A program made the position numbers and the translations under genes. From positions 868,001-932,000 of the forward strand of contig MU008170.1 in the NCBI GenBank assembly GCA_010909165.1: 64,000 nt of DNA, given 5' to 3'. Of this stretch, positions 1 through 64,000 are shown in pieces (within the stretch, counting starts at the first letter, position 1; every line of letters starts with the position of its first letter). This stretch comes from Anthoceros angustus. Taxonomy: Eukaryota; Plantae; Anthocerotophyta. The notes under the pieces were generated by a model. That model saw nothing but the letters and a program-made list of their open reading frames with translations. It had not been told where the DNA came from and searched no databases.

Positions 1-1
1 T

Positions 2-1680
2 TCAACCCCTGGCCTCGTCGCACACTGCTAAGCTTGTCCAATGACATATATAGCGCTTCTTCACGACGATGTTATGCCCAATGATTTGCCCGACCATTGT
101 TGAAAGAGCCATGGACGTTGTTAGGCAACATTGAAACCACCTTAATTTGGTAGTGGTAACCCCCATTACCGTGATGTACTCCACAGTATCATATCCACCC
201 TGATCATTATGCATATTGGTTTTGTCCCACACAAAGGAGACCATTCCTCCACCAATGCACCACTGTCGCATTGCCTCCCTTACAATATGCAGCTCTTCCA
301 CACCATGCATAACTATCATTCTGATTTCTTCGCAGCTTGTCATATCATGGAAAGAGTGAAACACTGTGCCAATTTGTGTCTGATCCATCTTCACATCATG
401 CTTTCCTTTGTGGAATCCTCTTGGCACATCCATAACCAGCAATGTATACTTCCTCTTCCTTAGAAATCCTCGCATGTCCAACACATCTCTTGCAACCACT
501 TGGTATTTAACAATAAACCCGTCGTTGGCACAGTAAATGCCTATAGGCCTTCCTCCATGTCCATGTTAGCCAGGGCCCTTTGTTCGTTCTCCAGACCTTT
601 CCATGTGTGCACTTCAAGTATGAAAGCCTGGAAGTCTTTTGGCAGTTTCTTCAGATCTTCTACATCTTTCACTTGCTACACACAGCACATGTTAGGTGGT
701 TAGTGCACAACAAGCTTGTCCGAAAAGATGCAGCGGGGCGCGGCATGCGCCCTCCCACTACTTCCTTCTAAAGCCTCAATTCCAACATGAGGAATGGGAG
801 GCGCGGCATCTGCGCCCTCCCTACTTCCTTCTAAAGCCTCAATTCCAACATGAGGGCGCGGCATGCGCCTCCCCGCCCTACTCTGTGTACTAAAGAAGAG
901 ATATACCTTCCCAGACGCTGTTTGAAACCTTGCAATGACATCGTCCGAAGAGTGCATAGGGTATTCCTGCCGCACCATGTCGAAGAGTCGCATCCTAAAT
1001 GCTTTGCCATAGCCACTTGTATGACATGAAGTTTCTTCCATAGAGTGAGCTCCTTGACATACCATTGAGGTCAAGCAAACCTGTCAAAACCTTTTCGTCA
1101 CACTGATGAGCATTTTTTGTCCGGTCTCACGGTGGAATTCCTTGGAAACTGCGCCATGGTTTCCCCTGCATCTCTTTCGGCTTCACGAAAACGCTTTCAA
1201 CCGTCTTCACCTCCTCTCCAACTTTGCGTTTGCCCTTGCTCTTCTTGGTGGTGCCCGCTGCAACATGTTTGGCTTGTTCTGGGAGCTCCATCGCCTCCCA
1301 CTTTGAAAAGATATTATCGACATTTCTCCAAACCTTTCCCTCCAGTTTCGCAATGCATAGGATATGTGTCCTGTTGTCCACTTTGTTCTGGTTATACTGT
1401 TCATCTTCCCGGCCTTCGTCATCCTCGATCAGTAAGCGAACGAGTATAAGCCTCGGGGCTGGGGGTGGAAATAGCAGATCTCAAAGCGTGGACACTGCTG
1501 AGGGTTCAAGCAGGACACTCGCTAGTGCTTAAAATGGGCTTGCTAATCTGTTCGGGCTGCTTTGGATGCTACACGTGCCTTTGCACCTGGCGACTTTGTA
1601 ATGCTAGCACACACATAGACCAATCGGGCTTGCCTCTTGATGTGACCTTTGTGCTCCTCATTTCTAAGTTGGAAGGGGAC
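2..1680 (-). pseudogene. Degenerate spliced gene, probably TE-derived, with a C-terminal region weakly resembling N4C/N6A (amino) DNA methyltransferases
   Basis: Broken minus-strand ORFs 1207-1422, 1127-1381, 700-1074 and 2-499. Intron about 906..674 (GGGAAG|GTATAT ... GTGTAG|CAAGTG). In-frame stop and frameshifts between segments. Motifs YTLLVMDVPRG and VSFVWDKTN...VEYI resemble the DPPY and W-x-K regions of beta-class MTases. Confidence 0.35.
737..880. repeat. Roughly 55-60 bp tandem repeat (about 2.5 copies) inside the intron
   Basis: The unit GGCGCGGCATGCGCCCTCC...CTACTTCCTTCTAAAGCCTCAATTCCAACATGAGG is repeated directly. Confidence 0.85.
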
Positions 1681-1849
1681 GACGTTATTTTTTACAGAGT
1701 AGTAAGAGTAGTTTTGATAGTTGCATACATAAGTTTATTTATTAGAGCTACATACGGCATGGCCTAAAGTCTAAAGCCTATAGAGTCATATAGATAGATA
1801 TTCTAAAGTCATATGGCTGCCTATTATAGAGTTACATAGGGTACAATAG

Positions 1850-4800
1850 GCTTTGGCAAGGCCGTCATGTTTCGGCCGGCCGCGGGCTTTTCCGGGTTTC
1901 TGTTCAGGATTTCGGGAGCGGCGGTTTGCACGGTGGGTTGTTAGGTGCTTTGGCGGGTTGCGGCCCCTCTGGCCGGGGGCCTTCGGCCAGCCCAGCGGGG
2001 CTCGCCATACGGAGCGTACACTCCATATGTCTAGTAAATATCAGGAACGCTTTGTCCTTGGCACCCAGTGCCCCCTCAACCCTCATACCCTCAGCCAGTC
2101 GTCCACAGGTTGTTTCCTGAATCGTGCTATTCTCGCTTGTTCCTCTCCTCCCCTATGGTGCAGTCCACTCCTTCAGTGGCAGTCAAGGACACCCCCTGTC
2201 CAGTCTGCGCTCAACTGTGTTGTGGGGTTAAGGGGGTGAAATGTCATATTGGGCACAAACACAAGGACTTCTATCGAACCCCCTAGGAGGCAAAGGCGAG
2301 GCTTGCTTCTTCTAGTGGGGCTTTACTTCTGGCTCTGAGTTTGGATGCTCCCCTCGGCCCGCCCAGAGTCCTGTAGCGGTTGCGAATGCAATTGGATCAT
2401 TTGCTCACCCTGTTCGAAGCGTGCTTTCCAGGACTCCGCCTTTTTCGGCGTCTCCCGAGGCGCCTGCCTGCATGATGACGTTCACCTTGCTTACCGGCTT
2501 CCTCTGGATCGCCTTGCGTTGGACCTTGGGGATGAGGCAGCTTCGACTCTATTCCTTTTTCTCCTCGGTGGTTTCTTCATCGCTCTAGGGGTGGTTCTTC
2601 CAAACATAGGGAGGTGGCTTCTCGTCTCTGTCGGTTCCAGGCCGAGGACTGGGAAGCTCTGTAGGAGGAGGGGGGGTGTGCAACAAGATCCAGGCTGGAG
2701 GCTGCCAAGGTGGATCCGGTCTGTCAGGATCCCGCCAAGGCGCGGCTCAAGAGGTGTTTCTTGCTAGGCTGTGCTGGGGAATACGCCAGGGCTGCCCAGG
2801 CACTCCGCCTGGAGCCGGTGGCACCAGCCTCCGAGGACACCATCTCTGTGCTCCGTGCCCTACATCCAACCCCATATGACCTCATTCGGGTTTGTCGGAG
2901 CTCTTAATTCTGGTAGTGGCAGTGGCCAGGGTATGAGACTCCTCACCGGATCTTTTAGGTGTTGGATGCCAGCAGGTTACTGGCTATGGAGAAGCCCACA
3001 CCTGGGATGCGCCCTATTACCGTTGAGGAGACATTCTTACGCCTCATAGGTCGCAGCATTGCTATCAAACTTCGGGAGCAGTTCTAGGCGCATCTTTGCC
3101 CCCACCAATTTGGGATTGCTACTCCAAAGGGTTGTGAGTCGGCCTCATTTGGTATCGCGGCGGTTCTGGAGTCACATCAAGATTGGATCGCCTTGCAGGT
3201 GAACGTCGAGAACGCTTTCAACACGATCTCTAGGACAACAATTTTTGCAGAGCTCAAGGATACAGGCGGGCACACCTGGGGTGCGCCCTATTACCGTTGG
3301 GGAGACATTCTTATGCCTAATAGGTCGCAGCATTGCTATCCAACTTTGGGAGCAGTTCCAGGCGCATCTTTGCCCCCACCAATGTGGGATTGCTACTCCG
3401 GGGGTTGTGAGTCGGCTACATTTGGTATCGCGCGGTTGGGAGTCACATCAAGATTGGATCGCCTTGCAGGTGAACGTCGAGAACGCTTTCAACACGATCT
3501 CTAGGACAACAATTTTTGCAGAGCTCAAGGATACAGGCACACAGGTGCCCTATTACCGAGAGACATTCTTATGCCTAATAAAGGCATTGCTATCCAACTT
3601 TGGGAGCAGTTCCAGGCGCATCTTTGCCCCCACCAATGTGGGATTGCTACTCCGGGGGTTGTGAGTCGGCTACATTTGGTATCGCGGCGGTTCAAGAGTC
3701 ACATCAAGATTGGGTTGCCTTGCAGGTGGACGTCGAGAACGCTTTCAACACGGTCTTTAAGATGGCAATTTTTACAGAGCTCAAGGATGCAGGCGGGCAC
3801 CTGTAAGTCTTATTCCTTTCGTTCGCTTTTTCCGTGGTTCTTTGTCTATCCTCTACTTTCAGCACGGACCATCTAAGCAAGGCGTTAATGTGCTAGACTC
3901 AGGGACCGGCATGAGGCAAGGGAATCCCTTGGGGGGTGCCCTCTTTCCCGTTGCGCACTTCAAGGCCCTAACGGTTACTGCTAGCGCGGTTGGGAAGTAT
4001 GGATCAGCGCATTGGGAGAGAGAAAAGGGCATGAGGACTGGGAGAGAAAAGGGAAGGAAAGAGAGAGGTATTTAGAAAAGATATTGGTGAAAAAGGATAA
4101 AATGAGAAAATAATATACATATGGAAGATAAAGAGAAGGGGAAAACTTATGACGAAACTTACTCAACTATATCAACTGATACTTAAATATTGTTTTACGT
4201 ATGAGCTTCGCGAAACGTGCCCTAAGCCTAACTTCGGTATGCCAGCGTCTAAGACCTCCTATCTCCATAACACTCCCCCCTCGCTGCTGATCCGAAGTTC
4301 TTCGTTGTATGCTTGCCATGACGTCCATCAGGCATGCTTGTCTGCAGCTGTTCCTGAGCGTCCTCTCGACCATCTGGTGGCTTCTCCAGCTCGCGAGTCA
4401 CATGATCTCAGCTATGAGCCAGAAATCAAAAGTCTCGAGCAAGCTGGAGTACCCAGGCACATATCCGAAAAGAGGGCAGCCAGTGTTCCGAACATGCAAG
4501 AGCTGCTTACGGTCCGCTTCGCAAGATGCATGACAGGGCTTAAGTACAAAAAGGTTATGTGGGGGGGAAATCCAGGGGCTTCCGAGATTTACCCTCCAGT
4601 GGCCACACTTATCCCACTGTCGTTTTTTACGTTGGGTTTCGTCCCATGAGGTCTGCGATTGTCAGTTATGCGAAGGGGGCGGGGGGGTCATGCCACACAC
4701 TTGCTCACCTCAAACTAGCCTCTCCTGCAAGCAAGGCATCCTCTCACTCTCCCTTAAATAGCAGCCATACCTCCCTGTGCTGCCTGAACATTAGTCCATC

Positions 4801-6184
4801 TCCAGCCTACAACGACACTGTACGTTTGTAGGCCCTACCCATGTGAAGGTAGGTCCACCGTTGGCGACCAGAGACCCCCGGACCGCGTTGTGGTTTCGCT
4901 ATCTTCGCAGGTTCTGGCTCCCCTTACTGCTGGAGTTGAATCTTGCTACAGATTTGGGACCCCTCCTTTACGCTCTACCTTGGGCCTTCTATTGCATTCT
5001 ACACTCTGTTCTTCTACCCAACATTCTTAATTTGGGATGTTCCTATCTTGAAGGCCGTCGTCTCGGGTATTGAGGAGGGGGCCTTCTCTTGGAAGGCTTC
5101 CCTTAAGTTGGCCAGGGACTCCCTTTCCTCCGAGGCTAGGGGGGCCATGCCTCCCTTTTATCTGAAGCTAGGGTGGCCATGTCTCCCTTTTCCTCGTTTT
5201 CCGTGGAAGGGCTACGTGGCCTTCAGGCCTCTCTTCAGGAGAAGCAGTACGGGCAGGCGCGGCGCGCAATCCTTCGAACTGGACTCTACTATTCCCCGGC
5301 CTGTTCGTGCCTGCATTTGCTCTTGCTTGGGGAAGGGAGCAAGCTCATGGCTTTTGACATGGCCTTGCATCCAGGCGTTCCGAATTGCACCAACTTCCTT
5401 TCCTATTGTGATGAGGTTCTGCCTGGGTTTGGTCTAGCCTCTGGCCTGTTCTCTCTTAGCCTACAGTTGTGGGGCCCCCCTCGACGACTCAGGATCCCAC
5501 CTGGCCCGCTGTCCAATTAGTGGGCAACATATCGCTACGCATGATGCCGTTCGCGACGTAATGTTCTCGATGGCCAAGGAGAGCGGTTATTTTCCATACA
5601 GGGAACATCCATATACGATGCGCAATGAGGTGTCGGTCAGGGCGGATATATTTCTGATCTGGGGGGACCAAATCTCTGTTGCAGATGTCGTCATAATGGA
5701 CCCTACCCGGAACTCCATTTGTGAGCATGTCATTATCAACCCTCTGGGCTGGGCGGCGGAAGGATGTGCGACTGCCAAGGTACACAAGTACACACCTTTG
5801 CAGGACGGCCGCACCTTCATACCCTCGCCAGTGAGACTCATGGGGCTATGGGCAAGGATTTTTCCCGGCTCATTAAGGATTGTGCTAAAGCCTACCATAG
5901 TCGTCGGAAAGGGGCGGGTCTCCCTCTTTCCTCGGTGTTAGCTTTCTTTCGATAGCGGGTATCCATTGCCTTGCAGAGGGTGCTGGCCAATGCTATTCAC
6001 AGGATGGCAACCAGCGCAGGAGACGTGGCGTCATCGGCACCAGTTATAGGTAGGCCTTTCCTCATCTCGGATCACGATATAATCGGGACGATGGGTAGCT
6101 TCGGGGTTAGTCCCCCCTGGGTTCGGGGTAGATGGGTTTTCATCTCTTCTTTTTAATAAAGTCTCCTTTGCCACTATTATAAAA
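1850..6184 (+). mobile_element. CRE-like non-LTR retrotransposon (RT + restriction-like endonuclease), degenerate copy 1
   Basis: RT motifs GVRPITVGE, PHQCGIATPGG, LQVDVENAFN and RQGNPLG. C-terminal C-x-C...H...C finger (YSCGAPLDDSGSHLARCP), THDAVRD, RADIFL...DVVI, AKVHKY and ETHG. AATAAA at 6155. Homologous to 56100-59176. Confidence 0.8.
2995..3800 (+). repeat. Roughly 270-bp segment of the RT region triplicated in tandem
   Basis: CACACCTGGG.TGCGCCCTATTACCGTT...GAGCTCAAGGAT.CAGGC occurs at about 2997, 3271 and 3538, with small indels between copies. Confidence 0.9.
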
Positions 6185-6713
6185 TATTATGGATGTGTCC
6201 AAGACGTAAAAGGGAAATACACCGGGAGTTAGTTGGGACAAGGTTTTGGGGTCGGGAAGTTGAGCGAATTGAGTGAGGGATGTGCTGTTGTCTCGTGTTC
6301 TGACCCTACTGAAGGGAAGGGTGCGCGTCGCAATCACCATAGCCGGCTCGCTCTTACGTGATTGCCTGTTGCCTTGCTCGCTTCAAGTTGCGGCGTTGCT
6401 TCGCTCTTGTTTCCTCTCCTCTCTCTCTGCCTCATGCCCAAGTCCCACTGCCGTCTTTACCTTACTGCTCTTGCGTTTCCTGGGGCACCCGAGTCCATGT
6501 GCCCTTCTACGCGCCCTGCTCTCGCCTCGCCCTCTGCTCCGCTCACCTCTCGCTAGCCTGCATTCTGCCCCCTGATCTTCCCGATTTCTTTACGTTTCTT
6601 TCCAGGCTGCCAGGCAACCTTACTATGCGCCCCGGCGGGAGCCGGCAGGGTTGAGAAGGAGGCGTCACCGCAGGCAGTTGCTCGCACGCCATTCGGGCTC
6701 GCACCACCGCAAG

Positions 6714-8898
6714 ATGAGCTACGCAGGGGAGGAGGACAGCGCCGGCAGGCCCAAGCTCAGTCTTCAGCCTCGAGGATCGGCGGCGGACGTCGCCTCCGCT
6801 ACTTCCGCCAAGTCCAGCCGGGTGAGTATGCATTTTTCTCCGTTGTCCTCGCTTCCCGCCATCCCGCGCTCTCTTGCCGCTCTTGTTGCGGGCTTCTTGC
6901 GCCCCGTCGCAATGTGCTCCTGCGTTGCAGGGCTACGGCTCCTTCTCCTCCGCGAGGTTTCCTAGGGTGCCTTGTTGCCTGGCGTGGGACGCGGGAAAGC
7001 GCGCTGAGATCTGCGGCCTTGCTTGTTGCGTAAATTTATGTACGTGTAGTGGGATTTGGCGCTGTCTGCTGCGGATCAGCTCCCTCTGCTCTTGTTCTTG
7101 GATCAAAGGCTGCACTTTTTGGAGATGTCGGATTTCGAGATTCGTCGTCCCCGTTTCCTACTCAATTTCACTTTGTTCATGAAGACGATGTGGGCAGGGC
7201 CTGGATTCAGGTGTCGCGGTAACACGTCTATGTAGGTCATACCCCGAGGCTGTAGAGAGGGCACGCTTGTTAGCCCTAGTGCTGCGGCAGATGTGTGTTC
7301 GGTGCTCTGCCGCTGTTTCAAGTGATTCCAGGGCACGTGAACGTGCTGCTCGTTTCTTTCGTAACTGAAGCTAAAGCATCAGTTGTCTCTTGGCCGCATC
7401 TTTGTCACTCCTCTAGGGTTCGATGGTGTACGCTTGTGGACACGATATTAGTGGCAAGTGTCTTGTGTTGTAAGGCTGTGGAGGGTTTGCTTTAGATGAT
7501 GAGTTGTGTTTTTCCTCGTCTGCAGCCGAACCCTTTTGGCGCTGCAAGGCCCAGGGAGCAGGTCATTGCCGAGCGGGAGGGTAAGAAGGAGACAGAGGTT
7601 CTCAAGGAGCAGATTCAGAGAGAATGGAAGCCAACTGTAAGTCTGCCGTCGCTCTCGCTATCGAACTTCTCTTTCAGTTCTGTGCGTGTTTCCCAAGCTG
7701 GCCATGTGCATGACTTGATGACAGAAGAATTTAAGGGAGTCAAATTCTTCGGAGCTATCTTGTATTGTTTCTCCATGTCATACACTTGGAGTGTTCAGGC
7801 CAATCATTGCTAGTTCTGATTTCCTGCTGCTTCACCAGATTGTTATGACAGAGGGACAGCGTGAAGAGAAGAAGGCTGCTGAGGCTGAGCTGGCTTTTGC
7901 AAAGAGTGAGCTCGATAAGGAGTCCGATCCTTCGAAAGTGAAATCCTTGAGGGATGAAATCTCTCTCAAGGAGAAGAAGCTTGATGAGCTTCTATCTTCC
8001 TTTGAGGTATGTATCGTGGAATATATTTGTGGAGTCTAGCTTGTGTATAGTACCAAGGGAGTTGCAAATGTCTTTTGGAATTTTCTGCTGGATGGGTCCA
8101 GTGTTGTCTGGTTGTTTGGTATGACGATCCATGCTGTGAATTGTGCAGAAGCTAGCTGTTCAAAGTGCACAAACTGGTGGTACCAGGCGAACTCATGAGC
8201 GTACTCGGAGAGATGAGGAGCGTGTGTCTGGCTCGCCAGCACCTCCTCAGTCCTATGGTGGCAAAGAATACGGTGGTGAAGGCAATGACGGGTATGGCAA
8301 CTTCAGCCGAGGTCGTGGCCGAGACCGTGAGTCTGATGGATCAGGTTCCTATGGTGACACATGGGGAGGGGCAAAGGGAGGAAGGTCTGGGGGCCCACAG
8401 CCATGTTACACATGCGGAGAGGTACTGTTGTGTGGAATGTTTGTTTTTCTGAACGCTGGGGTGAACTTGGTTGCTCCCATATATTGACAGAATGCCTCAA
8501 CGCAGGTTGGTCATTTCTCTCGGGAGTGTCCAAGTGGAGGCTCTCGTGGCTACAGCGGAAATTTTGGAGGAGGCAGGAGCAGTTCCGGTCGCCAATGCTA
8601 CACGTGTGGAATGGAAGGACATTTTTCCAGGGAGTGTCCCCAGGCAGGAGCTGGGGGCTATGGTGCTCCTCGCGGAGGAAGCTACGGACCACCTGCTGGG
8701 GGTGGTTATGGAGGAGGCTACGACTATGGTCAGGGCGGGTATGTTCCGGAATACCCTGCTGCCTATGGTGGGCAGCCTGCCGCAGGATACGGGGCTGGAT
8801 ATGATGATCGTAGTGCTGGAGGCTATGGTGTGGGTAGCCGTGGAGGCGGGAACTACACAACAGGCCGAACGGATTATGACAATAGAGGGAACTGGTAG
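6714..8898 (+). CDS. Plant eIF4B-motif protein with coiled coil, RGG/GY-rich region and two CCHC zinc knuckles
   Basis: Exons 6714-6821, 7526-7636, 7839-8006, 8149-8421 and 8506-8898, all GT-AG and frame-consistent. RPKLSLQPR and PNPFGAARPREQV are plant eIF4B-like motifs. Knuckles are CYTCGE|VGHFSREC and CYTCGMEGHFSREC. Confidence 0.8.
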
Positions 8899-9716
8899 TG
8901 TCCTTGAGCTAGTTCCTTACAGAGAGGTATTTGGCTTCATGTGTGAGTTAGCACCGGAAGGATGTACAGTCACAATGAACGCACTTAGGGAGCGGTCGAG
9001 CGGTCCTTAGGAGACTTGAGTGTTCCCCGGGAGAGAAATTTTCGAGGCAGTGCCCACTTATCAGTTTTTTGCCTGGTGGTGCCTGGTTTGGAGTACGTAC
9101 GAGGCGGGAAGTGACTCGGATTCTTACTTTGCTTCTTGTTGCTTTTCCGTCTCTGGCATGTAAGTCAGAGATGCAAAATACTGTGACACTTAACTTACTC
9201 TAGGTTCTTCAGCCTCGTAACTTCAATGAGTTGATTAGTTGCTGGCTGAGAAATAGCTTGAGACCATGTGATCCTCTTGTAATTTTCACTGCTTCACAAT
9301 GTATGTACTGTATGTCGGTAGTGAGGGTCTTCTAAATCATGTCCTATGTTGGATTCCACTCCATGCGCGGAAGAATGGTCATCCTTGAGGCATGCAATCA
9401 TGTAATCCCTAAGGGGCTCAGTATTCTAACCATTTCTGCCATTGTGGGGGCAAGTCAAAGACACGCGTTGTAGCGCTGGAAGTTGAATTGCAAGGCTCGT
9501 CAGCGGAGCAAAATCCTGGCAGGCGTTTGGGCTGCCTGTGGAACCGAGCAATCGTGCGTTTGAGCTTCCTGTGAAGCGTCGTCCGCTCCTGGGATGCCGA
9601 ATTTAGTCTTGTCAGACCTCGGGCCTGACACAAGTGAATCGTGGTTGCAAATTCTCCCGTCTCCGTAGAGCTTTGTGTGATGCTATTGCCCCCAGGCAAA
9701 CAAGGAATTCGTGGAT

Positions 9717-12700
9717 ATGGACGGCCCCAGCGTCACCATGCTGGACGACGGGGACATCAAGATCGACCAGAAATTGGAAGCGAAGGCACTCCGTCGTGTG
9801 ATCGCTGCTTACATGAAGTAGGAGCACTCTTGCCTGCTCATGGCTTCTCGCGTCTGCACTGCTGCTCTTCCACTGTCTCATGCAACCCTACACGTGCTTG
9901 CGGGAATTCCTGAATTCGGGAATTCGGTGCAGGGAGCGTCCTGATGCCTGTCTTGTCTCGTTTCCGTGTTTCAGCTACTATAACGCCGCCGAAGATGATC
10001 GCCAACGCTGGATGCGATCTTATGACAGGCTTAGCTCCGCGCACAAGGTTTGCAAGATCGGTTTGTGGACAGAGAGTGTTATGAGCTGGCAGCTTGTGTG
10101 TCTGGGCTGTTCGTTTGTGGCTACAATGTATGTTTCAGAGAACTGTTTGTGATGAATGCCGATTCTTGTTTCTGTCTATGTGCATTCCATTCACTCAACG
10201 TTGTCTGTATTATAGAATCGTCTTCCCCATTTGCCAAGGAAGTATCGGATGCTGAAGAGGTAATTTCAACAGACGGCCTTCTCAGATGATGTTGTGCATG
10301 TGCAAAGTTGTCTCTCTAACCTTAGCACCTTTTTGGAGCCAGGTGCATAGAAATGAATTCAGCCTTTATAGCGAATATGGTTCAGGTCCATCCTTCAAAC
10401 CTTTGCCAGCATCTCTATGGGTTTTGCACTTCTTTTGCAGTTTGGCAATTTGAGCTTAGGAGGACAGTTGGTGACTGATGTCAATTAGCACGTTCGTACT
10501 TACTCTTTTTGGGACATCCAGGCATTTGAGCCTCCCTTCGATATGTCAGAAGATGTTTTGCTTGACATGTATGATGGAGCCGCCATTCCGTCACACGCCA
10601 CAGGATCTGCTCAGAGTTCTCACAATCTCTCAGGAGATGGAGAGAACCATGACAATGTCAGGGAAGCAAGAGGTGCTAGTACAATTGATGGCGGCAGTCA
10701 TTCCGAGGGTGGACCAGCTTCATCATTAGGATGCGCTGAAGACGTAGACGTTCCAGGGGCCTGGGATGGGGTTGGAATAAGTATGTCTTCTCCAGAGGTA
10801 TAGGCTAGTTGCATGAGTTTTCTTGGCCAGAAATTTTGATTTTCAGGGTTGTATGTGGAATGCTTCTCCTGATTTTAGTCTAAATTTCTTTCCTCTGAGT
10901 GTAGTCTAAAATTCTCAAATATGTGTAAAAGTGCGCCTCTGTTGGCAGGAAGCTTTCACATCAGCTCTTTTACCAGATGGCTACAGTGGAATTCATGTAC
11001 CACCAGCGGATGTTGATAAGGTAGGCCTGTCAGCTATTGTGCTTCCACGGACTATTTACGCAGCTTTGTTCATCTCTTCATGGCGACAAGTTTGCTGATG
11101 AACTCATGCAGGTGCGGTGCATAATCCGGAACATTGTCCGGGACTGGGCACGAGAGGTGCAGTCTTGTCACATCAAGCTTCAGTGCACACTTCCCTTTGA
11201 TATAGGCTGAGAAACAGTTTGCCAACCTTAGCTTTAACTGAAGAAATCTCTATACAGCATGCGGTTCTCATCAGCGTCCTGTAAGCTGGCAGGGTGCGGT
11301 TGAGCGCGAGCAATGCTTCAAACCAATCTTGCAAGAGTTGGACCAGCATTTTCCACACCGCACAGCCGACAGGTAGTAGTATTCTTGAACAAGCCCAGAA
11401 TGGCATGTCCTGTGTTATGGTTCCATTATGTGGGAGCGAAGACTTGACTGTGGATGAGCAGTTACAACCTTCTTAACGATGACCACCTTTTTTTCTTTCT
11501 TCCAGGTCGCCAAAATGCTTGGTTCCAGGGGCCGGATTAGCCCGGCTGGCTCTGGAAATCTCGCTTATGGGTGAGAATTGTTTTCTGGTGTCCAGGTTTG
11601 AATCTGTAGCATTTTGGGATACGTATTCTTAAGTGGTGGGCTGGTGACAGGGTTTGAGAGCCAGGGCAACGAGTTCTCTTACTACATGCTCATATGCTCA
11701 AGTTTTATTCTTAATCAGTACGTCAAAATCTGGAGGAGGAGGAATGAGTTGTGACGGGCAAATATAAGCTGCTTTTAGTTTAGCATTTGAGTGTTCACAT
11801 TGTCTGCGCATGAGTGTCATGAGCCTGTCTACGGCAACAGGCAGCTTATTGCTCTCTCGGATGCAGTACACAGAAACCCTTGGAGTGGAAGTTGTATCCA
11901 TGGATCCACAGCAATTGCAACATGTTTTCGGATGCTGACCAACTTAGTCCTGTGCTCTTCCCTGACCTTCATCCTGGAAGGTTGGACGCAATTGTGTTCC
12001 ATATCCATTGTGTGTTTGAAGAAATTCTAGACAAAAAGAACTGGGTCCCTTCAAACCTTAAATCTTTGGTTTCATAGGAGAAAACTGTTCATGACTGCAT
12101 GTGAATGTTCTGTGGTTAGTGTTGTTCCTTGTTTGCTCCAGCAAGAGTTGCCTTAAGTTAACCACATTGCTCATTTTTCAGTGCAGGAATCACTGAAGGA
12201 TTTTCAATGTGTGCCGGCGATTTTGTTGAAGTGTACAGTCATCCGAGTCAGGCTGGTACAGTGTACATTTGCAGAAAACCTAGAGTTTGTATTTGGCAGT
12301 ACCCACACGGATCATTGTGCCCTTCTCTCCGCTGCAACCAATTTGATTACGTGAGACGGGGTGGCTTGGAACAGGGGCTTGGGATGCAGTTGTAACGTGC
12401 TTCTTCCTAGACACTGCCCATAACGTTATTGAATATTTGGAGGTGATTTACAAAGCTCTCAGACCTGGTGGGGTACGTTCCCCTCCTTCCTACGTGAGCT
12501 CCTCCTTGTTGAGTCTGGCGTGCAGAGAGACACGTGGATATCTTTCGCTCTATGTCAGGATTAAAATCCCTGATTCCTGTTGTCTTGAAACATGCAATGC
12601 CATGGCCTTCATAACAGGTGTGGATAAACTTGGGGCCACTCCTCTACCACTTTGCTGAGGCTCACAACTATTCTGCGGAAGATGTAAGCCGTCTTGTCCT

Positions 12701-13121
12701 GGCAAGCTGTGGTGCCTCCTGATACAGTGTGCGGGGCAGTCACACTTGTCTGCTGTGGGCTTGGCAGGAAATGTCACTGGAACTATGTTTGGAGGATGTG
12801 AAGACTGTAGCACGTACATTTGGGTTTCGACTGGAGGTACCATCTGGAAGACCGCATGCTTGTTTGGCAGGACTTGTGCAACCATTTCTGTTTGATGCAA
12901 AAACTCTGCTATTGGTACTGCATTGCAGAAGGAGTCTGTGATAAAAACAACTTACACAGCCAACTTAAGGGCCATGATGCAGGTACATCCGACCCCGTGG
13001 GTTCCCTGGGCTGTATACGATGTATGCATCTCACTCACATGGATGTTTGTTTGTGGGGCAGACTCAATACTTTGCTGCCTTTTGGACCATGATCAAGGAT
13101 GGGACGCCAGCCACACCATAA
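9717..13121 (+). CDS. CARNMT1: Carnosine N-methyltransferase-like (N2227 family) SAM-dependent methyltransferase
   Basis: Multi-exon gene. Motifs [81 protein letters not shown] and [11 protein letters not shown]. Last exon ends [19 protein letters not shown]. Confidence 0.92.
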
Positions 13122-16100
13122 ATGACCTTCATTCATCTTCCTTCCAGATTCATTTGCGCCCCTGTTGTTGGATGAGGTGTTGGTAGAATTGGACCTCCCT
13201 CCGTGGCACGACAGCAGCTTGGGGTACAGGACACTCAATGGTGGGAGTCCGGTCACAAGAGAAACGTGAATGGTCTATGCTGCGTGCCCTTTTAATGCGT
13301 GCACAGAAGGAGGAGCGCGGAGCGACTCGGAAGACGGAAAATGTGTCACCACCTCTGTGGGCAGATATTCCCTCCCGCAACCCTTCCTTGAATTCTCTTC
13401 TCAGCTTGGATTGCCGGCAGTAAATAATCATTAAAATAAAGTAAAAGCTGGGTTCGGCCGACCGAGTCTCACGGTGACGCCAGCCTTGCTGGGATCCTCC
13501 AGCAATGCATGCCGCTGTGGGGCCGCGCCATAAACGACTGCGACCACAGCTTCTCCCGTCCGACACGCGGGCCCCGCCTAGCCCTTGACAGGCTCCCCGC
13601 CTGCCCCTTTAATGCACGGGCAGCAGCCGAGTCCGTCTCGGCTCCGGCCGTTGCCGTTCCGTTTCGCGCCATCCTTGAAGTGGAACGCCACGACGCGCAG
13701 TATACCCAGAGTACCATACCGTCGCGAACGAGAAGCTAGGTTGACCGTAGATCCAGCCCGTGGCCGTACCATTCCCCAATATTCGAGCTTATGTTATCAT
13801 GATCTCGCGCGGGACGCTCGGGCCCAACATGCAAAAGCATCACCCGTTATCTTTGCCCTTTAACACGCGCTGCCAACCCGTACGACCAACATTGATGGAA
13901 GCGTGTCGGTATACATTTTGGATCTATTATTGTGAGATTTAATAACATATATATTCTTTTTATGCTTGCAAAATTATGAAGACTTTTATTGAGTTATAAG
14001 ATTGACAGATCAACCTACCAAAATATGTGAGAAGAATAAACGTGTGAAAGGAGGAGAGAAAATTTCTGGAATCACTCAATCCAAACTCAGCCACATGGAG
14101 GCATGGTATAGGTGACTCCAGACGTCCCGAGTTTAGAGAGTGTGATTGGAAGAAGGCTCAAGGAGAGTGTGATTGGAAGAAAGCTCGGAAGATTTTGAAA
14201 AACGAGGTGAAAGTGTAGGCGTGATTGGAAGGAAGTTTTGTTAGAAGAGTTTGGGAAGAGAGGACTTTGTTTAGACAAGCTATGACGCTGGGTAATCTTC
14301 ACCGCAACTCATGTTAACCAAAGCACAATCTTTGTGTGTATCCAAAGCCCAACCCAAAGCTCTCTCTTGTTGCTATGTTACAACCAGTCCATGTATGTAA
14401 TACTTAGATAGCTACCACTATGTAATATCTGTATTAATATTTTATTATTTAAATATATTACAAATATATTAAATATTATACTTATACAAAAAAGTTTTTG
14501 GTTACTGCTAGATAGGTTATAAGGGAGGTTTGGCATATGACGTTGCATGTAGTTAGAGCGGATGGTGGTTCCATCATCACTGCCCTGGCCTGCCCCGATT
14601 CCGATTCCCTTGCTCGCATGGTTGGGGAACTTGGGGGCAGGAGGGGCATGGGGTTGGTAAAACAAGTGCGGGGCAATGATTAAGTGCGGAATAAATGCGG
14701 GGAGTAGGGGAGGGGGGGAAGTAGCGGCAGGGCAAGAGGGGGCGCTGACGGCGTCTGCTCCGCTCACAGCTGGTTGGGCTGTTATAGGGCGGGCGCTGTT
14801 AGGCGCCGGGCTGGCCTGGCCTGGCCTGGCCAGCGGCGCACGCGGGCACATGGATTTTGTGCCATATCTCGTAGCACAGGGGGATTTTCTGGATAGAAGA
14901 GCCCCGGCAGGCCAGCTACTGCTGCTCCATCCTCTGCTCTGCAGTCAATCAACTTGCTTGTCGTGACAAGAAAGGCAGGCCAAGCTGAGCTTGAAATGAG
15001 TGAGAGGCAGCTTCTTCTTCCACCTTCCTAGTTCCTAGCCCCCAGCAGGCAGGATCACACATTCCCATTCGGCCCAGCCAGCCAAGCCAAAAAAGCTCCC
15101 CTGGCCCACTGTTGCAGCTCTGCCGCGCATATCCCCTCGCCTTCTGTCAGCGGCTCCGGCCGAGACACCCGGAATGCGTCGCAAAATGGCCTCCCCGCCG
15201 TCGGGCTGGTGCACTCGCAGCAGCCGCAGCAGCAGCCGGCACCGGATGCCAGGCCGGCGCACGCCGCCTCTGGAGCAGCAGCAAATTTAGCTCCCCCCGC
15301 ACCTGCGTCCTGCGCCATCCTCGGCAAGTAAGTGTGGAAAACACTCTGCACAGCGTGGTTGGGTCTAGCCTAGGCCGCTGCAGCCGCTGCAGCCGCTGCA
15401 GCTGCAGGAAGGCTTTGTTTCCTTTGCTATTGCGAGTGCGGCGCCGCAGCCTGCTGCGGCTCCTGCTTCCCGGTGGCTTATCCGCGTTTTGGATCCGACA
15501 TGCCTCCGCTTCCTTTATTGCTGCCAGCAGGTTTGTGCCCGCACTCTGTCCTCGAACATGCCTATGCCTATCCTTTCCCCTCCAAATGCAATTGCTTTTC
15601 TTCTGGTTGGGCTCTCCGCTGGTGGGTTCCCTGCTCTCTTTGCGCCCCAGCTCGTTGCGCAACCTTTGTCTTCCTCTCCCTTCTTCTTCTTCTCCTCCTC
15701 CTCCTCCTCATGTGCACCGCATCAAGGCGTGTTGTGGGTGGTTGTAATGTGGGTTGGTTTCCCCGGCGCTTGTGTCTCCAGGGGAGCCTCAGGGCGTCTG
15801 ATCGCGGCGCACCGCTGACCGTATTAGTGGGCGGGGCGGGGGATAACCTGCGGGCTGCTTCCCCGTTTGAAGGCCTCTGCGAAAGGCTAGGTTGTGGGAA
15901 GGGAGGTGCTGCGAGAGATGTAGGCCCTTTGCAGCAATCGTGCGACTCAGCTCAAGTGTGGTGCATTTGTACCGACTTCGGGGTACGGGGGCGGAGATAT
16001 TGGATCGGGATTGTGAGGGAGCTTATGCAACCCAGGTTCTGACAGGAACAGGGTCATCGTGCGAGAATGCGGACTGGGTGCTTGTGAGGATCGGATCCTT

Positions 16101-16289
16101 GCTTTGTACAACTTTAAATCTCCGGGGGAAGGAAGTTGGGTGGTGGAGTGTCTATGATGACCGCCATCTGGCTTCATCTAGGCTGGTGAGGTTGCGGGGT
16201 AGCGTGTTAGGAGGACAGGAGCGAGCTGGTTTCGAGACTCAAGGCGCCTGCCAAGATTGCCACGCATTGTTATGAACTTACCTGATCCA

Positions 16290-17817
16290 ATGCTAGCCTG
16301 CATAGCATGTTCGAAGAGTGTGTCAGACGACGACTCGGGAGATGGAAGCAGCCCGCATTCCATTGTGACTCGGGACAACCTCAGGTCCCTTACAAGTCAG
16401 GTATGGTCGCTTGACCTTCACGCATCGAATTGCGATCCGTAGCTGCAGGTAGGCTCACCTTCATGTCCATGTACGCTGCACTCGGGTTGAGGTGCTTTTT
16501 CAGTGTCTCGAGTCTGAAGTACTGTTGCCTCCTGTTGCAGCTGAAGCTCATGGCCATCAAATTTTCTGCTGGAGCTTACCGGAATTGCAAACCATGTACC
16601 ACGGGAGGTTATGTGTCCAAGGGACTGCCTGCTTTGCCAGAGGGTGGAGATGGAACTCACTCCAACGGAGAGAGTGGTAACACATCGACAACTTTCCAAG
16701 ATGCTCCTGATAGCCCAGACACGTCAGATGACGGTCTCAAGTCTCACGCCAAAATCCATGCCGAGGAGCAGGTGGACATTGTCTCAGCGGGTGCATTGTC
16801 CGAGATAGATATAGAGGATGCTGCAAGGAACGGCGTGGGAAAGCTGAACAAATCCCACATGCGGAAAACCCCAAAGGGCGACTGGGTTGCTCAGGTCGGA
16901 ATCGGGGTCTTCATCACCTTCACTCCTCTCTCTGATGGTCGGAATGACCTCAAGCGCATCCGCTTCAGGTAAAGTTGCTGCTAACCCTCCGCTACCACAC
17001 CTAGATTCCAGACCAAATCTTGGTTGGATGGTTTTTTTTTGAGATAATGGAATAGTGAACAGTAACAGTTCGGACATTATCTTACATTACTGTGCACCTG
17101 CAGCCGAGAGATTTTTAGCAAGGCCCAAGCAGAAGCTTGGTGGGCGGAGAACTGTGCAAAGGTGTGCGAGGAATACGAAGTTCCTGGCTTCGGACGATCT
17201 GCATCTGCAGGATCTGACGAGGTACTTTGTGAATCCGAATTCTTCAAGCTGTCTTACGTGTGCTTGATCACTAGATGTCCGAAGTATGAGCTTCGTGGAG
17301 CACAGAACTCTAGAATCAACTATTGGAGTAGTTGGGTTTTAGCTTGTTGTCTCTTATTGGGTAGCTGATTCTTTTTTTCCGCAGAAACCTCATAAGGTCG
17401 CGGGATTTACTTCCCCAAAGTTCACACCTGCTGACGCAAATGACATAAGCAGCCCGGGCCGAATGTCCAATGGTGCAGTGGGTTTGCGACCTAAAACTGC
17501 AATGGTAGATACAATACGGCCAGATCACGGTCTGATTCACGAAGACGGGAGTGAGTGGGTGGAAGAAGACCAGCCCGGAGTGTACCTTACCATTGTCGCC
17601 ATGCCAGGTGGTCGAAGGGAGCTGAAACGTGTGAGGTTCAGGTGTGCCCACTTCTCTTCGCCCAACCTCCGTCTCGGAATTCCGACGCTTGTTTTCACTG
17701 GCCTGCCACTAACCTGGGTCTGCATTCTGTGCCAGCCGTGAGAAGTTCCGGGAGAAACAAGCCGAGGCATGGTGGAAAGAGAATCGGAATAGAGTCCTTG
17801 AGCAGTACCTTCAATGA
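16290..17817 (+). CDS. BRXL: BREVIS RADIX-like protein (BRX_N plus two BRX domains)
   Basis: MLACIACSK start; LTSQ|LKLMAIKFS..YRNCKPC; BRX domains WVAQV..GVFITF..NDLKRIRFSREIF...WW and EWVEEDQPGVYLTI...RELKRVRFSREKF...WWKENR. Confidence 0.93.
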
Positions 17818-19007
17818 TAATGTCTGCAACTTTTCCTGAAGCTGGGTTGCCCGAAGAAGACCGGGACGAGTAAGAATGCAGTGAGAAGGCTCATCATGGA
17901 TGCAAAGCTGGAGTGTGGTCGAAGAAGAGAAACGCAGTACAGCATGGTTGAATGATGAACTGTGCATGGATTCCAGTTGCCCAAGGACAGCCGTCATGTG
18001 CCCATGCATGACGCCACTTCTTGGGCACTCTCCTAGCAACTCGTCTCCCTCTCTTCCTACTAAGTAGGCACCATCGCCCAATGAACTGATTTGTGGTATA
18101 AACTCTGTATGTATATTGTCTTTTTGGTGACATGATGATGCAATTCCTTCACTCTGCGGTGACGGCAAGTTGGACGGTAGCCTTTCTTTATAGTGCGATA
18201 TTTTATGGTCCAAGGATACGGTTGTTCTAACAACAAAAGATAGCCTGGCGTACCTACCACCAGGCCTGAATCTGTAGTTGAAAGAAATGTTGAAAATCGG
18301 GTATCTTCACTTGTTTCTAATCAGGTTGGTAACATTGTCCAACACGTCACTGTGTTGGTATTAAAAGTTCACAGTAACCGCAGTTGCGGGTGGAGGGGAG
18401 GGCTTTCAGGCTTTCAGCTGAAGTGAGTGGGAGCAACTATCTCCTGCGCTGCATCAATCGTGCTTGTGTCTTCTTCTTCCTCCCCTGTCCGGGCAGAAGT
18501 TGGGGCCGCGGCCTCGGCCTCGTCGTCGTCTCATCTTTGCTGTCCTGTTACGCCAGTTGCAGTTGCGGCGCCAAGAACAATCTGGCTTCTACAGTTGCAG
18601 GCCTCTGCCTCTGCAAAATGCCACAAGAGGCCCAGCAACTGCAACTGGTGGAAAGAATGTCGCCCAAGTTGCTCACAAGAGCGGGGAATGGGCTGTGCAC
18701 CAGGCTGTCAGGAGAAGCCAAGCACCGCGCACCCTTCTTGGGCTGGATTCTCAGGTAACCGGTCTTTACAATTTCGCCCCGCTCCTGCACTGCACATCCT
18801 ATGCCCCTCCGCTTCTTGCATTTCAAATGCAAATTGTGTCATTCTTTCACCATGGGCATCTGTGGGAGGAGTGGGTTGATTTGTCGTCACTTCGTCACAT
18901 CTGGTTGGAGTGTGCAGATGCCACAAGGATGGAGCGGAGTGGGGAAGTGCTGAATAGGAGACGGGAGTGCGGAATAGGGTGTCACTCGGGCACGAGAATG
19001 GTCTGCG

Positions 19008-20366
19008 ATGGAAGCGATGGCAGGTGGAGGAGGAATTGGTTTAGGTCTGGTTCTGGAGCACCCCGCACTTGTGCACCCGCCGAGCCTGCTCTCGCAAGCC
19101 GCCGACCAAGCGCAAGCCAGTGGCAGCAGCAGGGGGAGTGAGCGGCAGCTGCCTCTGGAACTCAAGGCAACGCCCAGGAGCAAGAGCAAGTCGCTGGCTA
19201 TGAGTGATGAGGAGGATCCCAGCAACGTGGAGGACTGTGGGACGGAGGCCAAGAACAAGAAAGGGTCTCCGTGGCAGCGGATGAAATGGACGGATGCCAT
19301 GGTGAAGCTGCTCATCGGGATGGTGCTGTTGGTCGGGGAGGACGGGTGTCTGGAAGGGTTGGAGAACAGCAACAAGAGGAAGGTTGGGATCTTGCAGAAG
19401 AAGGGGAAGTGGAAGTCTGTGGCTCAGCTCATGATGGACAAGGGTTGCTATGTGTCTCCGCAGCAGTGTGAGGACAAGTTCAATGATTTGAACAAGCGGT
19501 ACAAGAGGCTGAACGATGTCCTGGGCAAGGAGAATGCGGCTGCTGTTTCAGTTAACCCGAGCCTGCTGAGTTCCATGGACCATCTCAGCCCTAAGGCCGT
19601 GGATGATGCTAGGAAGATTCTCAGCTCCAGGCATCTTTTCTACAAGGAGATGGTGGCTTATCATAACGGGGACACGGCAACCCTCGCTGTGGACCTGGAG
19701 TTCCACATCCCGCGTCCGAACCTGGCTCACAAAGATCGAGAGATGATGGAAGCGGTGAGGAGTAAGTATGACAACAGCGAAGAGGAGGATGAGGAGGTGG
19801 AGGAAGAGGACGAAATGGATGATGATTACAACGAGGAAGATGCTTGTCAGGGTCAGGAAATGGATGTAGCTGGCCGGGAGCTGCCTCAGGTGTCTTCCCT
19901 GTCGTTGAAGAGGAGGAAAGTTCTGCAGCAGCTGGAAGATTCGGACATGGCGATGGCAGATGCGCACACAGATGACTGTCATGGTAAAGATCCGGATGTC
20001 ACAAACGGGGTGCTGATGAAGGTGGTTCATGAGAACTTCAAGACACCGAAGGATCATCAGCAGCAATGGCTGAAGTCCAGGACTATGCAACTGAAAGAAC
20101 AGAAAATGGGGCTGCAGGCCGAGGCATTTAACCTGGAGAAGCAGCGGTTTAAATGGCAGAAAACCACGTGCAAGAAGGACAGGGAAATCGAGAGGTTGCG
20201 GCTTGAGAATGAGAGAATGAAGCTGGAAAATGAGCGTATTGCACTCCAGCTTAAACAGCGGGAGTTGGAAATGAATTCCAGGAGACCTGAGGTGTCCATG
20301 ACATCCATTGCCCTCCTCCTGGAGAAACTTCATGCCACTGACAAAAAGGAGACAGAAGACAACTGA
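19008..20366 (+). CDS. Trihelix (Myb/SANT-like) transcription factor, GT-gamma/HRA1-like clade
   Basis: Intronless 452-aa ORF with WQRMKWTDAMVKLLI, KKGKWKSV, VSPQQCEDKFNDLNKRYKRL, an acidic tract and a C-terminal coiled coil. Confidence 0.93.
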   Translation: MEAMAGGGGIGLGLVLEHPALVHPPSLLSQAADQAQASGSSRGSERQLPLELKATPRSKSKSLAMSDEEDPSNVEDCGTEAKNKKGSPWQRMKWTDAMVKLLIGMVLLVGEDGCLEGLENSNKRKVGILQKKGKWKSVAQLMMDKGCYVSPQQCEDKFNDLNKRYKRLNDVLGKENAAAVSVNPSLLSSMDHLSPKAVDDARKILSSRHLFYKEMVAYHNGDTATLAVDLEFHIPRPNLAHKDREMMEAVRSKYDNSEEEDEEVEEEDEMDDDYNEEDACQGQEMDVAGRELPQVSSLSLKRRKVLQQLEDSDMAMADAHTDDCHGKDPDVTNGVLMKVVHENFKTPKDHQQQWLKSRTMQLKEQKMGLQAEAFNLEKQRFKWQKTTCKKDREIERLRLENERMKLENERIALQLKQRELEMNSRRPEVSMTSIALLLEKLHATDKKETEDN

Positions 20367-21094
20367 TGCGGGTGGCCCAAAAAAATATATCATTTGCGCC
20401 TCTAGCCTGCTGATTCTTACAGGTTGAACGGGATATTATTTTCTAAGCCTCTATCTTCCCTGTCCAGGTGTGTGTTACAGGGAGTGTCAAATCCGTGCTA
20501 ATTCTTGTAGGCTAAAAGGAGATCTCTCCGCAGCCTGTCATCCTGTGCAGACCTCCTGACAGGGTGAAGGGAAGTTCATTTCTATTCCCTGTCACAGTGA
20601 GTTCCATCTGTTTGGCTGCCGGTGGCCAAAATTGGGATGAGATGTTTTCCACGGTTGTGTACCAGGCTGGTGCGTAACTAGTTGCCTTGGGCATATGAAC
20701 CCATTACACCACCTCCTGCAATGGTCTACCAATGAGTGACGTGGAAAAGGTTTCTCCGGATGGCCAACCTCCTAGGTTGCTGCATGTCCAAAGATTTTGC
20801 CCGAAATTCCAGGACAACACTGATAGCTGGAGGCAAACGAAACCAACTTCTTGCACTTGTACTGTGTGTCTGCATCAGCCAGATGAAAGGCTTCAAGCTT
20901 GGCTCCGTATGTGATAAGAGGAACCAACCCAATGCAGCGTGGTCGACCAGGAGGGGACCACGAACCACTTCAAATTTTGCCACCGAATAATAACAACGAT
21001 GGTGTAGGAATGGGTAGCCCTGTACTGTAGGTCCAATCCCCAAAGAATGCGGAGCAATTTCTACGTATCTGAGACAGATGATGTGATTGGTGCC

Positions 21095-22659
21095 TCAGCT
21101 TAAAGATGATTCGGGTCGAGGTCCCCAGACTCCCTGGCCTTTTCGCAGAAGAGAAGCATACAGAAGCTCATTCCAGACATCCGGAACTCCTGGAAGACAC
21201 CAGTGGCTGCAATCCATTTTGATGTCACCCCACTTGGACACATGGCCATCAATCCGCATATCAGATAAAACCGTAACGTTTAGCACTGGAATCATAGTCC
21301 TTTTGGATTGCAGAGCCTGTTCCACCGCACTCACTTGTGGGTAGTCCATCTCCGAATAGGGCAGCCTATGAAGATTCGGTTCAGTTGCGCCGGCACACAA
21401 TGGATTTTCAGGAAAACCTCTGCCAAAACCGACCACACCAGGAGAAAATCAATCAGCAACCAACTCACCGGACGCCTTGCAAAGAGACATCCCAATGCAA
21501 GGCCGATCTGATGCTTACCCCCAATGGTCGGGAGCAAAGTTTCGGAAAAACACATTGGTTTCATTGGTGTCGATATTCCTCTCCACCCAGGATGCCCATG
21601 TCTGCAGAGCTAGGCTATGGGCCGTGGGCACTTTGATTCCAAGCTGTAGCCTCCCACCCTTTGAAAAATACACGTTCCTGCGTGTTCAGCCTTGCTTCAG
21701 AACACATAACCGCGAAGAGGGCAAGCGGAGGAACTGAAGGATTCTAAGCAGCTGGAACCAGAAATGGAAATGGCACTAACTTGTCGTATGTTTTGTCGCG
21801 AGTCCACCAGTGACCAGAGTTGACAACCAGGACATTTGCACCCCTGCATTTCTCCAATGCAGGGTCCACTACATCCAGCACCAATGTGGACCTCACTCTC
21901 TTCGGCGACCGTTCGGGAGGCTTAGCACTGGCAATAAGATAAGGTGAGCGGTAGAACTCGACGGTGAGGTTGAACGAGCTGAATCTGACAGCCATGAAGC
22001 CAGTGGTCTTCGATATCTGCCTGCCATTCACTTCGAAAAACGACATCTTGTCGGGTACAGCTTCTGCAAGCAGGCAGATGAATGACTCCCATTGCGTCCT
22101 CCCCATAGAATCTCCCACAAACACAACACGTAAGCCCCGTAACCTCTCCAGCACGTCCTGAGCATCAAACCTGCATCAAACCAAACCAACAACCAACCAA
22201 ACCAAGTACTCTCAGACATGAAGCCATGCGAGTCTCAGCTCCTCCTGCCCAAAGCAATGCCAAGAGGCTTAACCTGGGAAGGTTACAACCATCGGGCTGC
22301 CATCGCCAGTGCCTGTAGCCGTCATCAGGTCGGCCCTTCTCTTTACACCTAAACCCGATCTCAGCGAAGGGGCAGTCAGGTGCCTCATACAGGGGGTAGG
22401 ACGAGTCATACATCCAGCGGCCAGTGAAAAAGTCGCACTCACTCTCCGCTGCCAACGACTCTTCACGAGGCAACACATTGGCGTCCGCAGAAAATGATTC
22501 CCATTTCCTCCGATCCCGAAGCAGGAACGGAGAGAAAACAAGCATCGCTGCCGAGAGCAGGCAAACCACGCCAAAAACAAACCAGCCACTCCCCCTCCCC
22601 CCGGGCTCCGAGCTCTGCTGCTTCTGCGCCAGTCCAGAACAGAAAAGGCCTGACACCAT
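21095..22659 (-). CDS. TBL: TRICHOME BIREFRINGENCE-LIKE polysaccharide O-acetyltransferase
   Basis: N-terminal TM helix; CDFFTGRW...WRWQPDGCNLPR; VFVGDSMGRTQWES (GDS motif); DCSHWCLPGVPDVWN (DxxH motif). Four exons. Confidence 0.95.
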
Positions 22660-23639
22660 CTTCTCACCTCAGCTCCCGGACAGTGGAATGCCCGTTCCTG
22701 CAGAATCGGCAGCTGCACCTATCAATCCAATTCAGCACTCTCTTCTCCACCACCACCATCGCTCAACGGCTGAGTCAGAATCCCTCCAACCCGACCAAAC
22801 CAAACCACATCGATGCACTGTCCCACCACCTGAACCTGAACCAGAACCTGCACCTGACCCGATCCCCTCCCGGTTCCGCTTTCCTAAGCAAAGCCACTGC
22901 TGCGAGAACTAAACAAAGGCAGCTCCTTCTCCTGCCAATGCTCCAGCATCAAGCTTGAAACGATCCTGGATTTCCCTTCCTGCCTCAAACAATCAAGCAA
23001 TGCGGAATAGGTAAATCCAGACTCCCGCAGACAGCTCAGCGTCCTTCCCATACACCAGTACACGGCAGCCTCCAGGTTCCTGCAGGCTGCAGCCCGAGGG
23101 AAGAGCCGCGTGCGTCCCCCACAAGCGCAGCTGCGAGAGAACCCGTCCCCTCCCGTTCTGGCCCGTTTTCGTACGTGTCCACACCGCGTCACCGGTTCCG
23201 ACCTCTCACCCCGACTGTAGAATTTTCACATTGACCGGAGGACCCAGTCTGCAAGTCTCCATACATATGTTTAGTCCCAGTCGTGCATGTTTCTCAAGTT
23301 TAATCTTTTCCCCGTCAGGCAGGGACAGGCTAACAATACTAGACAGCTCCATTCCGCACTCTCCTTGTGTGATTATGTTGTGCTGTGGTTTTTGCGTACA
23401 ACACCCCGCACCGCCTTGATGTGATTTACGTGTTGTGCTTGTGGTATATGCGTTTCTTATTTGTGGCATATGCGTTTTCCATTCCTTCATTAAATTTTCT
23501 AGCTATATGAATATAGTGGCCATCTATAGTCGCAGTGATGGTGTACGAGACTCATTTCGTTTTATTTGTGAATCGGGTCCCGCTTGCATCTGTTTATTGT
23601 TCTATTACTACTCTTAATCGAAGCTCCAATGCGTTTCCT

Positions 23640-23735
23640 ATTGCTCCTTCACGATATGGTCACATTGCCCCTTCCCAATATGCTCACATTGCCCATCCAC
23701 GGTATGCTCACATTGCTTCTTCACGGAATGCTCAC
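23640..23735. repeat. 24-bp minisatellite, 4 copies
   Basis: ATTGCTCCTTCACGATATGGTCAC, ATTGCCCCTTCCCAATATGCTCAC, ATTGCCCATCCACGGTATGCTCAC, ATTGCTTCTTCACGGAATGCTCAC. Confidence 0.85.
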
Positions 23736-23976
23736 AAAAGGGTTGAGAAAAGTTGCACAATATGGTTGTGTATTCAAGTAATAAGAATGCATGTAAGTCC
23801 GATTCGATTCACATGTTCGATATGTCATGGTCATTTTGAAAAGGCTAAAATGACCACTACGATGGTCATTTGCATGATGGTCATCATGTCATTCATTGAT
23901 TGAGGTGATTTTGGTTCCCGTTGTGGCTGTTGGTTACATCTCATGCAATTTTTTAAGACCACCCAAGTCCGGCCCG

Positions 23977-23988
23977 TTTTCTGTAGTG
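23977..23988 (-). mobile_element. Possible CACTA terminal inverted repeat (end of a remnant extending leftwards)
   Basis: TTTTCTGTAGTG is the reverse complement of CACTACAGAAAA. No partner end was found. Confidence 0.4.
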
Positions 23989-24065
23989 AGCAACTCCAAA
24001 ACCGGAGGGCATTCGTTCTCCCGTGATAGAAGTGGACTTGTGTTGAATGCCCTTCGGCTATTGAT

Positions 24066-27000
24066 TTTTTTTTTAATTTGGTATTTTAAAAATAAATCAA
24101 AACAACCCCGGGGGAGAAATCTTCAACAAGGGTTCTGATTCCCTATGTTACACATCGTATCATCCCAACAGGAAGAGACTATACTCTTCCCGAGGTCATC
24201 TGAGTATGTGCCTAGATACCATCGCAAGTTATGTAGGACTTGGGAAAAACTCCCTCACCCACTAAAACTCCCCACCTTTACCTTTGCCCGAGAATAAGGG
24301 CTGCCATACATTGCTGCGTCGGCTCCAATAAAATCGCCATCTTGAACCTGTCTCGTCCCAAACCACCTGTCTCCCCAACCCCTAACAAATCGTTGCCCTC
24401 ACCCAAGAACGTGCACTCCCTAGGGAAGGCCTTCTGCATCCTTCCAATAGGACCTGCCCCACCAAGATGATGATTTCGAATTCATCCCAGGTCACCCTTA
24501 AGGGCGGCCCAGAAGGTGGGTAATACCTCCGCCAGAAAAAGGGCCACCGGGACGAAACCCGGGGTGTCCCCTTTCTTCAAGGGGCAAGTCCAGCCAGAAA
24601 GTGCGGACCCTCTCACAGAACCCCCTAAGAGAACAACTACTTTATCCTCACCCCTTCACTCTGAAAACCCAGGAACCTGTTGCACAGCTTTGCGAATGAG
24701 CTCTCCCATAATCCTCTGCCGCGCCGGGAGGACGTGGTTGCACTCAAGAAGAAGATGTGCTAAAGATTCCCCCCCCCTGATCTGCATTGCAGAGAGGGCA
24801 GTTCAAGGGTGTGTTCGGAGGCACCACCCCAAACCGAATAGCGGCGTCTGCCAGCATGAGAGCCCTTGTTCTAGCCTGGATGACATGAGTAACTGCTGTA
24901 GCCGGAACATCAAACTGGCGAGAAGCCTGTGAGATAAACCGACGAGAAGCCGAGAAACCCCTTTGGACATACAAAGGCAAACCGATGGTACTAGTATTTC
25001 GTTCGAGTTGGCTCCAAGCAGCACGGCAAAACGATTTAAGGTGTGACTCAAGACCCTCAAACCTCTCCAGGGGGCGAGCCCCAAATCCGTTCACCCTCTT
25101 CTGCCCGTTATAGACGCAAGTGTGTTTGTGTCTCTTGTTTCGATGGGGTCGGTACTTGAAGAGGTCTCCAACATAGGAAGAGAGTCTCCAACATAGGAAG
25201 AGAGTGTCGGGAATTTAAAGAAGGCTCGGGCCTTCTGACCTACCGCATAGGCAACAAAGGGAGTAACCCCGAGCTCCCCGTAAAGAGGACCAGCAGCCAC
25301 CTGAGTGGATGCACCTGGTTTTCCAATTATCCACCTGAGTGCCTTGTGTACAAGGGCCCCAAGCTTCTTTGTCTGCTGAGCCCCAATAAACCCCAAAAGT
25401 TCGGCTCCATGGAAGCATGCTGGCAAAATGACAGAGCGCAGTATTGAGACTCGGAATGCAGTGGGAATCCTCTTAGATTTGAGAACGTGTTTGTACGAAG
25501 AGAGGATGCGGGTCCCAAGGTGCAGACGATCCTGGATGATAGTTTTCAGGGACAAACTTTCATCCAATACGATGCCCAGATACGTATACTCTTGTACATA
25601 AGGAACCCGCACCAACAACATAGGTGTCATCTAAAATCCGAATCCAGAAATGCCATGCCACACCGAAACACCACATTTGATGATGCCGAAAGCCATACCC
25701 CATTGCAGAGCCTACGCGGACAGGTGGTCTAGAGTCCTCTACGATTCACCCAATACGAGAAGATCGTCCGCATAAAGGAGGGCATCCAGATTGTACGGCA
25801 TCCCAGGGACCTCCACACCAACCGGGGAGGAAGTCGCATGGGATACCGGTCTCCCTGGCTTTGGCGACACGAATAGGTCGTTGATAAAAACATTAAATAG
25901 ACAGGGGGAGGCGGGGCATCCTTGTCGTAACCCGCAAAGGACATCAAAGGGTTCGGAGGTATCTTCCCCGATTCTAACCCTCATTCGGGCCGAGGCGTAC
26001 AGGGTCCGGAAGAATGTGAGGGCCGACCCATGCACCCCGGCTCTCTCCAGCTTATAAAACAATGCCTCGTGGGGCACCGTGTCATAGGCTTTGCGAAAGT
26101 CAATATAGGCCACATAAGTCGGGAGCCCAACATTCCTCCTACGTCCTGCCACCTCCATAGCCGAGACCACTTGCGCCATACACTCATTTCTTGGCCGGAA
26201 ACCCGCTTGACCGGGTGAAAGAAGTTGGCACTCTCCAAGAACCACACTCTGATGATCTTGGTAGCAATTTTGAGGGCCACGGATATGAGGGCAATGCCTC
26301 TATAGTTATCTGGCAGAGTCATATCTCCCTTTTTCCCGATGGAGACCACGTTAGCCGTATTGATATGGGCAGGGATGGGATGGAGCCACACCTCATTGAC
26401 ATACCGGAGGGAAGCAAGGCCCATCTTCGATTTAGGTGCACAGGAACCACCACGCACACGACGGCCTTTGTCGGCAAGCAGGATTCGAAACCAGACCGGG
26501 GGATACCATCGGGCCCCGGGGCCTTATGTGGGGACATTTGGTGCAGGGCCTTGCGAACCTCTCCCCAACGAATGGAGCATTGATCCCTGGAAGGGGGTCA
26601 ACCGGCGAAGGGGGTGGGAGAGGAGGCAAGGTTTGTCGCACCCCAACAAGCTTCCGATAGTGTTGCAACCAAACGTTCATAATGGCAGGCTTCGTGACCT
26701 GCAACCTGCCGTCTTCATCCTGCATGGGCGAAACTTTGTCCCAATCGGATGGATTTGAGAAACTGGGCCTTGCCCTCTGCCCTCGAGAGAGTGCAGACTC
26801 TCTTACAGAGATCCAGCCAAGAATCATAGCAAGTTTTTTTATCCACCAGCGCACTGTGTCAGAGCACCTTGTAAGCCGCTTTGCATTGTTTTATGAGTCT
26901 TTTTAACTCCTCTGAGAGGTGGGGGCCAGGAGCGGGGGTGGGCTTGGGGGTAGTTTTAATCCCAAGTTCTGTGGCAATGGAGTTGGAGAGGTCCGAAAAG

Positions 27001-28739
27001 GAGTCCTCCCCCTTGGCCCACCGTAGGGCCTCCCACCGATTATCGCTCAAAATGGTATCTCTATGCGTAGTAATCTTCTTGACCACCACCCGGGGAAGGA
27101 GGGCGAGAGAAGGTGCTTTGGGGGCCAACGCCGACAACCTGAAGGACACTTGAAGGGGCCAGTGGTTAGAGAGATCGCACGACTTCTGCACACGGGGACG
27201 TGTGAGTTTGGAGCGGGCACATTCATTAACCCACAGATGATCGACAACCGACTTAGGGACCCCCAGTTTCGAATGAAACGTGGCCGGGTCCCCAAGGGGC
27301 CGTAAACCCGAGAGAGGGGTAGGCAGATGAAGTCCCCACTTGTCAATGTCATTACAAGGTGTGTTGAAGTCTCCCATAATGAGCGTTGGGCTATCAGTAA
27401 ATCTTCCCGAGAGTTCTCGAAGGCGGTGCTTGATCTTCTTCCGGGCAGCTATTCGAGCATCACGGTGTCGACGTTGCGGGACATAGAACAAACAAGCCAA
27501 GGAATGGATCCAATACGACCCCACTAGAGCAAACACGAATAGGGGCTAGGAATCCCAAGGGGCCACTCGAAATTGGACACTACCAAAGCAAGGCCACGTG
27601 CACCGAGAGAGGATTGTCGGCGCTAGAGATCGTCTCAAACCCGAGAGAGGGGTAGGCAGATGAAGTCCCCACTTGTCAATGTCATTACAAGGTGTGTTGA
27701 AGTCTCCCATAATGAGCGTTGGGCTATCAGTAAATCTTCCCGAGAGTTCTCGAAGGCGGTGCTTGATCTTCTTCCGGGCAGCTATTCGAGCATCACGGTG
27801 TCGACGTTGCGGGACATAGACAGAACCGACAAGCCAAGGAATGGATCCAATACGACCCCACTGACTAGAGCAAACACCGAATAGGGGCTAGGAATCCCAA
27901 GGGGGGCCACTCGAAATTCGCGGGACACTACCAAAGCAAGGCCACGTGCACCGACGAGAGAGGGATTGTCAGCGCTAGAGATCGTCTCAAACCCCGGGAA
28001 CGCAAGAGGCCAGTGGCCATTTGCTACTCGGGTTTTTTGCAAAGCCAAGATACCCCAGGAGCTAGTGGCCATTTGGCTCATGAGTTCACTGCGCTTGTGA
28101 CGAACTCCGTTTATGTTCCAAGAGGCAAATCGGAGACTCGGGGAAGGGGCCAAAGCAGAAGGGTCCTTTCGTAGTCGGAGTGCATAGGGAACATGAGGTT
28201 TAACCCGAAAGGGGCGCGACCTAGGATCCAGCTTCATCCACCGGCAGAGGGCCCCAATCCCGGTGGAAATCCTAAGGAAAATGTCAAACCTCGTCCTACA
28301 CTCCTCCCCTGTCTTGGTCTCCGAAACCCGATCCCAATTCACAATGTTTTGCATGACCCAGATTGGTAGAATGGCAGCCAGTAGGGCGCCGAAAGCAGAC
28401 GCTGAGTAGCCCCCCGCGCCCCAAATGCACACCCTAGAGTAATACTTAGGAAAACGGGGGCAAATGAGCGCAGGAGTAGAAGGCGCCATGGCGTGGGGGT
28501 CTTGAATACAAAGGTCGCAAAGGGTCCCAAAGTCGAGGTTGCGGCTAGCTCGACACGTGAAAAGGGTCGATGTTGCTTCCCCAGCTCCAGAGGAGTTGAG
28601 GACCGCGGGGCAACACCGCCTACCCTTAAGCTACTAGTAAGAGACTTGGCTTCGAGAGCTTTGCAACTCTCGAATTACCGGGAGCGCCACGGGGAGGCGT
28701 CTCTCAACAAGGCACGTAGCATATGTCTTGTTTTTTGGT
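24066..28739 (-). mobile_element. LINE non-LTR retrotransposon (APE endonuclease + RT + C-terminal Cys/His finger), frameshifted, with poly(A) tail and TSD
   Basis: APE: FASWNINGV, ILALQKT, IMGDFN, VDHLWV, SNHWPL. RT: NYRGIALIS, QAGFR, IDFRKAYDTV, LRQGCPASP, LLYADDL, YTYLGI. CPLC finger near 24790. T-run at 24065-24074. Flanking direct repeat CCCTTCGGCTAT(T/C)GAT at 24050-24065 and 28740-28755. Confidence 0.92.
27305..27995. repeat. Roughly 333-bp tandem duplication inside the LINE endonuclease
   Basis: AAACCCGAGAGAGGGGTAGGCAGATGAAGTCCCC... at about 27305 and 27638. The copies differ by small indels. Confidence 0.9.
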
Positions 28740-28991
28740 CCCTTCGGCTATCGATGTGCAGCATCCCAAACGGCGTTTGAACTTTTTAGAATGGATGAAG
28801 AAGAAGAAGAATTTTATTTAAGTCCACTAAGAACGGATTTCCGTCATGGACTTGGTACTTAACAACTTGTACCATAGTGTGCCTGCTACTTGCACTACTA
28901 CTTAATCACGGCGTTCTTATAAATGTGTGTCCATTTGGCCTAGGCCATTTGGACACACATTAAGATGAGGTACAGTAAGATGAAATTACTT

Positions 28992-31538
28992 TCACTTTTT
29001 CAAGCTCTCGTCCTTCAATTCTTCATGTAGGTCACGCAGCTTGGAATAGACGTCTGCGCTCGCACCGTGGCTCTGATCTCCGACCATGAAGACGTGCATT
29101 GTCTCGCCGTGCTCGATCCAGCTCCGACCAGGTTTCTTCCAGGCACCTGCGCTCGCTCGCATCTCCTTGATCTTGAGCGCGTCTCCCCACATCTCGGCCT
29201 CGGCGTAGATGTTGGACATGAGGACGTACGGGGAGCCGTGTTTAGGTTGCAGGGCAACGGCACGATCGAAAGCCCAGCGTCCGAGCGCCACCTTGTTGTG
29301 CTTGCGGCAGGCAGCCAGCACGCAGAGCCACATGGAGAGGTTAGGGTGCACAGGCATTTTGGAGAGCAGATCCTGCACTTGGTCAAGGAGTCCTGCGCGG
29401 CCGAGGAGGTCGATTAGGGTGACGTAGTGGTCAGCTGTGGGAGTGATGTTGGGGTCCCGGGACATGAGGTCGAAGTACTTGAGCCCTTCCTCCACCATTC
29501 CTGCATGGCTGCAGGCGTTCAGGACAGACAGAAATGCAAACCCGTTGGCCTTGATGCCGGCCTGTTGCATTTCTTGGAAGCATTGTAAGCATGTGTTCCA
29601 CTCTCCTTGTCTGGCGTAACCGGCCATGACAGCACTCCAGGCCACCGCATCCTGGTGAGGCAGGTTGTTGAAGACTGTTCTGGCTTCCACCATTGCTCCA
29701 CATGTGGCATATGCGTCGATCAGTGTGGTGGCCAGGACAGGGGTCACCTCGATTCCAGCTGCGGTTATGTCCTGGTGGATTTTGGCACACATTCTTATGG
29801 CACCGATGGTTCTGCAAGCCTTGAGGACGCAGACGTAAGTGCCTTCGTTCGGCCTCAGGCTGCCCATTTGCATCTCGGCATAGAGTTGCATGGCGTGTAC
29901 ACCCTCCTCTTGCATCACGTATCCTGCGATCATTGCATTCCATGAGATCACATTACGGTCTGGTAGCGTGTCAAATACCTGCCGAGCGTCCACCATGCTC
30001 CCACATGTTGCGTACATGTGGATAAGAGTGTTGACCACAAACAGATCAGCCTCGTAGCCCTCCTTGATAGCTCTAACATGGATCCCCCTTCCTTGTTTCA
30101 AAGACTCAAGCTTGACAGACTGTCCGTTAACCACTGTATCCCCCTCTGAAATTGCAGAGCTGCTACAAGCCTTGAGCATGCTCACAAAAGTCCGCTGGTT
30201 CGGTTTCACATCTTCCTCCTGCATTCTGGCAAACAGTTCAAAAGCCTTGTCTCCCTGGCTCTGTTCAGCATAGCCCTCCAGCAGTGCGTTCCAGGATACC
30301 ACATCTCGCCGAGGCAGAGCTTCGAAGACCTGCCTTGCAGTCACCATGTCACCACAGTTGGCATACATGTCAACCAGGGTGTTGCCCACAAAGATGTCTG
30401 CTATAGCTCCCATTTCCACAGCTTCACCATGAATGATCCTACCTTCTTGCAGGGCGTGTGCTTTAACAGCCTGTCCATCCACGACGACGGCATCCTCCTC
30501 CGAGACTGCGCGGCCAGCACATGCCTTGAGCACACTGACAAAAGTTCGACAGCTGGGCTTCATGCCCTCCTGCTGCATACGGGCATAAACCTGCAAGGCC
30601 TTCTTATGTTCTTGTTGCTGGACATATCCTGCTATCAAGGCATTCCAGGAGACTACATCACGCCGAGACAAAGCCTCGAAAACGGTCCTGGCAGCCACCA
30701 TGTTCCCACATTTGGCATACATGTCAATGAGAGCAGAAGCAACAAACGGGTCTGACTCAAATCCCGCCTTCACAATCTGGCCGTGGATCACCTCACCCCT
30801 CTGCATGGCATTCACCTTGACAGCCTGTCCGTGCACAAATGTGGCTTCCTCCACAGCTGCCAACCTGCTGCATGCCTTGAGCAAGCCGAGAAAGGTCCTG
30901 GTATTGGGTCTCACCTCCATCATCCTCATTCTAGCATACAGTTGCAAAGCCTGCTCACCCTGTCCTTGCTGAGCATAGCCTGAGATGATGGCATTCCAAG
31001 CAGCCACATCCCTGTTTCCCAACGAATCGAATACACGCTTCGCATCCTCCATGCTCCCACATTTGGCAAACATGTCTATCAAGGTTGTTGCCACCCGCAC
31101 ATCCGAGTCGAAACGCATGGCTACAACTTGAGCATGCAGCAGCTTTCCCTGCTCCAGATCTCGTAGTGAGCCGCAAGCTTTCATTAAGCTGATCATGATG
31201 TGCTTGTCTGGCTGCACACCATCGTGCTGCATCTGTCGGTACCTGTCGAGGGCCACTACATGCCGTCCAGACTTGACGTGCCCTAGAATGACTGCCGTCC
31301 ATGACACGGGAGTGCGTTGGGAAAGCAGCTCGGGTGGCACCAGGCGCTTCTGGTGTGACCCTCTACCAATCACATCCTGGTGAGCAGCAGAATTCCCATT
31401 GGGTGGCATCATGCTTGAGGAGCTCGGAGCCTGGGACCAGTGCATTCCTGTTGGTTCCAGCCCAAGAGAAGCAAGCAGGGACGACTTTGCAGGAGAAAGC
31501 ATCCATGGAGCCTGGCAGCTCCATGTGGTCCAGACCAT
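28992..31538 (-). CDS. PLS-class pentatricopeptide repeat protein with E/E+ extension and no complete DYW domain; candidate organellar RNA-editing factor
   Basis: Intronless ORF with P-L-S triplets (DVVSWNALI, TFVSVLKAC, LIDMYAKCG), HYVTLIDLLGRAG, YVLMSNIYA and PG-box PGRSWIE...FMVGD.SH. It stops before the HxE/CxxC deaminase motifs. Exact start codon uncertain. Confidence 0.95.
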   Translation of the reverse strand: MVWTTWSCQAPWMLSPAKSSLLASLGLEPTGMHWSQAPSSSSMMPPNGNSAAHQDVIGRGSHQKRLVPPELLSQRTPVSWTAVILGHVKSGRHVVALDRYRQMQHDGVQPDKHIMISLMKACGSLRDLEQGKLLHAQVVAMRFDSDVRVATTLIDMFAKCGSMEDAKRVFDSLGNRDVAAWNAIISGYAQQGQGEQALQLYARMRMMEVRPNTRTFLGLLKACSRLAAVEEATFVHGQAVKVNAMQRGEVIHGQIVKAGFESDPFVASALIDMYAKCGNMVAARTVFEALSRRDVVSWNALIAGYVQQQEHKKALQVYARMQQEGMKPSCRTFVSVLKACAGRAVSEEDAVVVDGQAVKAHALQEGRIIHGEAVEMGAIADIFVGNTLVDMYANCGDMVTARQVFEALPRRDVVSWNALLEGYAEQSQGDKAFELFARMQEEDVKPNQRTFVSMLKACSSSAISEGDTVVNGQSVKLESLKQGRGIHVRAIKEGYEADLFVVNTLIHMYATCGSMVDARQVFDTLPDRNVISWNAMIAGYVMQEEGVHAMQLYAEMQMGSLRPNEGTYVCVLKACRTIGAIRMCAKIHQDITAAGIEVTPVLATTLIDAYATCGAMVEARTVFNNLPHQDAVAWSAVMAGYARQGEWNTCLQCFQEMQQAGIKANGFAFLSVLNACSHAGMVEEGLKYFDLMSRDPNITPTADHYVTLIDLLGRAGLLDQVQDLLSKMPVHPNLSMWLCVLAACRKHNKVALGRWAFDRAVALQPKHGSPYVLMSNIYAEAEMWGDALKIKEMRASAGAWKKPGRSWIEHGETMHVFMVGDQSHGASADVYSKLRDLHEELKDESLKK

Positions 31539-31571
31539 CCCGTCTTCGTCCAGGAGGGATTCAGAGACCCA

Positions 31572-32195
31572 TCAGAGCTCCTCCAGCCATCGGAGCACCA
31601 AATCCTCTGCTTCAGCCGGCGTTAAGGCCGTGGTGTCCACCACAAGCTTGCTGGTGCCGCCGGTATCGTAGTCCCAGCAGCCAGCGTAGGCTCGGATTAT
31701 GGTCTGCAGGTCCTCCCACTTGGCGGGCTTGTGCCACAGCTGCGGCTGGAGAGCAGCCTGCGCCCGGCTCTCCAACCGCCTTCTCCACTGCTCCGCATCG
31801 CTGGGGCGGCACTCTACCAGCACAAGCTGAGCTCCGTGGCGGGCGGCTGTCTCCTGCGCGTCGCGGAAGAGCTCAGGGCGAGCGAGAGGGCAATCCACCA
31901 CGACCGTCAAGCCCGTCGCAAGCTGGGTGCTGGCCACCCGCCACATGACCTGATAGGAAAGCGAATTGAGCTGCCATGGCTGGAGCTTGGGGCCCGGCTC
32001 GCTGCTGCTTCCTGCTCCTAACGAGGAATCCAGTGACACTGTGCAGTCCCGGACATCATCCTTGTCCACGAGAGGGCAATGCAGCCTACGAGCAAGAGCT
32101 CTGGCCAGAGTGGATTTGCCACTGCCCGGGTGCCCTTTCATGGCTATCAGCCGGTGGTTCTGCTTCTCACAGTTGTGCACCAGCATTGCCTCCAT
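31572..32195 (-). CDS. AAA_33-type P-loop kinase-like protein
   Basis: Walker A GHPGSGKST, DKDD, VVVDCPL, WRRRLESR, HKPAKWEDL. Intronless, 207 aa. Confidence 0.88.
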   Translation of the reverse strand: MEAMLVHNCEKQNHRLIAMKGHPGSGKSTLARALARRLHCPLVDKDDVRDCTVSLDSSLGAGSSSEPGPKLQPWQLNSLSYQVMWRVASTQLATGLTVVVDCPLARPELFRDAQETAARHGAQLVLVECRPSDAEQWRRRLESRAQAALQPQLWHKPAKWEDLQTIIRAYAGCWDYDTGGTSKLVVDTTALTPAEAEDLVLRWLEEL

Positions 32196-32948
32196 CCCTG
32201 GGCTCTTGTATCACCACTGCCACATGCTCCTGATCATCAGGAGGTGGGGGAACCTCCCTTGAGATGGGCTGGGGTTTTTCTCTCACATGGACAATGGTTT
32301 GTTGGAGTCACGGCTAACAGCCGGCAGGTAGCAAATCAGACAGGGACTGCCAGGTGCTTCCTCGAAAAAAGGAAAGTGGGAGGAGGTTATCAACACAAAG
32401 TGCAGTGGTCAGGCAGCTACTGGCAGGAGCAGACACATATAAGCATGCAAATAGGCTCCCTGATCTCGGAACAACAAGACGGACAGCAGCTGCTTCTGCT
32501 GTTAAGAAGACAGCTTGTTGTTACAAGGCATGCTAAGCAGGCTCCCAGAGCTCTTTACAACACGATGGGCAGCAGATGGGCAGCAGCAGCTGCTGCCCAT
32601 CGTGAGGACAGCATGAGAACCATTCATTCTTTTCCAGTCCAGTCCAGTCCATTCCATTCCATTCCATTGCCAAGCAAAATCGCTGGCTTGTGTCCTCGCA
32701 TGTGAAAGCAGAGGAGACAACCTCAATCTCAAATATCAATGCGGGAAAAATGAGTGGGGACAAAATCAAGGCATAGGTGAGATCAAAACCTACAGCCTAC
32801 CTACCTCCCTACCTACCTACAACCTTCTTTTTTCTTCCTAACCTGGTGGTGCTGTGGTAAGAGTTCGTTGTCGCTGGGTGGTGGGTCAGCAACAAGAAAC
32901 ACAGAATACAAGAGAGAGGGATGGTGGGTTACGGAAGAATCATCCGAA

Positions 32949-34310
32949 TCAGAATCCAGGCATGAGCTTCCTGACGGCACCGATGACCTTGGACTCTTCT
33001 GGCGCGTCCTGATCAAAGGGGACGTAGTTGCGATCCTGGTCGTAGAGGTGGCACTGGGTGAAGATGACCTTCATGAGCTTCCAATTCCACTTAGCCTCGT
33101 TGAGGTAAGGCCCCCAGTGCTCTCGCAGGGCGGCGTGGGCCTTGCGGAGGTTGTAGCTGGGGATTTTCTGGGTGATGTGGTGGGGGATATGGACGCTGAT
33201 ATCGTGGCAGAGCACCTCGACCCAGGACGGGTAGTCACAGTGCACGGTGCCGCCGAGCTGGGCCTCGGCCGCGTTCCACGACTTGGCGTCCTTGAATGGG
33301 ATGTGTGGGGCGGTGTGGTGCACCATAGTGAAGGTGCTCATCCAGAAGTGGTACCCCAGCCAGGGCATGAGCCAGAACTTGAACCACCCGGTAATCCCCG
33401 AGGCGTACACAATCGCCGGCCACCCCACGGCCATAAAGGCAAACACGGCAGCCAGGGACACCTTCACCCTCGGCACCTCACTCGCCCGGTACTTGGACAG
33501 GTCGAAGTGCCAGAGCAACCAGTGCCCGATAGACGCCCACGCCCGCAGAGGCCCCATTCCCAGCTCCAGCCCGGTCCGCAGCGCCGGGGACGCCTTCTCC
33601 CAATCCTCCCGCACCACGGGGTGCCACGCCGTATCCTCGTCCAGCATATTGGTCTTGGCGTGGTGCCTGTCGTGCTTGAACCGCCATGGCTCGTACGGGT
33701 AGATGAGCGGGAGGAAGGCCAGAGTTCCCACCACGTCCTCCAGGAACTTGTTCTTGGAGAAGCTCTTGTGCGCGCAGTCGTGCCCGACGACGAAGAAGCC
33801 GGTGATAGCCGTCCCCGTCCACGCCCACGCCAGGGGAAGCAGGTACCAGGGCGCCTTGGAGATCATAAACAGCCCCAGGCTGTAGGACGCCACAGAGATG
33901 GCAACATTCCTCCACGCCTTGAAGTCATCGATCTCGAACACCTCTGGAGGCAGAGTGTCGATCACATTCTTGAGCGTGGTGCCCGTGGGAACCGGCTCCC
34001 CGACCTTGACGAAACCGTACTCCTCCGCCAGCCGCTTCCGCTCCTCGGGGTCGCTGAGAGCCGGCGACGCCAACGGCGCAGCTATGGCCCTCACACCTCC
34101 TCCTCCTCCGACCACCTTCCTCCTCCTCTCCACCTTCAGGCTCAGGCCAAGGCCAAGCCCGCCATCTCCGCCCCAGCCGCCATGGCGGCTTCCTCGTCCC
34201 CTCACCGAAACCCTAACAAATGAGCTCGCAGCTTGGTGCTGCCGGAGCTCCAGGCGATGCTGTTGCAGCAGCTGGATTCCATGCTTCTGGCACAAGGCGG
34301 CCGCTGCCAT
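32949..34310 (-). CDS. FAD6: Plastid omega-6 fatty acid desaturase, intronless
   Basis: Transit-peptide-like N-terminus. His boxes GHDCAH, KHDRHH and HIPHH. FAD6-type segments LAEEYGF, AKTNMLDEDTAW and HHTAPHIPFK. Confidence 0.95.
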   Translation of the reverse strand: MAAAALCQKHGIQLLQQHRLELRQHQAASSFVRVSVRGRGSRHGGWGGDGGLGLGLSLKVERRRKVVGGGGGVRAIAAPLASPALSDPEERKRLAEEYGFVKVGEPVPTGTTLKNVIDTLPPEVFEIDDFKAWRNVAISVASYSLGLFMISKAPWYLLPLAWAWTGTAITGFFVVGHDCAHKSFSKNKFLEDVVGTLAFLPLIYPYEPWRFKHDRHHAKTNMLDEDTAWHPVVREDWEKASPALRTGLELGMGPLRAWASIGHWLLWHFDLSKYRASEVPRVKVSLAAVFAFMAVGWPAIVYASGITGWFKFWLMPWLGYHFWMSTFTMVHHTAPHIPFKDAKSWNAAEAQLGGTVHCDYPSWVEVLCHDISVHIPHHITQKIPSYNLRKAHAALREHWGPYLNEAKWNWKLMKVIFTQCHLYDQDRNYVPFDQDAPEESKVIGAVRKLMPGF

Positions 34311-35137
34311 CCGGCCTGAGCCCGAAATCCTTGCCTTGCCCTGAATTCCTCGCCTTCGTCTTCACCTTCGCGTTGCAGAACCGGCGAGGGAGGAAGAGGA
34401 AGACGAGGATAGCGGCCGGCGTGAAGCTCCCTGGAGCTTTCCACCACTAGCTGACCCAGTGTAGTGGCTAGCGGCTCTCAGGAGCTGGCCAGACGCAAGG
34501 AGGAATGTAGTCCACTTCTATATGTACGGTAATGGTGTAGGCGCTACGACGGGAAGTAGCCATTGGACGCTCATAAATCGATAGATAGGCAAGCTTTGTC
34601 ACACACGTCCAATCCGGGGGCTTGGATTTGGGAGGGACGCAAGCAAACACGCACACACACGGACCCACGCGAAGGGAAAGAAATGGGAAGGAAAGGGTAG
34701 TTTTCAGATTGAATTATGGCCCAACCAAGGCACATGGCACATACTGGTGGTAGCCACAGCCAAGCCAGTTGAGTTCTGCTTTCTCCACAGACAACGCAGA
34801 CCTTATTTAAATAATACCAGGGGCTGCTTCTAATCTACTGTTGCCGGTCCCCGGTGACCAAGAACAAGCCTGCACAGACACTTCTTTTGCTGTTATGCAA
34901 GTCTTTTGCACAACGGCTTTTCTTTCTTCTACTAGTCCTGACCACGCTTTGCCTTTTCGTTGCCCTTGACAATCCTGCGCATCCAACTTCAAATACCACA
35001 ACTACAAATTTCTAGCTAATCACAACTGCTGTAAGTTATCACTACACGCCCGGCTGGTCCAGATCATCTGGAGCTGCCGGCTCACACTCCACACCCGTAT
35101 CGCACCTTGCGTGTGCGTGGTTCTCGTAGGCAGACAT

Positions 35138-36716
35138 TTAATGGGTGTCGCCGCTGGGTGCAGCTGGAGGACTGCTGGTACTGTCTGGTGAGTTATCTCC
35201 AGGGGTGGAGACCTCTGCACTGCAGATTGGGCAAACCTGCAAATGAGACAGGAACCGAATCATATCAGTGATTGAAGCGAGAAACCCAAGGCTGGTCTGG
35301 TCTGCATGATTGGTCTGCTCAAGTAGTACAATCGAGCAAGCTTCCGACCTTGTTGATGCGGAGCCACTGCTGGATGCACTCTGAATGATATCGATGCTTG
35401 CAAGGCAGTTCCAACATGGCATCTCCAGCTTCATATTCAAGGCGACAGATCACACACCTGCAGTAAACAGTCCAGCACCATTACCCACTCTGCACCACCT
35501 TAACACACTTGAATCAAAACTTACAAATGCAGAACCTCAGATAGAGAAAACTCACTGTTCATCAGAACTGGAAGTTGCATCCTGATTAGCAACATAGCTT
35601 GAACTTGGCAACGAGGCAATCACGTCCGAGGCAAGCCCTCTGTTATGAACTCCCACAGCCTCTCCCAATGCCACCAATTCCTGCGGGTTCACATTCACGT
35701 CAAACCTCTACTTCCACCCTTCCACTTGTGACTTTGTATAATCTAATGTTGCTTACTTCATATGACATGTTGTCAGGATCCACATCTTCCCAATCCTCCT
35801 ACAGTCACATGTCCAGACCACATGTGAGTCTCACTTTACTCTCACTTGCTGGCCAAGCCCAGGAAAATACCAAGACAGTTCAGGGACAGTCACCTGCGAG
35901 CCATCACTTTCCGAATACTCATCCACTGCACAAGCAAATAACAGACGACAAGGTTCAGATTCACAAGGACCTATAGCAACACACAACACGACCCACCCAC
36001 CCACAAGAAAAAGGTACACTTGCCATCATGGATGCCAGCCATGGCCATCATTGCAGTGGTTTCCCGATCCTCCTGATCCTGGAGAGCCCTTGCGTATGCC
36101 TCATCATCAGCAAACTGAGATCCATCAAGTTCCTGTCTTCTCTGCACCACCCGAACCGGGTTATCTCCTTCTCCCTGTGCCTCCTCATTTCCCTGTGCCT
36201 CCCCTTCAACGTCTTCATCCTCATCATCTTCATATTGCTCATCCCCACTCCCGTCGACTCCATCATCCTCCTCATCTTCGTAGTAGTCATCATAGTCATA
36301 AGTCCCGCTGCCAGAACTGTCAAACCCACTGCTATCTTCACCCCCCAAACGAAGCAAATGATATGCCCTCTCCTGCAACAAGAACATAACATCCACCCAA
36401 ACATCAGCACCATCACATCCCAGATGCCCTTCACTCATACCCGCTCCGCCTTTCACACCTGTTCCTGAAGAGCTCGTGCCAAAGCCATATCTTGATCCAC
36501 TTGACTCAGAGTCGTAAAAGGCTGCCGCGTGCTACTAGCCACCTTCTCCTCTTCCTGTACTGCCCCATTCTGCTCCGCAACACCACCTGATTCTGGACTC
36601 TCTTCCTCCCTCTTGTCCGCAAGGTTAGGAGCCTTATTCTCCTCCGACTCCATACTCTCCACCTGCTTCGAAGCCCTGTTGTCCTCTGCCTCCCCCTTCA
36701 CCGCCTTCCTGTCCAT
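35138..36716 (-). CDS. BBR: E3 ubiquitin ligase BIG BROTHER-related (RING-H2)
   Basis: RQPFTTLSQVDQDMALARALQEQ|ERAY, acidic tract, DDEAYARALQD, DVDPDNMSYE, ALGEAVG. RING CVICRLEY...LPCKHRYHSECIQQWL...VCPICSAEV across spliced exons. Confidence 0.92.
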
Positions 36717-38206
36717 CTTACCCGCTCACAATTCACTGCACTGACCTGCACAGTTTAGTGGCACCACTCATTCCGGCAACTTTTTTTCCCTTCTTCACCT
36801 CCAACAAACTAACACCAATCTTCACCTCCAGAAACTGCAAGAACCCACCGGCACGCAACCTTGCTCAGCAGGAAGCAGGGAACCCGACACCAACCTCACA
36901 ACCAACCCTGGCGTGGACGCACCGCAACCTCAATTGCCTTGGGATTCCAGACACTGTCCTCGAACTCCGGCCTGAATTACCACCACGCCAGCTCACTGCC
37001 AGGCACACAATCCGTCAAGACCCAAATCCGCGGCAGCTAGCCCCGCTCAATGCCACCTACCCCACACATCCAATTGCAGCAAAGCAGGGCGGGCGCAGCA
37101 AGCCCGAATGACTTTGCCACAGATCACATCCAGGAGCACTGGGCCACCAGATCCCGACTTCCGCAGAGCACAAGACGGGGCTGATCAATTCCAGAAAGCC
37201 GTGCCAGCTACCTCGGCATCCTGAGGAGAGTTCCCGCAGCAATCCAGAAGCTCCGAAGCGCCTAGCCGTGATGTGCAACCCCAGCGGGATTGCAATTCTT
37301 CTGCAAATCCCAGTCGAGGGGGACGAGGCGTAGCGAATTCCAGGTGGATTCGGATCCTTGCTGCCTGTTGCGTAGCTATATAGTGGCGAGCAGAACCTAG
37401 ACACTGCGGTGCCTAACCTAGACTTGGCCCAGGAAGGCACTCGCCTGTCCAACGCCCAACCCAGATGTGGTTGGTATTCAAAAATTTTCGCACATTCGGA
37501 GCCGTTTTTGCGCCCTGCTCCTATGTAAGGCACACCGCACTTGCTGTGTTACCCTACCTATATCCTCCTCCATATATAACTTCCATATATATCGACCTAT
37601 ACACAAATTGTCCGAGACCTACCTGTTCTTAACGATCTCGATTATGATAATAATACCCAATATAACTACTAACACAAAATAATATAATTTATATTTTAAA
37701 ATTAAATTAAATTTATTCTACCATTTAATAAGTGGTCTAAATAACCTAAAGAGAAACTAAGCACTCTTTCATAAGAACTAAGCACCCCTTCCATGGAGCA
37801 AGTATGTACTAGTATCACCGATGGGAAACGACCAGAGAGGGTTGAACTTGCTTTTGAAAATCTTGATATCTGATCCCCAGTTTGCGGCGATGGTTTCGCC
37901 AATGCCAAGGCAAACCATCGGTTCCATATGAGCCTGCCAATTTTGATCTCCACAACCAGCCCTAGCACATTCTTATGTTTAATCTGGCAGAGGAAGGCAA
38001 CGAAAAGACAATAATTCCTCGTGGGAACATTCCTAGTGGGAAATTGTAGATATGACTGATCTCGTCAAATGCGGCTGTCCAACGGCTTTGTAACTCAGTG
38101 TTAACCAAACAAGGAAAGTGGCACAAAGTACAAGAGTAGAGCAAGAATGAAGCTTGCAATGTAGTAAATACCTTAGCGGCCATAAGTCCTCTTCATACCG
38201 GGATAG

Positions 38207-40338
38207 TTATCAAACTAGGGACTAGAGAGATTTCTGAGAACTGAGAAATCTTTCTCACACACAACTTTGTGTGTGAGACAACTTCTAGTAATCTACTTAG
38301 AGTATTGCATGTAATGTAGGGCTGCTTCATACACATCTAACACCTTCTACCTCCTACACGTATCTAACATCTAATATGTACATGTTCTCCCCATAAGATG
38401 AGGGAATCTCCTAGCGGCATTAAAAAAATCTTAATGACTTGAGGCTAGCCACCTATAACATTTGTTTTTGGCTCCAGCAATTGTGTGTTGTTTCATATTT
38501 GGCTTCAGCAGTTGTCTATTGTTTCATATTTGGCTTCAGCAGTTGCGTGTCATTTTATATTTGCGGGAATGGAAGATGTTCAGTATCTGTGATATCTAGC
38601 ACATATGTATTACTTGAAAGATTGAGCTGATTGTGTTAGAGATCCTCATTTTTCCTCATTCTGCACCAAGGACAAGTGCACGATCAGCAGTTTGTTGTAG
38701 TGTTTAGCCAATTGCCTCAAAGTGCGTTTACAAGTATTCAGGGAGCTGTATCAAAGTCATAGGGAAGGGAGTCTAGTCACTTTGCTGTAAAGGGCTGTGG
38801 CTATGGCTTCAACTTGCTCCCTGGAGTGAGCTATGGCTTCAACTCGCCTGTGAGCTATGGCTTCAATTAAGCTCATAGTGAGTTAGGGCTTCAACTAACT
38901 CCCTGGTGAAATTTGACTTCAAGTTGCTCTGTGGTGAGCTTTGGCTTCAAGTCCCTAATGGTGAGATATGGCTTTAATTAAGTGACCAGCTATGGCTTCA
39001 ACTCGCTCAAGCCACTACTAGGAAAAGTAGCCTTTTACAATGGATTTTACAACTGCATTACAACGGTTGTTGTAAAATTGTTGTTGCAAACACCCCTTAG
39101 TAGTTTACATCGTAAAAATCTCAAAGTGTATACACTATAGAAGTATACATCCTTGCGTATGGTATATGAGTATGGTATACACCGTTATAAATTCTATCAT
39201 TGTAAATAATCTAAATCCTTATAAATTTTACCATTGTAACTTATGTATGACGTTGTAAATATATCCAGCCCTATTATCAAACTAGGGACTAGAGAGATTT
39301 GAGAATCGAGAATCTTCTCACACACAACTTTGTGTGTGAGACAACTTCTAGTAATCTACTTAGAGTATTGCATGTAATGTAGGGCTGCTTCATACACATC
39401 TAACACCTTCTACCTCCTACACGTATCTAACATCTAATATGTACATGTTCTCCCCATAAGATGAGGGAATCTCCTAGCGGCATTAAAAAAATCTTAATGA
39501 CTTGAGGCTAGCCACCTATAACATTTGTTTTTGGCTCCAGCAATTGTGTGTTGTTTCATATTTGGCTTCAGCAATTGTCTATTGTTTCATATTTGGCTTG
39601 ATGATTGCGTGTCATTTTATATTTATGGAATGGAAGATGTTCAAGATTCGTGATATCTAGCACATATGTATTACTTGAAAGATTGAGCTGATTGTGTTAG
39701 AGATCCTCATTTTTCCTCATTCTGCACCAAGGACAAGTGCACGATCGCAGCTTGTTGTAGTGTTTAGCCAATTGCCTCAAAGTGCGTTTACAAGTATTCG
39801 TGGAGTCAGATCAAAGTCATAGGGAAGGGAGTCTAGTCACTTTGCTGTAAAGGGCTGTGGCTATGGCTTCAACTTGCTCCCTGGAGTGAGCTATGGCTTC
39901 AACTCGCTCCAGGTGAGCTATGGCTTCAATTCGCTCATAGTGAGTTAGGGCTTCAACTAACTCCCTGGTGAAATTTGACTTCAAGTTGCTCTGTGGTGAG
40001 CTTTGGCTTCAAGTCCCTAATGGTGAGATATGGCTTTAATTAAGTGACCAGCTATGGCTTCAACTCGCTCAAGCCACTACTAGGAAAAGTAGCCTTTTAC
40101 AATGGATTTTACAACTGCATTACAACGGTTGTTGTAAAATTGTTGTTGCAAACACCCCTTAGTAGTTTACATCGTAAAAATCTCAAAGTGTATACACTAT
40201 AGAAGTATACATCCTTGCGTATGGTATATGAGTATGGTATACACCGTTATAAATTCTATCATTGTAAATAATCTAAATCCTTATAAATTTTACCATTGTA
40301 ACTTATGTATGACGTTGTAAATATATCCAGCCCCTATT
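38207..40338. repeat. Near-identical tandem duplication of about 1.07 kb containing a GAGCTATGGCTTCAA minisatellite
   Basis: The unit starts TTATCAAACTAGGGACTAGAGAG at 38207 and 39274. Internal ~30-bp repeats lie at about 38800-39005 and 39860-40070. Confidence 0.95.
39013..39265 (+). mobile_element. CACTA-like transposon end with subterminal TTGTAA/TTACAA repeats (duplicated at 40075)
   Basis: CACTACTAGGAAAA at 39013 and 40075, followed by clustered direct and inverted TTACAA/TTGTAA motifs. Confidence 0.6.
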
Positions 40339-40778
40339 ACTGAAACCATTGTAAATTTAGCTGTTGTAAATAATTTAACCATTTGTGATTTCGAAAGAGA
40401 ATCAGGATATGAACAAGAAGGATTATGTCATCCAGGTTCAACACAATCAAGGTCTGCGAGAGATTGTTGAATTCCTGGTAGAGAGAGAAGCGCCTGCTGT
40501 TCGTGGTAATGTACGAGAGTATATGGTAAGGTTTGTGGTTATGCAGATCCTGTCTGGGTTTCACTTGAAGATGTGCAACAAGGATCATGGATGATCTCGC
40601 GTTACACTGGAGGTCATTGAGGACAATGACATCTTCCCAGTTGGGGAGAGAGTAATGGCACTAGTGAAATGAGGTAGAAAGGTAAAAAGTTAAAAGGGAT
40701 AAAAAGCTAAGTTAGTAGCTGCCTGTTAAAAAGATGCATGTGTTGCATGCTTCATGCAATCTCCTGTTAGAGGGGAAT

Positions 40779-41869
40779 TGTTACAGCCACAAATGAAGAG
40801 CTACCTAGAGAGGACTCTTAGTGATCAGTGGTCTGTAAGAATCCCTAGATTTAACAGCTGCCGAGTTGAGGTCAGGCTACGGGATATATAAGGGCTAGAG
40901 CAAGGGCTTTGAGGAATAAGATGAAACACTCACTCTTTGAGAGAGCAGGCAAGTGTGCGCTACAAGCCTTGTGTTGAGAGAGAGCTGTAGAGAGCTAGCT
41001 AGTGAGAGAGAGTTGTGGAGAGCTGCGCTGCAAGCCTTGTGTTGAGAGAGAGCTGTGGAGAGCTAGCTAGTAAGAGAGAGCAGTGGAGAGCTGCGCTGCA
41101 AGCCTTGTGTTGAGAGAGAGCTGTGGAGAGCTAGCTATTGCAGCCTTGTGTTGAGAGAGAGCTGTGGAGAGCTAGCTATTGCAGCCTTGTGTTGAGAGAG
41201 AGGGCTGTGAAGAGCTAGCTATTGCAGCCTTGTGTTGAGAGAGAGCTGTGGAGAGCTGGCTAGTGAGAGAGAGCTGTGGAGAGCTAGCTAGTAAGCTTGT
41301 CGTGGAGTCAAAGGCAGTAGTCAGTTGGGCGTAGATAGCCAGATTCTATGTGGAGAGCTAGATAGCTAGATTCTATCGTTGTATTCTTTCAATAAAGAGT
41401 GGCACCTCGGGAGGTGGCCTGCGAGTGGTCAGTGGATGGTAGGAAAGGCTCAGCTTGTATCTTCTCATCTCCCCATGATCCAACAAGGAGGGACAGCAAG
41501 AATTAGTGGACGCTAGGCTACTTGGAGCCTCGTCAGTGGACGGTAGGCTACTTGGAGCCTAGTGCTGTATTGCGAGATTACCGTCCACTTAGAGCCTAAT
41601 GCTGTGAGAGCGCTGAGAATCATGCAAGTCTCTTGTGGAGTGAATTGGTGAGGTCCTAGCGCTGAGAATTATGCAAGTCTCTTACGGAGAGAATTGGCGA
41701 GGTCCTAGACAGTGGGAAGCCAGCACTTGTCGCTTCCCTAGAAACGAGCACTAGTCGCTTCCTTAGTAGCTGCGCACAAGAGTGAATTGGCGAGGTCCTA
41801 AACGGTAAGCCAGTCCTAGACCTCTGGGAAGCCAGCACTTATCGCTTCCTTACTAGCTGCTGCCTAACA
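40779..41869 (+). mobile_element. Probable 3' LTR of an LTR retrotransposon, with internal minisatellite
   Basis: Purine tract AGAGGGGAA just before TGTTA (40779). TATA-like TATATAAG at about 40885. AATAAA at 41391. Candidate TAACA end at 41865-41869, although the end is uncertain. Confidence 0.55.
40960..41295. repeat. GA-rich tandem repeat (GCCTTGTGTTGAGAGAGAGCTGTGGAGAGCTAGCTA variants, about 6 copies)
   Basis: Directly visible tandem array. Confidence 0.9.
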
Positions 41870-41984
41870 CTTGTCGCTTCCTTACTAGCTGCCCGGTGAG
41901 GGTTGTTATCGTATGTCTACAACTAGGTTTATTGTACACATTTAAATTATCCAAAGGCAATAATGGCAATAGAGGAAATCCTAC

Positions 41985-43016
41985 TTAGCGTGTCCAGTAA
42001 ATGACAGCGATAATGACTAGGACGGTGATAAACATTCCTACGTAGGCAATCCACCTGTCTGTAAGGAGCCGCCTGTCAATGACTCGAAGAATAGAATTCG
42101 ACAATCCTACCGTGTTCATAACGTCAAGGGCCTTCCTCTGTGCTGCCTGCAATGCAACAATCCCCGTGAGCACGCCCGTTCCACCTGACCCTCACAGCAG
42201 GAACCCACGCACAAAAGGCTTAGCTTACCTTGAGTCTTTCCCTCTGTTCAGCATACTTTCCCAGAACGGCTATGCCAGTGTTGGTGATGTCGTCCAGGAG
42301 CCGAGAGGAACTCTGGACGGACTCCTTGACCTGAGCTTCTACATCATACATGTCCAAGATCCTAGGTGCGTCCCCATTCTAGTAAAAAAAAGGTGGACAA
42401 AAAGTAAGTAGAGTGCGGAATGGAGCCATGAAGTCTACGAGCCAAGGGATTGCACAGATGTGTACAAAAGGTTTTCATTCAACAATGGCAAGCCACCAAC
42501 CGTTCTCTGAAACAATTCAGCTCTTAGCTGAGCATCCGCTTGCTTACGATGCTGCCGGCTCAAGTGTTTGTCCAACCCTAGCCTTAAAGAATCTAGCTCC
42601 TCAGCAACCTGCTCGATCTTCCTACCAAGACAGCAGCACAGCGTGCAAGCTAAGCAACCTCAACCTCCTGCGGACGAGCAGCAAACATGTAACAGAAACG
42701 AGGCAGAGAAAGCGTGAAACCACACGAACCTCTTCCACAGATCCCGGTGGCCTTTGGTTCCCTCAAGTCGCCAGAGGCGGTCCATCTCGCAGCTGTAATT
42801 GTGCAACTGGTTGAGTTCCAGCTTGACGTGGTGCGCCAGATCCGTGGCGGCATCGCTGCTGGCGGAGGGGGAGCCGACACTGGAACCGTAGTAGGAGGAG
42901 GTGGATGCGGAGGAGGAGCTCTCCAGGCGCTCCAGCCTCTCCAAACCTTCCCGCACCACCAGCAGCGAGCGCAGGGCCAGCTTATGCACATCCGAGAGCG
43001 TAGCCGGGGTCGCCAT
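41985..43016 (-). CDS. MEMB11: Membrin (Golgi Qb-SNARE, GOSR2/Bos1 family)
   Basis: EGLERLERLE, RDLWKR|KIEQVAEE, RAELF, QRKALDVMNTVGLSNS and a C-terminal TM anchor. Four exons. Confidence 0.92.
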
Positions 43017-43259
43017 GGCGACTGATCCGATCACAACCCCTTGCAGGCAGTGTGTCGCATGAGCGGACACGAAGAGGCAGCCGCTGCGGAATCTGTCAGC
43101 AGGAAACGCGAGAGAACGCAGCTGAGGAACTTCGTTTCTCCAAAAGAGCCGTAGTGACCTTAGCCAACTGTCTTCGTTACTGACACAAGCGTTCTGAACG
43201 CGCACAAGGTGCTTCCACTTCCGACGAGCTGCCACCGCGGTGTCCGCGATCTGATCCGC
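43017..43259. promoter_or_regulatory. Putative compact bidirectional promoter
   Basis: 243 bp separate the divergent ATGs of membrin (43016, minus) and the ORF at 43260 (plus). Confidence 0.5.
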
Positions 43260-43796
43260 ATGGGGGACCGGAGGCAGCGGAAGCAGGAGGCCGGGAGCGG
43301 GGAGCAGAATTCTTGCGAAGAGGGAAGCAGCACAGATTCGGGAGCTGCTGCCAAGCTTGAGGAAGGAAACGGAGCGGAGGGGCAAGAGCAACAGGTAGGC
43401 AAGGCAGGGAGCAACAAGCGGAAAGGAGCTGGCGGGAAGCGCAAGAGAGCTTCGGCAAGTCCCGCCGTTCCGAATGCCAACGGGCAGAAATTCGTGGAGT
43501 TGCAGCGGGTAGTGGCGGAGATGCGGCCCCCGGTGCTGCACACTCTTAAGACGCCCAATTTCCAGCACGGCAAGGCAGCGCAGAACATACGCAGGGCCCT
43601 GCGGGAGATCCGGACCCTGTGCAAGCAGATTCGATCTGAGACTGTGCTCATCGCCAAGCACACTCCCAAGAGGGCGTACGACGGGGAGATGGGGGTCGGG
43701 CTGGCCAGGTACCGGCAGAAGATGGCAGCGGCAGCTCCTGCAGGAGCCCTTGCAGATCCAACTGCTGCCTCTATTGTTGCTTCTCCTCCCAGATGA
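43260..43796 (+). CDS. Uncharacterised plant protein with basic NLS-like segment and helical domain
   Basis: Intronless 178-aa ORF with KRKGAGGKRKR and FVELQRVVAEMRPPVLHTLKTPNFQHGKAAQNIRR. The latter resembles, from memory, a conserved plant uncharacterised motif. Confidence 0.65.
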   Translation: MGDRRQRKQEAGSGEQNSCEEGSSTDSGAAAKLEEGNGAEGQEQQVGKAGSNKRKGAGGKRKRASASPAVPNANGQKFVELQRVVAEMRPPVLHTLKTPNFQHGKAAQNIRRALREIRTLCKQIRSETVLIAKHTPKRAYDGEMGVGLARYRQKMAAAAPAGALADPTAASIVASPPR

Positions 43797-44132
43797 TACA
43801 GACCAGGGTTGTTGATGCGTTGTTGCACTTGTGAAATAAAGTCCTTGCCAAGAGAGACAAGGTGATCGAGACACATTCGCTGAGATCAATGAATTGTACA
43901 AAATCTGCGGCGCAGAGGAAGGAGCTACCGGCAGATGATCACTACAACCTCAGCTTCACCATCTAGCCAACCCTACAACCCAGCTTCTCATACCTTCTTT
44001 CCCCTGTATAGGTAGGTGGGCACAGGGGATTCCCCCCACACGTCGTCCTTGTTGACGAACTTCACAACATCAGGGGAACATACAGCTACAAAACTGCGTT
44101 GGCCCGCACGGGCAGGGCATCTCCAGATACTA

Positions 44133-47090
44133 CTAGACAGAAGGAAGCTTTGAGAAAGCTAGGCGAATGGTGGACCCATTGAAGTTACCAGCATGCTTGC
44201 AGACGAGGGCCTCAGTGGCCTGCTCCTCGGTTTCGAACTGGACCAGTGCCTGCTTCTTGCCGTTGGACTCGAACACTTTGGCATTCAGAATAGAACCATG
44301 CACAGCAAGGTGCTGTGATATCTCCTCCACACTCACATCGGGCGGCAGGCTTGATACATGGATCATTTTCGTCGGAGCACAACAGTACCGGTAGTTCTTC
44401 GCAGCATTGCGATTGAAGCGGTTCAGATTCGACGTCGAGTAGTCATGAGTGTCTGGAGAAGGGTTGATTTGGGAGTGTTTGGAGAAATTCACATCCATCC
44501 GTTTGCCGAAAAGAGTTACACCCTGCATGTCCACCCGTCAACTTATTAGCTTCCTTCCGACTTTCAAAAGAAAGAAGCAAGACCGTCGCACAGACCTTGA
44601 GATAAGTGAACGCCAGCTCGGATTGAAATCCATCGCCCATCTGGATGAGGGCGTGGTCAGGCTTGTTGTGGAGAAGTTTGATGCGCATGATGTTCCCATA
44701 GTTCGAGAAGAGATTGAAAAGCTTGTCAGCATCCAATTTCTGAAATACCACCCCTTTCAAAGTCAATGAGGTCCGCACCCCACAACCATAATTCCATGTT
44801 CTACCAAAACAAGCTATGCACAGACAGGACACACGTACTTCAGGATTCAGATTCGAAACAAGCAGTGTGCTTCGATCATTTGTGCCTGTGATGCCAGCCG
44901 GAAGAACCCCTCCAAAAGCAGCAGCAGCTGCGGCTGCTGCTGCATTCCCCATCGGAACCTGAAGAACCTCACAATCAGTATTGCCATAAGGAGCTTGCAA
45001 GGACACGTGTTGACACTATGGTGAAGCAAATCATCTCTTACCTGGTAGGAATTCATGCCCATGCCCTGGGGAGGCCCACCAGACTGCTGATAACCGGCTT
45101 CATGGCATAGACGAGTCCAACACAATCAAGTCATTCACCCGAAAAGCATAGCTTCTTGGTGGGTGGGTATTCAAAAGAAGGGCAAGTCATTTAAATGCAG
45201 CTAGATGTAGGCACAGAGCTCATCAACCATGAGATGTAAGAGAATACCTGGCATTCCTGGTCTCGGGCCACCCCCCATGCTGTAAATATTACCTCCCTCA
45301 CCAAAAAGGGAAGTCTAAGCAATAAAAATTGGAAACCTGTCAGTCCGCTTGCAGATGGAACACACACATGGAAAAACACCGATGGCAAAAAATGAGTTCA
45401 GAAAGATGCACACGTATTACCATGACATTGTTGTTCAGAGGATTGCCAACAGGCCGGGATTGTTCAGATGGCAATTGTGCATTTGTAAAATCCCTGGAGT
45501 TAAACAGAGGAGGCAGCAGTCACTGAGCATAGTGACATGATACCGCCGGCTTCACTTTAATCTAGTGCACTGAGCACTCATAAGGTGGGGAATGAGAGGA
45601 AAAATACCTGGTCCTCTCATTGTTATAATTAACTTGTAATTCTTGAAGGCTGGAGAAACAAGAGAGGAACATGAGCACGACATCATCAGGACTATGTGCT
45701 GATGAAAGACTGCCAACCCAGGACCTTACTTAGAAAACTGGATGTCCAGCGTACAACAGCCATCGTAAATGTTGCGGCCCTGATCCGTCAAACAAGCAAA
45801 CAATCAGATTGTGAAGTACAATGCTGTTGCCAAAATACAGAATACAGTAAGATGACAGTCAAAAGATGACCTACTTGTAAGGTGTTTCGTGCTTGAGTGG
45901 CACTGAGCTGGGACGAATACTGCAGCAATGCTTGCAGTCCTGCAAGAGCAAGTCACATTCACAGAGTCTACAGTTGAGTCTAATACACAGTCATCCCTGG
46001 GCAAAATTGGGCAGAAGCATGAAGCAGCCCAAGTTCAGTAGCCTCAGGCGACAGCAGCGTGGTACCGATGTGCCTTACTCACCCTGGTCATATAGAAGAA
46101 GAGAAAGGCAAGATAGATGTAGAGAAGCAAGAGAGGAGACGAGAGAGAAGCTGACCAGCTGACTTCTGGAACGTGACGATCTTCTCGACAAAGCCATGAG
46201 GGGAAAACACTTGGTGCAGCACATCCACGGTAATAGGATAGAGCGGGTTGTGAATAGTGATTAAGAGAATTCGATTGGGCTGCAGTTCCTGAAGAAGGCC
46301 CCAATGTAGCCAGCAAAGAAGGAGCCAGGACGACGGAGAAGAGAGGACAGGGGTGAGAGAGAGCGAGAACTAAAGCAGCCTCCTGGAGGCGAAAAGAGAG
46401 CACAGAAGACAGCCAGCATGCGGAGAGAAAGAGTAACCATAAAGTGTGGGAAAGATTTGAGAGCAAGGGGATGGACAAGCATCTTAGCTTGGACGTCGGC
46501 AGACACATACCTGGTCATTGCTCTGCCGCCGCGGCTGTCCCGGCTGGTCCATCGTAGTAAGCTCTTGGTGCGAGGAGAACTGCATGTACACATTCCGCCC
46601 CCTGCCAAATTCCACATATTCACATTTCTACTCCTCCCATTTCGCCTCCACAACACATTACCACCACCTACAACACCACACCAGACCAAGTTTCGAAACC
46701 GCACCTCACAGTCGGCTGCACCGTAGAATAGTACTGCATGACGTTGATTGCGCACTGTATATCCTGCATCTGGAGCAAGGCCTGCAGGACACCGTACCCA
46801 AACCCACCCGTAAGCTACACACCCTCAGACGCCAGAACCAGGCTAGCTGGACCAAACACAGCCACGCACCTGATTCTTTGCCCGCAGCATAACTACCCTC
46901 TGCACCATTCCGAACGACTGCGCCAGTTGCAAGAGATCATGCTGCACAGAAAAGCAGGGCAAGGCAGGGGTCAGGCCGCCGCGCCGCCTCAGGATGCCAC
47001 CATTTGCGCTTCCCCCAGCAAGCGAAGGCTCACCTCGGATATCTCCGGTCCCACGTTTCGAATGTGCAGCACCTTGGACGGCTCAGTCAT
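44133..47090 (-). CDS. PTB3: Polypyrimidine tract-binding protein homolog 3 (hnRNP L/PTB-like, 4 RRMs)
   Basis: MTEPSKVLHIRNVG, RGRNVYMQFSSHQEL, PNRILLITIH...VLHQVFSPHGFVEKIVTFQKSAG, GRNIYDGCC, KLFNLFSNYGNI and RFNRNAAKNYRYCC, spread over many short exons. Confidence 0.95.
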
Positions 47091-47597
47091 GGCGCCTGCA
47101 AGCCACCAGGCAGCCCGGCGCTCGCTCACAGCGCGGCAGCGGCCAGAATACTATTAGGGCAGGGCAAGGTCCGTGACAGACGCTCGGGGCCCTGGCTCTG
47201 CCGGCAACGGAGGAGCAGAAGCGCGTGGCGTCGTTGCTCCGTTTGCTGTGTTTCCTGCAATGTCCATGGCGGGTGCCGGTGCCCGCATTCTCCCTCCCGC
47301 CCGCCATATTTTTTATTTTTCACCTCCGTTTTTCACCCATGGCAGTATCATTTTCACCTCATTTCATCCTGATTGCCTTACTTCCTTCGACCTCGGCCAC
47401 CTCGGTCCTCCGGCTATGGTATATATCAGATGCCCGCACTCGGATCGTGGCGCACAGGCTTCTGCGTTCTCCGGTCTGAGGGGGTGAAGAGACCCTGGGA
47501 AATCGCGTCTTCTGGGCCGAGCTTCACGTCCTGCGTGCCTTGTCCCGGCTAATCCGAGGGTTTATCTGAGGCGACTCGAGGAATCTGAGAGGGCGTC

Positions 47598-48949
47598 ATG
47601 TCGGGTGAGTGAGTGTACATTGTTTGCTCGTGTTTGCGGTGGCTCGGTAGGGATAGAATGCAGGAAACGAGTGAGACGCGTTTCAGGGAGCGGTGGGAGG
47701 AACGCACGTTTCTAGTGAGCTGAGATTGCTGATCGTGGCGGTTCGAGCTCAGCAGGAGAGCTAGGGCTGCGGGATTGTTGTGGTTGAGTGGTAGATCGTG
47801 GAATGGCAGGGAATTGGAAGGGGAGCTGATTGGATGTGTGGCAGGCCGTCCGCCGAAACCCTGGGAGCGAGCTGGAGGAACTAATGCAGCTGCTGCTGCT
47901 CCTGCTGATTCTGGAGCTGCCTCGACCAGCGAGGTGAAGCCCGGAGAGAGCCCGAGTGCGGCGGGGACAGGAGTTGGTAGCCCGAATGTTGCGGGTAGGC
48001 CCATGCCACCGAGGCCCTGGGAACGACCGAATGTCGGTGAGTGATAGCTGTCTGCTGCACTTGGACAGGAGATGGATGGTGCTTGCGGCAGTGCTGATGC
48101 TTTTTCTTGCGTCTGATTCAGGGGGATATGGAGGTTATAGTAATACAGTTGGAGGTTATGGTAGCACAGTGGGAGGGTATGGTAGCGCTGGGTACGGAAG
48201 CACAGGGTATGGAGGTATAACACCTTACAATCGTCAAACGTATGGGAGTTATGGAGGGGGTTACGGTTCTGGATATGGAGGTTATGGTGCCGGAGGAATG
48301 TATGGCAATAATATGTACAACCGGTATGGAGTCTATGGGGGTATGTCTGGTATTGGTTATGGCGGGGGAATGATGGGAGGTCCCTACGGTGGCGGCCTTT
48401 TGGACCCGAACAATCCGAATGGACCTGGTGGTCCGCCTCCGAGGGCACCCGGTTTCTGGCAGACCATGTTGCGTGTGGTAAGTGCAGACTATACCTCTGT
48501 ACTCCGAGCCTTATGCTGCAAGAACGGGGAGTCTTCCAACTGGTAGAAGGGAAATCCTGATGAATGTTTCTGTTGTTGTTCACTCAGCTGCATGGAGTCG
48601 TCAGTGTCTTTGGACGAATTACAATGCTGGTTGATGAGAATACGCAAGCTTTCCACTTCTTCATCACCGCCCTTCTACAGGTACACCATTCGTTGCACGA
48701 GGTTTTAGGTTGGGCTTTTGTTGGCTTGAATTCTAACAATTGCTTGTGCTGCTTTCACAGTTAGCAGATCGAGCTGGACTGCTGTATGGTGAGTTGGCAC
48801 GGTTTGTCTTCAGGTTGCTGGGTATCCGAACAAGGAAACGGAAGGGCGACGTATCTGAGTTAAAAGGTCCAGAAGGAGTTTTGCCACTTGATGATAAGCC
48901 ACATCATGAAGGTGGCGGGTGGGACAATGTGTGGGGAGGTAGTAGTTAA
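47598..48949 (+). CDS. PEX13: Peroxisomal docking protein PEX13 (plant type)
   Basis: 7-nt first coding exon ATGTCGG (47598-47604) spliced to 47845 gives MSGRPPKPWE. YG-rich region, FW..MLRV|LHGVV..FGRI..LVDENTQAFHFF, LLYGELARFV and WDNVW. Confidence 0.93.
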
Positions 48950-49268
48950 AGTCCAGCGTCAAGAGCATTTTCTCGCTGGTTAGGACTAATTAGCACCCCC
49001 ACCATCGTCACTGCAACTGTACCATATCGAGATGTGATCCGTCATGCCTGGGTTTTGCTTCATAAGGTGCGTGTACAGTCCGAGTCTGTACACGCAGTGC
49101 TTGCAACATCGATGGATGACTCCTGAATCATAAACGACTGATACGCGGTTGATGCACGGAAGGATCATACTAATGTAATGAAAGATTTACCGAGTATCTA
49201 TGTACGTTGTGAGGGCCCGTACCACTAACGGGCATGTCCTAAGCTACCCCCTGTGCTTCATAACATCG

Positions 49269-51035
49269 TCACCCCATTCTGGGAGAGGCGTTTTGCAGAG
49301 CACTTAGCATCAGCATGGCTCCGAGAAAGTTTACTGCACCCAACTGCCATGCCCAAGGAGCTCTTAGGATAAACTGATTGGCGGTGGAAATAACGAAATT
49401 GCATTTCCGGTGTCAGGAAACGACAGACTCACCAGAAGAAGTGGGGGCGATATGGCACCTATCGAAACAAGCCAGCAGAAACTGAAGAACAAGAACTGCG
49501 AATGAAGCACAGAATGAGACGTCAATGAAATGCACGTCATGCCGCAGTGGCTTGGAAACCGAAACCGAAACGATGGCTTAGGGCTTACCATCCGCCCCAC
49601 TACTGTTGACAGGTAGAAAGCATCTGCACCATTCATGCCCTGTGCATCACCCAGAGCAGTGCCGATGTAGTAGACTCCAAAGACCTACAGCCACCCCATG
49701 GAATCGCGTCATTCCTCTGAAGACAGCTGTGCTTGTATTGTAAAACAGCACCTGCCAGTAAGCTTTGGTGTTGCTTACCACAGCAAGGACGGCTCCAACT
49801 TGAATCCAGCCAACAGAGACGCTGTGAAGGTCAAACAGAAGACCTGCAAGACTTCAATCTGGTTATGACACGTGATGAGCCAAGGATAAGGTAGCTGAAC
49901 AGTACACTACGATAGGCTACTCACCAAAGATTTTCTTGGGAAACAGGAGAGTTGCAAATCCAAGTATTGAGATGTAACATCCTGTGAACAAAGCTACTTG
50001 TGCTGGCCTTCGCATTTTCTCCACGGTCCTGCCCTTCTCCAATCTCTGAGTGCTCCTCATCCTTTCCATTCGTCTTGTTCCAACCATTAGCAGGTCTGGA
50101 ATGACTTCTTCGCTCACATTGAACTTGTCAAAGCGCTGTTCTGATGCTGGCCGAATGCTGCAGTCATGGAGAGGGGAGGCACATCAGACACCATTCATGC
50201 AACCAGAACTCCACCTCCAAAGCCCTCCCGACTTCCTAAAGAGAGACGCTACAGCAAGGCTTACAAGGAGGTAAGAGGACTGCTTCTTTTACCAAATCAC
50301 ACCATCCTTTGACAACGATGCCACTTCAGGGTGAGGAGCAACCTCTCCATCGGGACCAGCTGCCATTTTGTTAGAGATTCGAATCTCGTTAGGCGCCATG
50401 CTGAGAGCCACAATGACGGCATCACTATCACCCGACCGCCCGGCATGAGCATCTCCCAGAAGCCGACCCAGCACGATCACATCTCCATCTGCCACAACAT
50501 GACCTCCCCTATTTACATCACCCATGACCTGTTACAGAATAAAAACATGGCATTAAAGCCAACAACACAAACAATTGACCAACCAGTAGCGCCACCCTTT
50601 GTCTCAGAGCCATCAGTCGTGACTTACTACGATAGTGCCTGAATGCTCCACAAATTCTCCGAACCGAATTGTTCTTCTGATGTACAGGCAAGGAGCCCCT
50701 TGAGCTGCTTCTTTCGATTTCTGCTTCTCCTTGGGTGCAGTCACCTGGTGAAGCCAGGACCACGGGGGATCAGGTTTTCCATACACCTGGAACTCCGGTT
50801 TCCTGGTCCAGAAGCTCGCGCCTCCTCCTGCTTGCGCCCTCGGAGCATGTCTCTGTCCCGCAATCGTTCTTCTTCCGGACCAAGTCCACACCGTCTCTCC
50901 GCAACACGCATCACTCCAGCAAGCCCCACTCCTTAGACCTAGAGGCACCTGCGCACTTCTAATTCTACCCGCGCTAAACCCAAATGCGGCCTGATCCAGG
51001 CGAGACTCAACTGGCAGAAGGAGCTGAGAAGACAT
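49269..51035 (-). CDS. MinC C-terminal-domain protein with putative plastid transit peptide, fused to a multi-pass membrane domain
   Basis: Seven GT-AG exons, frame-consistent to TGA: 51035-50628, 50528-50293, 50158-49925, 49843-49779, 49684-49589, 49495-49433, 49343-49269. MinC_C-like region LYIRRTIRFGEFVEHSGTIVVMGDVNRGGHVVADGDVIVLGRLLGDAHAG...AVIVALSMAPNEIRI...PEVA. An alternative in-frame ATG lies at 51170. Confidence 0.85.
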
Positions 51036-51733
51036 AGCAGACCCACATCCCACTCTGCCTGTAAGATCCCGCCAGACAAGAAGTCCAGGCTCCGGTCCCG
51101 ATAAAAAATCTTCCCGCGCTTGCGTCTTGATGAGGGCGTTGCCCCACGCAATGTGCACAGTCCGGGCCATCACTGCTTCTTCAAACGTCTGCCTGGATGA
51201 TGTTGTTCTGCAGGTCTGGTTGTTTGTCCACACTCCAATCTGGCTACAAAAATCTCGAGCCTGTGCATCAGAAGAGCGACGATGTCTCTGTACCAGATGA
51301 TCGAGAGGACTGACAGAAAGCCAAAGGTTGCTGACATCCCCAACGAATTTTTTCTTCACCGATGATCGACTTACCCAGCATTTTCAGCCAGCGATGCAAT
51401 GGCGTTGAGGGATCGGCTGGCATTCGACTTTGCGTTCCTTTTTCGGTTTCATGGCACATGTACACCACAAAGCCCAAAACCCTGCAAGGCGTATGTCCTG
51501 AGCAGACAAGAGTCTGGTGATAATTTAAACACTCCCTCCAAGATGGTATGCTATGGAGTCCGGCCACCGGCGTTTCTTTCGAACAACAGTCATAGAGTCC
51601 TCAACTGCGTGTACCAGCAGCAGCAACTGTGGCTCATCACGAACTGAACAAGGGAGAGCGATGGAGGAAGAGCAATGTCGTTAATCTGACAACAGGGGGA
51701 TGGGCGAGTGCTTGTGTACAGCTCTCATTGACG

Positions 51734-54700
51734 TCAAGAAGAATTGCTCTCATATGGATGTGACAGCCAAGGATGTTTCAGTGCCTCAGAGGAGCTTGGA
51801 CGCTTCTCTGGATTTATCTGTAGAAGGAAACCGACAAAGTTGACAAACCCTTGATCTCCCATTCGCAAGCGGTGTGCTAGCGACGTCTTCTTGGGTAGAA
51901 GGTACTCCAACTGGTCCGTGTCCTGCAGGGAAGCAGCCATCTCAAGCGACCAAAATCAGCTCATCATGGGCAAAGGATGCAACCCTCTTGCTACCAAGAG
52001 ACCAAGAGGGATAGGACATGCACACTAAATGCAGGCTCTTCGCAAAACCTTAAACACAACACCAACATTTTCAGGGCTTAAAGGAAATATACTCACTGGA
52101 TTCCGCTCATACAGAGTGTAATTTCTTGTAAAGTACTTGTGGGTGTCATGTCCTCTAGCAAGCATATCAGGGTCGAATGGCCCAAGAATGCCCACAACTC
52201 TTGCAAGTAAAGTCGCAATAGAATCATTCTGGAAAAGTACCTGCATCGGTCCACAACCTCGGTTGGCATCTAGATGTTTATGTCCGCTGAGTTCTCACCC
52301 AATCAACAGTCACAACAGGAAATGGTGAAAAGGGGTGGAACTTACGTTCCCAGAACAAAGCTCTGCCAGTATGCAGCCCAGAGACCAGATGTCTATCTTC
52401 TGGTCATAGGGGAGTCCTATGATGACTTCTGGTGCACGGTAGGACCGTGACTGCACATAAGAGCAAAGATGGTCCGTTTGAAAGCAGCTACTGCCAAGGT
52501 CAATCACCTTAACCTCGCAGCGGCTGTAGCTCTTGACCAAAATGTTTTCAGGCTTCAAATCGCAGTGGATGAGACCCAAACCATGAATGAATTCCAGCGC
52601 CTCTAGACATTGTCGAGTGATAGACTGCAAATGATCATGCACAAGGTACAAGCTTGACATGTAAGAGGCAAATACAATGAGAAATGGCTGAAATCAGATA
52701 CCCACTCCAAACGAACCACGCAAGCCCCTGCATCAACAGAGTATGCTCACCTGCAATCTATGCATTGTGAAATATACTTCTCCTCCAGACTCCCTGTTGT
52801 ACTTGTGGAACTCATAAAGATTTGCACGCAATAGTTCGCACACAATGAAGAGGTGCTCCTGCACTTGTATTTCGTCAGGAACTTGCCAAGACGCTTCCTC
52901 CTAATCTCATAGAAACACACATGAATGTGCAACACTTACTCGGTGATAGAAATAGTCATACAGTCGCAGGACATGATATTTGTCAGCAGGATCATTTTTG
53001 TTGATGAACTTGAGGAGCTTGATTTCATCAAGACTCTGATCAAAAAAATCTTTGTTATTCTTAATAATCTTCATGCAGACATCCATTCCCGTTTGCAAGT
53101 CGTGAGCTTGAATTGCTCTGCTGAAAGCTGCTGCTCCTAAATACTCTGTAACTTGATAACGACCAGCTATCACCGAATTTATCACCACAGGGAACTCCTT
53201 GTCTTCCTCAAATCCAGTCCTACAAGACACTTAGCTTATCACTGGGTATTAGATAGTAAAAATTTTCAAGACAAAGCATACGCAGGCTACAATAGCTTCA
53301 CTACGTCTTTCACACGTCCTGGTAAATGCACCTCAGAAATGCACAAACAGAAATCTCAAGGGCATTACACTTGTATGCCCACTCATGTCCTCAAGGAGAT
53401 GAATGGGCATACAAGTGTCATGTCCTTGAACCAGAAAGACCATGCACAAAATGCCACAGCTTCTGCTTAAACCTGAAATACCATGGAAAGACAACAGCTT
53501 TTGCAGACACACATGAACAACTCCCTTACTTATTTTTTCGATGCACTATTTTCAGGTGAAAAGTCTCAAACTCTTCTTCCTCCGGTTGTGGGTGTTTTTG
53601 GAACAATGTTCCAGCTCGTGGGGCCCGGGATATGTGATCCAGGTCCACATCCTCATGCTCAAGTTTTTCTGTTCTCAGTCTCTCCTGGTCCTCTTGCTTC
53701 TTGTCCACAAGCAGTTGCGCATCACTTTGCCCTTGCCGGAGATTTAGTGATAGCGCTAGCTCCAACTCCAGTTCTTTACCCTGGTCGTCCTGTCCCCCAT
53801 TTTCAGGCTCCTGGCCTGCCCCTTGCTCCAGCCTATCCTTCAAACCCTGTTCATGCCCTTGACCGAGACTCCTCCTCTGCATCTGCCCTTGCTCCTGCCG
53901 CTCCTCCTCCTTCTGTACTTGCCCCTGCCCGGACCACAGCCGTAGGTGGCCCTGCCCTTCCTTCTCCTGCCCCGGCACCTCACCATGCCCTCGTCCCTGC
54001 TCATCCTCATGCCTATGACCTTCACCTAGCTCTTGCCTTGCACCTGTGCCTGCCGCTGGCCCCGGGCCCAGCCGATCTTCACCAGGTCCGTGTCCCAAAA
54101 CCTGGCCTATTCCATGCCAGGGCCCCGGCCCTTGACCCTGCCCTTGCTCGCCACCAGAAACATCCCTTGCATCATCCATATGAGCTTGACCAACCGTAGA
54201 TAGACTTAAAAGACCCTCAGTCGTGGAGGCAGCAAGTGGACCGGACTCCGTGCTCAGCCGCCTCCATGAAGCCAATGTTCGATCAGGTGCTATGATCGCA
54301 TCACCAAAGCTGGTACTTTGGGTCGCCACATCTACCAGGTCCTTCACTGCCCATGAAGAGCTCTTCAAGTCTGCATTCAGCATCACAGTTGTTTCACCGG
54401 GTCCACAAGGCGGGGAGAAAGAAAACCCTTCAAACCCAGAGGCCTCACCAACTTCTTGCTGGTGCTTGACCTTCACAGACGGGTCAGCTACCAGTCTTGC
54501 CCGCTCTGCCATGCACCACTCATGGCTGCATGGTTCAGCACAAACACTGGGAATACTGTCCCCTCCATCCAACGGCGGTCCCACTAGTCTGCCTTCATCA
54601 TCAACAGCTTGTGCCTGCGAACTTCTGCTCTTCCAAACTGCAAACCCGTCAGACCTGGAGCCTCCTGCCTCAAAGTCCATAAAACCGTCTCCTCCATTGC

Positions 54701-55897
54701 TGGACGGCCCCCCGCCATCCCTCACATCACCCCTCCTATCACCCCAGAACTGCACTCCATAACTACCCTCCGCAAGGCTTCCGGACACCGGAGGATCAAC
54801 CACATTCGATCGGAAGTCGTAGAAATCGGGATCCGGCATTGCCAGGTGCACTTCAGCGCCCTGTGCATCTGCCTGCTGCACGGTTGTGTCCACCAGATCA
54901 TCCGGACTGCCAGGCTTCAGACTCTCCACAGCCTCCAGCTTATCCGGCTTATTCAGATAATACTCCTCTCCCGAGAAATACGAGTCGTCCTCCACAAAGG
55001 ACGGATTCTCCAAATCATCTCTCTCATTCTCACTTTCAGGCAGAGCCTGGCTGCCCAGACTGGGCGTTGCCTGCTCATCCTCACTCGGATAATCCACCTC
55101 ATGTGTTAGAAACCACTCCTCGTCCACAATAGGCTGTCTGTGATAGCCAGGGTCATCATCATCGTCATAAGTGTCCGAATTCCAATCTTCGTCCGAAATA
55201 TCACTCCCAAAATCGCTCGGCCCAGCTTCGGCAGTCGCAAACCCTGACAGCAGCTCCAGCCCATTTCCCACTATACCCTGGCTAACCGACGGCCGGCCAA
55301 TTCTTGCACCTGCAAATGCAGCACACTCCATGTTAAAGCCAAACACGAAATAACCAAAGAAAAAGAAATCATTTTCTGGGCCAGTCCATGCAAAGCCCAG
55401 CCTTTGATTCCACCTTTCCCTGACCGATGCACAGCGTTCCCCAAGTGAAAGGCGTCGGCAGAGCTGCCTCGCCACTCCATTGCTGCAAACAGGAAGACAG
55501 CTGAGAATTACATGACTCCAAACGACTTACGGGAGCAGGCAGCATGTCTGACAGGCCATATATATACCTGAAGAAGCTGTATCCCGGCCTACAGGTACAT
55601 CCAGAAAGGAGCCCAACCCGGAGGCAAACTCTGGAACACTCAACCACGTGCAAGGGTCCCCTGCCATTGCCCGCTCTTCCATGGGACCAAGGCTGTGCTC
55701 CAGTTTGTGACCTGCTGAGTGAAGCTTGAGAGGAGGAAGTTTGGGAAGTTCTGCGGCAATTTGAGCCAGCGTCTTGTCATTCATCTTTCTCTTGGCCTGA
55801 TCTCGTTCAATCCTTGGGGACGACTTCCCCCTGGCACAGCATGTTGTTGCACCACAACAGCCACGCCCCGCCCTGCTTGCTCCTCCCCCACGCGCAC
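51734..55897 (-). CDS. Plant DYRK-like (DYRKP) CMGC protein kinase, 5' end not found
   Basis: KIVHRKN|RTGFEEDK, YLGAAAFS, KIIKNNKDFFDQSLDEIKLL, IHCDLKPENIL, IDLGSSCF, YVQSRSYRAPEV. N-terminal LPKLPPLKL, GSFLDVPVG and WFLTHEVDYPS. The upstream-most visible exon has a candidate acceptor at 55898-55899. Confidence 0.9.
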
Positions 55898-56099
55898 CTT
55901 TACAACATACAAGCAATACATTATTATGCTTTTATGCGCTCTGCCGCCCTTGGTAGACGGGCTCATTATAGCTCCCATTCCGCGGGGGAGGAAAATCAGA
56001 AAAACACATTTGTGCGTTATCTTTCGTCTCAAAAAAATTCGAACACAAACGCACATTGGTGCATCGCTTGAATCGCATAAGAACATAGGTACATCCGCT

Positions 56100-59000
56100 A
56101 AATCGCTAAAAGGGCATATGTACATCCCCCTCTTATGGGGGCCTTCGGCCCCCCACGGGGAATCGCCATAAGGAGTATACAAGTTATATGTCTAGTAAAT
56201 ATCGGGGACGCTTTGTCCTTGGCACAAGAGACCTTGACATCCTCGGTCAAATATCCACAAGTTGTTTCCTGAATCGTGCTGTTCTCGTTTATTCCTGCCT
56301 TCTCCTATGGTGCAGTCCACTCCTTCAGTCAAGGACACCCCCTGTCCAGTCTGCACTCAGCTATGCTCTGGAGTCAAGGGGGTGAAATATCACATTGGGC
56401 TCAAACACAAGGACTTCGATCGAACCACCTGGGAGGTGTAGGTGAGGCTTGCTTCTTCTAGTGGGGCTATACATCTAGTTTCGAGTTTGGATGTCCTCGG
56501 CCCGCCTCTAGAGTCCTGGCAGTGGTTGTGAATGCAATTGGATCATCTATTCACCCTATTTAAAGCGTGCTTTCTCGGACTCTGCCTTTTTCGATGTCTC
56601 CCGAGGCGCCTACATGACCACGTTCGCCTTGCCTGCCGGCTTCCTCTGGATCACCTTGCGCTGGACCCTGGGGACGAGGCGGCTTGGACTTTGTTCTTTT
56701 TTCTTCCTCGGTGGTGTCTTTGTCGCTCCTGGGATAGTTCTTCCGGCCATAGGGAGGTGGTGTCTTGTCTCCGTCGGTTCTGGGCCGGGGACTGGGAAGC
56801 TCTGCAGGAGGAAGGGGGGTCGCAGCAAGATCTAGGCTGGAGGCTGCCCAGGTGGATCGGGTCTGTCAGGACCCCGCCAAGGCACGGTTCAAGAGGTGTC
56901 TCTTGCTAGGCCGTGCTGCGAGTACGCCAGGGCTGCCCGGGCACGTCCCCCGGAGCCGGTGGCGCCAGCCTCCGAGGACACCATCTCTGCGCTCCACGCC
57001 CTACATCCGACCCCAGAAGACCTCCTTCCACAGGATATCTGGGATTGCGTGTCAGACGAGCCTTTTTGTCTCGATAGGGGAGTCTTCGGTAGGGCTCTTA
57101 CCACTGCCCCGCGGCTTTCTACGGGTGCTTTGTCTGGGACAATCTACGATCACCTTTGGGATTACTTTGCTCCCGAGGATCCTTCTAATGGTTTCTTGGA
57201 GCTCTTCGTTCTAGCGCCAGCAGGTGGCCCGGGGAGAGACTCCTCACCAGATCTCTCGAGTGTTGGCGGCCAGCAGGATACTAGCTATGGAGAAGCCCAC
57301 ATATGGGGTGCACCCTATTACCGTTGGGGAGGCATTCTTACGCCTCGTAGGTCGCAGCATTGCTATCCAACTTCGGGAGCAGTTCTAGGCGCATCTTTGC
57401 CCCCACCAATTTGGGATTGCCACTCCGGGGGGTTGTAAGTCGGCTGCGTTTGGTATCGCAGCGGTTCTGGAGTCACATCAAGATTGGGTCTCCTTGCAGG
57501 AGGACGTTGAGAACGCTTTCAACACGGTCTCTAGGACACCTGGCAAGTCTTATTCCTTTCGTTCGCTCTTTCTATGGTTCCCCGTCTACCCTCTACTTTC
57601 AGCACGGACCATCTAAGGAAGGCATTACTGTGCTGGACTTGGTGACCGGCACAAGGCAGGGGATCCCTTGAGGGGTGCCCTCTTTGCCGTAGCACACTTA
57701 AGGGCCTTGGCCCTTACTGCCGACGCGGTCGAGAAGTGTCTCTTTCCGTCCGTGGTGGACAACTCTCATATCTTGAGATCCGCGGGCATGGTGAAGGAAG
57801 CTTTCGCACTCTTTGCCTCAAAACTTTCCCACCTAGGTTTGAGGGTAAAGATTCTGAAGTGCATGGTTTGGTCCCCGTTTGGCATTACTCCCTCTCTTCA
57901 ATTTCCTGGGGGGGGACATAGTCCCTTTGCAGGGACTTCATGTCTTGGGGGTCCCAGTGGGACCTCCGGCCTTTGCTCAGGGTTTTGTGGATGAGGCTTT
58001 GAAGGAGGACTTGGTCCACATCGGCGACCTATCTCTATTAGGGGACCCTCATGTGGTATTTGGCATCCTTTCGTCCTGCTTCGTGCATCGACTGGGTTAT
58101 CTCACCTGGACGGTGGCTCCCTCCCTAGCTTTTCTATTAAGCCTGCGGAATTTTGATCTATAGAATATGCAAGCACTTACAGACATTATCGGGCCGAGGA
58201 TCTTCGAGTATGCCGTGGGGGCCTTGCTCAACGGCATGCGTCCCTTCCTATCGCTTTTGGGGGCACAGGTTTGCTGCACTTGGAGGCCTTTGCGCTAGCG
58301 GCCTTCTTTGGGAGCTGGGCCCTTTCTGCCCCCGTCTTCACCGCTCATTTCTTTTTGGGATGTTCCCATCTGGGAGGCCTTCGTCTCGGGTGTTGAGAAG
58401 GGGGCCTTCCCTCCTTTAAGTTGGCCAGGGACTCCCTTTCCTCCGAGGCTAGGGCAGCCATGCCTCCCTTTTCCACGTTTTCCGTGGAAAGGGCTACCTG
58501 GCCTTAAGGCCTCTCTCCCGAGCTATATAGGCAAGCACAGCGGGCAATCCTTTTGGAATCTACTAATCCCCGGCCTATTTGTGCCCGCATCCGCTCTTGC
58601 TCAGGGAAGGGAGCAGGCTCCTTGCTTCGGGCTCGGCCTTGCATCCAAGCGTTTCCAATCGCAAAGCTTCTTTTTCTACTGCAATGAGGTTAGATTTGGT
58701 CTAGCCTATGGCCTATTGTCTCTCAGCCCCAGTTGTGGGGCCCCCCTCGACAAATCAGGGTCCCACCTGGCTCGCTATCCAATTGGAGGGCAACGTATCG
58801 CTACACATGACCCCGTTCGCGACGTCATGTTCTCGATGGCCAAGGAGAGCAGATATTTTCCATTCAGGGAGCGTCCATATACCCTGCACAATCGGGTGTC
58901 GGTCAGGGCGGATCTATTTCTAATTTAGGGGGACCAAATCTCTGTTGCGGATGTCGTCGTAACGGATCCTACCCGAAACTCCATTTGTAAGCATGTCATT

Positions 59001-59176
59001 ATCAATCCTCTTGGCTGGGCGGTGGAGGGATGCACAACTGCTAAGATACACAAGTACACACCTTTGCAGGACGGCCATGCCTTCTCCCCCCTCGCCATTA
59101 CTCAAGGGGCTATGGGCAAGGATTTTTCCTAGCTCATTAAGAACTGTGCTAAAGCCTACCACAGTCATTGGAACGG
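56100..59176 (+). mobile_element. CRE-like REL non-LTR retrotransposon, degenerate copy 2, 3'-truncated
   Basis: Colinear with copy 1 from about CCCCTCT (1964/56126) to GCCTACCA.AGTC (5891/59154). Keeps the RT core (QGIP, SVVDNSHIL, VLGVPVG) and the REL region (CGAPLDKSGSHL, THDPVRD, RADLFL). Confidence 0.82.
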
Positions 59177-62100
59177 GGTGGCTTGCGGGAAGTGCAAGCG
59201 ACCAACCCATCCTGTTGGTACCTGCTCGAAAACGTGTGTGGTGCGTTCGACAGACGTGAAGATGTCCGGAAACAGTACGGGCAACTCAGAGACTGGCTGG
59301 GAGAAGAGTTTATTGTGGATGCCGTGCAGACCGGTTCATATGCACATCGAGTGCGAAGCTTCTGGACCAATGTGGGCAGTGTGACAACCCTGAGGCATCA
59401 CCGGCGGTTGACGGTACCAGCACCGCGCCGTGTAGAGGACATTCTGGGTCCGGGACGACTGCCACAACCGGTACGCAAGGGAGATAAAGTACCTCATTAT
59501 CCAGTGAACGAGGTGGGAAAGCCAAGAAGGGCGTGGCCCACACTCGTCAAGACCGTGCAATCTTATGCATGTAGGAAAGGGGGAGAAGGCATGGTGCTGG
59601 ACACAAAGGGAAATGAAGTAGGGGAGCCAAGCGATATGAGGCGAGAACAAGCCATGGGATTTGGTGCAGGTGGGACTTACACGCCTGGTGTGTCGGAATC
59701 GGCCCGATGCAGGTTGATCGGGCAAGCCTTCGACATAACTTGCATGCAATGGTTGATAACTGCAGGCTTGGCTATACAGATAGCCATGGGTCGAGAGAAT
59801 GGAGAGGAGCGTCTGATGATCTGTAAAGATGAACTTACATCTGCGTCGGAGAAGCACGAACGTGCCGCCAACACAGCAGCCTCTGTTACCTCGCCACAAG
59901 AAAGGAACTATGAGAATCCGGTCGATGATTGGCAAATATGTGAAGATTTGCAACCGGCTAAACGGCAAAGGATCCGAGACATGCTACTTAGAAATCGTGG
60001 CACCTTCGCGTTCAGTTGGGCCGAGTTGGGGCGGTATGATCGCATCAAGTTCAAGATCACCACTACCACCAATGAACCTGTGTTTCGAAGAAGACACAAA
60101 CTGAGTCCCATGGAATGGGATATCGTAGACAAGCGGTGCAAGGAACTAGCTGCGGCTGGGCTGATCATGAAATCAACATCGCAATATGCTGCAGCCACCG
60201 TGCTGCCACTCAAAAAGGATGAACATGGGGAATGGAAGGATAGGAGAATGTGTGGGGATTACCGAGCTCTGAATGAAATAACGCCCATGGAACGGTATCC
60301 CATGCCCACGCCTGATGAAATCTTTGACACTATTGGTGAAGCCAAGTACTTCACCACCCTTGATTTTCGATCTGGGTTCAATCAGATTGTAATTGAGGAG
60401 GAGGACAAGTGCAAGACAGCGTTTTGGGGCAAAGAGCAGCTGTGGGAATGGGAGACCATGCCGTTCGGATTGAAGAATGCATCCATATATTTTCAACGAG
60501 TGGCTGACTTGGAACTGCAAGGGCTGGCATTTGTCAAGTATTACATCGATGACATTCTGGTGTTCAGCAATAACTTGGAGGAACACATTGAGCACTTAGA
60601 GGTGCTATTGCAGCGCTTGGCTCACCCCAAGAAATGCAAGTTCGCATATAGGGAGATAGAATACCTGGGGCACAAGATTGTGCCAGGAGGTGTGCTGCCA
60701 CAATTGGCCAAAGTGCAGGCGATGAGTCTCATGCCCAGACCAAAGGATGTGGCCACCTTGAGGCGTTCACAGGCCCGTGAACTATTATCGTCGGTTTATA
60801 AGAGACATGAGCGAACACGCAAGCCACTATATGAGCTACTCAAAAGGAAACTCATTGCACGGAGGCGGGAGCAGAGCAAGCGTGGCGAGTTGAAGCGGTT
60901 GGCGAGAGGCCAATGCTTAAGAGGCTTAACAGCGGGCCCTTAAATCTGTGCAGTTAGGCTATAGGCATTGGCGCCGTGCTTGCCCAAGCAGACGAGGAAG
61001 GGAGAGAGCGGGTTGTGGCGTATGCGAGCAGATCGAATAACACTACGGAGGCCAATTATTCGTCTTACGAAGGGGAGTGTCTTGCCGCTGTATGGGCGGT
61101 CCTGCACTTTAGAGTATACCTATTTGGTCCAAGTTTTCAATTGGTCACGGATCATCAGCTACTACACTGGCTGATGACCAACATGAAGCTAAGCAGGAAG
61201 CTTGCTAGGTGGGCTCTCTTGCTATCCGAATATGACATGCAAATTGTACACCGCGCTGGAAAAGTACATCTCAATGCCGATGGGCTCAGTAGGAACCCGA
61301 TGTGTGGGGCAGAAGACATCACTGGGGCGAGACAAGACTTGGATCATGCATTTGCCCGGTGTGTATTTGGCGATCGTCCTTGGAACCAGGCTGATCATGA
61401 AATCAACATCGCAATATGCAGCCGTCTGCGCCAAGGATGAACATGGGGAATGGAAGGATAGGAGAATGTGTGGGGATTACGAGCTCGAATGAAATAACGC
61501 CCATGGAGCGGTATCCCATGCCCACCGATGAAATCTTTGACACTATTGGTGAAGCCAAGTACTTCACCACCCTTGATTTTCGATCCGGGTTCAATCAGTT
61601 GTAATTGAGGAGGAGGACAAGTGCAAGACAGCTTTTGGGGCAAAGAGCGGTGGAATGGGAGACCATGCCGTTCGGATTGAAGAATGCATCCATATATTTT
61701 CAACGAGTGGTGACTTGGAACGCAAGCATTTGTCAAGTATTACATCGATGACATTCGGTGTTCAAGAATAACTTGGAGGAACACATTGAGCACTTAGAGG
61801 TGCTATTGGTAACAGCTCACCCAAGAATGCAAGTTCGCATATAGGAGATAGAATACAGGGCACAAGATTGTGCCGGAGGTGTGCCGCCACAATTGGCCAA
61901 AGTGCGATGAGTCTCATGCCCGGACCAAAGGATGTGGCCACCTTGAGGCGTTCACAGGCGGTGAACTATTATCGTCGGTTTATAAGAGACATGAGCGAAC
62001 ACGCAAGCCACTATATGAGCCACTCAAAAGGAAACTCATGGAGGCAGAGCAAGAGCAAGCGTGGCGAGTTGAAGCGGTTGGCGAGAGGCCAATGCTTAAG

Positions 62101-63447
62101 AGGCCCAACTGACAGCCCTTCGTCCTGTGCGGATTGGAGTGCTATAGGCATTGGCGCCTGCTTGCCCAAGGCGAGGAAGGAGAGGCGGGTTGTGGCGTAT
62201 GCGGCGGTCGAATAACACCACGGAGGCCAATTATTCGTCTCGAAGAGTGTCTTGCACATGGGCGGTCACACACGAGTATACCTATTTGGTCCAAGTTTTC
62301 AATTGGTCACGGATCATGCCATTGCTGGGTGATGACCAACATGAAGCTAAGGAAGCTTGCTAGGTGGGCTCTCTTGCTATCCGAATATGACATGCAAATT
62401 GTACACCGCGCTGGAAAAGTACATCTCAATGCCGATGGGCTCAGTAGGAACCCGATGTGTGGGGCAGAAGACATCACTGGGGCGAGACAAGACTTCGGAT
62501 CTGTGCAGCATTTGCCCAGTGTGTATTTGGCGATGCTGTCCTTGGAACCAGGCAGTGATCAACAGTCGTTAGAAGGAGGTCGAGACATATGGAAGCTCGA
62601 GCATGCCATTCAGCTGTTAAGGGATGGGCATGTGGCTGGTGTGGACACAATGTCCCTCCAGAAGCTGCAGCGACGAATTGCTCGCTATACATACAAAGAC
62701 GGTAAATTGTATGTGGTTGATCGAGGGGTGAGCAAGGAGGTGCCGCCCGTGGAGGAACGAAGACCATTAGTGACCAAGGTACACAAAACGTTGGGGCATT
62801 TTGGCGTCAAGAGAACACATCACATGTTGAAAAATACATACTTTTGGTCAGGTATGTATGCAGATGTAGAGCAAGTGGTGGCGCGATGTGCTGCATGCGA
62901 TGCAGTGAAGGCGAGGTTCAACAGCCAGGATGTGGTACTACATTCGCTGCCCATCAAGGGATTATTTTTTCGATGGTCAGTTGACTTGATGCCTGAATTG
63001 CCAGTGACCAAGCAAGGCAACAAGCATTGCATGTTGATGATAGAGCACTTTTCAAAGTGGGTGGAATTGGCCTTTCTCCCGATCAGAAGCTCCGTACCGC
63101 GGCCGCGCATTTTGCGATGTGTTCTCGGCAGATATGGAAGTTGCGCGGAGGTGTTGACGGACCAAGGCAATGAGTTCCGCGGTGAATTCCAAGCGTTGCT
63201 GGATCGAAGCTTGATAGATCACCGCCGCACATCTCGGGATCATCCTCAAGCTGACGCATTGGCAGAACGGTTAGTGCAAACTTTCAAGGACTCTCTTCGC
63301 AAATATTGCACTGAGGTTGAGACCAGCTGCTGGGATGAGTTGTTGTCATATGTTGCACTAGGATATAGGATCAATGTGCAGGCTGCCTTGGGCAACTTCA
63401 GCCCATATTACATCATGTTTGGGCGGAATGTTGTCATGCCAAATTGA
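59177..63447 (+). mobile_element. Ty3/Gypsy pol fragment: DNMT3-like C5-methyltransferase (partial), RT, RNase H, integrase
   Basis: MTase: YLLENV, DAVQTGSYAHRVRSFWTN, REQAMGF...RCRLIGQAF. RT: RMCGDYRALN, LDFRSGFNQI, MPFGLKNA, YIDDILVFS. RNase H: DWSAIGIGA, SYEGECLAAVWA. Integrase: H..LGHFG...CAAC, WSVDL, LTDQGNEF, AERLVQ. Confidence 0.93.
60161..62540. repeat. Roughly 1.2-kb tandem duplication of the RT-RNase H region, indel-rich
   Basis: CTGATCATGAAATCAACATCGCAATATGC at 60161 and 61391. The second copy has many 1-10 nt deletions. Confidence 0.92.
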
Positions 63448-64000
63448 TGAGAATCATACACAAGCTCAAGCAATATGTGTTGCATTACATTCATAATAGA
63501 AAGTACATGCCTTTATGTAGGCAAGGTAGTTGTAATCAATAAGTGGTTGTAACAACTAACCAATTAAATAACTACTAAAAGAAACTACCTAGAGCCCTAA
63601 GGACTAAATTAATTATTAAGTCCTAGGTGCCCTAGTGAAGAGTGCCCTAATAGTAAGCTATTTTATCACTCCCACTCACTATGAACTAGGGGTGATTTTC
63701 TGACCAAAAAGAGGTCTAGGAAAAGCTAGTCTAGTAAAAACTAGTCCCTAACTAAACTTTACTTAAAAGCATAAAGTAAAACTTAAGGTAAAAACTGAAA
63801 GTAATAATCACTATTAAAATAACTCCCACTTAAGGAGAACCGAGATGAGAAACTAATAACCCAACTTCAAGAATAGGTGGAATTAAAACTAATTAAAAGT
63901 ATTTAAGCGGATTTATATATAGAGGAAAATCCAGAAAATACCTAATTTCCGAAAAGGAAAATCAAAAGGATAATGGATAATACCCTTCTTCCTCAAACTT

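Follow-up and report, generated by a model that had tools for sequence, protein, structure and literature searches.

A spliced seven-exon gene on the minus strand

The window, meaning the whole stretch of 64,000 nucleotides from the hornwort Anthoceros angustus that was analysed, carries on its minus strand a gene of seven coding exons with a coding span of 49269-51035, as determined from the sequence and by script. The coding sequence of 1176 nt consists of 391 codons and a TGA, and all six coding introns have GT..AG borders. Exon 1 (50628..51260) holds the rest of the 5' UTR, the ATG at 51035, a leader and the first strands of a MinC_C domain; its coding part, E1, runs from 51035 to 50628. 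Exon 2 (50528-50293) encodes the MinC_C core. Exon 3 (50157-49925) opens with a charged linker (50004..50157), about 52 residues long, that connects MinC_C to the membrane domain. The rest of the exon (49925..50003) encodes the first membrane helix (about 50003-49938) and runs into loop 1; it includes the invariant residues T-G-x-Y-I, G and P. Loop 1 with a short interfacial helix, together with the first half of helix 2, is encoded by exon 4 (49843-49779; invariant G-W and V). Exon 5 (49684-49589; invariant F-Y and a membrane-embedded R) completes helix 2 and continues through a G-D loop halfway into helix 3, and exon 6 (49495-49433) finishes helix 3 and opens helix 4. The coding part of exon 7 (49343-49269) supplies helix 4, with its invariant N, A and L, and ends in a short tail followed by the stop codon TGA at 49271-49269.

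A clean single gene of seven exons had been proposed in the preliminary description, to be confirmed by the finding of all seven on one transcript. Both points were borne out by a contig of 2776 nt from run X1, which is 100% identical to the window, joins all seven exons and has all six introns spliced out at the predicted borders. The joint 50157|50293, which removes intron 2 (135 nt), couples the MinC exons to the membrane exons in this contig. Upstream, the contig extends at least to 51481 and defines a 5' UTR exon (51375..51481) and a 5' UTR intron of 114 nt with GT..AG borders (51261..51374), a joint present in X1 only. The 3' UTR (provisionally placed at 48950..49268) either touches or overlaps a convergent gene on the plus strand, at the 3' end of the latter. 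The X1 contig continues into that gene (plus-strand ORF 48564-48764), and this read-through is no argument against the splice junctions. A Pfam scan of the neighbouring Gly/Tyr-rich gene gave no match.

The splice joints were compared in contigs from four runs, which are guessed to be RNA; the missing introns argue for this, since DNA would still have them. For organisms B and C the contigs are 90-95% similar to the window. That of B shares all six joints; in that of C the aligner shifted the intron 1 joint by 1-3 letters and left one extra letter. Four of the six joints appear in a partial contig from organism D, and a second, more diverged contig from this organism likewise connects exon 2 to exon 3. 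The splice 50157|50293, across which the reading frame is unbroken, was found in contigs from all four runs, as were the joints 49343|49433 and 49495|49589. When organism B was compared with the window, 16 of 710 positions differed in the listed coding exons (about 2%) and 48 of 493 (about 10%) in the 3' piece at 48757-49249. The lower divergence of the coding exons indicates that both halves of the protein are under constraint.

The leader of 98 residues (50742..51035) gave no domain match. Its composition (10 Ser, 9 Arg, 11 Ala, 11 Gly and only 6 acidic residues, with a net charge of +5) agrees with the Ser/Arg/Ala-rich leader described earlier and, judged by composition, resembles that of a transit peptide. 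The true start codon is uncertain and is either 51035 or 51170, where an in-frame ATG with no stop before 51035 could lengthen the leader by 45 residues. The 5' UTR also contains an upstream ORF of 7 codons (ATG at 51381-51379) that spans the UTR intron. In organism C there is a 15-nt in-frame insertion after 50911, which indicates that the leader is variable. In the AlphaFold model of the liverwort orthologue P0009, residues 1-126 are disordered.

The MinC_C part and the four-helix membrane domain

The family, sequence and PDB searches of the window were carried out exon by exon with single-exon queries. Exon 2 scored 72.3 bits (E 3.5e-20) with the Pfam family MinC_C (PF03775), whose cut-off is 33.2. 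It also matched the Aquifex MinC C-domain of the MinCD complex (PDB 4V02 chain C) at 3e-12; a PDB search with the tail of exon 1 matched nothing. With the NCBIfam model NF001778, E1 residues 99-136 aligned to profile positions 135-173 and E2 to positions 174-251, so that the MinC profile is continuous over intron 1. The N-terminal part of the MinC_C beta-helix is thus encoded at 50628..50741. In contrast, E1 residues 1-98 gave no Pfam match and no NCBIfam MinC match, and the Pfam results of eight orthologues reported MinC_C alone, with MinC_N absent. The earlier reading of a bacterial-type MinC C-terminal beta-helix with no evident N-terminal FtsZ-inhibitory domain is in agreement with these results.

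The MinD-contact motif is a different matter. The RSGQ motif of bacterial MinC contacts MinD helix 7 (PMC6803595); in the hornwort gene it is replaced by RFGE, within the exon 1 part of the beta-helix. In the liverworts, moss and lycophyte of the comparison, five land plants in all besides the hornwort, the site is xxGE or xxAE; prasinophytes and Mesostigma have R[AG]GQ. The change of Q to E is found in all six land-plant members, and the R is retained in the hornwort gene only. The MinD binding that had been proposed for the protein is therefore not evident.

Exons 3-7 encode a domain of about 125 residues with four hydrophobic helices. The peptides quoted in the preliminary description are all present, and three of its four hydrophobic strings span exon junctions in just the form given there. 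Its multi-pass domain was upheld, with a correction to the count of four to five hydrophobic segments: there are four membrane helices and a short interfacial helix, as judged from the liverwort model. Both AlphaFold models are of the liverwort orthologue P0009 and not of the hornwort protein. They predict four long helices with pLDDT above 90 and one short interfacial helix, and the domain modelled alone reached a pLDDT of 92.6 and a pTM of 0.85. The MinC_C beta-helix is likewise confident when the full-length protein is modelled; the leader and the linker are disordered, the linker with low pLDDT.

The alignment of the domain (A2) has 26 invariant columns and a mean column identity of 62%. 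The invariants include T-G-x-Y-I, P, G-W, F-Y, R and N, and all 26 columns, read by eye, are kept in exons 3-7 of the window. Exon 5 is identical to the liverwort orthologue at 27 of 31 residues. The identity of the membrane domain to that of four of five bryophyte copies was 63-71%, and to that of Marchantia paleacea 49%; the corresponding identity of MinC_C to the bryophyte copies was 43-51%. The membrane domain is the better conserved half of the protein. The arginine of helix 3 is invariant, and helix 4 carries an Asn or Asp. Except for a run of basic residues ahead of helix 1, the sequence around the helices has only a weak charge bias, so that the prediction that both ends of the domain lie on the MinC_C side is founded mainly on the even number of helices.

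Several candidates for a known family or fold were considered and rejected. The Pfam search of the membrane domain returned only sub-threshold noise (DUF2065, Yip1 and SPW), and Foldseek against the PDB gave no match at E 0.001 or better. The best VIA-align score, a Z of 10.4, was to soluble prenyl synthases and lies under the tool's helical-bundle level. TM-scores in the ESM Atlas did not exceed 0.55. A second search of the Atlas returned only clusters that were unnamed or unrelated, with feature scores of at most 0.90 and TM-scores of at most 0.59. The fold-search matches amount to a generic helical-bundle likeness only.

Relatives of the protein and of its membrane domain

An exhaustive search with exon 2 returned 2199 matches, none of them above about 58% identity. 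Among the best 150 of these, 10 have 130-170 extra residues after MinC_C, and a profile of this extension was detected in exactly those 10. Seven are named green-lineage proteins, two belong to a 90% cluster with prasinophyte proteins and one is a metagenome fragment, which groups with the green sequences in a quick tree. No bacterial MinC with the membrane domain was present among the best 150 MinC_C matches. The family is limited to the green lineage in the sample searched, and from the sequences compared the fusion of MinC_C to the membrane domain looks like a green-lineage invention.

The arrangement of leader, MinC_C, linker and membrane domain was found in gene models of 13 named green-lineage organisms. 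The fusion occurs in the liverworts Calypogeia, Riccia (two species), Marchantia paleacea and M. polymorpha, in the moss Ceratodon, in the lycophyte Diphasiastrum, in the streptophyte algae Mesotaenium, Closterium, Chara and Mesostigma, and in the prasinophytes Cymbomonas, Pyramimonas and Pycnococcus. These proteins share with the hornwort protein the leader, the MinC_C domain and the four-helix domain. When the homologues were mapped by tblastn they fell onto E1-E7 in order, and the X1 contig has the same order of parts. The nearest named relatives of the hornwort gene are bryophytes, none of them close. The fusion is thus the usual architecture of MinC in the green lineage, in a range that extends from prasinophytes to a lycophyte, and is not peculiar to hornworts. 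The copy of M. polymorpha already carries the name MinC in NCBI.

The quick tree of MinC_C, based on 106 columns, placed the green sequences together with a support of 91 and exon 2 of the window among the streptophytes with a support of 86. The sister group of green MinC_C was not resolved in this tree. A Gloeomargarita MinC cluster is among the best bacterial matches to exon 2; the tree did not place the green group as sister of the cyanobacterial MinC cluster.

The membrane domain also exists on its own. A profile search with the domain alone identified leader-plus-domain proteins in volvocine algae, and in Pleodorina a gene of its own encodes the domain, without an adjoining MinC part. The same search found one bacterial protein of 121 residues, which opens a family (P0181) of 87 proteins of about 120 residues. 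Some of its members come from MAGs labelled Aminicenantes, Thermoanaerobaculia and Bacteroidia, and the family has no Pfam family. An hhalign comparison of the green domain orthologues (A2) with the bacterial alignment (A3) gave 99.4% with an E of 1.1e-21 over 120 columns, a test made with the orthologue domains, the exons of the window having been compared one by one only. A relative of the membrane domain among uncharacterised bacterial families, which the preliminary description had suggested looking for, was found in this way. The two groups are homologous and share an invariant Y, P, W, V, F and membrane-embedded R. The bacterial proteins are free-standing, with no MinC part. Four of their gene neighbourhoods were inspected, and these have no gene in common and contain no division genes.

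Proposed role and alternative explanations

The C-terminal beta-helix of the hornwort protein is homologous to that of bacterial MinC (E. coli, Thermotoga 1HF2 and Aquifex 4V02). Bacterial MinC is soluble and is recruited by MinD, whereas the hornwort protein is predicted to be an integral membrane protein with four helices. Unlike bacterial MinC, the hornwort gene is nuclear and split by introns, and its product has an organelle-type leader. The bacterial C-domain dimerises, binds MinD and binds FtsZ filaments, and in E. coli MinC-C prevents the lateral association of the filaments and blocks division only when MinD is present (PMC6803595).

MinC genes of the green lineage have been recorded before. 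MinC was listed in Chlamydomonas (PMC4641359), and a MinC-like gene of P. patens was noted as a possible stand-in for ARC3, which that moss lacks (PMC10030945). The proteins of Chlamydomonas (XP_001692722), Physcomitrella and M. polymorpha were taken to be the same family as the hornwort protein, those of Chlamydomonas and Physcomitrella from the literature only. The green-lineage MinC literature that was found consists of presence or absence listings, with no membrane domain and no experiment. A full-text search, in which few subscription journals were covered, returned no paper that deals with the membrane domain, a hornwort MinC or an experiment on plant or algal MinC. The gene had been put forward as an undescribed component of plastid division. 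In view of the Chlamydomonas and Physcomitrella records this is too broad for the family as a whole, and it stands for the membrane domain, for functional study and for the hornwort MinC, none of which was found in the literature covered.

The interpretation that we favour, and to which we give about an even chance of being correct, is that the gene is the hornwort member of a green-lineage family built of an organelle leader, a MinC_C beta-helix and a four-helix membrane domain of bacterial type, and that its product is anchored in a plastid membrane, where it restrains FtsZ assembly with no need of MinD for its recruitment. The plastid location, the topology, the FtsZ target and the independence of MinD are what we infer. 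The leader would direct import into the plastid, and the four helices would lodge in one of its membranes, the inner envelope being the likeliest, so that both termini face the stroma. The MinC_C domain, a dimer in its bacterial relatives, would then be tethered at the membrane by the linker of about 50 residues. There it may bind FtsZ filaments, hinder their lateral association and so restrain assembly of the Z-ring, much as MinC-C does in bacteria once recruited by MinD. The built-in anchor would substitute for the MinD-dependent recruitment, and this would explain both the missing N-domain and the decayed MinD-contact motif of land plants. The membrane domain is probably more than an anchor, since it is better conserved than MinC_C and exists alone; it may be a partner-binding or sensing module.

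ARC3 is a soluble protein with an FtsZ-like domain and MORN repeats, and it has no sequence relation to the hornwort protein. No FtsZ-like or MORN match of the ARC3 type was obtained by Pfam with any exon. The role proposed here is the same as that of ARC3, a negative regulator of plastid Z-ring assembly on the stromal side; in a review of 2026, MinC is said to have been lost from plants, which use ARC3 in its place (PMC13650779). Hornworts lack both ARC3 and FtsZ2, and ARC3 is reported lost in hornworts and in P. patens (PMC10030945). A MinC-type protein is present in both, in the hornwort from the window and in P. patens from the literature. The monoplastidy of hornworts has been tied to the loss of ARC3 and FtsZ2 in a paper that never mentions MinC (PMC8964177).

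Several points weigh against the proposal. Liverworts and the lycophyte reportedly keep ARC3 as well, and the protein is therefore not simply a substitute for ARC3. An anchor that is permanent would give no evident way of sparing the division site from inhibition. Moreover, volvocine algae and bacteria have the membrane domain apart from MinC_C, and the four bacterial neighbourhoods show no connection with division genes.

The possibility was considered that the membrane-fixed MinC_C mainly binds MinD, and recruits or positions it at the envelope rather than acting on FtsZ. There is a parallel in Arabidopsis, where the unrelated membrane protein MCD1 recruits and positions MinD at the envelope. 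MinC_C is the MinD-binding domain of bacterial MinC (PMC6803595), the canonical R[AG]GQ is kept in prasinophytes and Mesostigma, and plants retain MinD and MinE (PMC13650779). However, the motif has decayed in every land-plant member compared, while MinC_C is still conserved and constrained there, and we consider a MinD adaptor unlikely, if worth keeping in mind.

The greater conservation of the membrane domain would also be accounted for if this domain were the working part of the protein, with a function unrelated to division, and MinC_C had been left as a stromal dimerising or scaffolding module. Its occurrence alone in volvocine algae and bacteria, the absence of division genes from the bacterial neighbourhoods, and the invariant Arg of helix 3 with the Asn or Asp of helix 4, which have the look of a functional site, are consistent with this explanation. 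On the other hand, the fusion to MinC_C has been maintained from prasinophytes to a lycophyte, MinC_C scores far over the Pfam cut-off, and the membrane domain has no fold or family match to a transporter or an enzyme. On balance a role of this kind is doubtful.

A location outside the plastid would also change the interpretation. Mitochondrial Min systems exist in some protists, and the protein might belong to such a system or be targeted to both organelles. The leader was assessed by composition only, and the green group and the cyanobacterial MinC cluster are not placed as sisters in the quick tree, either of which would be compatible with a non-plastid protein. Against these stand the limitation of the family to the green lineage in the sample, the Gloeomargarita cluster among the best bacterial matches, and the literature, in which the MinC genes of green algae and moss are counted among those of plastid division (PMC4641359, PMC10030945). 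A non-plastid or dual location is accordingly judged quite improbable.

Finally, the gene model could be an artefact of two adjacent genes, a MinC that ends inside intron 2 and separate membrane exons: when intron 2 is retained, the frame stops immediately at TAA 50292-50290, just beyond the end of the MinC profile, and the contigs are compatible with a minor intron-retaining isoform, but the frame-preserving junction 50157|50293 in four runs and the same fusion in the gene models of 13 named organisms contradict two separate genes, and this explanation is hardly credible.

In its boldest form, the favoured interpretation would extend to the whole family: green-lineage MinC would be a permanently membrane-integrated FtsZ antagonist, sited by its four-helix domain and not by MinD, and would serve as the main negative regulator of the Z-ring where ARC3 is absent, as in hornworts and Physcomitrella. 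This generalisation is speculative and is unlikely to hold. What the locus does provide is an intact, spliced MinC-type gene in a hornwort, conserved between related species, against the statement of a review that plants lost MinC. Green-lineage MinC in general proves to be a membrane protein in which the N-terminal inhibitory domain has been swapped for a conserved four-helix domain.

The protein is a candidate component of chloroplast division that has escaped notice, most of all in plants without ARC3. If the proposed role is true, it would fill a gap in the explanation of why hornworts are monoplastidic. Bryophytes that can be transformed offer a means of testing three questions: how the placement of the Z-ring is controlled where ARC3 is absent, whether a fixed anchor can take the place of MinD-driven recruitment, and what role the uncharacterised bacterial membrane family may have.

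Ends of the MinC gene and its transcript

The 5' end of the MinC gene offers two ATG codons upstream of the leader. The first (51170-51168, minus strand) is in frame with the gene and is a candidate alternative start; its use would make the leader 45 residues longer. The second (51381-51379, minus strand) opens an upstream ORF of 7 codons that spans the intron of the 5' UTR. On the 3' side lies a convergent neighbour, a Gly/Tyr-rich ORF on the plus strand (47956-48949), whose last exon begins at 48757 and whose stop is at 48949. A Pfam scan of this neighbour gave no match. The 3' ends of the two genes abut or overlap, since the contig that carries the MinC transcript continues directly into the Gly/Tyr-rich gene.

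Variation among related organisms

When the MinC gene was compared across the related organisms, the leader and UTR were found to be variable and the domains were not. The leader of organism C carries a 15-nt in-frame insertion at 50911, and 13 nt of the 5' region at 51176 are missing in organisms B and C. In organism D, a second contig (run X20, record 8), less than 90% alike, covers about 49837-50834 and likewise joins the MinC exon to the one that follows it. This contig may come from a paralogue, or from a different species present in the sample.

The four-helix domain apart from MinC

In volvocine algae, the four-helix domain was found without the MinC part, behind a leader and encoded by its own separate gene, as in Pleodorina starrii (locus L001, 10001-11290); P0176 and P0178 are further stand-alone volvocine proteins. 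At the Pleodorina locus, the upstream gene is on the opposite strand and no MinC part adjoins the domain gene.

The best-named shape match in the ESM Atlas to the model of the liverwort domain (P0009, residues 262-396; md855648071d5) was the membrane part of archaeal CdpA, a cell-division protein, with a TM-score of 0.55 over 116 residues and an rmsd of 4.5, which is too weak to be meaningful for a four-helix bundle. Among bacteria, the P0181 family, for which there is no Pfam model, has gene neighbours that differ between loci (L003, L005, L007 and L008). These uncharacterised four-helix proteins of approximately 120 residues, found in 87 clusters, are homologous to the plant four-helix domain.
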